DNA of 64,000 nucleotides from positions 23,831 to 87,830 of the forward strand of contig JBHLLU010000013.1 in the NCBI GenBank assembly GCA_048938895.1, read 5' to 3'. Each line of letters begins with the position of its first letter. Positions within the stretch are counted from its first letter, which is position 1. The translations under genes were made by a program, and so were the position numbers. The notes under the pieces were generated by a model. It saw only the letters and a program-made list of their open reading frames with translations. It was not told the DNA's origin and did no database searches. Below are positions 1 to 64,000 of the stretch, in pieces. The stretch comes from Promethearchaeota archaeon (GTDB lineage Archaea; Asgardarchaeota; Lokiarchaeia; Sigyniarchaeales; SOKP01).

Positions 1-993
1 TGGTTTATCAGTAAATAGATCAAAAACTAAAAAAGCGAAAGTAAATATTAGAGCCCAGAATAATCCTACGAAAAGAAAAGCTATTGCCAAAGTAACTAAA
101 GTCCCTGCAATAGTTCCCTCCCAAGTTTTACTTTTATTCCAGAAAATATGTGTTTTTCCTAACCTTATGCCAATTTGACTTGTTACTAAATCACTTATTG
201 ATCCAATCCCCAATATTGTAAAGAAGACCATAGGGGGGCATGTAAAAGCCGCAAACATTTGTCCAATTGCAAAGAACATATAAGTGCCATAATTTTGTAT
301 TTCCTTTTCAGAAAGATAAATTTTAGTGAAAAATGTAAATGGAAAAGAAAGATTATTCGCTTTACGAGCAAATTCATTTGCTAACATAAATAGACTAAAG
401 ACGTAATAAAAGAAAAATAGGATATAGTAAAACCAACCTAATGAAAAAAGAACTTCAATAATAGAATTAGACACCATCACTAGTCTAAAATATAATAGAA
501 GCATGTTATTTTCTTCAGGAATCATACCCACAGAAGACCCAGTATAATGTTGAGCAATAAAAAGGCCAATATACCAAACTAGTACAAGACCAATAAAAAT
601 TAAAATGTGATTTATTTTCCTATGCGTGTCTCTTTTTGCTTTACTCCAGTTTTGTTTTTTTCTTTCTAATTCTTTCCCTAAACTTGATATATCTCTATTA
701 CTTGTTCTGTTATAAACATTAACAAAAAGGGTAGAAATAAGCATAATGATGGTTATAAGTACTGGAGGTATACCTAAAATAAGTAGCCACAAAGGTACCA
801 TAAATATTCTTAACGCTACTTCTTGATTCATTAACACTAAAAAGATAAAGATATGTATGAATACAAAAAGTAAAGCGCTAAAAGCAGTAATGTTATTTAA
901 ATTATCACTTTTATAGGAATAACGAATAAAACCATAAAGAATGAGAAGATAATAAAATGTAATAACACTAAACCAAATTTGGTAATAATCCAT
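1..993 (-). CDS. Polytopic membrane protein, dolichol/phytol kinase-like (CTP-dependent); runs off the left edge, absent from ORF track
   Basis: Manual translation from ATG 993 (MDYYQIWFS...). Contains THRKINH and SDLVTSQIGIRLGKTHIFWNKSKTWEG, the KxWEG motif of dolichol/phytol kinases, plus many TM segments. Confidence 0.75.
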   Translation of the reverse strand, partial: MDYYQIWFSVITFYYLLILYGFIRYSYKSDNLNNITAFSALLFVFIHIFIFLVLMNQEVALRIFMVPLWLLILGIPPVLITIIMLISTLFVNVYNRTSNRDISSLGKELERKKQNWSKAKRDTHRKINHILIFIGLVLVWYIGLFIAQHYTGSSVGMIPEENNMLLLYFRLVMVSNSIIEVLFSLGWFYYILFFFYYVFSLFMLANEFARKANNLSFPFTFFTKIYLSEKEIQNYGTYMFFAIGQMFAAFTCPPMVFFTILGIGSISDLVTSQIGIRLGKTHIFWNKSKTWEGTIAGTLVTLAIAFLFVGLFWALIFTFAFLVFDLFTDKP

Positions 994-1119
994 AATAAAT
1001 TACATAGGTTTATTCTTTAAGTAATATTTGTCCTTAAAGTTAAATTAATGATATATATATTTACTTTAAATTTTGGATTTAAAGTATAATAGATATATTT
1101 TCAATGAAGGTGAAGAATT

Positions 1120-1725
1120 CTGAAAAAAATCATATTAGCATCTAAATCTCCAGATAGAAAAATGCTTTTTAATCAAGCTAGAATTCCATTTGAAATTTTA
1201 AAACCAAACATTGATGAGGAGCTATTAAAGAATAAAATAAGTGATCCCGTAGAATTAGTCAAGGAGTTAGCAAGAGCAAAGGTTCTTTTCGCAAAGAATT
1301 TATTACAAAAAAACAAAAAAGAGGGGATTATAATCGCTGCAGATACTATTGTAGAATTAAAAGGACAAATTATTGGGAAGGCTGTTGATGAACAAGATGC
1401 TTTTAAAATCCTTAAAAAACTAATTGGAAACACCCATAATTTGTTAACAGGGATAGCTATTACAGATACAGATGATTCAAAAATCATTGTAGATTATGAA
1501 ACAACTATTGTGAAATTTATTCAACTTTCTGAATATGAAATTAAAAGTTACATTAGTTCAGGTGAATGGAGAGGAAGGGCTGGAGCTTATGCAATAACCG
1601 AAAAAGCAGGTTTATTTATTGAATTCATTCAAGGATCTTTTTCTAATATTGTTGGTCTTCCACTCCATAAAATATTTTTAATACTCAAAAATTATTTTCA
1701 ATTTAATATTTTAGAAGAAATTTAA
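1120..1725 (+). CDS. maf: Maf-family nucleoside triphosphate pyrophosphatase
   Basis: IIAADTIV, GRAGAY and SNIVGLP motifs. The conserved N-terminal IILASKSPDR lies upstream of ATG 1162, so the start is moved to CTG 1120 (SD GGTGA 1109-1113). Confidence 0.9.
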   Translation: MKKIILASKSPDRKMLFNQARIPFEILKPNIDEELLKNKISDPVELVKELARAKVLFAKNLLQKNKKEGIIIAADTIVELKGQIIGKAVDEQDAFKILKKLIGNTHNLLTGIAITDTDDSKIIVDYETTIVKFIQLSEYEIKSYISSGEWRGRAGAYAITEKAGLFIEFIQGSFSNIVGLPLHKIFLILKNYFQFNILEEI

Positions 1726-1768
1726 ACAGTATTTTAGGATGCGAATAATAGAAAGTCTTTATGGTAGA

Positions 1769-1939
1769 TTAATTATTGTCGGCATTTCTCAAAGCTTTTA
1801 AATCTTCATAAAATCTTAGAATTCTTTCAAATCTAATTATTAAATTTTCATAATAGCCTCTATCAGCATGCTTCATGCCAGACAATCTTTTAGCAAGATT
1901 GATTTCATACTTATATCTATTTATTTTTTCATCAATCAC
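1769..1939 (-). CDS. Small hypothetical protein (56 aa), below ORF-track cutoff
   Basis: GTG 1939 to TAA 1769: MIDEKINRYKYEINLAKRLSGMKHADRGYYENLIIRFERILRFYEDLKALRNADNN. Amphipathic helical pattern; fills the intergenic gap. Confidence 0.55.
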   Translation of the reverse strand: MIDEKINRYKYEINLAKRLSGMKHADRGYYENLIIRFERILRFYEDLKALRNADNN

Positions 1940-2101
1940 ATGGATTTTACAAAAAAAATCTTATATAAACTCAAAAAATATTGTGATAATACTAGTTGAA
2001 AATTTAGCTTCAATTCTGTATTGGATTCTAATTTGAAATATAAATGCTTTTATAATTTAGTACCTTACTAAGTAGTATTATTTAAATGGAGATGATACAT
2101 C

Positions 2102-2431
2102 TTGACTAAAAAATACAAAAATGGACAATTGATGAAATTTTTAACCGTCATCGGAGGTTTAGTTGCTTTAGCAAGTCAAATATTTACTATATTTAATTTT
2201 TCATGGCCTATAGGTCGTTTTGTGGGTTATTATGATCCAATTTATGCTATTATTGGGATCTTTATTTCAGTTATAACAATTTATACAGCTCTTAATCCAG
2301 ATAATCCTTTTCCTTTTCACTGGTTATTCCTTTTTGTGTTAGGAATACTGATTATCATTTTTGCTGGCGGGATAATAGCTTGCGCATTGTTAATCATAGC
2401 TGCATTGATCGGATTAATTGAAGTATTGTAA
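2102..2431 (+). CDS. Small membrane protein (about 4 TM)
   Basis: Hydrophobic helices; GGAG SD upstream; T-tract downstream. Confidence 0.75.
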   Translation: MTKKYKNGQLMKFLTVIGGLVALASQIFTIFNFSWPIGRFVGYYDPIYAIIGIFISVITIYTALNPDNPFPFHWLFLFVLGILIIIFAGGIIACALLIIAALIGLIEVL

Positions 2432-2497
2432 AAAACGAATTACCAACCATTTAAGTTATAATTCAATCATTTTTTTCTTAATTTTTTTTTTAATAAA

Positions 2498-3370
2498 TTA
2501 AAGAGATGCTTTTTTTAAGAAAAAACTAATTATTTGCTCTGCTATATTAACAGATGTAACTTTTTGTAATGCAGTAAATCCTGGAATCGAATTTACCTCC
2601 AAAACCTGAAATCCACTTTTTCCTTCAATCAAATCCACACCAGCAATCTCAGTTTTAGTAACTTTAGCTGATTTTATCGCTAGGTTTTCTAATTCATCGT
2701 TAATTTTTAAAGGTTCAGCCTTCGCACCAGCATAGATGTTAGTTTTCCAACTATCTCCTACGCGATACATACCTGCGATTGCTTCTTCACCTAAAACCAA
2801 AATTCTTATATCGCGGTTGTTATGTTCGATAAACTCTTGTAAATAAAAAACTTCATTAAGTCTACTTAAAGAATATATCACATTTTCTGCAAAAGCTTTA
2901 TCATTCAAACGAGTAATACCAATTCCCTTTGATCCAAAAAGCGGTTTAAAAACACAATCTCTTCCTAATTCATCAAAAGCCTCTAAAGCTTTGCATGGAT
3001 CTTCACAAATAATGGATTTAGGAGTAGGTATATTATGTTTTTCCAAAAAAACTGATGTTAAAAATTTATCACTAGCAATTTCTAGAGATTCTCTTGAATT
3101 TATTAATTTAACATTATATTCTTCTATAGCCCTTAGAATATCAAGCCTAAAAAAGATTTTTTGAGTTGCAGCAGCACCAAAACCTCTCACTAATGCAGCT
3201 CGCGGTTCAAGTTTCCTAAATCTTTCTTTAAATTTTTCTTTAAATGAAATCATAATTTTCATTTGTGAAGGGGTAAAATATTCAACGTTATATCCTTTTT
3301 TCTTAAATTCATTACTTAATATCTGAACTTCAGGATCTGAAGGATTTGGGGTAATTATCATTGAGTGCAA
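2498..3370 (-). CDS. RimK-family ATP-grasp amino-acid ligase (MptN/CofF/LysX-like)
   Basis: SDKF, KPLFGSKGIG, LQEFI, RDIRILV, WKTNIYAGA, GVDLI, EVNSIPG. Confidence 0.9.
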   Translation of the reverse strand: MHSMIITPNPSDPEVQILSNEFKKKGYNVEYFTPSQMKIMISFKEKFKERFRKLEPRAALVRGFGAAATQKIFFRLDILRAIEEYNVKLINSRESLEIASDKFLTSVFLEKHNIPTPKSIICEDPCKALEAFDELGRDCVFKPLFGSKGIGITRLNDKAFAENVIYSLSRLNEVFYLQEFIEHNNRDIRILVLGEEAIAGMYRVGDSWKTNIYAGAKAEPLKINDELENLAIKSAKVTKTEIAGVDLIEGKSGFQVLEVNSIPGFTALQKVTSVNIAEQIISFFLKKASL

Positions 3371-3451
3371 TTTATGTTCACCTTAAAAAAATTCACTTAA
3401 TTTATCAATAGCATTAATTTTTAAATAAATTTAATTTCTTATAAAACATAT

Positions 3452-4075
3452 ATGAAATCAATGGATATCGGAGATAAAGAAACAGAAATAGAAAAATTAT
3501 CTCTAATGCTAAGTAAAATTCAGAATCTTTATTACAAGAAGAAAGACCAACTGGAAGAACTGCAAATAGAGATTTCTGAATTAAGGGAAGTGTTAAATTT
3601 CCTTAATTCACTCATATCAAATAAATCCTTTCAAAGTGCTGATAAAATTTATTCAGATTCTTTACAAGAAGCTAAAATAAAGGCACTAGAAGAACAATAT
3701 TTTGTAGAGGAGATACCTAAGGAACAAGTGAAAGATACAAATATAAAAAGAAAGATTTTTACCAAAGAAGAAGATAAAGATTCAAAATTAATTTGTGTGT
3801 TAAATTTTATAGATTTTAATCTTGTCGAGATAAAATTTATTGAACCACTGGAACGATCGATACGAGAAACATCAGAAGATTTTATAACTATTTTTTTAAG
3901 AGGTGCCCTTCTAAAAATTAAAGATCATAATCCCGATTTAGATTTAGAATATGAATATTTTAAGAATTCCAAACTAATAGAACGAATAAAAATATCAAAT
4001 TTAAAAACTATGCAAGAATTTGATTTAATCACAGTTAAAATGAGGGAGCTTTTAGCCAAACAAATTGGCACCTGA
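3452..4075 (+). CDS. Hypothetical protein with N-terminal coiled coil
   Basis: 207 aa ORF with heptad pattern at residues ~10-55. Confidence 0.75.
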   Translation: MKSMDIGDKETEIEKLSLMLSKIQNLYYKKKDQLEELQIEISELREVLNFLNSLISNKSFQSADKIYSDSLQEAKIKALEEQYFVEEIPKEQVKDTNIKRKIFTKEEDKDSKLICVLNFIDFNLVEIKFIEPLERSIRETSEDFITIFLRGALLKIKDHNPDLDLEYEYFKNSKLIERIKISNLKTMQEFDLITVKMRELLAKQIGT

Positions 4076-4222
4076 AAAAGTTTAGTTTTTAAGATTTAAT
4101 CGCGATCTGTTCTTATTAATTGCAAAAAATTATATTGAGATAATATATTGTTTAATTAAAATAGGAAAAATTAATTATTCAGCAGTTCTTTATAATTTTA
4201 TCGAAATTAATAAAAAGAGTGT

Positions 4223-5041
4223 TTGATTTTGGCAAAGAAAAATTCATGGTTACAAATGCCCAAGGTTCACTCTAAATTTCACGATGCAGCATTAGAAGAT
4301 ATTTTGATTAGTAAATCTTTAGAGTTATTAACAGGTGATGAAGGAGAAGCTCCTTCATTTTTATTCCTTTCTGGAGCTTTTTTTGATGTCAAATCGTTTG
4401 CTTATTCGGGATTGAGAGCATGGAAGGGGGCAGTGAAACCCTCAGACGGAAATGGAGGGAGAAGGCCTGTATTAGAAGCTACTTTTGCTTCGATATCAGT
4501 ATATCTGAGCTCTCTCTTAGCATTACAATCAGACTTCTATTTTGCTTATGATGAAATAAAAGATATACTAATTGAGAAAAAAAGAGAAGATTTATGGACT
4601 ATAGTTTCTGAAAAACTTCCATTCATTTCAATTCCCCCCAAAGAGATGTATGGATCTCAAGTATCACCAATATCTCCGTATTTTGTTATAAAACAAGATG
4701 AAGAATTGACATTAGGAGAAATATATCCATCCACGTATTTATCTCAGGTGATTGAGAATATAAAAACTAGATTCTTCGTGTTTTTTCAATATCAAGGGTA
4801 CTCTGCTTTTGGTTTTTTTAATGCCTTACCAGATCTCTCTAAATTTGGCTTTGAGGAACACGCAAGAGATTTTAACGATGAACCTACCCCCGACAATTTA
4901 TCAAAATATGTTAAAAATGCAAAAAATATAAAAGAAGTATTAATTGCTCTTATTCATGCTCATAATAATGCTCTACTTGAACAATTTCTAATACCAGATT
5001 ACGAATTATTGCTAAATAAACTATTGGAAGGTGCTGTTTAA
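4223..5041 (+). CDS. Hypothetical protein, translationally coupled to small GTPase
   Basis: 272 aa ORF; stop overlaps next ATG (TAATG). Confidence 0.8.
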   Translation: MILAKKNSWLQMPKVHSKFHDAALEDILISKSLELLTGDEGEAPSFLFLSGAFFDVKSFAYSGLRAWKGAVKPSDGNGGRRPVLEATFASISVYLSSLLALQSDFYFAYDEIKDILIEKKREDLWTIVSEKLPFISIPPKEMYGSQVSPISPYFVIKQDEELTLGEIYPSTYLSQVIENIKTRFFVFFQYQGYSAFGFFNALPDLSKFGFEEHARDFNDEPTPDNLSKYVKNAKNIKEVLIALIHAHNNALLEQFLIPDYELLLNKLLEGAV

Positions 5042-5676
5042 TGGTAAACATAGGATTGTTAGGAGATGTAAGTGTTGGAAAAACTAGTATTTTACGCCTT
5101 TTTGTTAGGTATTTAAAAAAGGGGGATATTGAAAAAGTTGAGGGTGGTGTGAAGTGTTCTGTAGTTAAAGCTGATTTTTCAGGTGAGGCAACGGTACCAG
5201 GGGGAGATAAAGAGGATGCCCTTAATGAGAAAGAGACAAAAACGATTCATCCTAACCGAATTGTGTTTCGGGAGGATACAAATAATAGGGCTCATACAAT
5301 ATTTGCACCTGGAGGAGATCGTAAACGAGCTGTAGTAAAAATGGGTATTATTACGATTTCACGAATAGCTACTCAAATTGTGGCTGTTTTCTCTCTCGAT
5401 AGAGACTTAGAACCCCAGTTTGAATTCTTCAACGATGTAAGATTTTTCCCTGATAAAATTTATGTGTGCATAAATAAAGTTGATTTAATAGAAGGGGATA
5501 GAGATAAAAAAATAGGTGAAATGACAAACAAGATTCAGGAATTCTTTGAAGCTCGTAAAATAGCGATAAATGAATTCTTTACAACTTGTGGTGAAACTGT
5601 TGAAAATTTTGCAGAAGTTGAACAATTTAATAATAAAGTCGCAGAAATGATTTTAGAGATAACTACGAAACATTAA
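5041..5676 (+). CDS. Divergent small Ras-superfamily GTPase (MglA/Rup-like)
   Basis: G1 GDVSVGKTS, G3-like FAPGG, G4 NKVD, G5-like TCG. Confidence 0.8.
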   Translation: MVNIGLLGDVSVGKTSILRLFVRYLKKGDIEKVEGGVKCSVVKADFSGEATVPGGDKEDALNEKETKTIHPNRIVFREDTNNRAHTIFAPGGDRKRAVVKMGIITISRIATQIVAVFSLDRDLEPQFEFFNDVRFFPDKIYVCINKVDLIEGDRDKKIGEMTNKIQEFFEARKIAINEFFTTCGETVENFAEVEQFNNKVAEMILEITTKH

Positions 5677-5714
5677 GCTCCAAAAATAAAAATCTATTTA
5701 CTCTTAAGTTTTAG

Positions 5715-6242
5715 TTATTTCTTTACTTTTAAAGCTAAATTTATAATTAATTTATTTAAATCTAGCTGATATCCTATAAGAGGTGTAAGTCTTACAGTTC
5801 CCAAATTTTTATCAAGTTCTATATACCCAAGCTTCTCTAATTCCTTTAAATCATCAATTACATGTTTTTTCTTTCGTAAATCTTTAACATTTTGAATCTT
5901 TGCTTGACCATGTCTTTCCAGACAACAAACTATTGTATAGAATAACGTTGAGGCTAGTCTTGGTTTATTTGCAAAGGGATTTGCAGAAACGAAATCAGAT
6001 GATTCTGATCCAAATGCAATGAACCAGGTTGAGGAAATAGGATTGAATCTAACTTGAAGACCTAAGGGTTCGATATAACTCGATAATTGAGTAATTAAAT
6101 CCTCAAAATAGATTGATTCATTTTTACCATTTAGATTTAATTTTTCTAAGATATCTTCCCTAGAAGCACCTATGTGAAATTTTCCTTGTTTTTTACTTAA
6201 GAGATGCATTAAAATGGTAATTTCATTCATATTTTTCACCAC
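5715..6242 (-). CDS. Kite-like (tandem winged-helix) SMC subunit, Nse1/Nse3/ScpB-like
   Basis: Last gene of SMC operon; two wHTH-like halves (LSSYIEPLGLQVRF; LKELEKLGYIE..VRLTP). Confidence 0.65.
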   Translation of the reverse strand: MVKNMNEITILMHLLSKKQGKFHIGASREDILEKLNLNGKNESIYFEDLITQLSSYIEPLGLQVRFNPISSTWFIAFGSESSDFVSANPFANKPRLASTLFYTIVCCLERHGQAKIQNVKDLRKKKHVIDDLKELEKLGYIELDKNLGTVRLTPLIGYQLDLNKLIINLALKVKK

Positions 6243-6896
6243 TCATTTCAAATATAAAAAATTTGATTCCTTTTGATATTTAATTTTACCTAATTGCAGT
6301 AGATGCAGTAAATATACAAAATTTTCATATATAGTGATTTGATTCTGCTCATTCTCAAATACTTCATCAAAAGCACAAGGGAGTTTATTTTTGATATTTT
6401 TATAAAACATTAACATTTTTTCAGTGAACTTTCCTTTAGGAATTTCTAATAAAAATGTCTCTCTCACTTCTAATTTATCTAAATGTTCAATAAGGATAGG
6501 TTCTCTTTTTAGATTATTTAATTTCTCTTTAGAAATTTCAAGGAAATCGAGAGAGAGTGAGTCAATATTGAACGGTTTTATCCAACAATCACTTAGTAAT
6601 TGATCTATTTCTATGTCTCTGGGATTTGATTTTAAAAATGATAAAAAACCATCTCTTCTATCAATATTATTAATTAAAACTTCTAATTCATCAAATTTTT
6701 GAACTAAAAGTTGAAGGGCATTATTATATGTTGCAGTATAGTGGTTGAGATTTTCAATATGAAGTGAATTTTTTAACTGTTCAAAAATTGGAACTAATTC
6801 GACATCTAATAGTGTTATTTCACCCGAAATAATTTTTATTTGAATTTGTTCTATTTTTTTATTTATTTCTTTAGAAAAATCCTTGAATTCCTTCAT
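6243..6896 (-). CDS. Kleisin-like (ScpA/Nse4-like) subunit
   Basis: Directly downstream of SMC; C-terminal winged-helix motif FVYLLHLLQLGKI matches kleisin FxxLLxLxxxGxI. Confidence 0.7.
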   Translation of the reverse strand: MKEFKDFSKEINKKIEQIQIKIISGEITLLDVELVPIFEQLKNSLHIENLNHYTATYNNALQLLVQKFDELEVLINNIDRRDGFLSFLKSNPRDIEIDQLLSDCWIKPFNIDSLSLDFLEISKEKLNNLKREPILIEHLDKLEVRETFLLEIPKGKFTEKMLMFYKNIKNKLPCAFDEVFENEQNQITIYENFVYLLHLLQLGKIKYQKESNFLYLK

Positions 6897-6903
6897 CTGT
6901 TCT

Positions 6904-9900
6904 TCATTCTCTTTTATTGATCAATTTTGGTTTAAAAACTGAAGAAATTTCATCTTTACCAACTCTAGCAATTCCAATAATTTTTTCAGCAAGTAAAAAC
7001 AGTGAAGATGATGATTTGGGTAAGAACATAAATAATTGTATAGGGTTCTGTTCTAACGTTGATTTTATTAATTGATAAGCAACTTCTGAATTCTTGTCAT
7101 CTAGAAACATACCTGCTTCATCAAGCATACAAAGTGCAGAGGGTTTAATTTCTTGTAAAGATAAAATCAAGCAAATTGAAATAAGAGAGACTTGTCCTCC
7201 ACTTAAAGCTGTAAAAGATTTTAATTGCTCCTTTGATGTTGCTGCTTTTATATTCACACCTAAAGCTTCAATATTTCCTTTTAATTCAAGAGAACAAAAT
7301 GACTTAATTTGAGAATCCTCAAATTTTTGATTTACTTTCGATTGAAGATCTTCAAGTACTTTACGGAACTTGTTATAATATGTTTTTTCTAACTTTATTT
7401 CAGTTCTAATTGCTGCTTTAATATCCATTTCTAAATCTTTCTGACTTCTATTAATCTCTTTAAGAGATGACATAATTTGATCCTTCTCAATTAGAAGTGA
7501 ATCATCAACATCTAAGTAGCTTAACAATTGTTTGTTAATTTCTGCAATATCTCCCTTTATATCTTCTATTGGACGAATTAAAATAAGTTGGTCAGAGACT
7601 AAGGGACCTATTTCAGAAATAATCCGGTTAAAATCAATTCTTTTTAATTCAAGTTCTTGGTTGAATGTAGTTAATTTTAGATTTTCATGTTCCATATTTA
7701 AGGTAATTTCCATATTTTTTTTATCGATCTCAACTTTCCAAGTTTGGTACTGATTTTTAGATTTTTTCAAATTATCGATTTGCATTTCGATATTATCAAG
7801 TTTATCTTCAACCTTTTCTAACTGACGATAGATTTCGAACGCATTTTTGTCTGCTTTTTGGAAATTCTCTTTTTTTTCTTCATACTCTTTTTTACGGGAG
7901 TTGAAATCTGATCTTAGTTTATTTAATTCATCTTTTACCTCTATTAGTATCTCTAGATTCTCATTTAATTTCAAATCCCATTTTTTCCTTTCACTGTTTA
8001 AATCAGTCAATTCATTTGGAATCTCAGTAATCCTAACAGTCCATTCAAAAAAATCAGGGTCTGTCCGAGATTTCAATCCTTTTATCTTTAAATCTACTAT
8101 TTTTAGATCATTTTCGAATTGTGAATTAATTTTCTCCAGTTTGTGCATTTGTTCGTACAATTGATTTTTTTTAGAAGTGATTCTTTGTTTTTGATTAAAG
8201 TTATACAAAAGATCGTTGAACGCCTCTTTCTTGTTAAAAATTTCTTTCTGAATATAGTCTAATTTAGACTGCTCACTCCTTAATTCTGAAATTGAATCAT
8301 TAATTGACTTAATTTCAGCCTCTAAAATACTAGATTGTTCCTTTTGCGTTGCCGCGCTCAACAGACCTTTTAATCTTTTTACATAAGGTGTTTCATATAC
8401 ATACTTATATGAAATAATTTGTTCTCCAGCTAAAGTTACGCATTTACCCTTGAAACCAAACTTATTATAAATTTCTTTCCCTGAACGGTAATCCTTAACT
8501 ACTAAGCAATTTTTTACTTTAGAATATATAACCTTTTTAATATCATTATCATTATTTACTATTTTAACTAGTTCAGCTAGATAACCAATAATTCCATTAG
8601 CACTTATGGGTAGTAATGGTTGTACTTCTATTTTTTTCGGAAGATAGATATTACAATAAGCATTATATTTGTCTTTTAATCTTTTTAATAAAGCTAAGGT
8701 ATCCCAATCTTCTGCAATAAAACTATATAATAATTTTTCACCTAACACAGATTCTATAGCATAACTTAAATTGTCATCATACTTTAGATATTCAATTAAG
8801 GGACCTTTTACATTTAAATCTCTTCTTTCAATTTCCTCTTTTAAAATAGATATACTTGAAGGTAGAAGAACTTTCCGTTCTCTTAAAGAAGTTTGGAGAA
8901 TTTGTAATTTTTTAACTCTTTTTGACTTCTCAAATTCTTGTTTTTTTATTTCGGAATCAATCTCATAAATCCTTAAAGAAGCTTTTCGTAAATCCTTTTC
9001 AAGTTCTTGCAATAGACTTTTTGAAGGATTTTCTAGAAACCATTTATTTTTTTCTAATCTATGTTCTATATCATTAAAACTCTGAAATAGTTGGTTAATT
9101 TCATCGTTGAGATTATATATTAACTTTTGATTTTCTTGAATTTTTAATTCTTTTTTATCTTTTTCCTCAATGATATTATTATATTCATCTAAAATAGCTT
9201 TATTTTGCTTAATTTTCTTAACTAACTGGTCTTGTTCTTTTATTAAAATTTCAATTGCAGTATCTAACTTATAACATTGTTCTTTAATAATTGTGTGTTC
9301 ATTTTCGAAACTTTCTTTTTGTTTTTCATAATTAATAACAATTTTTTCTAATTCTCTCAATTTAGTAGAAAGATTATCTAAAGCTTGCTTAGCTAATTTT
9401 TTTTCTTCTTGCCAATTTTCAATTTTAGCGATTAAATCTGATCTTTCAAAAGAAAGTTCACCAATTTTTTTGGTCAAACCATTTATTTTCTTTTCTTCAA
9501 TTGAAATTTTATTTACTAATTCTAAAATATCAGAATCATATTTTTTCTTTCTTTCTTTGATGCCTTCTATGACTAATTTGAGATTTTTAATAATTTCAAC
9601 TACTCTTTCAATCTCTTTTTCTAATTTGTCCTTATTTGCCCACAATAACTCATCGTCGTATTTTTTTTTAATTGTCAGCAATTGGTTTTTCTGTTTTAAT
9701 CGATTTATTTTTGGTGTTAAAATTTCCAAGCTAATATTCAATGTGTTCCTTCTAGCTTTCATTGAGTTCAAATCATTTCCTAACGTCTGTACACTGCCTT
9801 TTTGGTTTATAATCTCATCTCGAAGAGGTTTTAAACCAATTCCCTCCTCAAGGAAGGAACATAATTCTGTTGGTTTTAAGTTTTTAACGGCATCTATTTT

Positions 9901-10368
9901 TCCTTGGCTTACGAAAGCAAATTGGTTGTCCGGATTGATATTTAAATTACTAATTAGTTTCTGTATTTCATGAACTTGAACTTTGTGAAATTCCTTTTCA
10001 TTCTTAGTTTTAATGGTAAAATACGGAGATTGTCCCCTAATGACATATCTCCTGAGTTGAATAAGATTATCTTTAGTTTGAATATGGATTTCAACCAAAG
10101 CATGATTCTGACCATTTCTAATAAAATCTGACCATTTTGTATAGCGGTCATCCCTTTCATTACTACCTAGAACAAATTTAATAGCCTGGAATATTGATGT
10201 CTTTCCGCTCCAATTAGGTCCCACAATAATAACAAACTTTGCATCTCCAAATTCAACTTCATCCTTCTTGAATGATAAGAAATTTTCTAAAATGACTTTT
10301 CTAATAAAAGTTTTTCCTTCCAATATCTCCAATTTTTCTTTATTCTTAAGCTGTGTTTGCGTAGCCAA
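6904..10368 (-). CDS. smc: SMC ATPase, Smc5/6-like
   Basis: Walker A GPNWSGKT, NINPDNQFAFVSQGKI, long coiled coils, hinge GPLIEYL/AIESVLG, LSGGQ, Walker B MLDE, His-less switch QLFMFLPK. Confidence 0.9.
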   Translation of the reverse strand: MATQTQLKNKEKLEILEGKTFIRKVILENFLSFKKDEVEFGDAKFVIIVGPNWSGKTSIFQAIKFVLGSNERDDRYTKWSDFIRNGQNHALVEIHIQTKDNLIQLRRYVIRGQSPYFTIKTKNEKEFHKVQVHEIQKLISNLNINPDNQFAFVSQGKIDAVKNLKPTELCSFLEEGIGLKPLRDEIINQKGSVQTLGNDLNSMKARRNTLNISLEILTPKINRLKQKNQLLTIKKKYDDELLWANKDKLEKEIERVVEIIKNLKLVIEGIKERKKKYDSDILELVNKISIEEKKINGLTKKIGELSFERSDLIAKIENWQEEKKLAKQALDNLSTKLRELEKIVINYEKQKESFENEHTIIKEQCYKLDTAIEILIKEQDQLVKKIKQNKAILDEYNNIIEEKDKKELKIQENQKLIYNLNDEINQLFQSFNDIEHRLEKNKWFLENPSKSLLQELEKDLRKASLRIYEIDSEIKKQEFEKSKRVKKLQILQTSLRERKVLLPSSISILKEEIERRDLNVKGPLIEYLKYDDNLSYAIESVLGEKLLYSFIAEDWDTLALLKRLKDKYNAYCNIYLPKKIEVQPLLPISANGIIGYLAELVKIVNNDNDIKKVIYSKVKNCLVVKDYRSGKEIYNKFGFKGKCVTLAGEQIISYKYVYETPYVKRLKGLLSAATQKEQSSILEAEIKSINDSISELRSEQSKLDYIQKEIFNKKEAFNDLLYNFNQKQRITSKKNQLYEQMHKLEKINSQFENDLKIVDLKIKGLKSRTDPDFFEWTVRITEIPNELTDLNSERKKWDLKLNENLEILIEVKDELNKLRSDFNSRKKEYEEKKENFQKADKNAFEIYRQLEKVEDKLDNIEMQIDNLKKSKNQYQTWKVEIDKKNMEITLNMEHENLKLTTFNQELELKRIDFNRIISEIGPLVSDQLILIRPIEDIKGDIAEINKQLLSYLDVDDSLLIEKDQIMSSLKEINRSQKDLEMDIKAAIRTEIKLEKTYYNKFRKVLEDLQSKVNQKFEDSQIKSFCSLELKGNIEALGVNIKAATSKEQLKSFTALSGGQVSLISICLILSLQEIKPSALCMLDEAGMFLDDKNSEVAYQLIKSTLEQNPIQLFMFLPKSSSSLFLLAEKIIGIARVGKDEISSVFKPKLINKRE

Positions 10369-10391
10369 TTTTCATATCATCTTGTTATATC

Positions 10392-11654
10392 TTATTTACC
10401 AAATGCTTGTTTGATGCGGTCAACTCTCTTTTTAGCTTTTTCTAAATTAAGTTGTGCCCTTTTAGGGGGATCAGATAAAATAAATGGAAATTTTGCCAGT
10501 AAATTCCTATCATTCTCTTCTAAAGGTTCTTTCTTGTTAATTTTATCAATTATTAATAAAAGTTCATTGTAATTCAAAAAAGCCGCATTTTCATATAACT
10601 GATTTATCATAAATTCTGATGGACGGGATTCTCGCATGGAATGTATATAATCGTTTATGATATTAGATTCTTTAAATTTATCTTCTTCAATTTTTGAAAT
10701 ATTTTGTATTTGTTTTAGATTTTCTTCATTTTCTTCAGTCTTTGGGTTATTAACCGAATCTTTAGATAGACTAGATGGAATATATTCTCCTGATTCAATC
10801 AGGTCAAGTAAAATATGAGTGATTTCATTACTTGTCTCATTTAGTTCAGAATTCAAGAAGTGTTTAAAAATTCCGACTCTTAACAATTGTTTTATATCAT
10901 TTACTTCCCAATTCTCTGTATTATTTACCAGTGCATTTATATCAAATACAATTTTTGGATTTTCCTCTAGGAAATCTCTAAATACCGTTTCTCTTTCAAT
11001 CTTGGTTAATAATTGAATTTTTATTAAAAGATCAAAATTATCATATATTTCTGGTGAGATTTCGATGACGTCTCGAATATCGTAATTAATCCATATTAAA
11101 ATTATATTAGATTCAATAAAATTGACAAGATTTCCTTTTTCTATGGATATAAAAAGTTCAAGCATATTATTATCGTTTAATAAAGCCTTAAAATATAATT
11201 GTTGATTAATTATTATTACTCTTTTCTCAGATTCAGTCAATTTCTCAATATTTTCACCCTCAGGTATTTTATTTATCTTTAAATTTTCTTTTTCCCTGAC
11301 AGATTTCAAAATTTGAAGAAAACTTTTCTTAAATTTATCTGGGTCTCTTTTAATCTCAATCTCGTTAAGTTCAATTAACTCTAAAGAGTAATTCATTGAA
11401 ATTAACTTTATAAATTCTATTATATCCGTTCCGGGATTTGTATTTATCAAAAGAGCTCCTTTAGGCGACAAGTACTCAATTAACGGATTATCCTCGTTAT
11501 ATATAGACATTGTTTTTATAAAATTCATTATATCATTGTACTTGTCCCGATAGAATATATTATCTTTGTTAACCTCGATTTCTGAGGGGGAAACCACTCG
11601 AAAATACTTTGAAAATTCTGGTAAATCGCTCAAATCTTTCATACTAAATTTCAA
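10392..11654 (-). CDS. Degenerate (probably inactive) AAA+ domain protein
   Basis: PKGALLINTNPGT without the Walker A Lys; FDLLIKIQLLTKIERETVF; lid-like FDINALVNNTENWEVNDIKQL. Confidence 0.6.
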   Translation of the reverse strand: MKFSMKDLSDLPEFSKYFRVVSPSEIEVNKDNIFYRDKYNDIMNFIKTMSIYNEDNPLIEYLSPKGALLINTNPGTDIIEFIKLISMNYSLELIELNEIEIKRDPDKFKKSFLQILKSVREKENLKINKIPEGENIEKLTESEKRVIIINQQLYFKALLNDNNMLELFISIEKGNLVNFIESNIILIWINYDIRDVIEISPEIYDNFDLLIKIQLLTKIERETVFRDFLEENPKIVFDINALVNNTENWEVNDIKQLLRVGIFKHFLNSELNETSNEITHILLDLIESGEYIPSSLSKDSVNNPKTEENEENLKQIQNISKIEEDKFKESNIINDYIHSMRESRPSEFMINQLYENAAFLNYNELLLIIDKINKKEPLEENDRNLLAKFPFILSDPPKRAQLNLEKAKKRVDRIKQAFGK

Positions 11655-12226
11655 CGGTATCTAAATTGATTTTTTTGAACACTATTTTAAAGACCATTTA
11701 CACATATATATTTAGTGTTGATAATATTATGTGGTAAACAGATATCCGACAAAAACCATTAAATTTATATAATAGGGATTCATCTCATAAATTCCAAAAT
11801 ATTTTATATATGTTATTATCTTTGGGAAATCTTCTTGTTAGATTAACTTATGTTAATTTTAAATAAAATTATTAGAGAAAAGTTATTTTCTAAATTACTG
11901 TAATAATTTTAGATTGAGAATGATCTAATCATTCTAAAATAATAAATAAAAAATAAAAATCTTAGAGAAAAAATAAGTTCTAATATAAATTGGCAAAATT
12001 ACATTGGCAAAACAAAAATCAGAAAATAAAAAAAATGAAGAAAAAAAGTCTCGAAATGGAATCCGTAAAGAATTATAATTCGAGCCTGCTTCTTTACAGG
12101 GGGAATTAAAAAATTCAGTGAATCCTTCCCGAAAGAAAAATTTTCAAGGTGCTTTTTCTCTTCCCTTCTACTGAAGAACTCGTAAGAATTTTTTAAAATA
12201 AAAAACTCAAACTGGCGATGGGATAT

Positions 12227-13012
12227 TCAGACGGAGGTGGGGAACTCCAAAAAACATCTTAAATGTGCCAGTATTAACTGGAACTTCTGATCAGGTTCGT
12301 CACAGCCTTCCCAGGATGAAATAATCGCGAGATTTACCCATTTATTAAGGTTACATGAGACGGGGTCATCAATCATAGTATACCAGTCCGCTCCATATGA
12401 ATATACAGCAGGAAGATGATTGCTGTCAATTTGAATTGGATCTGGTAAAACAAAGTCGGCGACATAAACGTCGACTAGACATCCATAACAGACCAAGTCT
12501 GGATTATCACACACGAAGGAGCCTACATATACCCAATTAATACCTACTATACCACCTAAGCCCGTCTTAGGTTGGTTGATAGCTAGGAATCCAAATCCAT
12601 CAGGGTGATATCCACCATAAGTCAAAGCAGTTATAGCAAAATTGGAATCTAAATAATCCTCTGTAATACACAATGGTAAAACATCAGGAATATCATACTG
12701 GACAACCATAAATCCTGGTTCTGTATCGATACAATAATCAGCAGTCAATTCAGCTACTGACACCCTCATATTTTTCAGGATAGAAAGTTCTCTTTCCAAG
12801 TAACTTTCTTCCGAAATATTATTTCTTGTACTATTATCTCCTAGAATACTAAGATCGGAAATAATTGGTGTACTCATACCTGGTACATGAAAATTATTTT
12901 CGGAAGTGTTGTTACTATGCCCCATTCCTAACGTCATTACCACAAGAACGAAAACGATAGAAGTTAACACAGTTGAAGTGAGAATCTTCAGTAATCTTAC
13001 TCGTGGTTTCAT
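12227..13012 (-). CDS. Secreted or membrane-anchored hypothetical protein
   Basis: Basic N-terminus plus hydrophobic helix; acidic, Cys-containing body. Confidence 0.7.
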   Translation of the reverse strand: MKPRVRLLKILTSTVLTSIVFVLVVMTLGMGHSNNTSENNFHVPGMSTPIISDLSILGDNSTRNNISEESYLERELSILKNMRVSVAELTADYCIDTEPGFMVVQYDIPDVLPLCITEDYLDSNFAITALTYGGYHPDGFGFLAINQPKTGLGGIVGINWVYVGSFVCDNPDLVCYGCLVDVYVADFVLPDPIQIDSNHLPAVYSYGADWYTMIDDPVSCNLNKWVNLAIISSWEGCDEPDQKFQLILAHLRCFLEFPTSV

Positions 13013-13414
13013 TTATTGAAACGCCAATAAACTTTTTGGTCCATCACCTTTAGATTTCTACTAAAGACTACTAATGATAGTAGACCAATTAAAAGTTAAG
13101 TTAAAACATTATATAAATTTTGTGACATTTATTCAAATTTTAAACATATTTGTCTTACACTGGTTTCTTAATTTATACATTTTGGTATATATAATTTGTT
13201 CTTTAATCATAAAATAGAGACCTGGGAACCCGAAAAAAACATTGAGAGTTGATATTTCATCTATACTTTACTTTCAATTAATATACTCGATTTAAAAAAA
13301 TTGTTTCAAAAAGAGTCAAACACAAGATTTAAATACCAAAGTGAAATAAATTACTCTGAACATTTCTGTAGAATTTTCTTTTCAAAAAAATTTCTTGAGG
13401 GTGTCTTAAAAAAT

Positions 13415-14311
13415 ATGAATAAATCTTTATTTAAATCCTTTTTAGTTGTATCTTGCTTAGTTCTGTTTGGAGCGACGTTAAGTATAGTTTTCATTAATGC
13501 TTCACCTGTACTTAGCGGAGCTGATGGCGGAGATGATGTCGGGCATACTGCTACAATAACAGTATTTGATCATTATAATTCTAATTGGAACCATCCTGCC
13601 ATAACGACAATTAATATACCCTGTTATTGGCAAGTTTTATCATGCCACTTAGATTATGATGGATACTGTGATCCAAATGATCCATATTTACGAGCAATTA
13701 CCTTTTGGTTAGATTGGAGAGGTGGAGCTATTGGAACCTACAGAGTAGGTCCAGGCCAAGTCAGGGGGTATGGGACAATATCTCCCGGTCAAACAAAACA
13801 TTGGGAATTTGATATGAGTAATTGTCAATTTGCATCGAATACTACAGGGGATGTTTATTGGAACTTCATCCCACAAGATGAAGATGATATTAGGGGTTAT
13901 TTTAGTCCTGGAGAACATACAGTAACAGCATTTATTTCATCCCAAGATGCTTTTATGGGAGCAACTCAAGATTCATGGATTTCAATTACACTTCATATTG
14001 AATATAATGATCTTATTGGTGATACCTTAGATGAAATATCCCGTAATCTGGATGACATAAAAGGATTAATAAATGAAAAATTAAGTGGTTGGAGTAAAAC
14101 TACATGTGAAAAGTATTTACGCTTCGCAAAAGAAACAGTAGATGATATGACTGAAACCCATCTAAATGGTGAATTAATTAATACAGAAGAATTATGCCTT
14201 TTAAAAATGAGATTTATCGTAATTGATTTGGTTGCTGATGATGAAGAGATTTCTAGCCTATGCGATAATGTCATGAATTTAATAGATGATTTAATAAATT
14301 TTATCTGTTAA
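13415..14311 (+). CDS. Secreted hypothetical protein (beta-rich domain plus helical C-terminus)
   Basis: ATG 13415 follows SD GAGGGTG; signal peptide MNKSLFKSFLVVSCLVLFGATLSIVFINA. Confidence 0.75.
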   Translation: MNKSLFKSFLVVSCLVLFGATLSIVFINASPVLSGADGGDDVGHTATITVFDHYNSNWNHPAITTINIPCYWQVLSCHLDYDGYCDPNDPYLRAITFWLDWRGGAIGTYRVGPGQVRGYGTISPGQTKHWEFDMSNCQFASNTTGDVYWNFIPQDEDDIRGYFSPGEHTVTAFISSQDAFMGATQDSWISITLHIEYNDLIGDTLDEISRNLDDIKGLINEKLSGWSKTTCEKYLRFAKETVDDMTETHLNGELINTEELCLLKMRFIVIDLVADDEEISSLCDNVMNLIDDLINFIC

Positions 14312-14318
14312 TAAACTA

Positions 14319-14332
14319 TTTTTTTTTTTTTT
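14319..14332 (+). terminator. Oligo-T archaeal terminator
   Basis: 14 consecutive T just after stop 14311. Confidence 0.6.
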
Positions 14333-14401
14333 ACTATATACTATTTAATCAAATTTAATCCATATTCCATTTTTAAATCTATTAATTAGTTTAAGTCTTT
14401 T

Positions 14402-14755
14402 TTAGGAATTTATATCTTTTTCTAGCTGATAATGAATAAATTTTCCACTTTTAACTCCCTTTATCAATCCAGCTTGCTCCAATATTTTTACATGATGAGA
14501 AATTGTTGGTTGAGTAAAATCTAAGACAATACTTAGTTCACAAATACACATTTCTTTTTTCTTTATTAAATTGTATATTAAGAACCTTGATTCATTACCG
14601 AGTGCCTTATGGGCACTTACTTTTTCCTTAAAATTATTTCTTAATAAAATTTCATCTCTGCTTTTTTTTAAATTTTCAATATATTGATGAACATCGATGT
14701 TTAATCCAATACATTCAATAAGTGTTTTAATGTCGTCCTTATTCTGCTCAACCAT
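14402..14755 (-). CDS. arsR: ArsR arsenic-responsive repressor
   Basis: EMCICEL (ELCVCDL-type As site), QPTISHHVKILEQAGLI; divergent from acr3. Confidence 0.9.
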   Translation of the reverse strand: MVEQNKDDIKTLIECIGLNIDVHQYIENLKKSRDEILLRNNFKEKVSAHKALGNESRFLIYNLIKKKEMCICELSIVLDFTQPTISHHVKILEQAGLIKGVKSGKFIHYQLEKDINS

Positions 14756-14796
14756 AGTAAGTATAAAATTTATCTGTATATATTAAATAATATCAT

Positions 14797-14820
14797 ATAG
14801 ATAAATTTAAATTTGTCTAT
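14797..14820. promoter_or_regulatory. Putative ArsR operator
   Basis: ATAGATAAATTT/AAATTTGTCTAT, 12+12 inverted repeat with one mismatch, between arsR and acr3. Confidence 0.7.
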
Positions 14821-14859
14821 TTATTCTGTGATTTAAGTCTAAAATTTCTAAAAATTATA

Positions 14860-15948
14860 TTGAGTAAGATGGTTGAGGAAAATATTGAAGGAAGTCTAAT
14901 CGAAGTAATTGAACCTGAAAAGTCAGATGATCGCGGAATCAATTATTTTGAAAAATTATTACCTTTGTGGGTCTTCCTGTGCATAGTCATAGGGCTTTTA
15001 TTATCCCAACTTATCCCACAAATTAGCGAAGCAATAGCAGCTTTACAAATTGGAGATATTTCTATACCAATTGGCATATGTCTTTTTTTCATGATGTATC
15101 CTGCCATGTTAAACCTTCAAGCTTCTGAGTTGAAAAAATTAGGAAGAAATCCGAAACCTATAATATTAACAATAATTTCTAATTGGTTGGTAGCTCCATT
15201 TGTTGGTTTAGCAATGATAAACATATTTCTTCCAGGAAATTCTGAAACGGTAAGACAGTTATCTGTTGCAATTATTCTCCTCTCATCTAGTCCTTGTACT
15301 GCTATGGTTCTAGTGTGGGGTTGGATGGCTAAAGGCAACCAAGAGCAGAATGTTTTGAATACAAGTTTAAATACGATAACAATAATTTTCGGTTATGTAG
15401 GTATGGTTTCTCTGCTAACAGGAATAAAGAATATCCCAATAAATGCTTGGCTTTTATTGATATCATTAATATTCTTCATTGGTTTACCTTTAGGATTAGG
15501 AATTGCGACTAAAAAATTAATAGTTAAGTCAAAAGGTTTAGATTGGTTTAATAATAAGTATCGCCCATTTGTAGGAAAAATATCTATTATCGCCTTATTA
15601 ATCACGTTAATTGTACTTTTCTCTTTAAATGGTGATGTTTTACTTAATAATCCTGATTATCTTTTATTGGTATCAGTTCCTCTGCTAGTGGGATTCTTTA
15701 TTGTAGTGGGATATAACATCTTGATTACTAAACTCACTAAACTGAAATATAGAGAAGCTATTATTACAGTAATTATTGGGTCTTCAAGCCACTTCGAAAT
15801 TGCTATTGCTACTGCAGTGGCTATGTATGGGATTGGGTCTGTAGCAGCCTTAGGGACTACAATGGGCCTTTTTTGGGAAGTTCCTGTTATGCTTTCGCTT
15901 GTTTATTTTGGAAGGTATCTTAAAAAGCGAGGTTTTTGGGAATCTTAA
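14860..15948 (+). CDS. acr3: Acr3 arsenite efflux transporter
   Basis: MMYP, NWLVAP, SPCTAMVLVW, SSHFEIAIATA, EVPVMLSLV. Confidence 0.95.
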   Translation: MSKMVEENIEGSLIEVIEPEKSDDRGINYFEKLLPLWVFLCIVIGLLLSQLIPQISEAIAALQIGDISIPIGICLFFMMYPAMLNLQASELKKLGRNPKPIILTIISNWLVAPFVGLAMINIFLPGNSETVRQLSVAIILLSSSPCTAMVLVWGWMAKGNQEQNVLNTSLNTITIIFGYVGMVSLLTGIKNIPINAWLLLISLIFFIGLPLGLGIATKKLIVKSKGLDWFNNKYRPFVGKISIIALLITLIVLFSLNGDVLLNNPDYLLLVSVPLLVGFFIVVGYNILITKLTKLKYREAIITVIIGSSSHFEIAIATAVAMYGIGSVAALGTTMGLFWEVPVMLSLVYFGRYLKKRGFWES

Positions 15949-16019
15949 TATATTAAAATACTAAATAATTTATTTTTTAGAATTAATATTAATGTAAAGA
16001 AAAGAGGTTTTAAGCAGAT

Positions 16020-16238
16020 ATGACAAAGGATGATATAGACAAGACTATAGAAATAATTATGAAAGAAATTCGGGAATCACCAGATTATCTAGGTCATTCC
16101 TGCAGTGCAAATCCCGATTCACAATGTTCACAAGAAGGACCGTGTGATCCTGAAAATCCTAAACGCTTGAAAAAAGGAATTTACTGTGGGATTAAACCTC
16201 ATTGTGAGCAGAATCAACCTAAAAATGAAGCAAACTAA
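16020..16238 (+). CDS. Small Cys-rich protein in ars cluster
   Basis: 72 aa, five Cys; GAGG SD. Confidence 0.7.
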   Translation: MTKDDIDKTIEIIMKEIRESPDYLGHSCSANPDSQCSQEGPCDPENPKRLKKGIYCGIKPHCEQNQPKNEAN

Positions 16239-16262
16239 ATAAAAAATCGAGGAAATATTAAA

Positions 16263-16544
16263 ATGGCTAAAGTAGAGGATAATGGAAAATTAAAAGTCGA
16301 TATTTATGTTCCTCTGGATGCTTGTGCCTGTGAGTGGGATAAGTTTATGAATCGAGTATTTGTTGAACTTACGCCCTACATTAAATATATTGATTATGAT
16401 ACCAAGAATCTAAATTCAAAAGAGGCAAGAGAATTAAATATAAGTAGTAATTGTATTGTCGTTGACGGAGAAAAGCGGTTTTTTTCATCTTTTATCCTTA
16501 AAAGAGAACTACCAAAACTTTTAAGAGCTAAGGGACTGATTTAG
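16263..16544 (+). CDS. Thioredoxin-fold/ArsD-like protein with CxC motif
   Basis: VDIYVPLDACAC...CIVVDGE, reminiscent of ArsD/thioredoxin topology. Confidence 0.6.
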   Translation: MAKVEDNGKLKVDIYVPLDACACEWDKFMNRVFVELTPYIKYIDYDTKNLNSKEARELNISSNCIVVDGEKRFFSSFILKRELPKLLRAKGLI

Positions 16545-16597
16545 ACTTTTGTAAACTATTATTTTATTAATTACTTAATTATTTTTAATAAATTGAG

Positions 16598-17080
16598 GTG
16601 GATATTGAAATTAGTAAAATTTTAACTTTAAATATTTTTGCACCTGACCCAGAAAAAAAGTTGTCTAAAGGAAAAGAATATAAAATTGAAATCGAGGATA
16701 ATGGAACTATTATTTCAGCATTGAGTGCTATAGATAAACAAGAATATTCTGATCCAGATGGCATGATTTTTCCAATCTTTAAAGGGTTGATCTATAGTCA
16801 TTTGCAACTAATTTGGGATGCAGAAGAGAACAGTATTTACGAAGATTGTGCTGTAAATGCTTATGGTCCTAATAGAGAATTCATGAACTTACAGGATGAT
16901 ATTAATACAAATTTATATCCCAATAGTGATATAACTATAGTTGTACATGCTGATTGATGAGCTGATGTTATGAAAGAGAGATTAGATTATGGTACGTTTA
17001 AGAGATCTATCATGGGAACATTTGGGAAAAATCATGAAACATTTGCTCATTATTTTGAATTGAAAAGAAATAGAAAATGA
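16598..17080 (+). CDS. Putative selenoprotein (possible beta-grasp fold) with tandem Sec-Sec; ORF track truncates it at 16957
   Basis: ...VVHAD-TGA-TGA-ADVMKERLDYGTFKRSIMGTFGKNHETFAHYFELKRNRK-TGA, followed by a SECIS. The coding region to 16957 is secure; readthrough is inferred. Confidence 0.7.
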
Positions 17081-17086
17081 ATTTGA

Positions 17087-17122
17087 ATGAGATCTTTCAA
17101 TAAATACTAGTGAAAGATTGAC
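17087..17122 (+). promoter_or_regulatory. Eukaryote-type SECIS element in 3' UTR
   Basis: ATGA-GATCTTTCA-ATAAATACTAG-TGAAAGATT-GA-C: AUGA/GA kink-turn core, 9-bp stem, AAA 11 nt after AUGA. Confidence 0.75.
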
Positions 17123-17196
17123 AATAGGATTGCTTCCTAATATTAACTTCTAAATTCTACAAATTATCTAAATAAGTTCGCTAAATATATGTCATT

Positions 17197-19668
17197 TTAA
17201 CCAGTAAACTGCGTCTGTACTTGTTCATATAAGTTCTTCTTATAAATAATTTTCACTCCAGACCTAGCTACAATAAAGATTACTGCAACGGGGATCAGAA
17301 TCGTACCGAGAAAAGTAAGCATTGTAAACTGCGGAAAGATCGCAAATTCACCTCGATATGCCCTTATCATAAAGTTGGTTATTAGTGGTATTGATAAAAG
17401 TGCAATTATGACAGCAATTACGGTCCAGATAAGATTTTCCAGGAATATCTGGCCAAATATTTTCTTTTCCTTGAATCCAAGACTTCTAAGTACTCCATAT
17501 TCATTTTCATGCTCTGTTATCTTCATTAGTGTAGAATTAACTAATATAAAGAATTCAACTAATGCTGCAAATCCTACAACAACACCAATAAAGGGGATTA
17601 ATAGATCTCCATATACTTTTATTTGATTTATTAAGTTTGCCATTGGTTGAACTACTGAAATCTCATTAGATACATTATAAATATCATTAATAAGTTTTGA
17701 TTTGTCTATCAGTGTATTGGAATAGGTTAAGAAAATGAAGTTTATTTTACCGAATTGATTGGAAAATGACTGAGCAGAATGTAATAATATATAACATGTT
17801 GTCATAATCTCTTTGGTAATCCCAACAATTTTATATTGTTTCATATTTCCTGATGGGTTATATATTGAAATGTTATCTCTAACATTTAACTTCAATTTAC
17901 GTGCAATATGATCTGAAATTACTATCTCGTTATCATTTTGATATAATCGACTAGATTTTCCATTTCGATTGATAAGGTTGAATTGGTGTAAAGATTGATT
18001 TTGTTTAAGACCTAATAAAATTCCCGTTTGATTTTTTACCTCAATTTGTGGGTTCTCAAATAGAAGCGTAAGTTTAAGCGATGACTCAGCATTAGCAATC
18101 TCAGGTAAAGAATTAATATCTTGCATCTCAATACCGGAATCGTTTACACTGATTGAAAATGATACATTTACATCCCATTTCTCCGTTATTCTAATAGCCT
18201 TATTTGTAGTATATTGTACACTGTCCCACATAACGAACATTGAGCTGACTATCAAAATGGAGAATGTTATTCCGATCATCATCAAAGATGTGTTACGAGG
18301 ATTTCTGATGAAATTCCTCCAGAATAATTTATTGGATGGAGACATACCAATCTTTTTTGTTTTTTTCGATGTCCTAATCAATTTATATCTTTTTAATCGT
18401 TCAGAACGCTGATGTTTATATATTAAGTCAATAATTTTTTTCTTCATCATGTTATAAATTGGTGGAATCATTGATAAAAATCCAATTCCAAAACTTAGTA
18501 GGAAAGCCTCAACAATTAGTAAATATGAAAATGGGAATAAAATGTTTATCCCTAAAATCCCTGTGCCCATCTCTAAAGCCATTTCCTCTACAAATGTATA
18601 TGCAAATAAAGTACTGATAATGGTTGATATTAGCGTAATCTCAAGTAATAATACTAAATAAGATTTTGAAATTTTTCTCTTAGAAAAACCTAGACAACCA
18701 AGAATTCCAATTTGTTTTTGTTGGGAGGATATAAACTGTTTATAAATTGACATATTAGATGTAAGGGCCATTACAAGTGCAAGAATTAAAATAATGTAAA
18801 AGACTTCTGTACTCCCTTCAAGATCACTCATTAAATAATGCCAGGTATAACTATCTTTAAAGGGAGTGCTCGAAATGATTTGAATACCAAGATTATTAAA
18901 TTTATCCTGTATTAGCCCATTTAAATCAGCTTGATTTGCATTATCATCGAAAATAACTTGTAACTGGTTAAATTGATATGAACTATATGGGAAAAACAAT
19001 TGTGGATTTGATAATATAACCGTTTGGATTAAATCATTCACATCCACAAACCCAATACCCATCGACCCTTTTATAGGAAATAATACCTCCGGTGCAGTAT
19101 TAGTCATAGTAAATTCTATACTCCAAAAATCTCCTTTAATCGTGAAATTTGCATTTCCTAAAGATTCAATCGAAATATTCTCGGAAATGTATAAATCTCG
19201 AGCTTTATAAAATTCTTTTGATAATAATATCTTATGATAATCACCTGGTTGCAGATTAGTCCCAGATTTTAAATCATATTTATATATTGGTAAATTATTC
19301 GTTTCCGAAAATGACGACGTCACATTAATTCCGATTAATTGAATTTGATATGTTTGTGGGTCATCCTTTACTTTAATTGGAAATTGAAAAATAAGCCGGG
19401 GAACAGTATCTTTTACACCCAGTATTGAATTAATTTCAGATACAGCAGTCGAATTAAATCCAGAAGTAACATATTCATAATCTGCCCGATTTGCATCTTT
19501 ATAAAGATCTTTAAACAGCGGTTTAATAGAAGTAAAGATTTGAAAAATTCCAACAGCAAAACCAATACATAGAGATAATATTACAATTAAAATTATTCTT
19601 CGTTTACCTAATCTTTTTAAATCTTTCCAAGGTTTTTTATTTAATAATTTCGTTTCAATCCTCTCTAT
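17197..19668 (-). CDS. FtsX/MacB-type ABC transporter permease (duplicated domains)
   Basis: IGILGCLGFSKRKI and YGVLRSLGF repeats. Frame stays open upstream of 19323 through LLNKKPWKDLKRLGKRRIILIVILSLCIGFAVG; start probably ATA 19668 or ATT 19659. Confidence 0.85.
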   Translation of the reverse strand: MERIETKLLNKKPWKDLKRLGKRRIILIVILSLCIGFAVGIFQIFTSIKPLFKDLYKDANRADYEYVTSGFNSTAVSEINSILGVKDTVPRLIFQFPIKVKDDPQTYQIQLIGINVTSSFSETNNLPIYKYDLKSGTNLQPGDYHKILLSKEFYKARDLYISENISIESLGNANFTIKGDFWSIEFTMTNTAPEVLFPIKGSMGIGFVDVNDLIQTVILSNPQLFFPYSSYQFNQLQVIFDDNANQADLNGLIQDKFNNLGIQIISSTPFKDSYTWHYLMSDLEGSTEVFYIILILALVMALTSNMSIYKQFISSQQKQIGILGCLGFSKRKISKSYLVLLLEITLISTIISTLFAYTFVEEMALEMGTGILGINILFPFSYLLIVEAFLLSFGIGFLSMIPPIYNMMKKKIIDLIYKHQRSERLKRYKLIRTSKKTKKIGMSPSNKLFWRNFIRNPRNTSLMMIGITFSILIVSSMFVMWDSVQYTTNKAIRITEKWDVNVSFSISVNDSGIEMQDINSLPEIANAESSLKLTLLFENPQIEVKNQTGILLGLKQNQSLHQFNLINRNGKSSRLYQNDNEIVISDHIARKLKLNVRDNISIYNPSGNMKQYKIVGITKEIMTTCYILLHSAQSFSNQFGKINFIFLTYSNTLIDKSKLINDIYNVSNEISVVQPMANLINQIKVYGDLLIPFIGVVVGFAALVEFFILVNSTLMKITEHENEYGVLRSLGFKEKKIFGQIFLENLIWTVIAVIIALLSIPLITNFMIRAYRGEFAIFPQFTMLTFLGTILIPVAVIFIVARSGVKIIYKKNLYEQVQTQFTG

Positions 19669-19683
19669 ATTTTCGATCCTCTT

Positions 19684-20391
19684 TTACGAATCAGTTATGA
19701 TTTTTCCATTCCGTATGTGAATTTCCCTTGATTGCAGCTTTTCTGTGATTAAAGGATTATGAGTGACAACTATAAAAGTCGCATTGTAATCAGTAGCTAT
19801 TTCCTTTACTAATTCAAGAATTTGATCACCTGTCTCCTCATCGATATTTCCAGTAGGTTCGTCCATTAGGATGAGGAGGCTACCTTCTGCAAATTCTTCC
19901 TTCACTAAAGCTCGGGCTATGGTAACTCTTTGCTGTTGACCTCCACTAAGTTCAGAAGGGAGATGATCCAATCTATCACCTAATCCAACGGCTTCGAGAT
20001 ATTTTAAAGCAATATTACGAATCTCTTCTTTTTTTCCGAAAGTTTCTATTGCGATTTCTACATTTTCTAATGCAGTCAATGAAGGTAATAAATTAAAGAA
20101 TTGGAAGACAAACCCTACTTTTTTTTTTCTATATTCTGCTAATTGGTCAGGTGATAATTTGCTTATGAGTTCATTAAAAACAATTATATCCCCAGATGTA
20201 GGTGAATCAATACCACCTAATAAATTTAACAGGGTTGTTTTACCTGCCCCTGATGGGCCGAGTAGTGTTATTAATTCACCCGATTTTATTTCTAAATTTA
20301 CATTATCAAGTGCAACAACCTCATTTTCACCCATAGAATAAATTTTGCTCACATTATTCAAGATAAGGGTTTGTCCAGTCATATTAATCAA
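19684..20391 (-). CDS. ABC ATPase (LolD/MacB-type)
   Basis: GPSGAGKT, GFVFQFFNL, LSGGQQQRV, DEPTGN. Confidence 0.95.
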   Translation of the reverse strand: MINMTGQTLILNNVSKIYSMGENEVVALDNVNLEIKSGELITLLGPSGAGKTTLLNLLGGIDSPTSGDIIVFNELISKLSPDQLAEYRKKKVGFVFQFFNLLPSLTALENVEIAIETFGKKEEIRNIALKYLEAVGLGDRLDHLPSELSGGQQQRVTIARALVKEEFAEGSLLILMDEPTGNIDEETGDQILELVKEIATDYNATFIVVTHNPLITEKLQSREIHIRNGKIITDS

Positions 20392-20659
20392 TTAAGTTTA
20401 ATTGTATTTATTATGTGATTTAATTTTATAATATATATTTTCATCCCCTAATATCTATAAGGCATGCTTTAATTTCATGATTAAAAATGTTTAATAACTT
20501 TTTCGTAAGACATCGAAAATTTCTATCAATTCTGCGGAAATTCTGCAAGAAGTCAAATGGCAGAAAAGAAATATTTCTGTAAGTGATTAAATTTCATATC
20601 ACTCAGAATTTACTTTGTTAATAATTATATTTTTAACGTAACAAAACAACAAAAATCTC

Positions 20660-21250
20660 ATGTTTGATGAAGAGGTTATGAATAAAATCAAAAGATTTGC
20701 TTTCGATAACTCTGCGAAAGATGACATTCATGGATTTGCTCATATTGAACGATTATATGATATGGCACTTGAAATAGGAGCTAAATTAAATGCGAACATG
20801 GATTTATTAAAAATCTCCGTACTTCTTCATGATATTGGTAGAATTGATGAGAAAGATGATAATTTAAAGAGAAATCATGCAGATATATCTGCTGAAAAAG
20901 CATATAATTTTCTCATTTCTCAGAAATTTAAGGTCTCTGAAGTAGATCTGAAGGAGATAATTCACTGTATAAAAGCTCACTCATTTTCAAACAATATAAT
21001 TCCACAAACGCTTGAAGCAAAAATATTATCCGACCTTGATAAATTAGACGCGCTTGGAGCAATAGGCTTATACAGAACGATTGGTTTTACAATCAAAAAA
21101 AATGGTGGTCTCGATCAAGTTATTGAACACCTAGAAAATAAAATTCTAAAATTAAAAGAAAACATGCAATTAGATATTATCAAAAAGATTGCTGAAGAAC
21201 GTGAATTAATTATATATGACTTTTACAAAAAAATAATAAAACAAAGGTAA
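20660..21250 (+). CDS. HD-domain phosphohydrolase
   Basis: HGFAHIER, LLHDIGR, HSFS, DLDKLDALGAIG. Confidence 0.9.
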   Translation: MFDEEVMNKIKRFAFDNSAKDDIHGFAHIERLYDMALEIGAKLNANMDLLKISVLLHDIGRIDEKDDNLKRNHADISAEKAYNFLISQKFKVSEVDLKEIIHCIKAHSFSNNIIPQTLEAKILSDLDKLDALGAIGLYRTIGFTIKKNGGLDQVIEHLENKILKLKENMQLDIIKKIAEERELIIYDFYKKIIKQR

Positions 21251-21327
21251 GCGTAAGTCGGTCATCACAATTTAAAGAAAAAACAAGTAAAAAAAAATAA
21301 ATGGTATATTTTGTTTGACTTTTATCA

Positions 21328-22134
21328 TTATCCCCTAAATCTCTTTTCTAATGTTTTCTGATGTAATGCAAAAGCTATAAAGAGAAAACATAAACCAAAT
21401 CCTAACAAAACTCCAAAATCCACTAACAACCCAAGCGAACCAAAAGCACTAATTTCTCCTAATGATACATTTAAAATATCAGCACAATATGTAAGTGGGG
21501 ATATAAAGGCAGTAGCAAGCGAGCGAATAGGCATAAAGAGTGGACTGATAAATAGTAGTGGAAATTTAATAAGGATTTGTAAAATCATGGTATTTCCAGG
21601 GGTACTTGCAGGTGGAGCCGAAATAATCAGACTAAAACTAGAAAACACCAAAGCAGCAACAACCATAGCGGTAATAACAAGAAAATAGTTAATATCCAAG
21701 TTTCCCCCTTGAAAAACTATTCCCAAAATAAAGGGAATTGATGAGAATAGTACACCGTATATGAACGAACTCCAAATACTACCAATCATTATTGTTTTAA
21801 TTGAAATCGGACAAGTTATCAAGCGTTCAAGAGTACCACGCATCGTCTCCCAAGGAAAAATTATTGGTCCTAACGAAGTTGCAGTTAAGAAAAGAACCAT
21901 TGTCATTATTCCAGATATAATATATACTGGTTCTATGTTTCTTCCGACTGTAAAAGCAAAGAATAGGATTATTGGAAAAAATATTCCTTGAATTAACACA
22001 GGGGGTTTATTATAATATATTTTTAAATCTTTTTTGGTTATTGTAAAAGATCTTTTTATTTGAACAATAAAATTCTGGAATCTAGAGTTTTTATCTAGCA
22101 TAAATTTATTATTAATCTTCTTCACCTCTTTCAA
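21328..22134 (-). CDS. ABC-2 type permease
   Basis: About 6 TM; GTLERLITCP; SPLTY. Confidence 0.9.
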   Translation of the reverse strand: MKEVKKINNKFMLDKNSRFQNFIVQIKRSFTITKKDLKIYYNKPPVLIQGIFFPIILFFAFTVGRNIEPVYIISGIMTMVLFLTATSLGPIIFPWETMRGTLERLITCPISIKTIMIGSIWSSFIYGVLFSSIPFILGIVFQGGNLDINYFLVITAMVVAALVFSSFSLIISAPPASTPGNTMILQILIKFPLLFISPLFMPIRSLATAFISPLTYCADILNVSLGEISAFGSLGLLVDFGVLLGFGLCFLFIAFALHQKTLEKRFRG

Positions 22135-23101
22135 TAATTCTTAAAAAAGCATCTTCTAACTTTGGTTGATGGGTGTTTAATTGTTTTATGATTATATTGT
22201 TCTGTTTAATGAAATCCACAATCTCACATACACCCTCATGAATGTCTTCTACAATTATATGAAGACCCCCTCTTACTTTTTGAACTTCTCTAACAGAAGC
22301 CAAGTTTTCAATTTTAGCCATATCTGCTCCATTATCAAAATAGAAGTCTATTGCCCTATAATCTTGCGTTAGTCTCTTTAAATTTTCGGGAGTATCAAGA
22401 CTTATAATTTTACCATGATTAATGATTGCAATTCTATGGCAAAGTTCATTCGCAACTTCCATATCATGAGTAGTAAGAAAAACGGTTACTCCTTTTTCAT
22501 TATATTCTCTAATTAATTGTTTAATTATACGAGCGGATTGTACATCTAATCCACTTGTAGGTTCATCAAGAAATAAAATCTCTGGATCACTCATTAGGGC
22601 CATACACAATAATAATCTTTGCTTCATTCCCTTCGAATACTTCATTGATTTCAAATTTCGCTTATCATATAGTTCAAATTTCTTAAGTAGATCTTCTGCT
22701 CGTTCTAAACGGATTTTCTTAGGCACACCATAAATTTCCCCAATAAATAGCAGATTTTGCTGACCAGATAAATCAAAATATACATTAGCTTCCTCTGGTA
22801 CATTTCCTGTAATTTGTTTTACTAGATTCTGGTTTTTCCATACATCATATCCATAAATTGACGCATTTCCTTTAGTAGGCTTTAGAACTCCTGTCAACAT
22901 TCGGATTGTAGTGGTTTTTCCAGCTCCATTAGGCCCTAAAAATCCAAAAATTTCTCCCTTTTTTACAGCAAAACTAATTTCATCAACTGCTCGGATAACA
23001 CCCATTTTTTGTTGAGGCCCATTCGTTCCCATTTTCCCCACTTTCCCTTTTTTTGGGGCTTCAAAATGTTTCCCTAGATTTTTTACGGTGATAGCACTCA
23101 T
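22112..23101 (-). CDS. ABC-2 (DrrA-like) ATPase
   Basis: GPNGAGKTT, YSKGMKQR, DEPTSGLD, LEDAF. Confidence 0.95.
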   Translation of the reverse strand: MSAITVKNLGKHFEAPKKGKVGKMGTNGPQQKMGVIRAVDEISFAVKKGEIFGFLGPNGAGKTTTIRMLTGVLKPTKGNASIYGYDVWKNQNLVKQITGNVPEEANVYFDLSGQQNLLFIGEIYGVPKKIRLERAEDLLKKFELYDKRNLKSMKYSKGMKQRLLLCMALMSDPEILFLDEPTSGLDVQSARIIKQLIREYNEKGVTVFLTTHDMEVANELCHRIAIINHGKIISLDTPENLKRLTQDYRAIDFYFDNGADMAKIENLASVREVQKVRGGLHIIVEDIHEGVCEIVDFIKQNNIIIKQLNTHQPKLEDAFLRIIERGEED

Positions 23102-23256
23102 AATAACACCTTTTTCTTATCGATGTGTTTTAAAAGCTCGTTGATTGATTGATCTCCGTGACATTTAATAATTTGATTTAAAGTACACCCCTCAGGATGC
23201 TTTTCTTTTATTTCAGGCATGTTGCAGGTACATTCTTCTGTTTCTTTTATTTTCAT
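23098..23256 (-). CDS. Small Cys/His-rich protein (52 aa), not in ORF track
   Basis: MKIKETEECTCNMPEIKEKHPEGCTLNQIIKCHGDQSINELLKHIDKKKVLL; GAGG SD; ATGA overlap with ABC ATPase start. Confidence 0.7.
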   Translation of the reverse strand: MKIKETEECTCNMPEIKEKHPEGCTLNQIIKCHGDQSINELLKHIDKKKVLL

Positions 23257-23375
23257 TAGATATTAACCTCAAATTTTTTATACATCATTTAATTAGTTAA
23301 ATGATAGATCAAAATAATCAAACTATATTTTTAAATATTTCGATACTTTATTAATATTATAGGAGAATTAGTATT

Positions 23376-23720
23376 ATGAAGGAAATAAGTTTAGATGATA
23401 TTGGGGATTATGTTAAGGCTTTACATTGTGGAATCAGATGGGAAATAATTGATTATCTTAAAAATGGATCGAAAAGCTCCGAAGAGATTTTCCAATATCT
23501 AACAGAATTAAGAGAAAAAGTCCAATCACATATGGCAGAATGCAAAGGAAATTGTCATAAAGAATTTAAAAATGAAATTAAAAAACAAAATGTTTATTAT
23601 CATCTAAGAGAACTAGAAAAAGTCGGTATTATAGTATTAGATGAATATAAACCAAGCGAAAGGGCTCCTGAGAAGGTTTGGAAGTTAAATTATGATAAAC
23701 TTATTATAAATTTTAAATAG
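23376..23720 (+). CDS. ArsR-like wHTH regulator with Cys/His insertion
   Basis: KALHCGIRWEII, CKGNCH insert, VYYHLRELEKVGII. Confidence 0.8.
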   Translation: MKEISLDDIGDYVKALHCGIRWEIIDYLKNGSKSSEEIFQYLTELREKVQSHMAECKGNCHKEFKNEIKKQNVYYHLRELEKVGIIVLDEYKPSERAPEKVWKLNYDKLIINFK

Positions 23721-23790
23721 ACAAAACTCAATTTAGAGTTTAGATTTTAGGCTGTTTGGAAAACAGACAAATGCTCACATAAAAAAGCTT

Positions 23791-24348
23791 TTAATCATAC
23801 TCAAGAGAAAAAGTTTCTTCAATCCATTTTTCGATATCATCTTTGGACTTAGATATTGGTTGTGCTCCTTTGGATGGATCTCTATACCTTTCTTTTTCAA
23901 TTTCTTTAGAGATGTCTTTGAATAAATTAATATCCCCATTTTTAACGTGAATTTCAACTACAGTCTTAAAAGCAATTGGCCTTTGAAAACCCATATGGAC
24001 ATACATTGAATCTATAAAATCTTTTGCAAGAAGCAATTTTCCAGTGAAGAAAGGTTTTAGGTTTAAGTTCTTATATTTATATTTGAATAAATCACCTTCT
24101 TTCATAGGTTCAATGTCATTGATTTTTGGGGGATCATCAACATTTACACGCATCTCATCGAGGACTAGTTGATCCTCTGAAATAATATATTTCATAACAT
24201 AACCTCTCCAACAAGCAGTACAATTAAAATAAGGGGTAATACCGAAGTCTTCTGGTGAGAATAAACCTTCACCTTTTAATCCAATTAGAGAGAAAATTTC
24301 ATTATTTAATTTAAATTCATCTGGCATTTGGGCTGTTATTATTATCAC
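23791..24348 (-). CDS. Hypothetical protein with CTACWRGY motif
   Basis: 185 aa ORF; TACWRGY and YVHMGF motifs. Confidence 0.75.
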   Translation of the reverse strand: MIIITAQMPDEFKLNNEIFSLIGLKGEGLFSPEDFGITPYFNCTACWRGYVMKYIISEDQLVLDEMRVNVDDPPKINDIEPMKEGDLFKYKYKNLNLKPFFTGKLLLAKDFIDSMYVHMGFQRPIAFKTVVEIHVKNGDINLFKDISKEIEKERYRDPSKGAQPISKSKDDIEKWIEETFSLEYD

Positions 24349-24349
24349 C

Positions 24350-25603
24350 TTAAATTTTTAAAATTATACTCAATAATATCGGGAACTTTTCTTCTGAACC
24401 CCACACAACGTATATTTTATCATTAATTGGAACCGCAACATGTCGGGCAGCTACGATCCAATCTGTCCCAATATTATTCGCTGTTGCCGTACCCTCCTTA
24501 AATTTAAAATACATAACCATTCCTAGATAATTTTGAACTTTTGTATCTTCTATTCTAATAGCTTCTAGATCTGGGATTGTATACTCATTTATATCAAGAT
24601 CAGGTTGTATTGCTTCTCTTATTTTTTCAGAAGATAACTGTAATGCAGCACGAATAATGACTTCTTCTTTTACTTCTCTATCATATTCAAAAAGTATAAG
24701 ACCACAGTCTTTTTCAACTCCAGTGATACCTAAAGTATTGAAATCGAAAGCCTTCTGACTATATATTTTTAAGTCCTTATTAATCTTTGAGATTTTAATC
24801 CATCCATTTTCGAGATCTTCACCCATAACATATCGAAAACTCTTTAAAATTCTTAATTCCTCTTCTTTTGAACTAATAACCTCATCCATAATATTATTTA
24901 AAGGTTGTGCTACGAAGATTTGAGCACCTTTAGGGGCATCTAAAACCATATCAACCCAATTTTTCTTTACAAGACGATCCATTATTCTATATATTGTTGT
25001 CCTTTTTATATCTAATTCTTTATTCAAATTTCCAACTCTATCCCCTTTCTCTCCCTTTTTTAGTAACCCTAAATAGACTTGTGCTTCATCAAAACTCAAA
25101 CCAACTTTCAACAAACCTAGTTGTTGTAGTATCTCAGTATCATTAAGAATGATTCTAGGTGATGCCCATTTCAAATCTTCAACTTTCCCTAATTCTTTAT
25201 CTAAATCCATATAAGGCTTTTTAGAACTTAATTTACTCAGAATTTTAGATGCTTCTGTAAACCCTGATAGTAAATTTCCATCAGAAGCAATTTTACACAC
25301 AATTTTCCTTTCATCATCTTTAAACCCTACTATCCCTCCTACATATCGAGATCCTTTTAAAGTAATTGCTATAAATTTTTCAGTAGTATTTTGAATAATC
25401 ACACATTTTAAACCAGATACTGTAATATTTTCTGATTCTCCTGAATCCCAGATGAAATTAATCTGATCAATATCTTGACTAATGTCCCAATTTGTACTAT
25501 ATATAATATTTTTTTCGCCTTCTATAATGGCTACTGAAATAATTTTAGATTCTGATTCAGTTAAATTCTCAATATCAGGTAAAATTTTTTCCATAAGAAT
25601 CAA
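24350..25603 (-). CDS. Profilin-like domain fused to TrmB-type HTH regulator
   Basis: N-term VAIIEG..IIYSTNWDIS..ITVSGLKCVIIQNTTEKFIA (Asgard profilin pattern); middle GLSFDEAQVYLGLL..IKRTTIYRIMDRLVKKNWV (TrmB HTH). Confidence 0.75.
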   Translation of the reverse strand: MILMEKILPDIENLTESESKIISVAIIEGEKNIIYSTNWDISQDIDQINFIWDSGESENITVSGLKCVIIQNTTEKFIAITLKGSRYVGGIVGFKDDERKIVCKIASDGNLLSGFTEASKILSKLSSKKPYMDLDKELGKVEDLKWASPRIILNDTEILQQLGLLKVGLSFDEAQVYLGLLKKGEKGDRVGNLNKELDIKRTTIYRIMDRLVKKNWVDMVLDAPKGAQIFVAQPLNNIMDEVISSKEEELRILKSFRYVMGEDLENGWIKISKINKDLKIYSQKAFDFNTLGITGVEKDCGLILFEYDREVKEEVIIRAALQLSSEKIREAIQPDLDINEYTIPDLEAIRIEDTKVQNYLGMVMYFKFKEGTATANNIGTDWIVAARHVAVPINDKIYVVWGSEEKFPILLSIILKI

Positions 25604-25633
25604 ACAACCAATAGTTAATAAAAATAAAAATTA

Positions 25634-25846
25634 TTATTTTTCATTTTCCCTAAATTTCTTTTTTAATTCCTCTAATACTTTATTGAAATAGCTTGAATTT
25701 TTTGTTTCCTGAATGTTTGTGAAGTAAGTCGGCATAATTACTTTTTCTGATTCTTTTTTTATTGCTTCATCTGCCCAAAAAATATCCTCATCGAGAAAAA
25801 TACATGGTATTCCATCAATCATAGTTATTTTGATCATTTTAATCAT
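25634..25846 (-). CDS. Small hypothetical protein in actin operon
   Basis: 70 aa ORF filling the gap on the same strand. Confidence 0.55.
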   Translation of the reverse strand: MIKMIKITMIDGIPCIFLDEDIFWADEAIKKESEKVIMPTYFTNIQETKNSSYFNKVLEELKKKFRENEK

Positions 25847-25864
25847 TTTTTTTGTAATAATTAT

Positions 25865-27022
25865 TTAAAAACATCTATGAATCACTTGGGGACCTAATTC
25901 CTTATAATCTCTACGTGTTATCCACATCCGATAAAATGACTTTAGAGAACTTAAGATTGAGCCCCCAATCCAGACAGAATACATTCGTTCTGGTGGTGCG
26001 ATTATTTTTACATCTATGGAGTCTGGTATCTGCTCTTTTATCTCTCTAGTTAATCTTTCTTTCACACCAGGAAACATTGTGGAACCTCCGGAAAGCACTA
26101 TATTACTATATAAATCGCGACGAAGATCCATGTCACATTCGGATATTGCTCCCACAATTGCATCATCCAAAGGCAAAAGTTCTTTTCCTAATACAGAAGG
26201 ATTGAAGAAACTTTCAGGAGCCAAAAATCTTTCAATACCTATTTTTATGGTCTCTCCATCGGGTAGCATGTAACTCTTTTCCATACCAGTCACTCGTTTT
26301 GAAAGTAAGATTTCTTTTTCGGGATCTAAAGCCACATAACACAATTTTTCTTTTATTTCCCTAACTACTTCCTTTTCCGAAGAGGATATAAACGAAAATC
26401 CATTTTGTCTTAGAAGTCTCTGTAAATAAATGGTAACGTCTCTCCCTGCAAGATCTATTCTTTCAATCGCGTGATTTAAAGCAAATCCTTCATAAATTGG
26501 AACAATGTGAGAAACACCATCCCCAATATCTATTACGCAACCAGTTGTTCTGCCAGAAGCATATAAAGATAATACCGCTTGCGTTGCCACATATAAAGCA
26601 GGAACATTAAAAGTCTCAAACATTATCTCGGCCATTTTCTCCCGATTTGATCTAGGATTAAGTGGAGCTTCTGTTAATAGAACAGGATGTTCGGAAGGAT
26701 CGATTCTTAAATCAGTATAAAAAGTATAATGCAATATGCGTTCCATCGCAGGCCAATCATCGACTATACCATGCTCAATAGGAAACTGTAAATTCATGAT
26801 ACCTTTCATTTCTATCGCTTCACTACCTATATACCATTCACGTGAATAATCCTTGACATCAGGCATAATATTACCATACTTAGGTTTGCCAATTACAGTT
26901 GGAAACACAGATCGTGGTTGATCTTCACCTCCAAATCCGTTTTTTGAGATTCCTGTGCCACTATCTATCACAATAGCTTTGTTTGTTAAAAAATCCCCAT
27001 TGACTGAAATTTTATCAAACAC
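25865..27022 (-). CDS. Actin homolog (Asgard actin)
   Basis: VIDSGTG, FPIEHGIV, HPVLLTEAPLNP, QAVLSLYASGRTTG, DIGDGVSH, LSGGSTMFPG, YSVWIGGSIL, terminal IHRCF. Start likely GTG 27022 or ATT 27010, since ATG 27067 abuts the TATA box. Confidence 0.97.
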   Translation of the reverse strand: MFDKISVNGDFLTNKAIVIDSGTGISKNGFGGEDQPRSVFPTVIGKPKYGNIMPDVKDYSREWYIGSEAIEMKGIMNLQFPIEHGIVDDWPAMERILHYTFYTDLRIDPSEHPVLLTEAPLNPRSNREKMAEIMFETFNVPALYVATQAVLSLYASGRTTGCVIDIGDGVSHIVPIYEGFALNHAIERIDLAGRDVTIYLQRLLRQNGFSFISSSEKEVVREIKEKLCYVALDPEKEILLSKRVTGMEKSYMLPDGETIKIGIERFLAPESFFNPSVLGKELLPLDDAIVGAISECDMDLRRDLYSNIVLSGGSTMFPGVKERLTREIKEQIPDSIDVKIIAPPERMYSVWIGGSILSSLKSFYRMWITRRDYKELGPQVIHRCF

Positions 27023-27070
27023 CTCGTTTTTCTTTTTTAAAGTTTGATAGAATACAAATAGCAACATTCA

Positions 27071-27100
27071 TATTTAAACTTTGTCACGCTGTGGTGACAA
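27071..27100 (-). promoter_or_regulatory. Actin promoter: TATA box plus upstream 7-6-7 palindrome
   Basis: TTTAAATA on minus strand (27071-27078) preceded by TTGTCAC-N6-GTGACAA (27081-27100). Confidence 0.6.
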
Positions 27101-27150
27101 TCATGTTATGCAATACAGACAAAATAAATTAAAAAATAAATTAAAATGAG

Positions 27151-27546
27151 TTATAGATGATCCAATGTACTGATTACTTTGGTGCTTTTTATTAATTCAA
27201 ATAGTTCTAGAAGCACATTGTCAGGAGCTGCGACCATTACATACTTCAAAGTGCGTATATCCTTTATTTCATTAATAAAATGAAAACCTTTATTTTTCAT
27301 ATGATCTACAAGAGCTTCCAAATCATCTGTTTCAATCCCTAGATGATGAATAGGTCCACGACCTTTTTCTTTAGGTGGTTGGTCATAAAAATTAATTTTT
27401 GATGTCCCAATTGAGATCATTACATTTCTCGCTCCAGCTACTTTTACATCAAAAAGAGTTTCAGCCCCAAACATATCTTGATAAAATTTAATGCTTTCAT
27501 CAAGGTTTGAAGCAAAAAGATGTGCATGATGTAGACTTATTTTCAA
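27151..27546 (-). CDS. VOC/glyoxalase family protein
   Basis: LHHAHL, FYQDMFG, IHHLGI, APDNVLLELFE. Confidence 0.9.
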   Translation of the reverse strand: MKISLHHAHLFASNLDESIKFYQDMFGAETLFDVKVAGARNVMISIGTSKINFYDQPPKEKGRGPIHHLGIETDDLEALVDHMKNKGFHFINEIKDIRTLKYVMVAAPDNVLLELFELIKSTKVISTLDHL

Positions 27547-27610
27547 AATTTTCCCTTTATTATATTAATTCTTTATAGTATAGGGAATAATGAAAATTAT
27601 ATAGATATGT

Positions 27611-28042
27611 TTATGTCATGATATTTTTTTTTGGTCTAATTAGTATGATATGAATAGAAACTGCGAATGCAATACAAATTAATAATATCTGAACCCAAAA
27701 TAACCTAATTAGAAAAAACGAAATCATTATTGTCAACCATAATAGTGCTAGAGTGATAATCTTGATTTTAATTGGCATACCCTTTCCTTCTTTATAATTT
27801 CTAATATAAAATCCAAGAATTTTATTGTTTAGTAACCATCTGTGAAATTTCTGAGATGATTTGGCGAAAGCTGCAGAGGCAAGTAGAAGAAAGGGTGTCG
27901 TGGGAAGAATCGGTATTACAATGCCAATTATACCAAATATGAGTGAAATAAAACCTCCAATGAATATGATAAGGTTTATTGTGTTCTTTTCTTTTTTATT
28001 CTTTTTCTCAATTTGTTCTGTATTTTTAGGATTTTCAATCAT
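27611..28042 (-). CDS. YbaN/DUF454 membrane protein
   Basis: GIVIPILPTTPFLLLA. Confidence 0.9.
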   Translation of the reverse strand: MIENPKNTEQIEKKNKKEKNTINLIIFIGGFISLIFGIIGIVIPILPTTPFLLLASAAFAKSSQKFHRWLLNNKILGFYIRNYKEGKGMPIKIKIITLALLWLTIMISFFLIRLFWVQILLICIAFAVSIHIILIRPKKNIMT

Positions 28043-28069
28043 TGTCTAAAAATCTAAATATAATTATAT

Positions 28070-28489
28070 TTAACTACATTCCTCACATTCATAATAAAGA
28101 TCAATACGTTGAGCTTTAGGCTTAACTCCTGATTCAGAAACAATAGTATTCCAAAGCTCTTTAACTTTCTCAGTTTTAAAATCATGGATTTTTCCACATT
28201 TTGTACAGACCATATTGATATGAAGTTCCATATCTGGATCATATCTTGAACTACCTTCATTGAACCCAAGTTCTTGGATTAAGCCTATTTCTTTTAAAAG
28301 ATGTATGGTTTTATATATAGTTCCTAAACTTATAGTTGGATAGTCTTTTCTCAACCGTTGATATATTTGGTCTGCTGAAGGATGATCTCTTCGTGATAAT
28401 ATAAACTTGCATATTGCTAAACGTTGAGTGGTTACCTTGTATCCCCTTTCTTTAAAAATGTGTATTAATTCTTGATTATCCATTAGCAA
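28070..28489 (-). CDS. Fur/PerR-family regulator
   Basis: TTQRLAI, HPSAD, SLGTIYKT, HINMVCTKCG, CEEC; downstream of katG. Confidence 0.92.
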   Translation of the reverse strand: MLMDNQELIHIFKERGYKVTTQRLAICKFILSRRDHPSADQIYQRLRKDYPTISLGTIYKTIHLLKEIGLIQELGFNEGSSRYDPDMELHINMVCTKCGKIHDFKTEKVKELWNTIVSESGVKPKAQRIDLYYECEECS

Positions 28490-28534
28490 TCAATAAAACC
28501 TTTAATAAAATATAAAAAAAAAATAGAAATTTAA

Positions 28535-30763
<2,229 letters not shown>

Positions 30764-30919
30764 CTAGGAAATTGGAATAATAAAGAATCTAAATCAGATT
30801 ATCAGAACTATTCCTAAATAATAACTATTATTATTTAATTATATTTTTTTTAAAAAAGATTGTGCTTATAACATATAAAAATTTCAAGCAAATTAGGTTT
30901 AAAGCAATTTTATTACAAT

Positions 30920-31963
30920 TTAGTATCTTCTTGGTTTACGAGGATAAGATTTGTATTTTGTTCTTGGTTCTGTGCTAATCCAATCTCTCTGCTCATCAAG
31001 TTGAGAAAGTGAATACAATATATCATATGTAATCCATCGAGATGCTTCTGGTTTTGGTTGATATTCCCATAATTTATAAGATCCTTGGGATTCCTCTAAA
31101 AACCTAACAATTCCTGCAATTCGAGGATCACTCATTGACGCTCCTACACGCCAACATAAATTTAAAATATGGGCGATATCAAATCGAGCAAAGTATGTCA
31201 AATAGCCTCGTGCAGGTTCAATTCCAATATATCTCGCAACTTCAAATCCAAGTGTTTTTCTATCTCTAGTTTCACGGGCAAGCAATAAATCCAATACTCT
31301 TTTAGTTACAGGTCCTTTGGACCTCTTAGGATGGTAAGCAAAAGCAGTTAATGCCCCAGTAGAGTTTGATCGGCATCCTAACCTTGAGTTAGGAAGTTGA
31401 CGATATCCCACTACTTGATATCCGATTTTTCCATCAGGTGATAAATACGTTGGCCATGAACCATCTTCTGCTCTGATACTTAAAAGATAATCGTAAGCTT
31501 TCTCTGATCTTTTATCTTCAGCATATCCACACATCGCTAAAGCTCTCAAAGGGATTGTGGTGATCAATGGGGAGATCACCTCTCCATGATTAGGATGCTT
31601 AAAAGTTGGTTTACCATTCTTGATTGGCCAGGAACCATTAGCTAATTGATGTTTAAATAAAAATTCTGCTGCTCTTTGTATGGGAGGAAAAGATCTATCA
31701 AATCCTAGAAATCCTAATCGAATGAGAGCATGAGCAGTATTTCTTAGAGCACCCTGGAGTCTCAATCCGACTCTATCTGAAGCACCCCAAGAACCATCTT
31801 GACTTTGAAAATTAATTAAATCTCTTATAAGAGGATCTTCAAAGCGTAATTTTTGTAATTCTTGGACCTCCTCATGATTTTCTTTCATATGAAGGAGATT
31901 TCTCAACACTAGATATCGTAAAGCAACTGATTTATCAGCAAGTAATAGTGGTATCCACGTCAT
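30920..31963 (-). CDS. Prenyltransferase/squalene-cyclase-repeat (alpha/alpha toroid) protein
   Basis: QW-like repeats QSQDGSW, QLANGSW, AEDGSW; no DxDD motif. Confidence 0.7.
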   Translation of the reverse strand: MTWIPLLLADKSVALRYLVLRNLLHMKENHEEVQELQKLRFEDPLIRDLINFQSQDGSWGASDRVGLRLQGALRNTAHALIRLGFLGFDRSFPPIQRAAEFLFKHQLANGSWPIKNGKPTFKHPNHGEVISPLITTIPLRALAMCGYAEDKRSEKAYDYLLSIRAEDGSWPTYLSPDGKIGYQVVGYRQLPNSRLGCRSNSTGALTAFAYHPKRSKGPVTKRVLDLLLARETRDRKTLGFEVARYIGIEPARGYLTYFARFDIAHILNLCWRVGASMSDPRIAGIVRFLEESQGSYKLWEYQPKPEASRWITYDILYSLSQLDEQRDWISTEPRTKYKSYPRKPRRY

Positions 31964-34900
31964 GATGTACCCTCCAAGATTCTTTTAAGGTATGGGGTAC
32001 TTGGTGTATTCTTTTCCATAATTGTTTCTGGTGTACCAGATGCTATAACTTCACCTCCATCTGGTCCCCCAACAGGGCCTAATTCTATTAACCAATCACA
32101 CGCTGCCAGTATATTTGGATGGTGTTCGACAACAATAACAGAATTTCCTTCTTTTACCAATCTCTTAAGAATCCCTATCAAACGTTCGACATCTTCTAAA
32201 TGCTGACCATAGGACGGTTCATCCAGAATATATAAGCTATTAGATTTGGTTTTTTTGCATAATTCATTAGCAATTTTCATTCTTTGGGCTTCTCCTCCAC
32301 TTAAAGTATATCCTGGTTGCTGCAGAACTAAGTAACCTAGTCCAACATCAATAGCAGCTTTTAAATAACGATTAATATATTCACTTTCCTCTTTGAATAA
32401 TGAATATACCTCATTGATCGTCAATTTCCCCAGTTCAGGCAGTGAATATCCATTTACTTTTACATCCCAAAGTTCTGGAGCATAACCAGTACCTTTACAG
32501 ATATCACAATCAGAAAAGGTTGTGGGTAGAAAACCCATATCCATTTGAATCCTACCACGACCCTTACATACAGTACACCTTTTTTTAAAAGTTGCTTCGG
32601 TAAGTCCCAACACATCAGCATCTTCACTTTCAGCAAATATTTTAACAATTTTGTTGTATAAACCAAAGTATCGCATAGGGCTATAGATTTTTTTTTTTGA
32701 TTGATCAACCAGTAATACTTTTTTAGGCGCACCCTCAATTGAATCATGATCTCCTGGTTTAATTTGTTCAGAGGCTAAAGAGGTGGTAAATTTTTTGGAA
32801 CTAAGTGCAATTCCAAGTGTATCAATAACCAATGAGCTTTTTCCTGAACCTGAAAGCCCTAAAACACCAACTAAAACTCCCAAGGGAATTCGAACATCAA
32901 CATTTTTAAGATTGTTTTCTCTTGCTCCTTTGATCCTCATCCATTTCTTAGGTTGAATCCTTTCTACTTGATTTGTTGAAATAGTTTTACGTTTTCCACT
33001 TAACCATTGAGAAGTTATTGTATCTTTTTTTAATATTTCATCAAGGGTTCCTTGAGCTATAACTTCACCCCCAAAAGTACCCGCTCCTGGACCCATATCT
33101 ATAATATGATCTGCTTTTTTAATAATCTCTTGATCATGTTCAACCACAATTACAGTATTTCCCTCTTCACATAATTTTTTTAATACTTCAGAAAGGTTAT
33201 TTACTTCTGATGAATGTAATCCACGGCTAGGTTCGTCTAATAACAAAGTTATTGAAGTCAAACCGCTTCCTAGAGTAGATGCTATTCGGAGTCTTTCATA
33301 TTCCCCAGCTGAAAGGGTGTATACAGGACGATCTATATTTAAATAGCCTAACCCTACTTTCTGGATATTTTCTAATCGTTTGATCAATCTCTCCCAATAT
33401 TGTTTTTTAAGAGGGAATGGTGAAAAATCTTCCACATTTATCATTTTCAATAAAGCTGAAAGATTCTGAAGAGTCATTTGGCGAAGTTCATGAATATTTT
33501 TTCCCTTCAATCTAAGAGACAAATAATCACTTCTGAGACGTTGTCCATTACATTCGGGACAAGTAAATTTATCAGAGTAGGTTTCAAATAAATCTCCAAA
33601 TGACCACCAAGAAAATCCACCCCATTCATGAAATGGTCCAGTCCACTTGCTTTTTCTTATCCCTTTTTTTACTGTTCTTGTTTCATACTCATGCTCAAAT
33701 AAAATATCACATCCAAACAGAAATGCTTGCTGAGCTTCCTCTGACATTTCATTCCAAGGAGTTTTTTCAGGATCATATCCAAAATGTTTACTCATCGCCC
33801 TTAGTGTATAATAGGGGTGATTGTATTTTTTACAATAATACCCAAATGGCCAAAAGCCAGGTGAATACATCGCCCCTCCACATATTGGTTTGTCAGGATG
33901 AATAATGAGCTTTTCTGGATTAGGTTTTCCAAAAAAACCTAAACCTTTACATTTGGGACAGCATGTAGCCAAATTCATAGGTGAAAGCATCTCAGGGGTT
34001 ATGATTCCTAAATGACGATCACACTCTGGACAAGACCATCCATCTTTTTTATTAACCATAAGTTTTTCACAATTTGGACATTCTATCTTTCCAAGAGTTG
34101 CTACAATGCTAAATAAATTATTGAGTAAATCTGCTGCATTTCCAACAATATAACGGGGATCAATTCGCCAAGAGTAATATGAACCACCAGCTCTAGTGAC
34201 AGCTGTTACTCCCAATCCTGAAATACTATCAACTGGTGCCTCAGGACCTTCATTTATACTTTGTCTCTCATACATAGATAAGCTCTCTAAAAATCTTCTG
34301 CGAGCTTCTAATTCTAAAACATCACTAACTAAACTAGATTTCCCGGATCCTGACACTCCAGTGACAACTGTTAATTTCCCTTTGGGGATAGTTACAGATA
34401 CATTTTTTAGGTTGTTCGCTCTCGCTCCTTTTATCGAAATTTGTTCTGGATTTGAAAGTTTTTTATTAATTACAAAATATTCGGGAATACTTGCTTTTTC
34501 ATCAATAAGAGCTTTTGCAGTTAGTGATTCTGAATTTTCGATTAAAGATTTGTAATCTCCCATGTGAATTAATTTACCACCTTTAGGCCCAGCTCCAGGG
34601 CCTAAATCAATAATCCAATCTGCAGCTCGAATAATATCCGTATTATGTTCCACTATAACTATTGTAGCTCCAACCCTAACAAGTCTGTCGAGTATTGTCA
34701 ATAATCCAGAAAGATCAAAGGGAGATAATCCAGTACTGGGTTCATCTAATACTATTAAATGCTTGGACAAATCCTTCTTTCCTAGGTATTTTGCTAATTT
34801 AACACGTTGAGCTTCCCCACCTGATAGAGAGGGTGATGGCTGCCCAATATGTAGATAACCCAAACCAATATCAATCATTGCATCTAAAATTGACTTTGCT

Positions 34901-36873
34901 GAATTTAACTCTGAATCAGAAAGAAACGTACTGTTCAAAATAAAGGGAGTAGCTTCTTCTATACTAAGTTCATAAAAATCACCAATTGATGCTTTTTGGC
35001 CGTTAAATTCAACTTTTACTTGCATTACTTCCTCATTAAACCTTTTGCCATTACACATCTCACAAGGAAGCCAAATAGGTGCAATATAAGGGAGTTTAAT
35101 TTCTTCTGCTCCTATCCCTTTGCATTTAGGGCATTGACCTTCCTTCCGATTAAATGAAAAATGTGATATAGACAATCCTGAAGCTTTTGCAAATAAATTT
35201 CGTACTATATCTGACAATTTTGTGTAAGTGGCTGGATTAGAACGAGGATTCTTCCCAATTGGAGATTGGTCAACTAAAACAGGTTTTATTGGGGATCCTC
35301 TAATTCCTTTGCACCCAATATTTTCTTTTTTCGTTAGGGAAGCGACTAAAACATCTTTAACGAATGTACTCTTTCCTGAACCAGATACACCGGAAACAAC
35401 TGTTAATCTTTCCAAAGGAATCTTTATATCAATATTTTTCAAGTTGCGAAGATGCACACCTTCAATTTCAAGAAATTGCCTAGGAGGAGGACGCATTTTT
35501 GGTATATGGACTTTTTCTCGAAAGCTGAAATATCTACCAGTCTTTGTATCTTGTTGCCATAACTCCCTAGGAGGACCTGTAAATACAATCTCACCTCCCT
35601 TCTTTCCAGCTCCTGGCCCAATATCTATAGAGTTATCTGCAATCGCAGCAGCCATACGATCATGTTCAACATAAACAACTGGACCTGCGAGATCTCGGAA
35701 AGCAGGTAAAAATTGTATTATGTCTGATGCTGCTAATCCAATTGTGGGTTCATCTAAAACATGTAACATATCTTCTAAGCGACTTGCAAGAATAACAGCT
35801 AATCTAACTCGTTGAGATTCCCCACGACTTAAAGTAGGGGAAGAACGGTCTAGAGAAATATATCCTAAACCCACCCTCTGCAAAGCCCGTATTCGTTTTG
35901 CTATTTCTTCCTTTAATCTTTTTGCTGTCTTTGGGAAGAATGTACCATTTATCACGGAAGCAAAATCGTCAACCGACAATCTCAAGAGTTCAGGAAGATT
36001 TTTACCTTGCCATTTTACTGCTGCTGCTTCCGGATGAATACCAGTACCTTGACATTTCTCACAACCCTTCCCTTTACAATACTCACATTGCTGGTGAAAG
36101 TATTTGGGCTCTAACTCAATAAAATTATAATCGCATACAGAGCATGTTTGGGATTTATTTAATACAAGTTCTTGATCCTTATGCCTACCAATAACAAGAG
36201 AAGATCCAAGTTCAAAAATCTGTTGAATAAGATTACGTATTTCAGTTACTTTTACATTTCTATTAAGATCAGCTAGCTTTATTTCAACTGTATGGGTTTT
36301 CGAAGGATCGAGATGAGGAGGATCAATGATGCATGAGCTACCGTCAATATATATAGCTTCATCATCAAATCTTTCCCTCAACATGCTTATTAACGTTTTA
36401 TGGCTTCCAATTGCAAATCTAACTATGGGTACAAAGATTTCAAGAGAATGGGATTTCAATTCTTGCTGCAATCGTTCAATTATGGCGTCTTCAGAAAATT
36501 GAATTAGTCCTGTTCCACATTTAGGACAGAATCGTTCTCCAAAATTAGAAAATAATATTCTTAAGAATGGATGCAACCCTGATGCAGTCGCTAAAGTTGA
36601 AAATGGATTTCGATTTAATACATTTTGATCAATAGCAATCGCAGGACTTACTCCAGTAATACTCTCCACTTTTGCTTTAGGCATTCGTAAACGAGATGAT
36701 CTGGGAGTGAAAATTTCAATAAACCGCCTTCTCGCTTCATGGTATAGAGTATTATAGACTAAGCTGGATTTTCCACTTCCAGAGATGCCCGATACTACTG
36801 TCAGACCATCTTGGAGGATAACATCAATATTCTTTAAATTGTTTTCTCTTGCTCCTTTAATCTTTATTTCCAT
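31960..36873 (-). CDS. Double-length UvrA-family ATPase (four ABC domains)
   Basis: Four NLxN / GxSGSGKS / LSxGExxR / DEP sets and multiple CxxC modules. Confidence 0.92.
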   Translation of the reverse strand: MEIKIKGARENNLKNIDVILQDGLTVVSGISGSGKSSLVYNTLYHEARRRFIEIFTPRSSRLRMPKAKVESITGVSPAIAIDQNVLNRNPFSTLATASGLHPFLRILFSNFGERFCPKCGTGLIQFSEDAIIERLQQELKSHSLEIFVPIVRFAIGSHKTLISMLRERFDDEAIYIDGSSCIIDPPHLDPSKTHTVEIKLADLNRNVKVTEIRNLIQQIFELGSSLVIGRHKDQELVLNKSQTCSVCDYNFIELEPKYFHQQCEYCKGKGCEKCQGTGIHPEAAAVKWQGKNLPELLRLSVDDFASVINGTFFPKTAKRLKEEIAKRIRALQRVGLGYISLDRSSPTLSRGESQRVRLAVILASRLEDMLHVLDEPTIGLAASDIIQFLPAFRDLAGPVVYVEHDRMAAAIADNSIDIGPGAGKKGGEIVFTGPPRELWQQDTKTGRYFSFREKVHIPKMRPPPRQFLEIEGVHLRNLKNIDIKIPLERLTVVSGVSGSGKSTFVKDVLVASLTKKENIGCKGIRGSPIKPVLVDQSPIGKNPRSNPATYTKLSDIVRNLFAKASGLSISHFSFNRKEGQCPKCKGIGAEEIKLPYIAPIWLPCEMCNGKRFNEEVMQVKVEFNGQKASIGDFYELSIEEATPFILNSTFLSDSELNSAKSILDAMIDIGLGYLHIGQPSPSLSGGEAQRVKLAKYLGKKDLSKHLIVLDEPSTGLSPFDLSGLLTILDRLVRVGATIVIVEHNTDIIRAADWIIDLGPGAGPKGGKLIHMGDYKSLIENSESLTAKALIDEKASIPEYFVINKKLSNPEQISIKGARANNLKNVSVTIPKGKLTVVTGVSGSGKSSLVSDVLELEARRRFLESLSMYERQSINEGPEAPVDSISGLGVTAVTRAGGSYYSWRIDPRYIVGNAADLLNNLFSIVATLGKIECPNCEKLMVNKKDGWSCPECDRHLGIITPEMLSPMNLATCCPKCKGLGFFGKPNPEKLIIHPDKPICGGAMYSPGFWPFGYYCKKYNHPYYTLRAMSKHFGYDPEKTPWNEMSEEAQQAFLFGCDILFEHEYETRTVKKGIRKSKWTGPFHEWGGFSWWSFGDLFETYSDKFTCPECNGQRLRSDYLSLRLKGKNIHELRQMTLQNLSALLKMINVEDFSPFPLKKQYWERLIKRLENIQKVGLGYLNIDRPVYTLSAGEYERLRIASTLGSGLTSITLLLDEPSRGLHSSEVNNLSEVLKKLCEEGNTVIVVEHDQEIIKKADHIIDMGPGAGTFGGEVIAQGTLDEILKKDTITSQWLSGKRKTISTNQVERIQPKKWMRIKGARENNLKNVDVRIPLGVLVGVLGLSGSGKSSLVIDTLGIALSSKKFTTSLASEQIKPGDHDSIEGAPKKVLLVDQSKKKIYSPMRYFGLYNKIVKIFAESEDADVLGLTEATFKKRCTVCKGRGRIQMDMGFLPTTFSDCDICKGTGYAPELWDVKVNGYSLPELGKLTINEVYSLFKEESEYINRYLKAAIDVGLGYLVLQQPGYTLSGGEAQRMKIANELCKKTKSNSLYILDEPSYGQHLEDVERLIGILKRLVKEGNSVIVVEHHPNILAACDWLIELGPVGGPDGGEVIASGTPETIMEKNTPSTPYLKRILEGTS

Positions 36874-36924
36874 AGGAACTAAATTCTTAATTTTTTATCT
36901 CAGTAGGTATTGAATTAATTAAAA

Positions 36925-39462
36925 TTAATTTAAATAAAAACCCGTAATGGAATTGTTATTTTTTTTCATTTCTTCTGGGGTGCCCTCAAAAATAATTTCC
37001 CCTCCCTTTGGTCCACCCTCTGGTCCTAATTCAAATATATAATCACAATAAGAGAGAATTTGGGGGTCATGCTCTATAATTAGAACAGTATTGCCTTCTT
37101 GAACTAACTTCTCTAACAATTCCATCAACTTTATAGCATCGTAAAATGACAATCCTACAGTAGGTTCATCTAAAATGTAAAGAGATTTTCCTTTTCTTAA
37201 CTTTCCCAATTCTTTAGCCAATTTGACTCTTTGGGCTTCACCTCCGCTTAGTGAAGGAGTGGGTTGCCCAAGCTCAATATATCCCATTCCTATATCATCC
37301 AAAATTTGTAGAACCTTTGAAATACTTCCATTAGTTTTAAATACTTCTACTGCCTCGTTGACTGTCATCTCAAGTACATCCGAAATAGTCTTTCCTTTAT
37401 ATTTAACTTCTAATATTTCTTGTTTATATCTTAGACCCTTGCACTCCTTACAAGGAATTTCAAAACTTGTAAGGAAAGAAACTTGAAGGTCTTGTACTCC
37501 TTGACCTTTGCATGCTGGACAACGACCTCGATCGGAATTATAAGAGAAATGGCCTGAGGTATATTTCCTTTTTTTAGCTTCAGAAGTCTTTGCAAATAAG
37601 TTTCTAATTTTATCCCATATACCTATAAAGGAACAGGGAGTTGATGTTCGAACACGTGATATTGGTTTTTGATTGACTACAACAATGCCATCTAAATTTT
37701 CCCATCCCTCAATTTTACCAGTATATTCTAATAATTCTTCATTATTTTCTTCTTCATCACCGTTTTCAACTTTCTTAGACTTCTGATTTCTTATTGTTCT
37801 TTTAAAATAAGGTTTCAATAGAGGAACAAGTGTATCTAAAATGAGAGAACTTTTTCCAGATCCAGAGACTCCTGCGATCCCAACCATTAATCCTAAAGGA
37901 AATCTTATTGTAACATTCTTTAGGTTGTTGGTATTCGTATTTTTAAGAATTAAGTGTCTTGTTGTATCATTTATTCCTCTTTCTTCTTTTTTTTCTGGTA
38001 ATTCAATATCTCCAGCAAGAAACTGGCCAGTGTAAGACTTTTTAATTTTTGTAATTCCCTCTAATGAGCCTTGATATATTATTTTACCTCCGTCAATACC
38101 AGCCCCAGGACCTATATCGATTATTTCATCGGCGATCTCAATAAATCGTTTATCATGTTCAACAATTATAACTGTATTTCCCAAATCTTTCAATTGCTTT
38201 AATATATCAATCAATGAATCTTTCTCACGCTCATGTAGACTCATGCTTGGTTCATCTAATATATAAATCAATGAATCTAAGCCGCCATCTAGATGAGTCA
38301 TTAGAGATAATCTCTGTAGTTCACCTCCGCTAAGCGATGGCAATGTACGATGTAAATGTAAATATTTTAATCCAACTTGTATTAATCGGGTAAGACTTTG
38401 GTTTATATTTCTTAAAATAGCCTTTCCTTGGGGAGTTTTTATCTCGTGTTCTGTAAAATCATTTAATATCAAGATTAAATCATCAATAGGCATCATAGCT
38501 AATTCACCTATATGCTTACCTCCGATTTTTATCTCACGAGCTTCATCATTTATTCGGTAGCCATTACACTCTTCACATTTCTTTTTTGACATGAATTCAT
38601 TATGTATCTTCTGTCTTCTATAAGTGCTCTTGCTTTCTGCTAAAGCTCTATTTATGTGTGGAATAATTCCTTCAAACACGCGTTCTAACTCCCCACTAAA
38701 GGTTTTTGATTCCCACTGAAATTTAAGTTTCCTTCCACTACCGTATAAATATACATGTTTAACTTCCTCCGGTAAATCTTTAAAAGGGGAGTTTATATCA
38801 AAATTGTAAAACTTTGGTAATTGTTCTACAAATCGGATTTGATCTGCGAAAACCGCTGAACCAGCTTTGGTTATTCCTATTAAGTTCTTATTGTAATCTT
38901 GAACAATCATTTCTTCTGTGATAAGCAATTTGTAACCTCGACCTTTACACTCTAAGCACATACCAGAAGGTTCATTAAAGGAAAAATGTTTGATTTGCTT
39001 TCGTTCTACAATCATCCCACAAATATCACATTCTAAACTAGATTGATTTACAGGTTCCTTACAAATTGGACATATTAAAATACCCTCAGTGGCATACAAC
39101 ATGCGTAAAAGTCCATAAATGTCTGTTTTTGTACCAACGGTGGAACGTGGATTAAAAACCCTCGTTGTTCTTTGTTCAACAGCAACAGTAGGGCTAAGTC
39201 CTTCTATTAAATCAAATGGTTTCTCATCTTCAAACTTAGGAGGAAATCCTATTGATTGAAGGTATCTGGACATCCCCTCTTCAAATAAAATATCAAACGC
39301 TAAGCTTGATTTTCCTGAACCAGAAACTCCTGTAATTAAAACGAATTTTCCTTTTGTTATATTCACATCAACATTTTTAAGGTTATGAATTCTTGCTCCA
39401 ACAACTTTTATTTGATCCATCTTTCTACACTTTCTATAATTATTTAACTTTTTGAAATACAT
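36925..39462 (-). CDS. UvrA-family ATPase, class II/DrrC-like (no UvrB-binding domain)
   Basis: GARIHNLKN, two ABC domains, short spacer between the first two CxxC; start probably MDQIKV. Confidence 0.9.
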   Translation of the reverse strand: MYFKKLNNYRKCRKMDQIKVVGARIHNLKNVDVNITKGKFVLITGVSGSGKSSLAFDILFEEGMSRYLQSIGFPPKFEDEKPFDLIEGLSPTVAVEQRTTRVFNPRSTVGTKTDIYGLLRMLYATEGILICPICKEPVNQSSLECDICGMIVERKQIKHFSFNEPSGMCLECKGRGYKLLITEEMIVQDYNKNLIGITKAGSAVFADQIRFVEQLPKFYNFDINSPFKDLPEEVKHVYLYGSGRKLKFQWESKTFSGELERVFEGIIPHINRALAESKSTYRRQKIHNEFMSKKKCEECNGYRINDEAREIKIGGKHIGELAMMPIDDLILILNDFTEHEIKTPQGKAILRNINQSLTRLIQVGLKYLHLHRTLPSLSGGELQRLSLMTHLDGGLDSLIYILDEPSMSLHEREKDSLIDILKQLKDLGNTVIIVEHDKRFIEIADEIIDIGPGAGIDGGKIIYQGSLEGITKIKKSYTGQFLAGDIELPEKKEERGINDTTRHLILKNTNTNNLKNVTIRFPLGLMVGIAGVSGSGKSSLILDTLVPLLKPYFKRTIRNQKSKKVENGDEEENNEELLEYTGKIEGWENLDGIVVVNQKPISRVRTSTPCSFIGIWDKIRNLFAKTSEAKKRKYTSGHFSYNSDRGRCPACKGQGVQDLQVSFLTSFEIPCKECKGLRYKQEILEVKYKGKTISDVLEMTVNEAVEVFKTNGSISKVLQILDDIGMGYIELGQPTPSLSGGEAQRVKLAKELGKLRKGKSLYILDEPTVGLSFYDAIKLMELLEKLVQEGNTVLIIEHDPQILSYCDYIFELGPEGGPKGGEIIFEGTPEEMKKNNNSITGFYLN

Positions 39463-40111
39463 ACGTTATACAATCAAATCCTGCCGGATTTTTCTTAACC
39501 ATCTCTATTTCTGTAATGTGACGTTGAATTTCTTTTAAATTATCAAGATTTCCATATTTTTTGCGTAAAGAGTTTATTTTTTCTTCCAAGGGAGCATAAT
39601 AATCTGTCCACCAACATTCGCTCTCCCAGGGAATTTGCTTTATTAATTTAAATCCAAACCTGGGAAAATGCTTTAATTTTCTATTTACCCAATTATTTGC
39701 CTCCCCTGAGACCATGAACCCATGCAACTTTAATATTCTGTTACATTCTGTTAAAGTCTTCTTCAAATCAAGCAAATGGGCCACGCCTTCCTCCCAGAGG
39801 ATGTCAAAGGCCTCATCCTTAAATTTTGTGTTATAAATCGAACGATTATAAACATTTATTTTTTCTGAAAGTCCTAAATTTTTGATCTTTATACTTAACT
39901 TATCCAAGGCTTTTTGATCAATATCAATCCCCGTTATTTCACCATTACTTAATCTTGCAAGTTCTAATGTAGGTATACCTGTGCCACATCCAATATCGAG
40001 GATGCGAGGGTGATCTATTTTTGGTATACTTTCAAAAGCCATTTTTGTATATTTTAGAAAAACTGATCTTATTCCATCAGCATCCAATTCTCTTAATATT
40101 TCTTCAGTCAT
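39440..40111 (-). CDS. Class I SAM-dependent methyltransferase
   Basis: ILDIGCGTG, GIDID, FDILWEEG. Confidence 0.9.
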   Translation of the reverse strand: MTEEILRELDADGIRSVFLKYTKMAFESIPKIDHPRILDIGCGTGIPTLELARLSNGEITGIDIDQKALDKLSIKIKNLGLSEKINVYNRSIYNTKFKDEAFDILWEEGVAHLLDLKKTLTECNRILKLHGFMVSGEANNWVNRKLKHFPRFGFKLIKQIPWESECWWTDYYAPLEEKINSLRKKYGNLDNLKEIQRHITEIEMVKKNPAGFDCITYVFQKVK

Positions 40112-40553
40112 TTTTCCACTCTTTTTTATTAGGATTATATTTTAACCCACAATCATAACATTCGGTATCGTGGATACAAATTTCTCCCCCACATATGGGG
40201 CATGTATAGGATTCTCTTTGTTCTTCGAGCCACTTTTCGACACCGACTTCTTTAATTCTTATTAGATTCTCTATCATATTCACAGACCACCTTTCTTGAT
40301 ATTGAGAATCAATTTTTTGTAAATTTTGACAAGGAAACTGTTCACATTCATAACAATAATCTAATTCTTTCTTTCTTAAAGCAGGACAATCTCTTCTTAT
40401 AAACGCACAATTTTTATTTCTTATTCTACAACCTTTACAACCCATTTTGTAACCTCTTTCTTCTAGCAAATCCTTTTTCCAGAGAAGATATTGTCTACAA
40501 GCACCACAATATATCCCACAAGGAGCTACTAAACTGTTATCAACCATTTTCAA
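40104..40553 (-). CDS. DUF3795-like Cys-rich protein
   Basis: APCGIYCGAC..CKGC..CYECEQFPC..CPICG. Confidence 0.8.
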   Translation of the reverse strand: MKMVDNSLVAPCGIYCGACRQYLLWKKDLLEERGYKMGCKGCRIRNKNCAFIRRDCPALRKKELDYCYECEQFPCQNLQKIDSQYQERWSVNMIENLIRIKEVGVEKWLEEQRESYTCPICGGEICIHDTECYDCGLKYNPNKKEWKND

Positions 40554-40558
40554 TGCCT

Positions 40559-41707
40559 TTAAATCTTAATTTTTGATAAATTGTTGAACAAATTTTCTTC
40601 CTTAGAGAGAATATTGAGGGATATTTGCTGTAATTCGATTAAATCCACATGGTTCAAGCAATCGTCTTTATATTCATCTACTGTGTTCTTAAAAATTTGT
40701 GCTAGTGATGTCCAATTTTTAGTTAAATCCTTAATAATAGGAATACAATCTTCAAGAATCTTGAACTCAACACTGGACCATGCTTTTGGACCTTCTTTTA
40801 ACTCTGGATGGGTCAATAATTCTTCAAGATATTCTTTATACAAATTCCTAAAAGACGCGCCCCCAGTTCCCCAAGTTTCAATATAACCATAAAATAATTC
40901 AAACATTAATCTAGCACGTGAGATTACTTTCCCTGTAGGATCTTTTGCATCTCCTTTTAACTTTTCTTCCCAATGCGGTATTGAAGATGCGAACAATTTT
41001 AAACCTTGTATCCCATTATTGTTTACTGAGGGACGCAGCATGTTGTTTACTACTTTTTGGATTGCAACCTTAACAGCAGCAGCCAGAGGTGGATGTTTTC
41101 CGTCTAGTCTTCTTTTCATGGAAAACTGAGCATTGTTTGGGAGCATAAATTTAGGTCCGTAATCGGAACTTCGACCTCTCTTTAGTTGTTCAATCGAAAT
41201 CTCCTGAAATCCATTATATTCAGTATCTCCAACATAAGCTATTCCTTTTTCTTCATCATAGCCTGCTAAAGTTATTGCATGGCCACCAAAATGAACTTCT
41301 CCTTCTTCTTCAAAATATGATAAATAGCCTAAATCAATCTGGAGAATTAATGGTATATCTTGATTAATTAATTTTTTTGACTCTTCCCATGCTTTATTAG
41401 GATTACTGAATGATTGCTTCCTCAGAGAAATCCCTAGCAACCTACAGGCCAAACTATTTGGCTCTATGCTTCCCTGTTTGCCACCAAGAAAATAAGGCAC
41501 ATCTGATTCAGGTATAAAAGATACACTATTTGTGGTGTCGAAAAAACCGAATCCCATTGTAGCATCTAACCCAAAAGCCATGGCTTCTGACATAGGAAAT
41601 CCATAATATTCAAAAAGGTCTCTCATGGAAGATGATTCACAATGATATCCTACCCTATGCACAAAATTCTTTATCATATAATTATTGCTTAATTTTATCT
41701 CCTCCAT
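40559..41707 (-). CDS. BtrH N-terminal/DUF4872-type papain-like protein
   Basis: GYHCESS (Cys), HFGGHAITLAGYD (His), GTGGASFRNLY. Confidence 0.8.
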   Translation of the reverse strand: MEEIKLSNNYMIKNFVHRVGYHCESSSMRDLFEYYGFPMSEAMAFGLDATMGFGFFDTTNSVSFIPESDVPYFLGGKQGSIEPNSLACRLLGISLRKQSFSNPNKAWEESKKLINQDIPLILQIDLGYLSYFEEEGEVHFGGHAITLAGYDEEKGIAYVGDTEYNGFQEISIEQLKRGRSSDYGPKFMLPNNAQFSMKRRLDGKHPPLAAAVKVAIQKVVNNMLRPSVNNNGIQGLKLFASSIPHWEEKLKGDAKDPTGKVISRARLMFELFYGYIETWGTGGASFRNLYKEYLEELLTHPELKEGPKAWSSVEFKILEDCIPIIKDLTKNWTSLAQIFKNTVDEYKDDCLNHVDLIELQQISLNILSKEENLFNNLSKIKI

Positions 41708-42248
41708 TACTAATTTCGTCTAACACCCAATTTAAAAACTCTATATCTGTTGCTAGGATACGAATTGGATGGACAAACAAACCTCTTACATTTAATGGCA
41801 TTTCTGAATTCTCTTCAAGCATTTCCTCCAGTTCTTTTTTATGCTGTGTAATTTTCTTTAGAGAGTTAGTAATTGCTTCAATTAGTTGCTCACGACTCAG
41901 GATTGGAAGTATTGAAAACGCCACATAGAAGTTCTCATCATCTCTTCCTATAAAATCGTTAATTACATCATAAGTCTTTCTTTTTAAGATTTGATTACCA
42001 AGATTCGTGACTTTATATACCTTTCGGATCCGATTATCAACTTCCTCTCGGTAAGATTCCACTAATCCGTTCTCTTCTAGGTTATTTAAGTCACTATAGA
42101 TTGATGACTTTCCAATGCTAGTCCAAGCTCGCATACCTCGTTCATCAATCCTTTGATCAATACTATAGGCATGGCTGGGGTATTCTGATATCAATCCTAA
42201 TACTACAAATTCCCTGTGGTTCAATTCATATCCGCTATCTGAAGTCAT
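41682..42248 (-). CDS. PadR-family regulator
   Basis: VLGLISEYPSHAYSI, SSIYSDL, RKVYKVTNLG. Confidence 0.9.
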   Translation of the reverse strand: MTSDSGYELNHREFVVLGLISEYPSHAYSIDQRIDERGMRAWTSIGKSSIYSDLNNLEENGLVESYREEVDNRIRKVYKVTNLGNQILKRKTYDVINDFIGRDDENFYVAFSILPILSREQLIEAITNSLKKITQHKKELEEMLEENSEMPLNVRGLFVHPIRILATDIEFLNWVLDEISNGGDKIKQ

Positions 42249-42440
42249 TTTAATGTTCTGAATAAATAATATTATATTTAAAGAATATTATTAATCAAGA
42301 ATATATAAATATTTGTATTAAAAAAAAGATTAACTATTACATAAAGTAAAAGAAGAATGCACAGGATGCTGAATATGCCAATGAATTAGTTCTACAATTT
42401 ATGAATTAAATTTAGAGAAGTATATTTAGGTGTTAAGTAT

Positions 42441-42770
42441 ATGGATATGAAAGAAATTTTAAAGATTTGTCGATTAACAGAGGAAGAAATGAAAGAACAC
42501 TTACGATTAACAAAAGATATAAATCATAAAGAGGATCATAAACGAGCTTATCGAACTATGATGAATCCAATAAGAAGAGGATTGTTAAAATTCATAGGAA
42601 CTGATATAAGAACAATTGAACAGATACAGGATAATTTTCAAGATATTGAACAAATTAATTATCATCTAACAATGTTAGAACAATTATTTTACGTTATGAA
42701 TACAAAAACGGGTTGGAAGGCCACTCCCAGAGGCATAGGGTTCTTACATAACGTTCTTTTGGGAGAGTAG
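42441..42770 (+). CDS. Small wHTH-like protein
   Basis: NPIRRGLL, INYHLTMLEQ, WKATPRG. Confidence 0.7.
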   Translation: MDMKEILKICRLTEEEMKEHLRLTKDINHKEDHKRAYRTMMNPIRRGLLKFIGTDIRTIEQIQDNFQDIEQINYHLTMLEQLFYVMNTKTGWKATPRGIGFLHNVLLGE

Positions 42771-42831
42771 AATAAGAATTAGTTGTATAATTAAATAAAG
42801 TATAAAAAAGTATTAAAAAACCTAGGTCTTC

Positions 42832-44679
42832 TTATGTAGAATTTAAAACTTCAAACTGACTATTATATAATTCGGCATAATATCCATTTAGGTCCATCAA
42901 TTCTTTATGAGTACCGTGCTCCACGATCTCTCCATCCCGAATAGCAAGGATCATGTCAGCATTTCGAATAGTGGAAAGGCGATGAGCAATGACAAAACTA
43001 GTTCTATTCTGCATTAATGCATCCATGGCATTCTGAATGAGGATTTCCGTATGTGTATCCACAGAACTGGTAGCTTCGTCGAGGATGAGAATTGGTGGAT
43101 CAGCAAGAACAGCGCGTGCGATGGTTAGTAATTGCATTTGACCTTGAGAGATATTTCCGATCTCTTCATTAATCGTCATATTATAACCATCAGGTAAGGT
43201 TTTGACAAAGTGATCAACATTAGCGATACGTGCAGCAGCATACACTTCTTCGTCTGTAGCATCTTGATTACTAAAGCGGATGTTATTCAAAATAGAAGTA
43301 TTGTAAAGCCACGTATCTTGAAGCACCATTCCAAACATTTGACGTAATTCTTTGCGGGTCATTTCTCGAACGTCATAACCATCAACCAAAATTGATCCAC
43401 TATTTAATTCATAGAATCGCATAAGTAATTTAACCAAGGTTGTCTTCCCTGCTCCTGTTGGACCCACAATTGCCACTTTTTGACCTGGTTGAGCAATTAA
43501 AGAGAAGTTATGAACTACGATCTTATCTGGGCTATATCCGAAAGTCACATTACGGAATTCTACCAAACCTTTAACTTGCCCCAAATCAATAGGATTGGAT
43601 ATTTCAATAGTTTCCTCTTCTTCATCGAGAAATTTAAATACACGTTCTGCTGCTGCAGCAGTTTGCTGGAGAACATTTGTAACATTAGCAAGTTGGCTGA
43701 GAGGTTGAGTAAATGAACGGATATATTGGATAAATGCTTGAATATCCCCCACAGTTATAATGTTCTGGATTGCTAGCCACGCACCAAGAATAGTAACACC
43801 AACATATCCCAAATTGCTGATGAAAAACATAATTGGCATCATCATACCAGAGTAAAAATTGGCTTTCCAGGATCCTTTATACCAACGATTATTTAATCCT
43901 TTTAATTTTTCAATACTTTTTGCCTCTCCACTGAAAGATTTTACCTCAATATGACCACCATACATCTCTTCTACATGTCCATTAACATGCCCTAAATAGT
44001 CTTGCTGTTGTTTAAAATACTTCTGTGATCTACCGATGATAACGCTAATTAGTAACATTGATAGTGGAAGCATTGCAAGTGCTACTAAAGTCATAATCCA
44101 ACTTATCGTAAACATCATAAACAAGATACCGACAACCGATACTACTGAGGTAATAATTTGGGTGAGACTTAGACTCAATGTTTGATTGATTGTGTCCACG
44201 TCATTAGTAATACGAGAAAGAACTTCCCCATGAGTTGTTCTATCAAAATATTTAAGTGGCAAACGATTAATTTTTTCTGAAATGTCTCGACGGAATCGGT
44301 AAGCAACATTAGTTGAAACATTTGCCATAATCCAACCTTGGATTAAACCAAATACAGCTGAAATAATGTAGATTAGTAGTACCTCTAATATGATTCTACC
44401 AATGCGAACAAAATTAATCTCCCCAGTACCGTTAATCTTTGCTATCAAACCATTAATCAAAGTTGTTGTGGCAGTTCCTAGTATCTTTGGACCTACAATC
44501 ATTGCTGTGGTAGACGCAGCGGCAAAAATAAAGACCAATAATACTAACCATTTATATCTTCCCATATAGCGAAATAATTTTCCCATAGTCCCACGAAAAT
44601 CGGTTGCTTTTTCGCGAACCCCAAATCTAGATCCTGGTGGACCATGTCCACTCATGGGACCTCCAGATCGTTGCATCAT
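42832..44679 (-). CDS. Heterodimeric ABC exporter subunit (TMD+NBD)
   Basis: GPTGAGKTT, ISQGQ, LDEATS, AHRLST. Confidence 0.95.
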   Translation of the reverse strand: MMQRSGGPMSGHGPPGSRFGVREKATDFRGTMGKLFRYMGRYKWLVLLVFIFAAASTTAMIVGPKILGTATTTLINGLIAKINGTGEINFVRIGRIILEVLLIYIISAVFGLIQGWIMANVSTNVAYRFRRDISEKINRLPLKYFDRTTHGEVLSRITNDVDTINQTLSLSLTQIITSVVSVVGILFMMFTISWIMTLVALAMLPLSMLLISVIIGRSQKYFKQQQDYLGHVNGHVEEMYGGHIEVKSFSGEAKSIEKLKGLNNRWYKGSWKANFYSGMMMPIMFFISNLGYVGVTILGAWLAIQNIITVGDIQAFIQYIRSFTQPLSQLANVTNVLQQTAAAAERVFKFLDEEEETIEISNPIDLGQVKGLVEFRNVTFGYSPDKIVVHNFSLIAQPGQKVAIVGPTGAGKTTLVKLLMRFYELNSGSILVDGYDVREMTRKELRQMFGMVLQDTWLYNTSILNNIRFSNQDATDEEVYAAARIANVDHFVKTLPDGYNMTINEEIGNISQGQMQLLTIARAVLADPPILILDEATSSVDTHTEILIQNAMDALMQNRTSFVIAHRLSTIRNADMILAIRDGEIVEHGTHKELMDLNGYYAELYNSQFEVLNST

Positions 44680-46907
44680 AATGATTCCTCCAATTCAAGT
44701 TGTGAAATGGCTATTTCCCTATATATAGCACATTCTTCCATGAGTTTATCATGTTTACCCTTCCCAACAATCTTTCCCTCATCTAAAACAATGATCTGAT
44801 CAGCATCTTTAATAGTAGATACCCTTTGTGTCACTATAAGCACTGTACTTGCTGATATAGATTTTCGAAGTGCCTTTCTCAAAGCAATATCAGTTTTAAA
44901 ATCCAAATTGGAAAAACTATCGTCTAATATGTTAATTGGAGCCTTTTTGACTAACGCTCGAGCGATCGAAAGGCGTTGTTTTTGTCCCCCAGATACATTC
45001 TTACCACCTTGGGCAATTTCAGTAGCCATCCCCTCAGGCTTGGAAGTTACAAATTCAGTTGCTTGAGCAGTCTCTATCGATAATTCAAGATCATCTTCAC
45101 TCGCGTTTTCATCTGCAAATAAGAGATTACTTGCAATTGTTCCAGAAAATAACACGCTTTTTTGAGGTACGTAGCCAATCTTATCATGCAGTTCTTGTTG
45201 ATTGACTTCACGTATGTCTACCCCATCGATTAATATCGATCCCGATGTAACCTCATATAAACGAGGGATCAAGTTAACAAGTGTAGATTTACCAGACCCA
45301 GTGGGTCCAATAAGAGCCGTGAATTGACCAGCATGAGCGGTAAATGATACATTATGCAAAGCATTCTCTGGTGCTCCAGCATATCGGAAAGAAACATTTC
45401 GAAATTCAATGCTTCCTTTAAATGGTTCATTAAAATGTCTTGGATTCATGGGATTTTGGATCATTACATCTACTTTTAAAACCTCAGCAATACGATTTAG
45501 AGATACAGAAGCTCGAGGCAACATAATAAACATTAACGATAGCATAAGGAAGGAAAAAAATACCTGTATAGCATATTGCATAAAGGCAATCATATCACCG
45601 ACTTGTAGATTTGCACTAGCTACTCCATGTGATCCCGCCCATATGACTATAATCACGATAATGTTCATTAGCAGCATCATCACTGGCATCATTATCACCA
45701 TAACCCGGTTTATAAACAGGGAAACCTTAGTAAGATCAATATTTGCTTTATTAAATCGACGCTCCTGAAATTCTTGTTTATTAAACGCCCGTACTACCAT
45801 TATTCCCGTCAGACTCTCTCGGGCTACGAGGTTAAGTCGATCTATTAAATCTTGCATTCTCTTGAACTTCGGGAGGGCTACATAAAACACAAAGAGGATA
45901 AGACTAAGTAATATCCCTACTGCCATTGCTAATATCCACCACATCGTCGGGGCTAATTCAAGGGCATGAAGTATCCCCCCAATCGCTAAAATTGGAGCAT
46001 AAAAAACCAGACGAATGATCATCATTATCGCCATTTGAACTTGAGTTATGTCATTCGTTGAGCGTGTGATTAAAGATGCGGTGGAAAAAGTATCAAATTC
46101 AGTACTCGAAAAGTTCTCGACTTTCTCAAATATATCCCGACGCATATCACGGGCCATTCCTGTACCAACTTTGGCAGCCAGATAACCTACTCCAATCGTA
46201 CATATCATTGATAATATTGTTAGAAGGAGCATCAAACCTCCGTAGTAGAACATATAATTAAGTTGCATTTGATCTACATTAATGCCGAGGGTTTCATATT
46301 CCACTCTTACAACTTGGATTGCTGCTTGTATAATCATGGTTTCCCCGAGGGCACTAAACCTTGAGTTAACAAAAGCAATAATCGCTACTGTTGAAGATGG
46401 TTGCGCTTTAAGATACTCAAATAAATCTGTGCCATTTGGAAGACTTAATCCTAATTGTGTATTTACAAAAATTCGCAAAGTGTCATTCACCATTAATAAA
46501 TCGACAAAGGATACCGTTAAGAAGGCTCTAGCCATAATTGGGTTTAAATGTGCTATTGTACCCTTATGTTTATCAGTCAATACATAGATAGACTGATTGA
46601 AAAGAGCTGGATATTTTTTAATATATTTATCTGCTTCTGAAGTTCCATTGTGAACCAATGTATAAGCACTAAGCACATCCGTCTGATTCTCTGGAGTAAG
46701 AAATATTAAGGTCCGATTCATCTCGATTTCCCTTATTGCCTTCGGCACTGCGTTATCTATTCCTTTTTGTTGAATACCTACGTTAACGATCTTAGCGAGA
46801 TAATCTGGCAATGTTAAGTTAAAATTTGCTTGTGCAAATAACAATCCAATAGAAATACCAATCATTATAAGATAAGGCTTTGAATACTTAATCATTCTAA
46901 CTTTCAT
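44676..46907 (-). CDS. Heterodimeric ABC exporter subunit with degenerate site and extracellular insert
   Basis: GPTGSGKST, SGGQKQR, LDDSFS, TQRVST. Confidence 0.95.
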   Translation of the reverse strand: MKVRMIKYSKPYLIMIGISIGLLFAQANFNLTLPDYLAKIVNVGIQQKGIDNAVPKAIREIEMNRTLIFLTPENQTDVLSAYTLVHNGTSEADKYIKKYPALFNQSIYVLTDKHKGTIAHLNPIMARAFLTVSFVDLLMVNDTLRIFVNTQLGLSLPNGTDLFEYLKAQPSSTVAIIAFVNSRFSALGETMIIQAAIQVVRVEYETLGINVDQMQLNYMFYYGGLMLLLTILSMICTIGVGYLAAKVGTGMARDMRRDIFEKVENFSSTEFDTFSTASLITRSTNDITQVQMAIMMIIRLVFYAPILAIGGILHALELAPTMWWILAMAVGILLSLILFVFYVALPKFKRMQDLIDRLNLVARESLTGIMVVRAFNKQEFQERRFNKANIDLTKVSLFINRVMVIMMPVMMLLMNIIVIIVIWAGSHGVASANLQVGDMIAFMQYAIQVFFSFLMLSLMFIMLPRASVSLNRIAEVLKVDVMIQNPMNPRHFNEPFKGSIEFRNVSFRYAGAPENALHNVSFTAHAGQFTALIGPTGSGKSTLVNLIPRLYEVTSGSILIDGVDIREVNQQELHDKIGYVPQKSVLFSGTIASNLLFADENASEDDLELSIETAQATEFVTSKPEGMATEIAQGGKNVSGGQKQRLSIARALVKKAPINILDDSFSNLDFKTDIALRKALRKSISASTVLIVTQRVSTIKDADQIIVLDEGKIVGKGKHDKLMEECAIYREIAISQLELEESL

Positions 46908-47209
46908 TGTAAAATCTCCAATACTCTATTTCTATAGGAAAAGAATTTTCTTTCAAAATATTTTGACCTACTATAAAATTTTCCAAATATAATATAATCC
47001 CCTAAAAACCTAATTGTAAAATAAAAAAGATGTTAAACAAATAAAATTACTCATATAAAACATATTTTTCATACAAATTGGTAAAATTGTAGCCATAAAT
47101 TATGTATAATTAAATATTGGCATATCTTTGAGTGTATAAATTTAATGTTTATAATTTTTAGATTCATCATTTGAAAATAACTTAAAGCAATCCCATCTAT
47201 TGATCTAAT

Positions 47210-48634
47210 ATGCAACTAGAAACAGAAAGAACACTAACCTTATTAGCTGAAAAAGCTAATCTATCGGAAGGAAGTGAAGGAGTAAGATCGATTTTATTAA
47301 CCATGTTTCGCTTCCCCTCTCTTAAAAACAAGAAAGTATCCCAAAAAACAGGAATAGCCATCCCCACCCTTGCCGCTCTCAGAAATGAATTGGTTAAAGC
47401 TGGTATTATTGAAAAGAAAAACTATCTTGGTGAACATGGAAGAGAATGGGTAAAATCAAATTTGAATTTAAAATTTGAATATGATCCTCTGCCAGAAAAC
47501 TTTGATAATACTATAAGAGAAATACCTGAGGAATTTTCTTATTTGTATGAAATGAAGAGTTTTCTTGAAAATCGACCCTCTCCAGAATTCGCACTTGATC
47601 AATCTCATGCGGATTTCTCAACAGTACTTAAGAAAACATTGTATTTACTGAAAAAAGGAGACATTGAGGGAAGACGACTTATTTTCTTAGGGGATGATGA
47701 TTTCATTTCTTTGGCGGTTGGAATGACAAAGTTAGCAAATGAAATTACAGTAGTTGATATAGACGATAGAATTTTAAATTTTCTTTCTAAAACCGCTAGG
47801 AAACTTTCTTTAAATAATTTCAAGGTTACCCATCATGATTTAAGAGACCCTATCCCTAAAAGTATCGCTAATAAATATGATGTAGTTGTAATGGATCCAC
47901 CATATACTAATGAAGGTTTAAGACTATACTTGAAAGGAGCAAAACAAACATTAAAATCAGGTATTAACGTGGATGGTAAAAACTATTCTGTTGTCGGCAA
48001 AAAATGTGTTCTTAGTTTTGGAAATAAACCTCCAAATGAAATGCAGAATTTAGAGTTTTCTATATTAGATCATGGTTTTATAATAACTGAAATGCTCCCT
48101 GATTTCAATCATTATAAGGGTGCGAGCATTATAGGACAATTTTCTCATCTCTATTACCTACAAACTGTAGCAGAACCACAAAATAAATATAAGATTAGCT
48201 TCCTTACTGGCCCAATTTACACTTCAGAAGTAAAGAAGAGAAATAAACCCCCATTCGTTCCTGTTGGGTTTCATTTTATTGGTGAATTACGCTTTTCAGA
48301 ACAAAATTCACTTTTAAACAATGATTTTGTTCAAGAAATATTCATAAATTCCCTTTTATCAGCAAATTTAACAATCATTGATATTTATCAGCATAAATAT
48401 CAACCATTTGGTTATAGTGCTATTGCAGTATTACAAACTAGCCATGCAGCGATTCATACTTGGCCAGAACATGGTTATATTAGCATAGATATTTTTATTT
48501 GTGATGAATTTACAAAAGGATTACATGTTATTCGTCATTTAAAAGAGAAATTCCAACCTGAGAAAGCTGAATTTTTTTATATAGAGCGCGGCAATGAATC
48601 AATGATGGTATACAAACCAGTTGATTTAGGATAA
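47210..48634 (+). CDS. Fusion: BpsA-like branched-chain polyamine synthase plus pyruvoyl S-adenosylmethionine decarboxylase
   Basis: RP..LDQ, FLGDDDFIS, VDIDDRIL, HDLR, DPPYT (BpsA); QPFGYS..TSHAAIHTWPE.GY..IDIFIC (SpeD/SpeH). Confidence 0.85.
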   Translation: MQLETERTLTLLAEKANLSEGSEGVRSILLTMFRFPSLKNKKVSQKTGIAIPTLAALRNELVKAGIIEKKNYLGEHGREWVKSNLNLKFEYDPLPENFDNTIREIPEEFSYLYEMKSFLENRPSPEFALDQSHADFSTVLKKTLYLLKKGDIEGRRLIFLGDDDFISLAVGMTKLANEITVVDIDDRILNFLSKTARKLSLNNFKVTHHDLRDPIPKSIANKYDVVVMDPPYTNEGLRLYLKGAKQTLKSGINVDGKNYSVVGKKCVLSFGNKPPNEMQNLEFSILDHGFIITEMLPDFNHYKGASIIGQFSHLYYLQTVAEPQNKYKISFLTGPIYTSEVKKRNKPPFVPVGFHFIGELRFSEQNSLLNNDFVQEIFINSLLSANLTIIDIYQHKYQPFGYSAIAVLQTSHAAIHTWPEHGYISIDIFICDEFTKGLHVIRHLKEKFQPEKAEFFYIERGNESMMVYKPVDLG

Positions 48635-48675
48635 TTTCATTTTAGCTATAAAATACTCGAATCGAGATAATCTAA

Positions 48676-49377
48676 ATGAAAAAAGAAATAATTGGCATAT
48701 ATTTTGATTGGTTTGGCACACTAGTAGATTCACGTTATACACTAACTAATATTTGGTCGCGAATTGCTAACAAGTTAGGAAAGAACATAACCTCGGATGA
48801 TCCAAGAATATTAGAAGGAATGCAAAAACAGCTAGAGGAATATCGCAATCAAGACAAACTTTACATCAATCTATCAGAAGAGGATTGGTATCCCTTAAAT
48901 AGAATTGTCCTTGATATAATTGGAGTTAAATGCAAAGGATCGAATAAAGTAATAAACGAAGAATTCGAACGAGAGTTTCATAATGGAGAAACATATCGTT
49001 TAAATCCGGGATGTAGAGAGACTCTAAAGGAAATTAAATCGAGAAATATTAAAATTGGGCTACATACCCATGCTTCCCCTGAAGTATGCCGTAAAAAAAT
49101 GAAAAAATGGGAGATTTTAAAATTTTTTGATGTATTTATTCATGCCCAGGATTTTGGTTATAATAAATCACATATAGAATTCTTCCAAATTGCGTTAGGT
49201 GCAATGGCACCAAATGATCCAGATAAAATATTTCACGTCGGAGATGATCTAGAACTTGATGTTAAAATGGCTCAAAAAATAGGAATGATTCCAATTCTTT
49301 TTGATCCTTACAATTTCTATGCTTTAGAGGATGTTAGAGTTATTCGCGAGTTACCAGAGATATTAAAGTTCCTTTAA
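48676..49377 (+). CDS. HAD-superfamily hydrolase
   Basis: FDWFGTLVD, HVGDDLELDV. Confidence 0.9.
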   Translation: MKKEIIGIYFDWFGTLVDSRYTLTNIWSRIANKLGKNITSDDPRILEGMQKQLEEYRNQDKLYINLSEEDWYPLNRIVLDIIGVKCKGSNKVINEEFEREFHNGETYRLNPGCRETLKEIKSRNIKIGLHTHASPEVCRKKMKKWEILKFFDVFIHAQDFGYNKSHIEFFQIALGAMAPNDPDKIFHVGDDLELDVKMAQKIGMIPILFDPYNFYALEDVRVIRELPEILKFL

Positions 49378-49470
49378 AGAGATGAATAAATTATAAATAC
49401 ACCGATATTACCCTCTTTTTAAATTTAAATTTTAAATATATAACATAAACTTAATTCCCAAAATTATATC

Positions 49471-50148
49471 ATGATTAATCAAATTGGGTCTTTAAATGAA
49501 ACCACGCTACATAATGACCTGAAATGGTGGTATAGTAAGTCTAATGATCAGCTTGAACAAAAAATTGGAAATTTCATAATTGATATTGTTAGGGATGACC
49601 TTTTAATAGAGATTCAGACAAAAAATTTTGCAGCAATCAGGAACAAACTTGAAATTCTCTTACAAAATCATAAAGTTAAGTTAGTCCATCCTATAATTCA
49701 AGACAAGTGGATTGTTAACTTAAATACCCAATTGAATAAGATTATCCGTAGAAGGTTATCTCCAAACCATTTTTCTTATATAAGTATCTTTAATGAATTA
49801 ATCAGAATTCCTACAATGATCTTTCATCCTAATTTCACAATTGAATTAGTCCTTGTTCAAATTGAAGAAATTCGTCAACAAAATAGGAATGGGAGTCGGA
49901 AAAGAATAGGTTGGAGCATTTATGATAGAAAACTTGTGAAAGTATTAGAAAGAAAGCATTTTCAATCTCCTAGTGATTTCCTATGTTTCGTTCCTAACAA
50001 TTTAGAGGCACCTTTTACAAATATTGAATTAGCACGATCATTAAAGATGTCTATAAGATTTATTCAAAAAATGAGCTATTGCTTAAGAAAAATGGGAATT
50101 TTCAAGCTTGTAGGAAAAAGAAGTAATTCGTATCTTTATGATCTGTAG
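49471..50148 (+). CDS. PD-(D/E)XK-like hypothetical protein
   Basis: E..LH..LK, IIDIV, IEIQTK. Confidence 0.65.
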   Translation: MINQIGSLNETTLHNDLKWWYSKSNDQLEQKIGNFIIDIVRDDLLIEIQTKNFAAIRNKLEILLQNHKVKLVHPIIQDKWIVNLNTQLNKIIRRRLSPNHFSYISIFNELIRIPTMIFHPNFTIELVLVQIEEIRQQNRNGSRKRIGWSIYDRKLVKVLERKHFQSPSDFLCFVPNNLEAPFTNIELARSLKMSIRFIQKMSYCLRKMGIFKLVGKRSNSYLYDL

Positions 50149-50268
50149 GTTTTTTTAGATTTTATTACACTTAAATGATAAAACAGAAAACATTTAATAT
50201 AACACATATTAAAAAACCATACGAATCATCCATCTAAAAATTATGATTTAAAAATTAGGTGTAGAAAA

Positions 50269-51240
50269 TTGCTTAAAGAAAATGCTTCAACACCAGAAAT
50301 ATGGACTTATCAATTAACTAAAGTCTATGGAAGAGGAGAAACTAGTGTTAGAGCTGTTAATAAGATTGATATATCAATGGAACCTGGAGTTCACGGCTTT
50401 CTAGGACCAAATGGTGCAGGTAAAACCTCAACCATTAATATGTTAATAGGAGCAATTGCAATAACAGGAGGGGAAGCTAAAATAAGAGGGGAAGATGCAG
50501 GATCTATAAGAGCTCGTCGAATAATTGGTTTCTTACCTCAAGATCCAGCATTCTATGATACCATGACAGGTGAACAATATTTAACATATGTAGCCGAATT
50601 AAGTGGTCTTGGGAGAATTGATGCGAAACAAAAAACTCAAGAATTATTGGAAAGTCTAAAACTAACAAACGCTAAAGATAGAAAAATTGAGAAATACTCA
50701 GAAGGAATGAAACAACGGATTGGGATTGCTGCAGCGCTTATACACGATCCCGAGATTCTAATTTTAGATGAACCAACATCGAATTTGGACCCCATAGGGC
50801 GAGCAAATATTATTAAGGATATAAAAGAACTGTCTAAAAAAGCTAGTGTTTTTGTTTCGAGTCATATTCTATCTGAAATCGAACAGATGTGCGAAAAAGT
50901 TACAATGATCAATAAAGGTAAAATAGTAGTAACTGACACTATAAAAAATATTAAAAAAATGCATTCTATTAAAGGTGGGCGTAATATTATAATTTTGGAC
51001 ACTAGTTTGAATGATAAGGTTTTTCCTCAATTACAAAAACAAGATTATATTGAAAATGTTTGGATTGAGGAAAAGGATAAGAAAATACATATATTACCAA
51101 AAAACCTTGAAATGCTTCAAAAGGCAATTCCTAAAATGATTATAGATAATGATGTGATTTTGCGTGAATTTCAACAACCTGAAACATCCCTGCAAGAAAT
51201 TTTTATCGAAATAATGGAAGATGAGGTGAATAATGAATGA
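50269..51240 (+). CDS. ABC-2 ATPase
   Basis: GPNGAGKTS, YSEGMKQR, DEPTSNLD, SSHILSE. Confidence 0.95.
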   Translation: MLKENASTPEIWTYQLTKVYGRGETSVRAVNKIDISMEPGVHGFLGPNGAGKTSTINMLIGAIAITGGEAKIRGEDAGSIRARRIIGFLPQDPAFYDTMTGEQYLTYVAELSGLGRIDAKQKTQELLESLKLTNAKDRKIEKYSEGMKQRIGIAAALIHDPEILILDEPTSNLDPIGRANIIKDIKELSKKASVFVSSHILSEIEQMCEKVTMINKGKIVVTDTIKNIKKMHSIKGGRNIIILDTSLNDKVFPQLQKQDYIENVWIEEKDKKIHILPKNLEMLQKAIPKMIIDNDVILREFQQPETSLQEIFIEIMEDEVNNE

Positions 51241-52178
51241 GTTCCTCTGAACATAACACAGAAACGCAGAAATTTAGAGAACTTAAGCCATTTCCAGGAA
51301 TAAGCTCATCACCTTCTTTTGTGATAATCAAAAAAACCTTAAAATTTGATTTACTTACTCGTAATAGGCTTATTATATCCATAGTTTTTATGGTATTAGT
51401 CCCTGCTCTAGTAATTGCCTTTACTCCACCAGAAGTACTTTCAGGAGATGAGTATTTAGTACAATTATTGGGATTTGTGACCTGGTATTATAATTTTTCT
51501 ATATTATTCCCAATCATTATAATAGGAGCCACAGGTCCTCTTATCTCCGAAGAACTGAGATCGGGCACTATGCTCTTCTTAGTAAGTAAACCAATTGACC
51601 GAATTAAAATAGTGCTAAGTAAATTTATCGCTCTTTATATATTTGGACTAGTGATAAGTATTCTTAGTTTATTAATCATCTCACTAATAGCATTAATCAA
51701 ATATACTTTTGCTGATATCGGTGGATATATTGCAATCTTTTTTCTTTATTCATTGATTATCAATCTTTTCTTTGGAGGTATAACTATAGGGTTTTCAAGT
51801 GTCTTCAGAAGGCCAAGGAATGTTTTACTCCTCCCGTTAACATTAGTAATCTTTTCATTTCTTGTTCTGATGATGTTTAAGCCCCTGTTATTCATTGGCG
51901 AAAATTGGTACGAGAAATATGCCTTGTATAATTTTGATCTAGGGTATCATTTTGCCAACATCTTTATTTGGATAGGTCAATTTTATGATCCAAACATTTT
52001 AGATTATACAGGGCAGATATTTTGGATGTTTGGCATAACTAAAACAGAGGATTATAATACTTATGAGACAACTAACTACTATCCACCTATAGTTTCACTT
52101 TTGTACTTAATAGTGGTTGCTATTATTTTTATAGTTGTTGCAGCATTGTACTTGAAAAAACGTGATATTTCTGGATAA
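51237..52178 (+). CDS. ABC-2 permease
   Basis: ISEELRSGTMLFLVSKPIDR..LSKF. Confidence 0.9.
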   Translation: MSSSEHNTETQKFRELKPFPGISSSPSFVIIKKTLKFDLLTRNRLIISIVFMVLVPALVIAFTPPEVLSGDEYLVQLLGFVTWYYNFSILFPIIIIGATGPLISEELRSGTMLFLVSKPIDRIKIVLSKFIALYIFGLVISILSLLIISLIALIKYTFADIGGYIAIFFLYSLIINLFFGGITIGFSSVFRRPRNVLLLPLTLVIFSFLVLMMFKPLLFIGENWYEKYALYNFDLGYHFANIFIWIGQFYDPNILDYTGQIFWMFGITKTEDYNTYETTNYYPPIVSLLYLIVVAIIFIVVAALYLKKRDISG

Positions 52179-52193
52179 TCTAATCCTTTTTTT

Positions 52194-53090
52194 TTATTTG
52201 TTTAAGCCTGCCTTCTTTTTCATTACATCAATTACCTTTCTCGCAGCTGTAATTTGAGGATCTAAATTCGGATCAGGAAGGTCCAATACACGCTTAAGAA
52301 ATGAAAAACCATTAATTAAGCGTTCTCTAAAGGAAGATCCAACATGATCTGCCCCATAAACATATCTAAATTCGTGTTTAATGTTATTATCATATAAAAT
52401 TCGGTGTAAAAATTCAGTACCATGAAATAAATAAAGCATATCTTCAGTTCCGACCTCTAAGTAGATTTTTAAACCTGATTCCATAATTTTTTCAGGATTA
52501 TTGTTCAATATTGAAGCGGGATTATTAACTTTCCAATAGTTCTCATCAATAGGGGAACCAAATCGCTCCTCTAAAAATTCTTGAGCACGATAGAATTTAT
52601 CTTCTACCTTAACATCTTTCCATTCTAATGCTGGTTCAATTCCAGGTTCAAAAGACATAACTACTCCAAATTTATTAGGATATTTAAATGCCATTCGTAA
52701 AGAACCCATACCTCCCATAGATATACCCCCTATAAAATGCTTACTGGTGTCATTTTCAACACGATATTTTGTCTGCAAGAAAGGTAAGAACTCCTCAATT
52801 ATAAAAGATTCCCATTTTTGTGAACCATCTCTATAATCTAAATATAAAGATCTATCAGAATCAGGAGTAGCAATTATCATTTCAACTGTATCACCTTTAT
52901 CCCAAAGAGAATTAACAACTGGGCCAATCTGATTTTTAAGGAAGCTATTATCACCGCCACCTCCATGAAGAATTAACATCATCGGATATTTCTCATTTGA
53001 ATCATCATAGCTATTTGGAATCATTACTGTATATTTAACAGGACTAGGTACCAAATCAGTTTCAATTTCATATTCTTCATATCTTACCAT
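52194..53090 (-). CDS. Alpha/beta-hydrolase esterase
   Basis: LHGGGG, GISMGG, GADH. Confidence 0.9.
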   Translation of the reverse strand: MVRYEEYEIETDLVPSPVKYTVMIPNSYDDSNEKYPMMLILHGGGGDNSFLKNQIGPVVNSLWDKGDTVEMIIATPDSDRSLYLDYRDGSQKWESFIIEEFLPFLQTKYRVENDTSKHFIGGISMGGMGSLRMAFKYPNKFGVVMSFEPGIEPALEWKDVKVEDKFYRAQEFLEERFGSPIDENYWKVNNPASILNNNPEKIMESGLKIYLEVGTEDMLYLFHGTEFLHRILYDNNIKHEFRYVYGADHVGSSFRERLINGFSFLKRVLDLPDPNLDPQITAARKVIDVMKKKAGLNK

Positions 53091-53255
53091 TATCTTCTCA
53101 TCCTCAATCTTTGAATTGCTTTAACATTAATCTATTTCAAATTCAAAATAAACTTTATACCTTAGATTAATAAATTTTTGATATCTTTAATTTTCAAGAT
53201 TTTGAATAAAAAATAGCAGCGATAAGTATTTTAAGTAAATAATCTAAGTATAATT

Positions 53256-53804
53256 ATGCAAGTCTTGGGAATTATTGGTAGTCCACGTATTGGTGGCAAC
53301 ACTGAAATATTAGTAAATGAAGTTTTAAACGGAGCCGAAGAAGCTGGGGCATCTACAGAGAAAGTGTACTTAAATAAGCTAGAAATTAAAGGCTGTCAAG
53401 CATGTAACTCGTGTTATAAGACTGGTCATTGCGCCCAAAAAGATGATATGGAACCATTGCTTGAAAAGATGGAGAAAAGTGATCTATGGATATTAGGAAC
53501 CCCTATTTATTGGTGGGGTCCAACAGCACAGTTTAAAGCATTTTTAGATAGATGGTATCATCCTAAGCATCAAGAATTTAAGGGAAAAAGAGTTATTATT
53601 GTCATACCTTTAGGAGGTGGACATGAACGTTATGCTCGTCATACAGTTGGTCTACTTGAAGATGTTTTTAACTATCTAAGCATCGAATTAGTTGAAAAAA
53701 TCCTCGCTCCTGGTTTCAATCGTCGTGGTGAAGTAAAAAATAACAAAGATTTAATGAAAAAAGCTTTTAATGCGGGACTTAATGTGTTTAAGAACATAAA
53801 CTAA
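53256..53804 (+). CDS. Iron-sulfur flavoprotein/flavodoxin family
   Basis: GSPRIGGNT, CQACNSC..C, GTPIYW. Confidence 0.9.
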   Translation: MQVLGIIGSPRIGGNTEILVNEVLNGAEEAGASTEKVYLNKLEIKGCQACNSCYKTGHCAQKDDMEPLLEKMEKSDLWILGTPIYWWGPTAQFKAFLDRWYHPKHQEFKGKRVIIVIPLGGGHERYARHTVGLLEDVFNYLSIELVEKILAPGFNRRGEVKNNKDLMKKAFNAGLNVFKNIN

Positions 53805-53921
53805 ATTTCAAATAGCTTTTTGAAATACTATAATTATTCATTAAAAATAAAAAAAGAACTTATTAATCCACGTTTGTAACTAATCGACAAACATAAAGAT
53901 ATAACGTAAGATGAAGTATCA

Positions 53922-54443
53922 ATGTCAGAACTAAAAAAAGTTGCATTATGGATGTTTGGTGATGTGAAGACGTCAGAAGGTTTTTGGTATTCACATTTTT
54001 TACACTTGATCGATGGATTATCTGATCATCAGTTATTTTGGATTCCTAATCGTAAACAGTTACCAATTATCTGGCATGTAGGACATATTGCTCATAGGGA
54101 GTCTTCCCATATTAGATATATTATTCAAAAACATAAAGAAAATATTATTCCCTCTGGATATGAAATATTTGGGACAGATTGGTGGCCGGTTGACGAGATT
54201 CGTAAATCAATTGATTCATCTGAAAATGTAATAAAATGGGCTACTAATGTTCGAAAGGAAAGTAAAGATTTTATCTCCTCGCTTAAAGAGGAAGATTTTT
54301 ATACTATATTAGAAACAGGAGAGCATGATTCAATGAGTGTAGCACACTGGCTTTTTATAACAGCTTCTCATACGGCACTGCATTATGGAAAAATCCAACT
54401 CTTGAGAGCTTTGCTTGAAGATGAGAGAGATTCTCCTTGTTAA
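53922..54443 (+). CDS. DinB-family protein
   Basis: WHVGHIA, HTALHYGKI. Confidence 0.85.
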   Translation: MSELKKVALWMFGDVKTSEGFWYSHFLHLIDGLSDHQLFWIPNRKQLPIIWHVGHIAHRESSHIRYIIQKHKENIIPSGYEIFGTDWWPVDEIRKSIDSSENVIKWATNVRKESKDFISSLKEEDFYTILETGEHDSMSVAHWLFITASHTALHYGKIQLLRALLEDERDSPC

Positions 54444-54457
54444 TATAAGTTCATCTT

Positions 54458-55273
54458 TTATTCTAAACCTTCGACATCTAATGGTGCCCGTGGTGTAGTC
54501 CTATTATATTTAACTGCGGGATATCCTAATGTCATTGCTCCAAGTACAAGACCCTTAATTCCTATAATCTTTAAAATTTCTTCCTTTCTCACAGAAATTG
54601 CTCCTAATAGAACATTCATCCAACAAGTTCCTAAACCAAGGCTCTCTGCGGCAAGTCGACCATATGTAATGGCGATACCTGTATCAACTCCCCATATAGC
54701 ATACATAACATTATTTGGTACTTCTCTTTCTAAATAAAGAATTATGACTATCGGGGCTTTATTAAATATAGTTTCTCTACCCATAGACTTGTAATATTCT
54801 TTTGCTTGTTTATATGAATTAAATCCCCAATACCCCCACATTGTTTGAGAGATTATATCCCCTAATTCTGCAATTTTATCTGGATCAGATAGAACTTTAT
54901 ATTTCCACAATCTTGCATTACCCGCGCTTGGCGCATACCTCATGGCATTAAATACTTTATCTATTAACTCTTTTGGCACTTTTTTTTGTTTATAATTTCT
55001 GGTTGAGCGATTCATCCTTAATAATTGTATAGTTTTTTCATATGAGACCATCAGATCTGAGTATTCTTCTACATCGTTTTTCCAGTTGAAACTACGTTTT
55101 ATTGCATCTTCAGGACAAGCAGCAATACAATGTCCACAAAAAATGCAATTGTTAGTGGTATTTTCATAGATAATTTTCCCCGATATATCTTCCCGAAAAT
55201 ATCTTCTATCACATACTTTAAAGCAAATTTTGCATTTAGAACATAATTCCTGATCAATACCTTCAATAGACAT
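54458..55273 (-). CDS. Nitroreductase with N-terminal 4Fe-4S ferredoxin
   Basis: CSKCKICFKVC, CIFCGHCIAACP, RSTRNY, APSAGN, SLGLGTCW. Confidence 0.92.
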   Translation of the reverse strand: MSIEGIDQELCSKCKICFKVCDRRYFREDISGKIIYENTTNNCIFCGHCIAACPEDAIKRSFNWKNDVEEYSDLMVSYEKTIQLLRMNRSTRNYKQKKVPKELIDKVFNAMRYAPSAGNARLWKYKVLSDPDKIAELGDIISQTMWGYWGFNSYKQAKEYYKSMGRETIFNKAPIVIILYLEREVPNNVMYAIWGVDTGIAITYGRLAAESLGLGTCWMNVLLGAISVRKEEILKIIGIKGLVLGAMTLGYPAVKYNRTTPRAPLDVEGLE

Positions 55274-55322
55274 AGGTATAAAAAAAAGAGTATGAATAAA
55301 TAGTTTGTTTCAAATTCTTGAT

Positions 55323-56165
55323 TTATTCAGCTTGACAATGAGGACAATAGTAAACTTGACCTCCTCCTACACTAAGCTTTTCTATCACTGAATCACAATC
55401 AACGCACGTTGTTGCTTTCATATTAGGCCCCATAGCTGGTATATAATTTCCTTTATTCCCATAGAGATCGACAAACTGAAATTTACCCCCCAATCTAATT
55501 CTTTCATTCATCACTTTTTTGATGGACTCAAAAAGTCTATTTCTTTGTTGTTCATTTAAACTTGAGCCTTTAACTTTAGGATAAAGCTTCGCTCTATAAA
55601 TTATATCTTGAAAAGCACTGTTCGATAAGCCAACAATTATGGCATCTTTTCCAACAAGAATAGATTTTATCCCCCTATTTAGATCAATTAATAATTCAGA
55701 GAAGTGATTAGCAGTAAAGTTATCCTCAAGTGGAGATATAACATCTGAAAAATCTCGTTTATATAGATAGGAATGTTCTAGTTCGCTATTTTTAATAGTA
55801 TATATAAGCCCCATCCCTTTAAGTCTTACTGTGAGTTTTTTTTCATCCCTAAAATTGATTTGCAAATGAAATTTGCTTGGTAGGGTATTCTTATCTTCAT
55901 GGTATGATACTATACCCCCATATTCAGGTCCAATTAAAAGATTTACTTCCTTGTCTAAGGCTACACGAATCAGATTTCCTCTCGAAATAACAGATATAAT
56001 TTTACGATCAACGAGGAGATCAAATTCATTTATATTTGTATTTAAAAATCCAATTTTCTGGAGTCTTTCATAATTCTGAAGATCATAAGACTCTATCTGC
56101 TTTCCTATTAATTCCTTGCTCATCTGTTTAGCAAGGATGAATGCTTCAGGCAATTCAATGCTCAT
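55323..56165 (-). CDS. Fpg/Nei-like DNA glycosylase homolog (divergent)
   Basis: IELPE, H2TH-like region, C-terminal CVDC..CPHCQ. Confidence 0.8.
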   Translation of the reverse strand: MSIELPEAFILAKQMSKELIGKQIESYDLQNYERLQKIGFLNTNINEFDLLVDRKIISVISRGNLIRVALDKEVNLLIGPEYGGIVSYHEDKNTLPSKFHLQINFRDEKKLTVRLKGMGLIYTIKNSELEHSYLYKRDFSDVISPLEDNFTANHFSELLIDLNRGIKSILVGKDAIIVGLSNSAFQDIIYRAKLYPKVKGSSLNEQQRNRLFESIKKVMNERIRLGGKFQFVDLYGNKGNYIPAMGPNMKATTCVDCDSVIEKLSVGGGQVYYCPHCQAE

Positions 56166-56313
56166 TGAAATTACATCTTCTTAATTTTTTTATAAAAATC
56201 TAATATTTCAGATTATTTTCAAATATTTAATAGTTTCATGACTCATTAATTATTAAATTATAACCAATCAACTATTAAGTCATAATTCTATTAATTTTAT
56301 AATAATCTAAAAT

Positions 56314-56826
56314 TTGATACAGATGGCTGTAAAAAAAGGAGAATGGATTAAAGTAGAATACGAAGGGACCTTTGACGATGGTACTATTTTTGATAGTACT
56401 AAGATGAATGGAGGTGCTCCATTAAAATTCCAAGTAGGTATGGGGCAACTAATCAAAGGATTCGATAACTCAGTAATAGACAAGAACCTTGGTGATGAAT
56501 ATTCCATCAGATTAAAACCCACTGAAGCCTATGGTGAACACAAGGAAGGAATGACTCAAAGAGTTCCGAAAACACAATTTCCAAAGGGAGTAGATTTGCA
56601 ACCAGGCTTAATGTTAATGGTTATGGGTCCACAAGGCCAAATGCCTGCCTCAATAAGGTCCATTGAAGATGATGAGGTTGTTATTGATTTGAATCACCCT
56701 ATGGCGGGTAAGGTTTTAAATTTTAAAATAAAGATTGTTGAAACTGATTGTGAACCTGATCCACCGAGTATGTGTGGGTGTGGATGTGATTGCGGTTCTG
56801 ATAACCAAAATAATAGCTGTTGTTAA
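56314..56826 (+). CDS. slyD: SlyD-like FKBP peptidyl-prolyl isomerase with Cys-rich tail
   Basis: YEGTFDDGTIFDS, EAYG, DLNHPMAGK; tail CGCGCDC..CC. Confidence 0.9.
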   Translation: MIQMAVKKGEWIKVEYEGTFDDGTIFDSTKMNGGAPLKFQVGMGQLIKGFDNSVIDKNLGDEYSIRLKPTEAYGEHKEGMTQRVPKTQFPKGVDLQPGLMLMVMGPQGQMPASIRSIEDDEVVIDLNHPMAGKVLNFKIKIVETDCEPDPPSMCGCGCDCGSDNQNNSCC

Positions 56827-56828
56827 AC

Positions 56829-56859
56829 TTTTTTTTTAAATTTTTTTTTATATTTTTTT
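56829..56859 (+). terminator. Oligo-T terminator
   Basis: Three T runs right after the slyD stop. Confidence 0.55.
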
Positions 56860-56872
56860 ATGAAGAATTTAG

Positions 56873-57205
56873 TTATTCTGGTATTCTTTTTAGGAATTCA
56901 TCCATTTTTTGTCTATATTCCCGAAATGCGATGCGACCTTCTTTAGTAAGACTAACTCTTGTCTTTGTTTTTTTACCTGACAATTCTTTTTTTACATTAA
57001 TATAACCTGCCTCCTCAAGTTTAGTAAGATGACTACTTAAATTACCCCAAGTCATTCCTGTTTGGGTCTTTAAGAAAATAAAGTCAGACTCCTTTATAAC
57101 ATATAATATTGCTATAATATCCAAACGCGCAGGTTCATGTATTAATTTATCTATCGAAGGGAGAGAGGGAATTGTCTCATTTATTTTCTCATCTTTTTTA
57201 GCCAT
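56873..57205 (-). CDS. wHTH (HTH_34/MarR-like) regulator
   Basis: IHEPARL, TWGNLSSHLTKLEEAGYI. Confidence 0.9.
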   Translation of the reverse strand: MAKKDEKINETIPSLPSIDKLIHEPARLDIIAILYVIKESDFIFLKTQTGMTWGNLSSHLTKLEEAGYINVKKELSGKKTKTRVSLTKEGRIAFREYRQKMDEFLKRIPE

Positions 57206-57215
57206 CTGTCACCTC

Positions 57216-57854
57216 CTAAGCTTGTTCTTCTTTTGGTAGAGGATAAGCTTTTAAAAACCGAATGAAAATAATAATTCCCCAAGCTATTATTATACTTCCA
57301 ATAGGACAAAAAGTTAAAATGTATTTAAGAGGAGAACCAACTATTGGACCCAGTAATCCTGTAATGGATAAACCTACACCTCCCATAATTCCGATAAGAT
57401 ATAATCTTTCAAATTGCAGGAAATAGGCAATTACACATATAGGGAGTGAAAAAAATAATGTTCCGATTATTAGCATAGTTTTAAATGCATCAAGTTTAAT
57501 GTTTAAACCACTGAATGGTAATAATAGAAAGACAACATTTAATCCAACCATAAAAGATAAAAATATTGTCAATTTTATTTTTTTGATTACTCTCTTCTTG
57601 CTGAATCTGGCGAATCCTATCCGTGGGATAGTTATTAATTTCTTTCCAAAAAAAAACAAAAGAAATGACGATAAATCCCAGATCATTAATATCATTATTA
57701 GACCGAATGTGTTATCAAATCCAAAAAGCTGAGGGATTGTATATATTCCTATTCCTATAAATAAAAGCCCAAAATAAATATCCCATAATCCATCTTGAAA
57801 ATTAGATCTCCAAGCTTTTTTCTCAAGTTCTTTTAATTCTTCATCTTTGGTCAA
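57216..57854 (-). CDS. Membrane protein, paralog of next gene
   Basis: EKKAWRSNFQDGLWDIYFG, PRIG, AYFLQFERLY, FLKAYPLP. Confidence 0.8.
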   Translation of the reverse strand: MTKDEELKELEKKAWRSNFQDGLWDIYFGLLFIGIGIYTIPQLFGFDNTFGLIMILMIWDLSSFLLFFFGKKLITIPRIGFARFSKKRVIKKIKLTIFLSFMVGLNVVFLLLPFSGLNIKLDAFKTMLIIGTLFFSLPICVIAYFLQFERLYLIGIMGGVGLSITGLLGPIVGSPLKYILTFCPIGSIIIAWGIIIFIRFLKAYPLPKEEQA

Positions 57855-57856
57855 AA

Positions 57857-58489
57857 TTAGGAAACCTCCTCTCTTGGTAGTGGATAATTTTTAAGAAATT
57901 TGATGAATACTATTATCCCGATAATTATAATGGTAACACTTACCATTCCATATGCTAGAAGAGAATCAAAGGGTTCTGGTATACCTAAAAGTGCATAAAT
58001 CTCGTCGAGGAAGTAAGTTAAACCAACTAGAATAGCAATGAGATATAATCGGTTAAATTGAAGAAAATAGGCAACAAAACTTAATGGAATTGTAAAAAAT
58101 AATAATCCCATAACTAAACCATATAAAAATTCAGGCATGTCTTCACCAAATTGAGGAACTAATATAAGAATGAATAATAGCACAAAAAAATTAACTATAA
58201 GTACCACAATTGTTTTAGCTTTCCGTGCTATACGAGTACGACCGAATTTAACTTTTCCTAAACGAGGTTGACTTATATATTTTTTGCCAATTAGAAAAAA
58301 TGTTAGCCCTAGACCAATGATTGAAAAAATCAAAATTATATTATAAGGTGAAGGTAACACTGCATCTAGAACTACACCAAGAGTAAGACTAAGATATAAT
58401 ATTCCAAAATAGATTTCAAAAATTCCATCTTCAAACGTAGACCTCCAGGCCTTTTTCTCAATTTCTTTTAAATCAAGATCTTCCGACAT
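57857..58489 (-). CDS. Membrane protein, paralog of previous gene
   Basis: EKKAWRSTFEDGIFEIYFG, PRLG, AYFLQFNRLY, FLKNYPLP. Confidence 0.8.
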   Translation of the reverse strand: MSEDLDLKEIEKKAWRSTFEDGIFEIYFGILYLSLTLGVVLDAVLPSPYNIILIFSIIGLGLTFFLIGKKYISQPRLGKVKFGRTRIARKAKTIVVLIVNFFVLLFILILVPQFGEDMPEFLYGLVMGLLFFTIPLSFVAYFLQFNRLYLIAILVGLTYFLDEIYALLGIPEPFDSLLAYGMVSVTIIIIGIIVFIKFLKNYPLPREEVS

Positions 58490-58634
58490 TTATGCTTCCT
58501 CTTTTTAGAAAAAATTAAAAATATGAAGAATCCTAATTATAATTCTATATTCTTATATTCATACTCAATCCATTATATCTTTTTTATTTTAGAGTTGATA
58601 AAAAAAAGTGGAATAACAAATAAGGATAATGTCC

Positions 58635-60293
58635 TTACTCGATTTTCCTTAATTTATGTAAACCAAAGTATAACAATGAAAGACTGGTAATAATAATGTA
58701 AATAAATATGATTCCTTGCATCAATAGTAAAGTTAATTTAATAGATCCTATCTCAATAAATATCCCAAGTATCATAGGCATAAATAGTAAAGGCTGTAGC
58801 AGTACCATTGAAATCATCATATTTCCTTTCATGTTTGCGTCCTTTTCCCCAAACGCAGGATTCAAGCATTGAATCCCTGAAGCTTGACACATGCTTAACT
58901 CTGCGAATAATAGAAATTCGAAAAAGAATATCATAGACATCACTATCTCAAGGTTCAAAAAGATTGAGAGCAACGTTGTTATGAATATACTTAAGAAAAT
59001 GTTAAAAATGAACATAGCTAGCAAATAAGAATAAACAAGACTTTTTATTCCCCTTGGTGATCTTTTATATACCCATATTAAATCCTTTGAATCAACAAAA
59101 CCTAAGTGCCCAAGCATTATACTATTCATTGCTCCTCCGATTGCAATTATTATTGTTGTTGCAAACATAGTCCCAAAAGTATCATCCCCCATCCTTGTCA
59201 TAAACCAAGAAATAAATCCAAGAAGTCCTACAATGTAAGCAATTCTTGCGATATTTGCTTTTTTCCTAAAGAATCTTTTCAGCTGTATTACTGTTAATCC
59301 ACCCCAATTCCCTAAAAATAATCTTAAAACTCCTAAGAATGCACTGTCATGTTTGGTTATTGTTTTACTGCTTTCTTCTAATCCCCCTTCTAATGTATAA
59401 AATGATTCTGCTCTTTTATATGAAAGATATAGAACTACTAAAGGGATACTGATTGATAATAAAATATTCACCCATATATTTAGAATGAATGGATCAAGCA
59501 AGAGTGGATCAACACTGTATAGAATTAAGTTTGAATACCAGAATGATGGATAAAAGACTAACCAGTTTTTTAGTTCTGGATGAGTTAATAGGAAATTAAG
59601 GAAAAACATTATAGTATACATTATAGCCACCATCAAAATGGTAAATACCCAAATGAGCGCCTTTCCTAAATCTCTTGCTCTTTCATTCTTAGAAATTTTA
59701 TGCTCAATCCAACTTGCTAGAATTGATCCTATTAGATTTGCAAAATAAACAAGAACAAAAACTGAGCTATATATTATTAGGTATTGATAAAAATTCATAT
59801 CAATTATGGGATTTATCATACCAGTAACTACGGGGCCAAAAATTAAGATTGCCATAGTATATATTGGAGCTTTCCCCAAAAACTCACCCAAAAAAATATC
59901 ATTTGCTCTCACTGGTGTTGCTAATAATGATTCCTTAGTACTAGTTTCATCTTCCCTATACACATTATTTAGAGGGTACATTACTAAAACGAGGAACAAC
60001 ACCATCATCAAAGATTCAATTAATAATGCAACTACTTGTTTGAAAATACTAGAATATTCAGTAGCTAATGTAGGCATAAATAAATCAAAAAGCATTGGAG
60101 CACCAATAAATGCCCAAATCAATAAAATTGAGTATAGAACCATAAAAAAGAGTCTCCGATGACTTCGAAAACGGGATGTTCTGAGTTTTATCTCATTTTT
60201 CGCTATTGTCTTCCATGAACTCCGCTTATTATTCTCAGAGTCAAAGATTTGATGTTCAATTACACTCGTGTTTTCAGTAGTTAAAACTGTCAT
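58635..60293 (-). CDS. Putative ABC exporter permease (about 12 TM)
   Basis: Many TM helices, LLATPV..IFLGE; adjacent to ABC ATPase. Confidence 0.8.
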   Translation of the reverse strand: MTVLTTENTSVIEHQIFDSENNKRSSWKTIAKNEIKLRTSRFRSHRRLFFMVLYSILLIWAFIGAPMLFDLFMPTLATEYSSIFKQVVALLIESLMMVLFLVLVMYPLNNVYREDETSTKESLLATPVRANDIFLGEFLGKAPIYTMAILIFGPVVTGMINPIIDMNFYQYLIIYSSVFVLVYFANLIGSILASWIEHKISKNERARDLGKALIWVFTILMVAIMYTIMFFLNFLLTHPELKNWLVFYPSFWYSNLILYSVDPLLLDPFILNIWVNILLSISIPLVVLYLSYKRAESFYTLEGGLEESSKTITKHDSAFLGVLRLFLGNWGGLTVIQLKRFFRKKANIARIAYIVGLLGFISWFMTRMGDDTFGTMFATTIIIAIGGAMNSIMLGHLGFVDSKDLIWVYKRSPRGIKSLVYSYLLAMFIFNIFLSIFITTLLSIFLNLEIVMSMIFFFEFLLFAELSMCQASGIQCLNPAFGEKDANMKGNMMISMVLLQPLLFMPMILGIFIEIGSIKLTLLLMQGIIFIYIIITSLSLLYFGLHKLRKIE

Positions 60294-60304
60294 TTGAATT
60301 TACC

Positions 60305-61129
60305 TCATTTCTTTCTTAGTTTATTCTGTTTTTTACTTTTACTTTTATGATTATTTGAATTTCCAGCTCTCCATGATAACAAATCGTCAATATGGGAGGC
60401 TCCAGTAATCTTTAAATAGGCATCTTCTAAATCTTTCGCTCCAACAGATGCTATGATTTCCTTGGGTGTACCCTCAACTTGAAGCTCTCCATTAATGATA
60501 ATGCCAATAATATCACATAACTCTTCTGCCGTATCAAGAAGGTGGGTACAAATGAAGACGGTTTTATCTGCTTTTCTCGCAAGTACTGAAATGAGATCTT
60601 TAACCATCCTAGCAGCAGCAGGATCTAAATTTGACGTTGGTTCATCAAGAAATATTATTTCCGGATCCTGTATCAAGGCAGCACATAGGCATACCTTTTG
60701 CTTCATCCCTCTTGAATATCCCTCTAAAAGATCGTTTTCTCGCCCTTCCAAATTGAATATCTCTAATAACTCATCAATTCGAGTAGATATTACGTCTCTT
60801 GGTAAATAGTATAGCTCACCGATAAATTCTAGGAATTCCCTTGCCGTAAGTTTAGAATATAAACCTGGAGATTCTGGTAAAAATCCACATATCATTTTCA
60901 CTTTTTCGCTTTCTGCTACTATATCATATCCTCCAACTATTGCGTTTCCCGAAGTTTTAGATATGATAGCATTAAGCATCCTTACTGTAGTTGTTTTACC
61001 AGCACCATTTGGGCCTAACAATCCATATGTCTTACCATAAGGAATTTTTAGATTTAAATTATTAACAGCACGAATATCACCAAAATCTTTAGTGAGATCT
61101 TGAGTCGATATAGCGCATGTTTCAACCAA
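60305..61129 (-). CDS. ABC ATPase
   Basis: GPNGAGKTT, YSRGMKQK, DEPTSNLD. Confidence 0.95.
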   Translation of the reverse strand: MVETCAISTQDLTKDFGDIRAVNNLNLKIPYGKTYGLLGPNGAGKTTTVRMLNAIISKTSGNAIVGGYDIVAESEKVKMICGFLPESPGLYSKLTAREFLEFIGELYYLPRDVISTRIDELLEIFNLEGRENDLLEGYSRGMKQKVCLCAALIQDPEIIFLDEPTSNLDPAAARMVKDLISVLARKADKTVFICTHLLDTAEELCDIIGIIINGELQVEGTPKEIIASVGAKDLEDAYLKITGASHIDDLLSWRAGNSNNHKSKSKKQNKLRKK

Positions 61130-61181
61130 TTTTTTATAACACCTCTTTTTTTATTTTATTTTTTGATTAAATTTTTGATTT

Positions 61182-61370
61182 TTATTTACTATTTTGACGT
61201 CTATATATAATTAGAAAGCTAAGATTCATCGTTATAGATAAATCTGTAAATAATCCACAGAAAAAATCGACTATCGGGATGTTTCCACCAATCATATTTA
61301 AAAATAGGGAAAGAATTAAAGAAAACATTCCAATAGCAAGCATTCCTTCCTTCTTGATCTTTCTATTCAT
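61182..61370 (-). CDS. Small 2-TM protein
   Basis: 62 aa hydrophobic ORF in operon. Confidence 0.6.
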   Translation of the reverse strand: MNRKIKKEGMLAIGMFSLILSLFLNMIGGNIPIVDFFCGLFTDLSITMNLSFLIIYRRQNSK

Positions 61371-61379
61371 TATTTGATT

Positions 61380-61598
61380 TTACTCCTCCATATAATTCCT
61401 TGACTGTTTATTTCTATTTTGCTCTTCTAACCTTTTACGAGCTATTATAGGAATCCAAATAACCGTGAAGCCCGGAATAATCATATAAAATGGTAAATAA
61501 CTCTCCATAATTCCTAAAATAATTAGCATCGCATAGGATATACTCGATATAACTATAATAATGCCAATCACTAATGTTGCTTTCTGATATTTATCCAT
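61380..61598 (-). CDS. Small 2-TM protein
   Basis: 72 aa; AGGTGA SD. Confidence 0.65.
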   Translation of the reverse strand: MDKYQKATLVIGIIIVISSISYAMLIILGIMESYLPFYMIIPGFTVIWIPIIARKRLEEQNRNKQSRNYMEE

Positions 61599-61678
61599 CC
61601 ATAATCACCTTTTTTTTTAACCTAAATTGAACTAATATTGAAATTAAGTTGTTAGCTTTCTATCCCTTTTAATTGCGA

Positions 61679-61763
61679 ACTTTGTATTACAAAGTCTCTA
61701 ATTTTAATATAGGAAACAAAATATATAAAGCTTTGTATCGCAAAGTGTTTTATGATACAAAGT
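61679..61763. promoter_or_regulatory. Three 17-bp operator copies around a TATA box
   Basis: ACTTTGTATTACAAAGT (61679-61695, perfect 8-1-8), GCTTTGTATCGCAAAGT (61730-61746), GTTTTATGATACAAAGT (61747-61763); TTTATATA on minus strand at 61722-61729. Confidence 0.75.
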
Positions 61764-61778
61764 AAAAAAAAGGATTGC

Positions 61779-63239
61779 TTAGTTATCTGGTGGGATTAAG
61801 AACGGAATAATTGTTTGTATATTTGGTAAAGTTTCAAGATTCCATATTGTTTCAATTAATTTTTTGGCTTTTAGTTGACCTAATATCGGTGTAATTAAGC
61901 TTTTAACTTTATTTTCAACATCCTTGCGATTCATAGGTCGTTCAGGGAATCCCAGGACGTGTTCGATGAAAATATCATGATGTTCACCATTTTTTAAGAC
62001 CACTTTTACTAGTGCGGATTCTACTCTGGGCTCTTTTTCTTGGCTGGGATCATGGATTAAGCTAATAAAATCCATTTTTTTTCTAATTGTTTCACTGGAC
62101 ATACGTTCATGTGATTGTGCCATGTTAAAGGATAGATCACCATCTTCTAAAATAACAGCCGTCAGATATGGTAAATTTAATGCGGGCATTGCCGCTTCAG
62201 AAAAAATACTTATATTTCCCGGCATCTTTATTTCAATTTTAGCGACTGATGTTCGGTCTATCTTTTTTATTAACTTTAGTAATCCTTCGATACTAGGTTG
62301 GATTGGACCACCTACGGGATATCGTTTGTAAGCTACTAAAGGCATCTCATAATCTATACCTAAATTATGGATTAACTTTTTTAAATCAAGATCCGAATCT
62401 ATCCCAATAAATATGGAGCTTAGCAACCAGTTTGGTGTCCCTTTAAAAGGATCTTCTACACCTGTAAATCCTTTATGAACCAGTAAAGCAGCAGATGCTC
62501 CATTTCTTGCAGGCATCCCAGCAAAAAGGAAAGCTTTTTCGATATGTTCTTCATCGCGAATCCAATTAAATGAACCTGATGCTTGTTGAACACAATATGC
62601 TAAAACATATCCAATTGAACTTTTTGGTAATTTTAATAGTGTAGCAGCAGCAGCAGCAGAACCAAACGTAGGGCCAACTCCATGAGATGATAATCCTGCG
62701 GTGCGTAGGTTTATCGTACCCAAAGCTTTGGGTAATCTACACGCTATTTCATAACCGATAACAACAGCATTGATTACATCTTCTCCAGATGCTTTTAGAG
62801 TTTCTCCAATCGATAATACAGTCGATATTATTGGAGGACCGGGTTGTACGAAAGCGGAAGGGCAAAAATCATTTATTTCTGCCGCATGAGCAGTTATTGC
62901 ATTAGCAAAAATAGCATCCAATAAAGTAGCGGTTTGATTTGTAGTAAGTAAATGTGCGGTATCTGCTTTTCCACCATTAAATAAAGCAAACTGACGACCA
63001 AGACGAGAAGGTTTTAACTTTGAACTAACTACCATTGAAGCTAAAGTGTCTAAGATATGACGTTTAGCTAGTTCAACTACTTCGTTTGGAATTGTGGTAA
63101 ATTGGCTTTCTGAAATGAATTTAGCTAAAGGTTCAGTAATAGAAGGAAAATCTAATTGGGATGAAGCTAAATGAGGATCTTTCCTCACCATTCTAATTAA
63201 CTCTCCCATTCGGTTTTTTTTTTCCTTCTTTTCCTCCAT
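61779..63239 (-). CDS. MmgE/PrpD family protein
   Basis: AKRHILDT, ANAITAHAAEIND, GYEI, KRYP, GFPERPM. Confidence 0.88.
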   Translation of the reverse strand: MEEKKEKKNRMGELIRMVRKDPHLASSQLDFPSITEPLAKFISESQFTTIPNEVVELAKRHILDTLASMVVSSKLKPSRLGRQFALFNGGKADTAHLLTTNQTATLLDAIFANAITAHAAEINDFCPSAFVQPGPPIISTVLSIGETLKASGEDVINAVVIGYEIACRLPKALGTINLRTAGLSSHGVGPTFGSAAAAATLLKLPKSSIGYVLAYCVQQASGSFNWIRDEEHIEKAFLFAGMPARNGASAALLVHKGFTGVEDPFKGTPNWLLSSIFIGIDSDLDLKKLIHNLGIDYEMPLVAYKRYPVGGPIQPSIEGLLKLIKKIDRTSVAKIEIKMPGNISIFSEAAMPALNLPYLTAVILEDGDLSFNMAQSHERMSSETIRKKMDFISLIHDPSQEKEPRVESALVKVVLKNGEHHDIFIEHVLGFPERPMNRKDVENKVKSLITPILGQLKAKKLIETIWNLETLPNIQTIIPFLIPPDN

Positions 63240-63280
63240 AATCTTCTCAAGTGTTGATACTTTAAAAAACAGATTCTAAT

Positions 63281-64000
63281 TCATAATATACTTTCCCATG
63301 CAATGCGTTCCTCATCCATTGGGGCATTGACAATTTCTGGATCTGGTTTTAGTATCATTGTAGCACGGTTATTCAGTTCATATTTTGGCCAGTTTGGAAG
63401 TCCTGGGTGATTGGGGTCTCCAATTTTCGCAAATGAAATCCATGTATCCATAATTAAATTCGAAAATGTTTCAAGTTCCTCCAGATTATCACGTCCAACC
63501 ATTACTTCTGTATTCGGGTTTGGATGGTCATAAGTTCCAAAAATAAATGGTAAATCGATTGTATGGCATGCACCGAGTAAATCCTTAAATAGAGGTGATT
63601 CAAACCCAAATAAGTAGCAATAAGTATTTTGTTGATTTTGGCATTGTGCTTCGGCAATACGGATAACTGGTATTCTATATGCCTCATCAGTGTTGATAGT
63701 ATACGCAATTTCATAGGGTTCTACTGGTAATTTACCCTTTCTAGCTTTTTTGTATGTCTCAATTAATGTTTTTGAATCCTTTTCTGATTTACCATAAAAT
63801 TTCATATATTTATTAGTAAATCTTAATAAACTCCCCTCATCCATTTTTTGGTGTCTTTTATGTATTACTTCAATTTGGTTTGCTCTGATTAATCCTCTAT
63901 TATAAACTTTCCTCTCATCTACTGTGTTTCCTATAAGTAAAGGAATATCTTTTGCGAAACCATTCCGAATGGCATCCAAAGGTAAAACTGGAATAGTTTC
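63281..64000 (-). CDS. Type-B carboxylesterase, C-terminal part (truncated by window edge)
   Basis: LLIGNTVDE, GACHTIDLPFIFG, WISFAKIGDPN, WPKY. Confidence 0.9.
   Translation of the reverse strand, partial: ETIPVLPLDAIRNGFAKDIPLLIGNTVDERKVYNRGLIRANQIEVIHKRHQKMDEGSLLRFTNKYMKFYGKSEKDSKTLIETYKKARKGKLPVEPYEIAYTINTDEAYRIPVIRIAEAQCQNQQNTYCYLFGFESPLFKDLLGACHTIDLPFIFGTYDHPNPNTEVMVGRDNLEELETFSNLIMDTWISFAKIGDPNHPGLPNWPKYELNNRATMILKPDPEIVNAPMDEERIAWESIL

What the first reader, a model, noticed from the sequence alone, without database searches (positions are those of the whole stretch)
24350..27100. Profilin-TrmB fusion in the actin operon: candidate actin-sensing transcription factor
Seen: residues ~1-125 match the Asgard profilin pattern, residues ~155-250 are a TrmB wHTH plus coiled coil, and an unknown domain follows. 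The gene is two ORFs downstream of actin on the same strand, with 18 and 30 bp gaps. Established: Asgard profilins bind G-actin; TrmB proteins are ligand-controlled archaeal regulators. Inference: a one-component regulator coupling the monomeric actin pool to transcription, analogous to eukaryotic MRTF/SRF feedback.
Basis: partly seen in the sequence, partly recalled or inferred. Interest (0 to 1): 0.85.

Follow-up and report, generated by a model that had tools for sequence, protein, structure and literature searches.

The report
Profilin-TrmB regulator beside accessory lokiactin
One uncultured family of Asgard archaea carries a conserved cassette in which an extra actin gene, preceded by a unique palindromic DNA site, is followed by a DNA-binding regulator whose front end resembles the actin-binding protein profilin, so these relatives of eukaryotes may tune an actin gene by sensing actin itself.

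Summary
On the minus strand lie an actin gene, a 70-aa ORF and a 414-aa protein made of an Asgard profilin domain, a conserved linker, a TrmB winged helix with a following helix, and a 148-aa domain with no known relative. Three new facts reshape the reading.

1. The actin is not the main lokiactin. It is a faster-evolving paralogue. The fusion was found full-length in 44 of 135 genomes of one Lokiarchaeial family and in none of 265 other Asgard genomes.

2. A palindrome, TTGTCAC-N6-GTGACAA, sits 2 nt upstream of the paralogue's TATA box. It occurs once in the 4.65-Mb genome. It or a variant is at that position in all 41 loci that can be assessed, and it is absent upstream of 21 canonical lokiactin genes. 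It resembles the TrmBL1 site TATCAC-N5-GTGATA.

3. The actin gene lies directly upstream of the fusion in 43 of 43 assessable loci.

I read the cassette as self-contained and probably autoregulated. No paper found in my searches describes this. Interest is high.

The parts
27081..27100 (-). Candidate operator: perfect palindrome TTGTCAC-N6-GTGACAA
   Evidence: Read. It is the only match in the window (chance expectation 0.03). It is the only match with up to 1 mismatch in the 4.65-Mb genome. All 32 matches in 642,577 b of related loci lie 82-225 nt before the linked actin start. It occurs once per genome in 31 of 135 family genomes, and 28 of these are at the linked actin.
27071..27078 (-). 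TATA-box-like TTTAAATA, 2 nt downstream of the palindrome
   Evidence: Sequence read. The same box follows the palindrome or half-site within 2-6 nt (2-4 in all but L008) in the related loci. Its function as a TATA box is inferred from the archaeal consensus (review PMC4158304).
27020..27025 (-). Shine-Dalgarno-like GAGGTG, 9 nt before the ATT start of actin
25865..27010 (-). Accessory lokiactin paralogue (381 aa from ATT; the ORF is open from ATG 27067)
   Evidence: Pfam Actin E 8e-126. It is 79% identical to the genome's own canonical lokiactin on another contig. It falls in a separate group from the canonical lokiactins in the tree, split support SH-aLRT 99.
25634..25846 (-). orf70, a conserved small protein of unknown function
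   Evidence: tblastn finds it between actin and the fusion in 14 of 45 loci. The alignment shows the conserved motifs IDGIPCI and L.ELKKKF, and six further loci carry it on ORF inspection. No significant Pfam or NCBIfam match (only DUF7061 at E 0.046, below cut-off).
25619..25630 (-). T-rich run (T5-A-T5-A) after the orf70 stop, like an archaeal terminator
   Evidence: Read. Runs of about T7-T13 lie at the same place in most of the 33 related loci printed. A terminator role is inferred.
24350..25594 (-). Profilin-TrmB fusion gene (414 aa from ATG; alternative TTG start at 25603)
   Evidence: 153 homologues at E<=1e-3 among the 8,000 candidates scored. The 120 listed are 318-474 aa, and the named ones are labelled as Asgard archaea.
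25217..25594 (-). Profilin-like domain (residues 1-126)
25112..25216 (-). Conserved linker (residues 127-161): PY..D..LGK...KW.TP.(I/V)L
   Evidence: Invariant Y128, G136 and W143 among 48 sequences. The PY...LG part is shared with the roughly 205-aa profilin-like paralogue.
24935..25111 (-). TrmB-type winged helix-turn-helix (residues 162-220)
   Evidence: Pfam PF01978 at 39.9 bits against a cut-off of 25.6. Invariant K197, R198, I201 and Y202 in the recognition helix.
24797..24934 (-). Helix after the wing, candidate coiled-coil dimerisation helix (residues 221-266)
   Evidence: The NCBIfam TrmBL1 model aligns its positions 3-115 to residues 155-269, E 5.8e-7, far below the family cut-off. 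A coiled coil was not computed.
24353..24796 (-). C-terminal domain of unknown family (residues 267-414)
   Evidence: Strongly conserved. No match in Pfam, NCBIfam, PDB or the Atlas. It is shared with a profilin-less TrmB paralogue found near the cassette in 7 loci.
23791..24327 (-). orf185, a conserved Asgard hypothetical protein directly downstream
   Evidence: Adjacent in 13 of 44 assessable loci. 273 homologues without a Pfam family. Atlas look-alikes are unnamed bacterial proteins.

Best explanation
This is a self-contained regulatory cassette of one uncultured Lokiarchaeial family. Its order is operator, TATA box, accessory lokiactin paralogue, sometimes a 70-aa protein, then a profilin-TrmB regulator.

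The regulator most likely dimerises through the helix after its winged helix. It most likely binds the palindrome TTGTCAC-N6-GTGACAA, whose proximal arm overlaps the BRE position just upstream of the TATA box. In that way it would set transcription of the accessory actin, and through read-through also its own transcription.

The N-terminal profilin domain sits directly in front of the DNA-binding domain. I propose that it binds monomeric actin, either the paralogue or the canonical lokiactin, so that the free actin pool changes DNA binding or TFB/TBP recruitment. That would be a feedback loop analogous in logic to MRTF/SRF.

Shown here: the domain homologies, the synteny, and the uniqueness, conservation and position of the palindrome. 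Inferred: that this protein binds that site, whether it activates or represses, and that the profilin domain binds actin.
For: - Profilin homology is direct and full-length. PDB Loki and Odin profilins score 5e-15 to 6e-12. Stand-alone Asgard profilins give hhalign 99.8% over 119 columns. Roadblock gives 23.5%.
- The TrmB wHTH is over the Pfam threshold in 48 of 48 members, with an invariant recognition helix.
- Actin lies directly upstream on the same strand in 43 of 43 assessable loci. Two further loci are cut by contig ends.
- The palindrome is unique in the 4.65-Mb genome at up to 1 mismatch.
- All 32 matches in 642,577 b of 49 loci lie at the linked actin promoter. Control patterns gave 0, 1 and 1 matches.
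- The exact site occurs once per genome in 31 of 135 family genomes. The reversed control gave 0 in all. 28 of the 31 sites lie just upstream of the linked actin, next to the fusion.
- None of 21 canonical lokiactin upstream regions carries the palindrome or a half-site.
- The arms are conserved while the 6-nt spacer varies. One clade shows a symmetric change in both arms, GTCGC...GCGAC.
- The site resembles the TrmBL1/Tgr motif TATCAC-N5-GTGATA, and TrmB regulators act from sites next to BRE/TATA (PMC4158304, passages read).
- The own genome has no other copy of the TrmB plus C-terminal-domain module.
Against: - No binding of any kind was tested.
- The genome has 14 PF01978 matches, 8 or 9 over the cut-off (one only when summed with neighbours in frame), so another wHTH protein could bind the site.
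- The operator, the actin and the fusion always travel together, so co-occurrence cannot single out the fusion as the binder.
- The profilin-like domain family is promiscuous. It is fused to Ras-family GTPases, LRR repeats and multi-wHTH proteins. The second wHTH-profilin architecture has an actin gene within about 6 kb in only 1 of 5 loci.
- The conserved C-terminal domain could be the real sensor.
- Some members carry 50-100-aa insertions between the central helix and the strands that bind actin in profilins (PMC10933270).
- The motif GFKDEERK, the best conserved stretch of the N-domain, is absent from canonical profilins.
- A conserved oligo-T run separates the fusion from the upstream gene.
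Confidence: 0.42

Rival explanations
1. The protein is the dedicated regulator of the accessory actin promoter, but its profilin-like domain does not sense actin. The domain would serve for oligomerisation or bind another partner, such as a proline-rich protein, a lipid head group or a GTPase. Alternatively, the unknown C-terminal domain is the ligand sensor, as the C-terminal domain is in TrmB.
For: - The operator evidence is the same as for the best explanation.
- The profilin-like domain is fused to Ras-family GTPases (4 proteins), LRR repeats (1) and other wHTH proteins. This is typical of a general interaction module.
- The closest paralogue of the N-domain is a roughly 205-aa protein of unknown function, not the canonical profilin: 37% identity, E 1e-20, against E 3.8e-7.
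- The C-terminal domain is highly conserved, and it also occurs in a TrmB paralogue that has no profilin domain.
Against: - The strict linkage to an actin gene in 43 of 43 loci would then be explained only by the target being actin, not by the sensor.
- The full-length homology is to proteins shown by others to bind actin (PMC8410842).
Confidence: 0.3
2. The fusion and the palindrome are unrelated neighbours. Another transcription factor binds the palindrome, and the fusion regulates genes elsewhere or acts mainly as a DNA-tethered profilin.
For: - There are 14 TrmB-type matches in the genome.
- The oligo-T run suggests a separate transcription unit.
- Three exact palindromes lie in genomes where no fusion was found: G152, G212 and G235.
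Against: - The site is unique in the genome and lies inside the cassette, and the cassette is gained or lost as a unit.
- One of the three exceptions, G152, has the operator and TATA box facing a contig end 183 nt away, so it is probably a broken assembly.
- A factor encoded elsewhere would need the same patchy distribution as the cassette.
Confidence: 0.12
3. The cassette is an actin-based DNA-positioning system built like parC-parM-parR. The palindrome would be a centromere-like site. The fusion would be the adaptor that holds DNA with its wHTH and holds the barbed end or monomers of the accessory actin with its profilin domain.
For: - The gene order (site, actin-fold ATPase, DNA-binding adaptor) matches type II partition loci. 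This comparison is from my own knowledge and was not tested here.
- There is a single site per genome.
- A few loci have two or three repeated half-sites.
- The accessory actin evolves faster than the cytoskeletal one.
Against: - Most loci have one palindrome, not an array.
- Its fixed spacing of 2-4 nt to the TATA box in all but one locus points to transcription control.
- The actin is about 79-82% identical to the cytoskeletal lokiactin.
- The neighbouring genes are ordinary chromosomal genes: glyoxalase, a Fur-like protein, KatG and ABC transporters. I saw no plasmid or mobile-element genes in 20-31 kb, though I did not scan the whole window.
Confidence: 0.07

Closest known systems
Asgard profilins (Loki profilin-1/-2, PDB 5yed, 5yee, 5zzb; the 121-aa chain 5zza_P, which I recall as Odin profilin; 7pbh)
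   Same: The N-domain is homologous over its full length. It shares the NW(D/N)(I/V)S helix start and the G.KY..(I/L/V) strand, and its length is close to that of 5zza_P.
   Different: It is fused to a DNA-binding protein. It lacks the six-residue loop of Loki profilins. It carries its own conserved GFKDEERK hairpin and a PY..LGK linker. Actin binding is untested here.
TrmB family regulators, especially TrmBL1/Tgr of Thermococcales with the TGM site TATCAC-N5-GTGATA
   Same: A PF01978 winged helix followed by a helix. A palindromic candidate site of the same TCAC...GTGA type next to BRE/TATA.
   Different: - The wHTH is internal, not N-terminal.
- The spacer is 6 nt, not 5.
- The C-terminal domain matches no known effector-binding domain.
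- The target is an actin gene rather than sugar metabolism.
MRTF-A/SRF control of actin genes by monomeric actin in animals (from my own knowledge)
   Same: The proposed logic is the same: an actin-monomer-binding module coupled to transcription of an actin gene.
   Different: - It is unrelated in sequence.
- There are no RPEL motifs; no RPEL family is among the Pfam hits.
- Here there is one polypeptide instead of a cofactor plus a DNA-binding partner.
- There is no nucleus to shuttle into.
ParMRC type II partition loci (from my own knowledge)
   Same: The order is a DNA site, then an actin-fold ATPase gene, then a DNA-binding adaptor gene, with the site overlapping the promoter.
   Different: - The actin is a true lokiactin-type actin, not ParM.
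- The adaptor has a profilin domain.
- There is usually a single palindrome.
- The context is chromosomal.
Multi-wHTH proteins with a proline-rich linker and a C-terminal profilin domain (P0224, P0237) in sister families of the same class
   Same: An independent fusion of winged-helix domains with an Asgard profilin-type domain.
   Different: - The domain order is the opposite.
- It was found in 6 of 7 genomes of families f5-f7 and in 0 of 134 of family f1.
- An actin gene lies within about 6 kb in only 1 of 5 loci.

Membership tests
Profilin | Sequence or profile homology to profilins shown to bind actin | tested here: met
   phmmer scores 2.8e-5 to 5yed_A. The N-domain profile scores 5.1e-15, 4.7e-14, 6e-12 and 3.2e-8 to 5yed, 5zzb, 5zza_P and 7pbh. 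hhalign gives 99.8% to 21 stand-alone Asgard profilins. That alignment itself hits these PDB entries and eukaryotic Profilin-2.
Profilin | Pfam PF00235 over its gathering score | tested here: not met
   No hit for the window protein. 3 of 48 members give weak hits, best E 0.0035. The genome's canonical Loki-type profilin also stays under the threshold, 21.8 bits against 25, so this criterion is weak for Asgard proteins.
Profilin | Extra strands in place of the second half of Roadblock's central helix (PMC10933270) | tested here: met
   This was tested at alignment level only. The alignment to profilins runs through this region with no gap other than the six-residue Loki loop. The alignment to Roadblock needs a 12-residue gap there and reaches only 23.5%. 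The fold itself could not be modelled.
Profilin | Binds monomeric actin | not testable with these tools
TrmB family | TrmB-type winged helix-turn-helix (PF01978) over threshold | tested here: met
   39.8 bits against a cut-off of 25.6. 48 of 48 members match.
TrmB family | Coiled-coil dimerisation helix after the wHTH | tested here: inconclusive
   NCBIfam TrmBL1 positions 3-115 align to residues 155-269 at E 5.8e-7, but at 28.8 bits against a cut-off of 650. No coiled-coil computation was made.
TrmB family | C-terminal sugar-binding effector domain | tested here: not met
   No significant Pfam or NCBIfam match on residues 267-414 (only SATase_N E 0.19 and nqrE/PRK11132 E ~0.1, far below cut-offs), and none for any of 48 members at E<=0.01. 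No PDB relative.
TrmB family | Palindromic operator next to BRE/TATA of a controlled promoter | tested here: inconclusive
   A fitting candidate site exists and is conserved. Binding by this protein was not testable.
ParMRC-like partition locus | Centromere made of several repeats bound by the adaptor | tested here: not met
   There is one palindrome in most loci. Extra half-sites occur only in L024, L036, L039 and L041.
MRTF/SRF-type actin sensing | RPEL motifs as the actin-binding element | tested here: not met
   No RPEL family among the Pfam hits at E<=1. The resemblance is one of logic only.

The most novel reading that the evidence does not exclude
The cassette may do more than feedback. 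The operator-bound dimer would present two profilin domains on DNA and so couple the accessory actin physically to one chromosomal site. That would make a true-actin, profilin-mediated DNA-positioning or DNA-anchored nucleation device in the archaeal relatives of eukaryotes, built like parC-parM-parR.
Probability: 0.07. Interest if true: 0.95.

Novelty: new variant of a known kind. Interest (0 to 1): 0.8.

Why it matters
Asgard archaea have a dynamic lokiactin cytoskeleton with profilins and gelsolins. The papers I could search say nothing about how their actin genes are controlled.

A regulator carrying a profilin domain, tied to an actin gene by a private operator, would be the first candidate for actin-responsive transcription outside eukaryotes. 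It would make an open question testable: did coupling between the actin monomer pool and gene expression predate the nucleus?

It also shows that some Lokiarchaeia carry a second, separately controlled lokiactin. All parts are small and soluble-looking, and the site is 20 bp long, so gel-shift and actin-binding assays are straightforward.

Tried and rejected
I made no structural claim of any kind.
- RNA evidence. No RNA holder was listed for the 3.5-kb operon stretch.
- Atlas searches. Nothing usable came back for the C-terminal domain. For orf185 only unnamed bacterial look-alikes came back.
- Diagnostic differences between linked and canonical actins. Seven positions differ: the N-terminus, residues 37, 42 and 45 of the D-loop, and residue 114. 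They do not cluster on the face I recall as profilin-binding, so I drew no conclusion.
- Wing residues against operator type. The clade with GTCGC arms has PTGTT in the wing, but L024 has the same wing with the standard site. This gives no usable covariation.
- The second wHTH-profilin architecture as an independent test of actin linkage. An actin gene lies near it in only 1 of 5 loci, so it gives no support.
- The three exact palindromes outside fusion genomes. One faces a contig end. Two are unexplained.
- The careful tree search did not finish in 300 s, so only the quick tree is reported.
- The paper with DOI 10.1002/bies.202200119 on Asgard profilin predictions is not held. Akil and Robinson 2018 was not readable. 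Supplements are closed. A catalogue of profilin paralogues in those sources might already list this fusion.
Full report
**What is there**

Four genes lie head to tail on the minus strand:
- an actin ORF, 25865-27067;
- a 70-aa ORF, 25634-25846;
- a 417-aa ORF, 24350-25603;
- a 185-aa ORF, 23791-24348.

The gaps are 18, 30 and 1 bp. The actin is unmistakable: Pfam Actin scores E 8e-126, and the best solved relative is 'HC1 actin' 9wc4 at 5.5e-174.

The third protein has a TrmB winged helix at residues 165-223, at 39.8 bits against a cut-off of 25.6. Its first 88 residues hit two 136-aa chains, 5yed_A and 5zzb_A. A paper I read in passages names 5zzb as a Loki profilin structure (PMC8410842).

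**The N-domain is a profilin, not a Roadblock**

- A profile of 22 N-domains (A3) finds only profilins in the PDB, apart from one weak, apparently spurious hit at 0.0059: 5yed 5.1e-15, 5zzb 4.7e-14, 5zza_P 6e-12 (aligned 17-122 against 16-119), and 7pbh 'Profilin' 3.2e-8.
- Against an alignment of 21 stand-alone Asgard profilins (A4), hhalign gives 99.8%, E 2.5e-30, over 119 columns. A4 itself hits those entries at 1e-31 to 1e-40 and reaches eukaryotic Profilin-2.
- Against 11 of the genome's 19 Roadblock/LC7 matches (alignment A5), hhalign gives 23.5% with a 12-residue gap in the central helix. That helix is where profilins carry the extra strands that contact actin (PMC10933270, passages).
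- Pfam's Profilin model stays under its threshold. It also does so for the genome's canonical Loki-type profilin.

**The rest of the protein**

The protein is conserved along its whole length in 48 aligned homologues, with mean column identity 54%. Its parts, after the profilin domain, are:
- a linker with invariant Y128, G136 and W143;
- a recognition helix with invariant K197, R198, I201 and Y202;
- a helix that aligns with the dimerisation region of TrmBL1 (NCBIfam positions 3-115, E 5.8e-7);
- a 148-residue C-terminal domain with no relative in Pfam, NCBIfam, the PDB or the Atlas.

A paralogue made of the TrmB part plus this C-terminal domain, without profilin, lies 2-7 kb downstream in 7 loci. 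The own genome has none.

The closest relative of the N-domain in the own genome is a 210-aa protein that shares the PY...LG linker motif, at 37% identity and E 1e-20. I infer that the fusion joined the front of such a protein to a TrmB-plus-C-terminal-domain regulator.

**Synteny**

A scan of one genome per species returned 49 loci. Forty-five hold a full-length fusion. In 43 of these an actin gene lies directly upstream on the same strand, with gaps of 45-623 nt. The other two loci are cut by contig ends within 770 nt. orf70 is found by tblastn in 14 of 45 loci, and ORF inspection adds six more. orf185 is adjacent in 13 of 44 loci.

**The actin is an accessory paralogue**

I searched 135 genomes of the family with the window actin.
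- 115 have a match at E<=1e-150.
- Nearly all of those carry an almost invariant actin of about 734 bits, 82% identical to the window's. It starts MAEEESFLNAKALVVDNGTG with an ATG.
- Genomes with the fusion carry the linked actin in addition.
- In the own genome the canonical copy lies on another contig and is cut by its end. It is 79% identical to the window actin.

A quick maximum-likelihood tree separates 20 canonical from 40 linked actins by one branch, SH-aLRT 99. Nine canonical sequences are identical, and the linked ones sit on longer branches. The careful search did not finish.

The full-length fusion was found in 44 of 135 family genomes, plus a contig-end piece in G250. It was found in none of the 265 other Asgard genomes sampled; those gave only partial matches to paralogues. 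Papers on the cultured Lokiarchaeum ossiferum report one lokiactin, three ARP-like proteins and three profilins, and do not mention such a regulator (PMC9834061 and PMC13716822, passages).

**The operator**

Upstream of the linked actin the sequence reads TTGTCAC-CACAGC-GTGACAA, then AG, then TTTAAATA (27100-27071).

- The core TGTCAC-N6-GTGACA has a chance expectation of 0.03 in the window.
- With up to one mismatch it occurs once in the 4.65-Mb genome.
- A loose form of it (TCAC-N4-8-GTGA) is found in 30 of 44 upstream regions, counting the window and 43 loci.
- Of the other 14 regions, three lack upstream DNA. Eleven carry variants with a GTGACA or GTCACA half-site next to the TATA box. One clade among them has both arms changed symmetrically to TTGTCGC...GCGACAA.
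- In 642,577 b of the 49 loci, all 32 matches (up to 1 mismatch, spacer 5-7) lie 82-225 nt before the linked actin start. Three control patterns gave 0, 1 and 1 matches.
- Across the 135 family genomes the exact site occurs in 31 genomes, once in each. The reversed control gave 0 in all. Twenty-eight sites lie just upstream of the linked actin, on the contig that holds the fusion.
- Of the three exceptions, one faces a contig end 183 nt away with the same TATA arrangement. Two are unexplained.
- None of 21 canonical lokiactin upstream regions has the palindrome or a GTGACAA half-site within 330 nt.

Conserved arms, a free spacer and a fixed distance to the TATA box are what a site for a dimeric regulator looks like. 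The site is of the same type as the TrmBL1/Tgr motif TATCAC-N5-GTGATA. In that family, sites upstream of BRE/TATA go with activation and sites downstream go with repression (PMC4158304, passages). Here the proximal arm overlaps the BRE position, so the sign stays open.

**How it most likely works**

The cassette brings its own site, its own actin and one DNA-binding protein. It is present or absent as a unit. The simplest reading is that the fusion binds the site and controls the accessory actin. I put this step at about 0.7.

A profilin domain placed directly in front of the winged helix could let a bound 42-kDa actin monomer change DNA binding or factor recruitment, giving feedback from the actin pool. 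I put this step at about 0.4-0.45. That is also my confidence in the full model.

Weighing against the full model:
- the untested binding;
- 13 other TrmB-type matches in the genome;
- the promiscuity of the profilin-like domain, which is fused to Ras GTPases, LRR repeats and other wHTH proteins;
- weak actin linkage of the second wHTH-profilin architecture, 1 of 5 loci;
- long insertions at the loop before the actin-contacting strands in some members;
- a conserved oligo-T run before the fusion that may end most transcripts.

**Novelty**

Searches for these term sets found no description of the fusion, the paralogue or the site:
- profilin + TrmB + Asgard: 10 papers, 1 of them checked by passages;
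- lokiactin + profilin + helix-turn-helix: 0 papers;
- lokiactin + promoter: 5 papers;
- profilin + winged helix + Lokiarchaeota: 1 unrelated paper;
- Asgard + profilin + fusion + transcription factor + actin: 39 papers, 25 listed, of which I checked two by passages.

Supplements, the 2018 profilin paper and a 2023 paper on predicted Asgard profilin interactions could not be read. I rate the finding as a new variant of a known kind: a one-component TrmB-type regulator with an unprecedented sensor domain and target.

Noticed in passing
window 27008-27010 (minus strand); L001-L012, L014-L016, L022, L023, L027, L031: The linked actin appears to start at ATT, 9 nt after a GAGGTG Shine-Dalgarno motif. 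The aligned codon is ATT in 20 of 40 linked actins, ATG in 16 and TTG in 4. In many ATT loci no canonical in-frame start lies upstream.
   Followed up: partly
window 25634-25846 (minus strand): orf70 is a real, conserved small protein with the motifs IDGIPCI and L.ELKKKF. It lies between actin and the regulator in about 20 loci and has no known family.
   Followed up: partly
window 23791-24348 (minus strand): orf185 belongs to a hypothetical protein family of 273 homologues, whose named members carry varied Asgard labels (Thor-, Hod-, Hermod-, Sigynarchaeota), with no Pfam family. It is adjacent to the fusion in 13 of 44 loci. The Atlas model is confident (pTM 0.83), but its look-alikes are unnamed.
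   Followed up: partly
window 25619-25630; the same place in L001-L042: A long oligo-T run, about T7-T13, follows the stop of the gene upstream of the fusion in most loci. It looks like an archaeal terminator and would keep regulator levels far below actin levels.
   Followed up: no
proteins P0152, P0159, P0190, P0195, P0206, P0224, P0237: The Asgard profilin-type domain is also found C-terminal to Ras-family GTPases, next to LRR repeats, and at the end of multi-wHTH proteins with a proline-rich linker. The whole domain family has only 132 representatives among 1.84 billion proteins.
   Followed up: partly
own genome, L051 1477-2109; nearly all genomes of the family: A roughly 205-aa profilin-like protein is the closest paralogue of the fusion's N-domain. 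It shares the PY..LG linker motif and has a conserved C-terminal helical tail, and it is of unknown function. The genome has five profilin-like genes in all.
   Followed up: partly
L023 7992-8528; P0055, P0058, P0077, P0161: Some fusions carry 50-100-aa charged, coiled-coil-like insertions right after the central helix of the profilin-like domain, at the position of the Loki loop.
   Followed up: no
L017-L021, L029, L042, upstream of actin: In one clade both operator arms are changed symmetrically, to TTGTCGC-N6-GCGACAA. A GTGACAA half-site (GTCACAA in L017) is kept next to the TATA box.
   Followed up: partly
L001-L046, upstream of actin: The distance from operator to start codon falls into three classes: about 82-89, 127-139 and 182-225 nt. 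Some lineages would therefore have a 5' leader of well over 100 nt.
   Followed up: no
window 28070-30739 (minus strand): A 139-aa protein that looks Fur-like to me (not scanned against any library) and a 734-aa ORF that I read as catalase-peroxidase (KatG-like, not scanned against any library) lie in a stretch of higher G+C, 0.39-0.43 against about 0.30 around it. This may be foreign DNA.
   Followed up: no
record titles of L002, L010, L017, L019, L027, L029: Public labels of these genomes name four different Asgard phyla (Hod-, Hermod-, Odin-, Thorarchaeota). The whole-genome search found the full-length fusion only in one family. Some labels are probably wrong.
   Followed up: no
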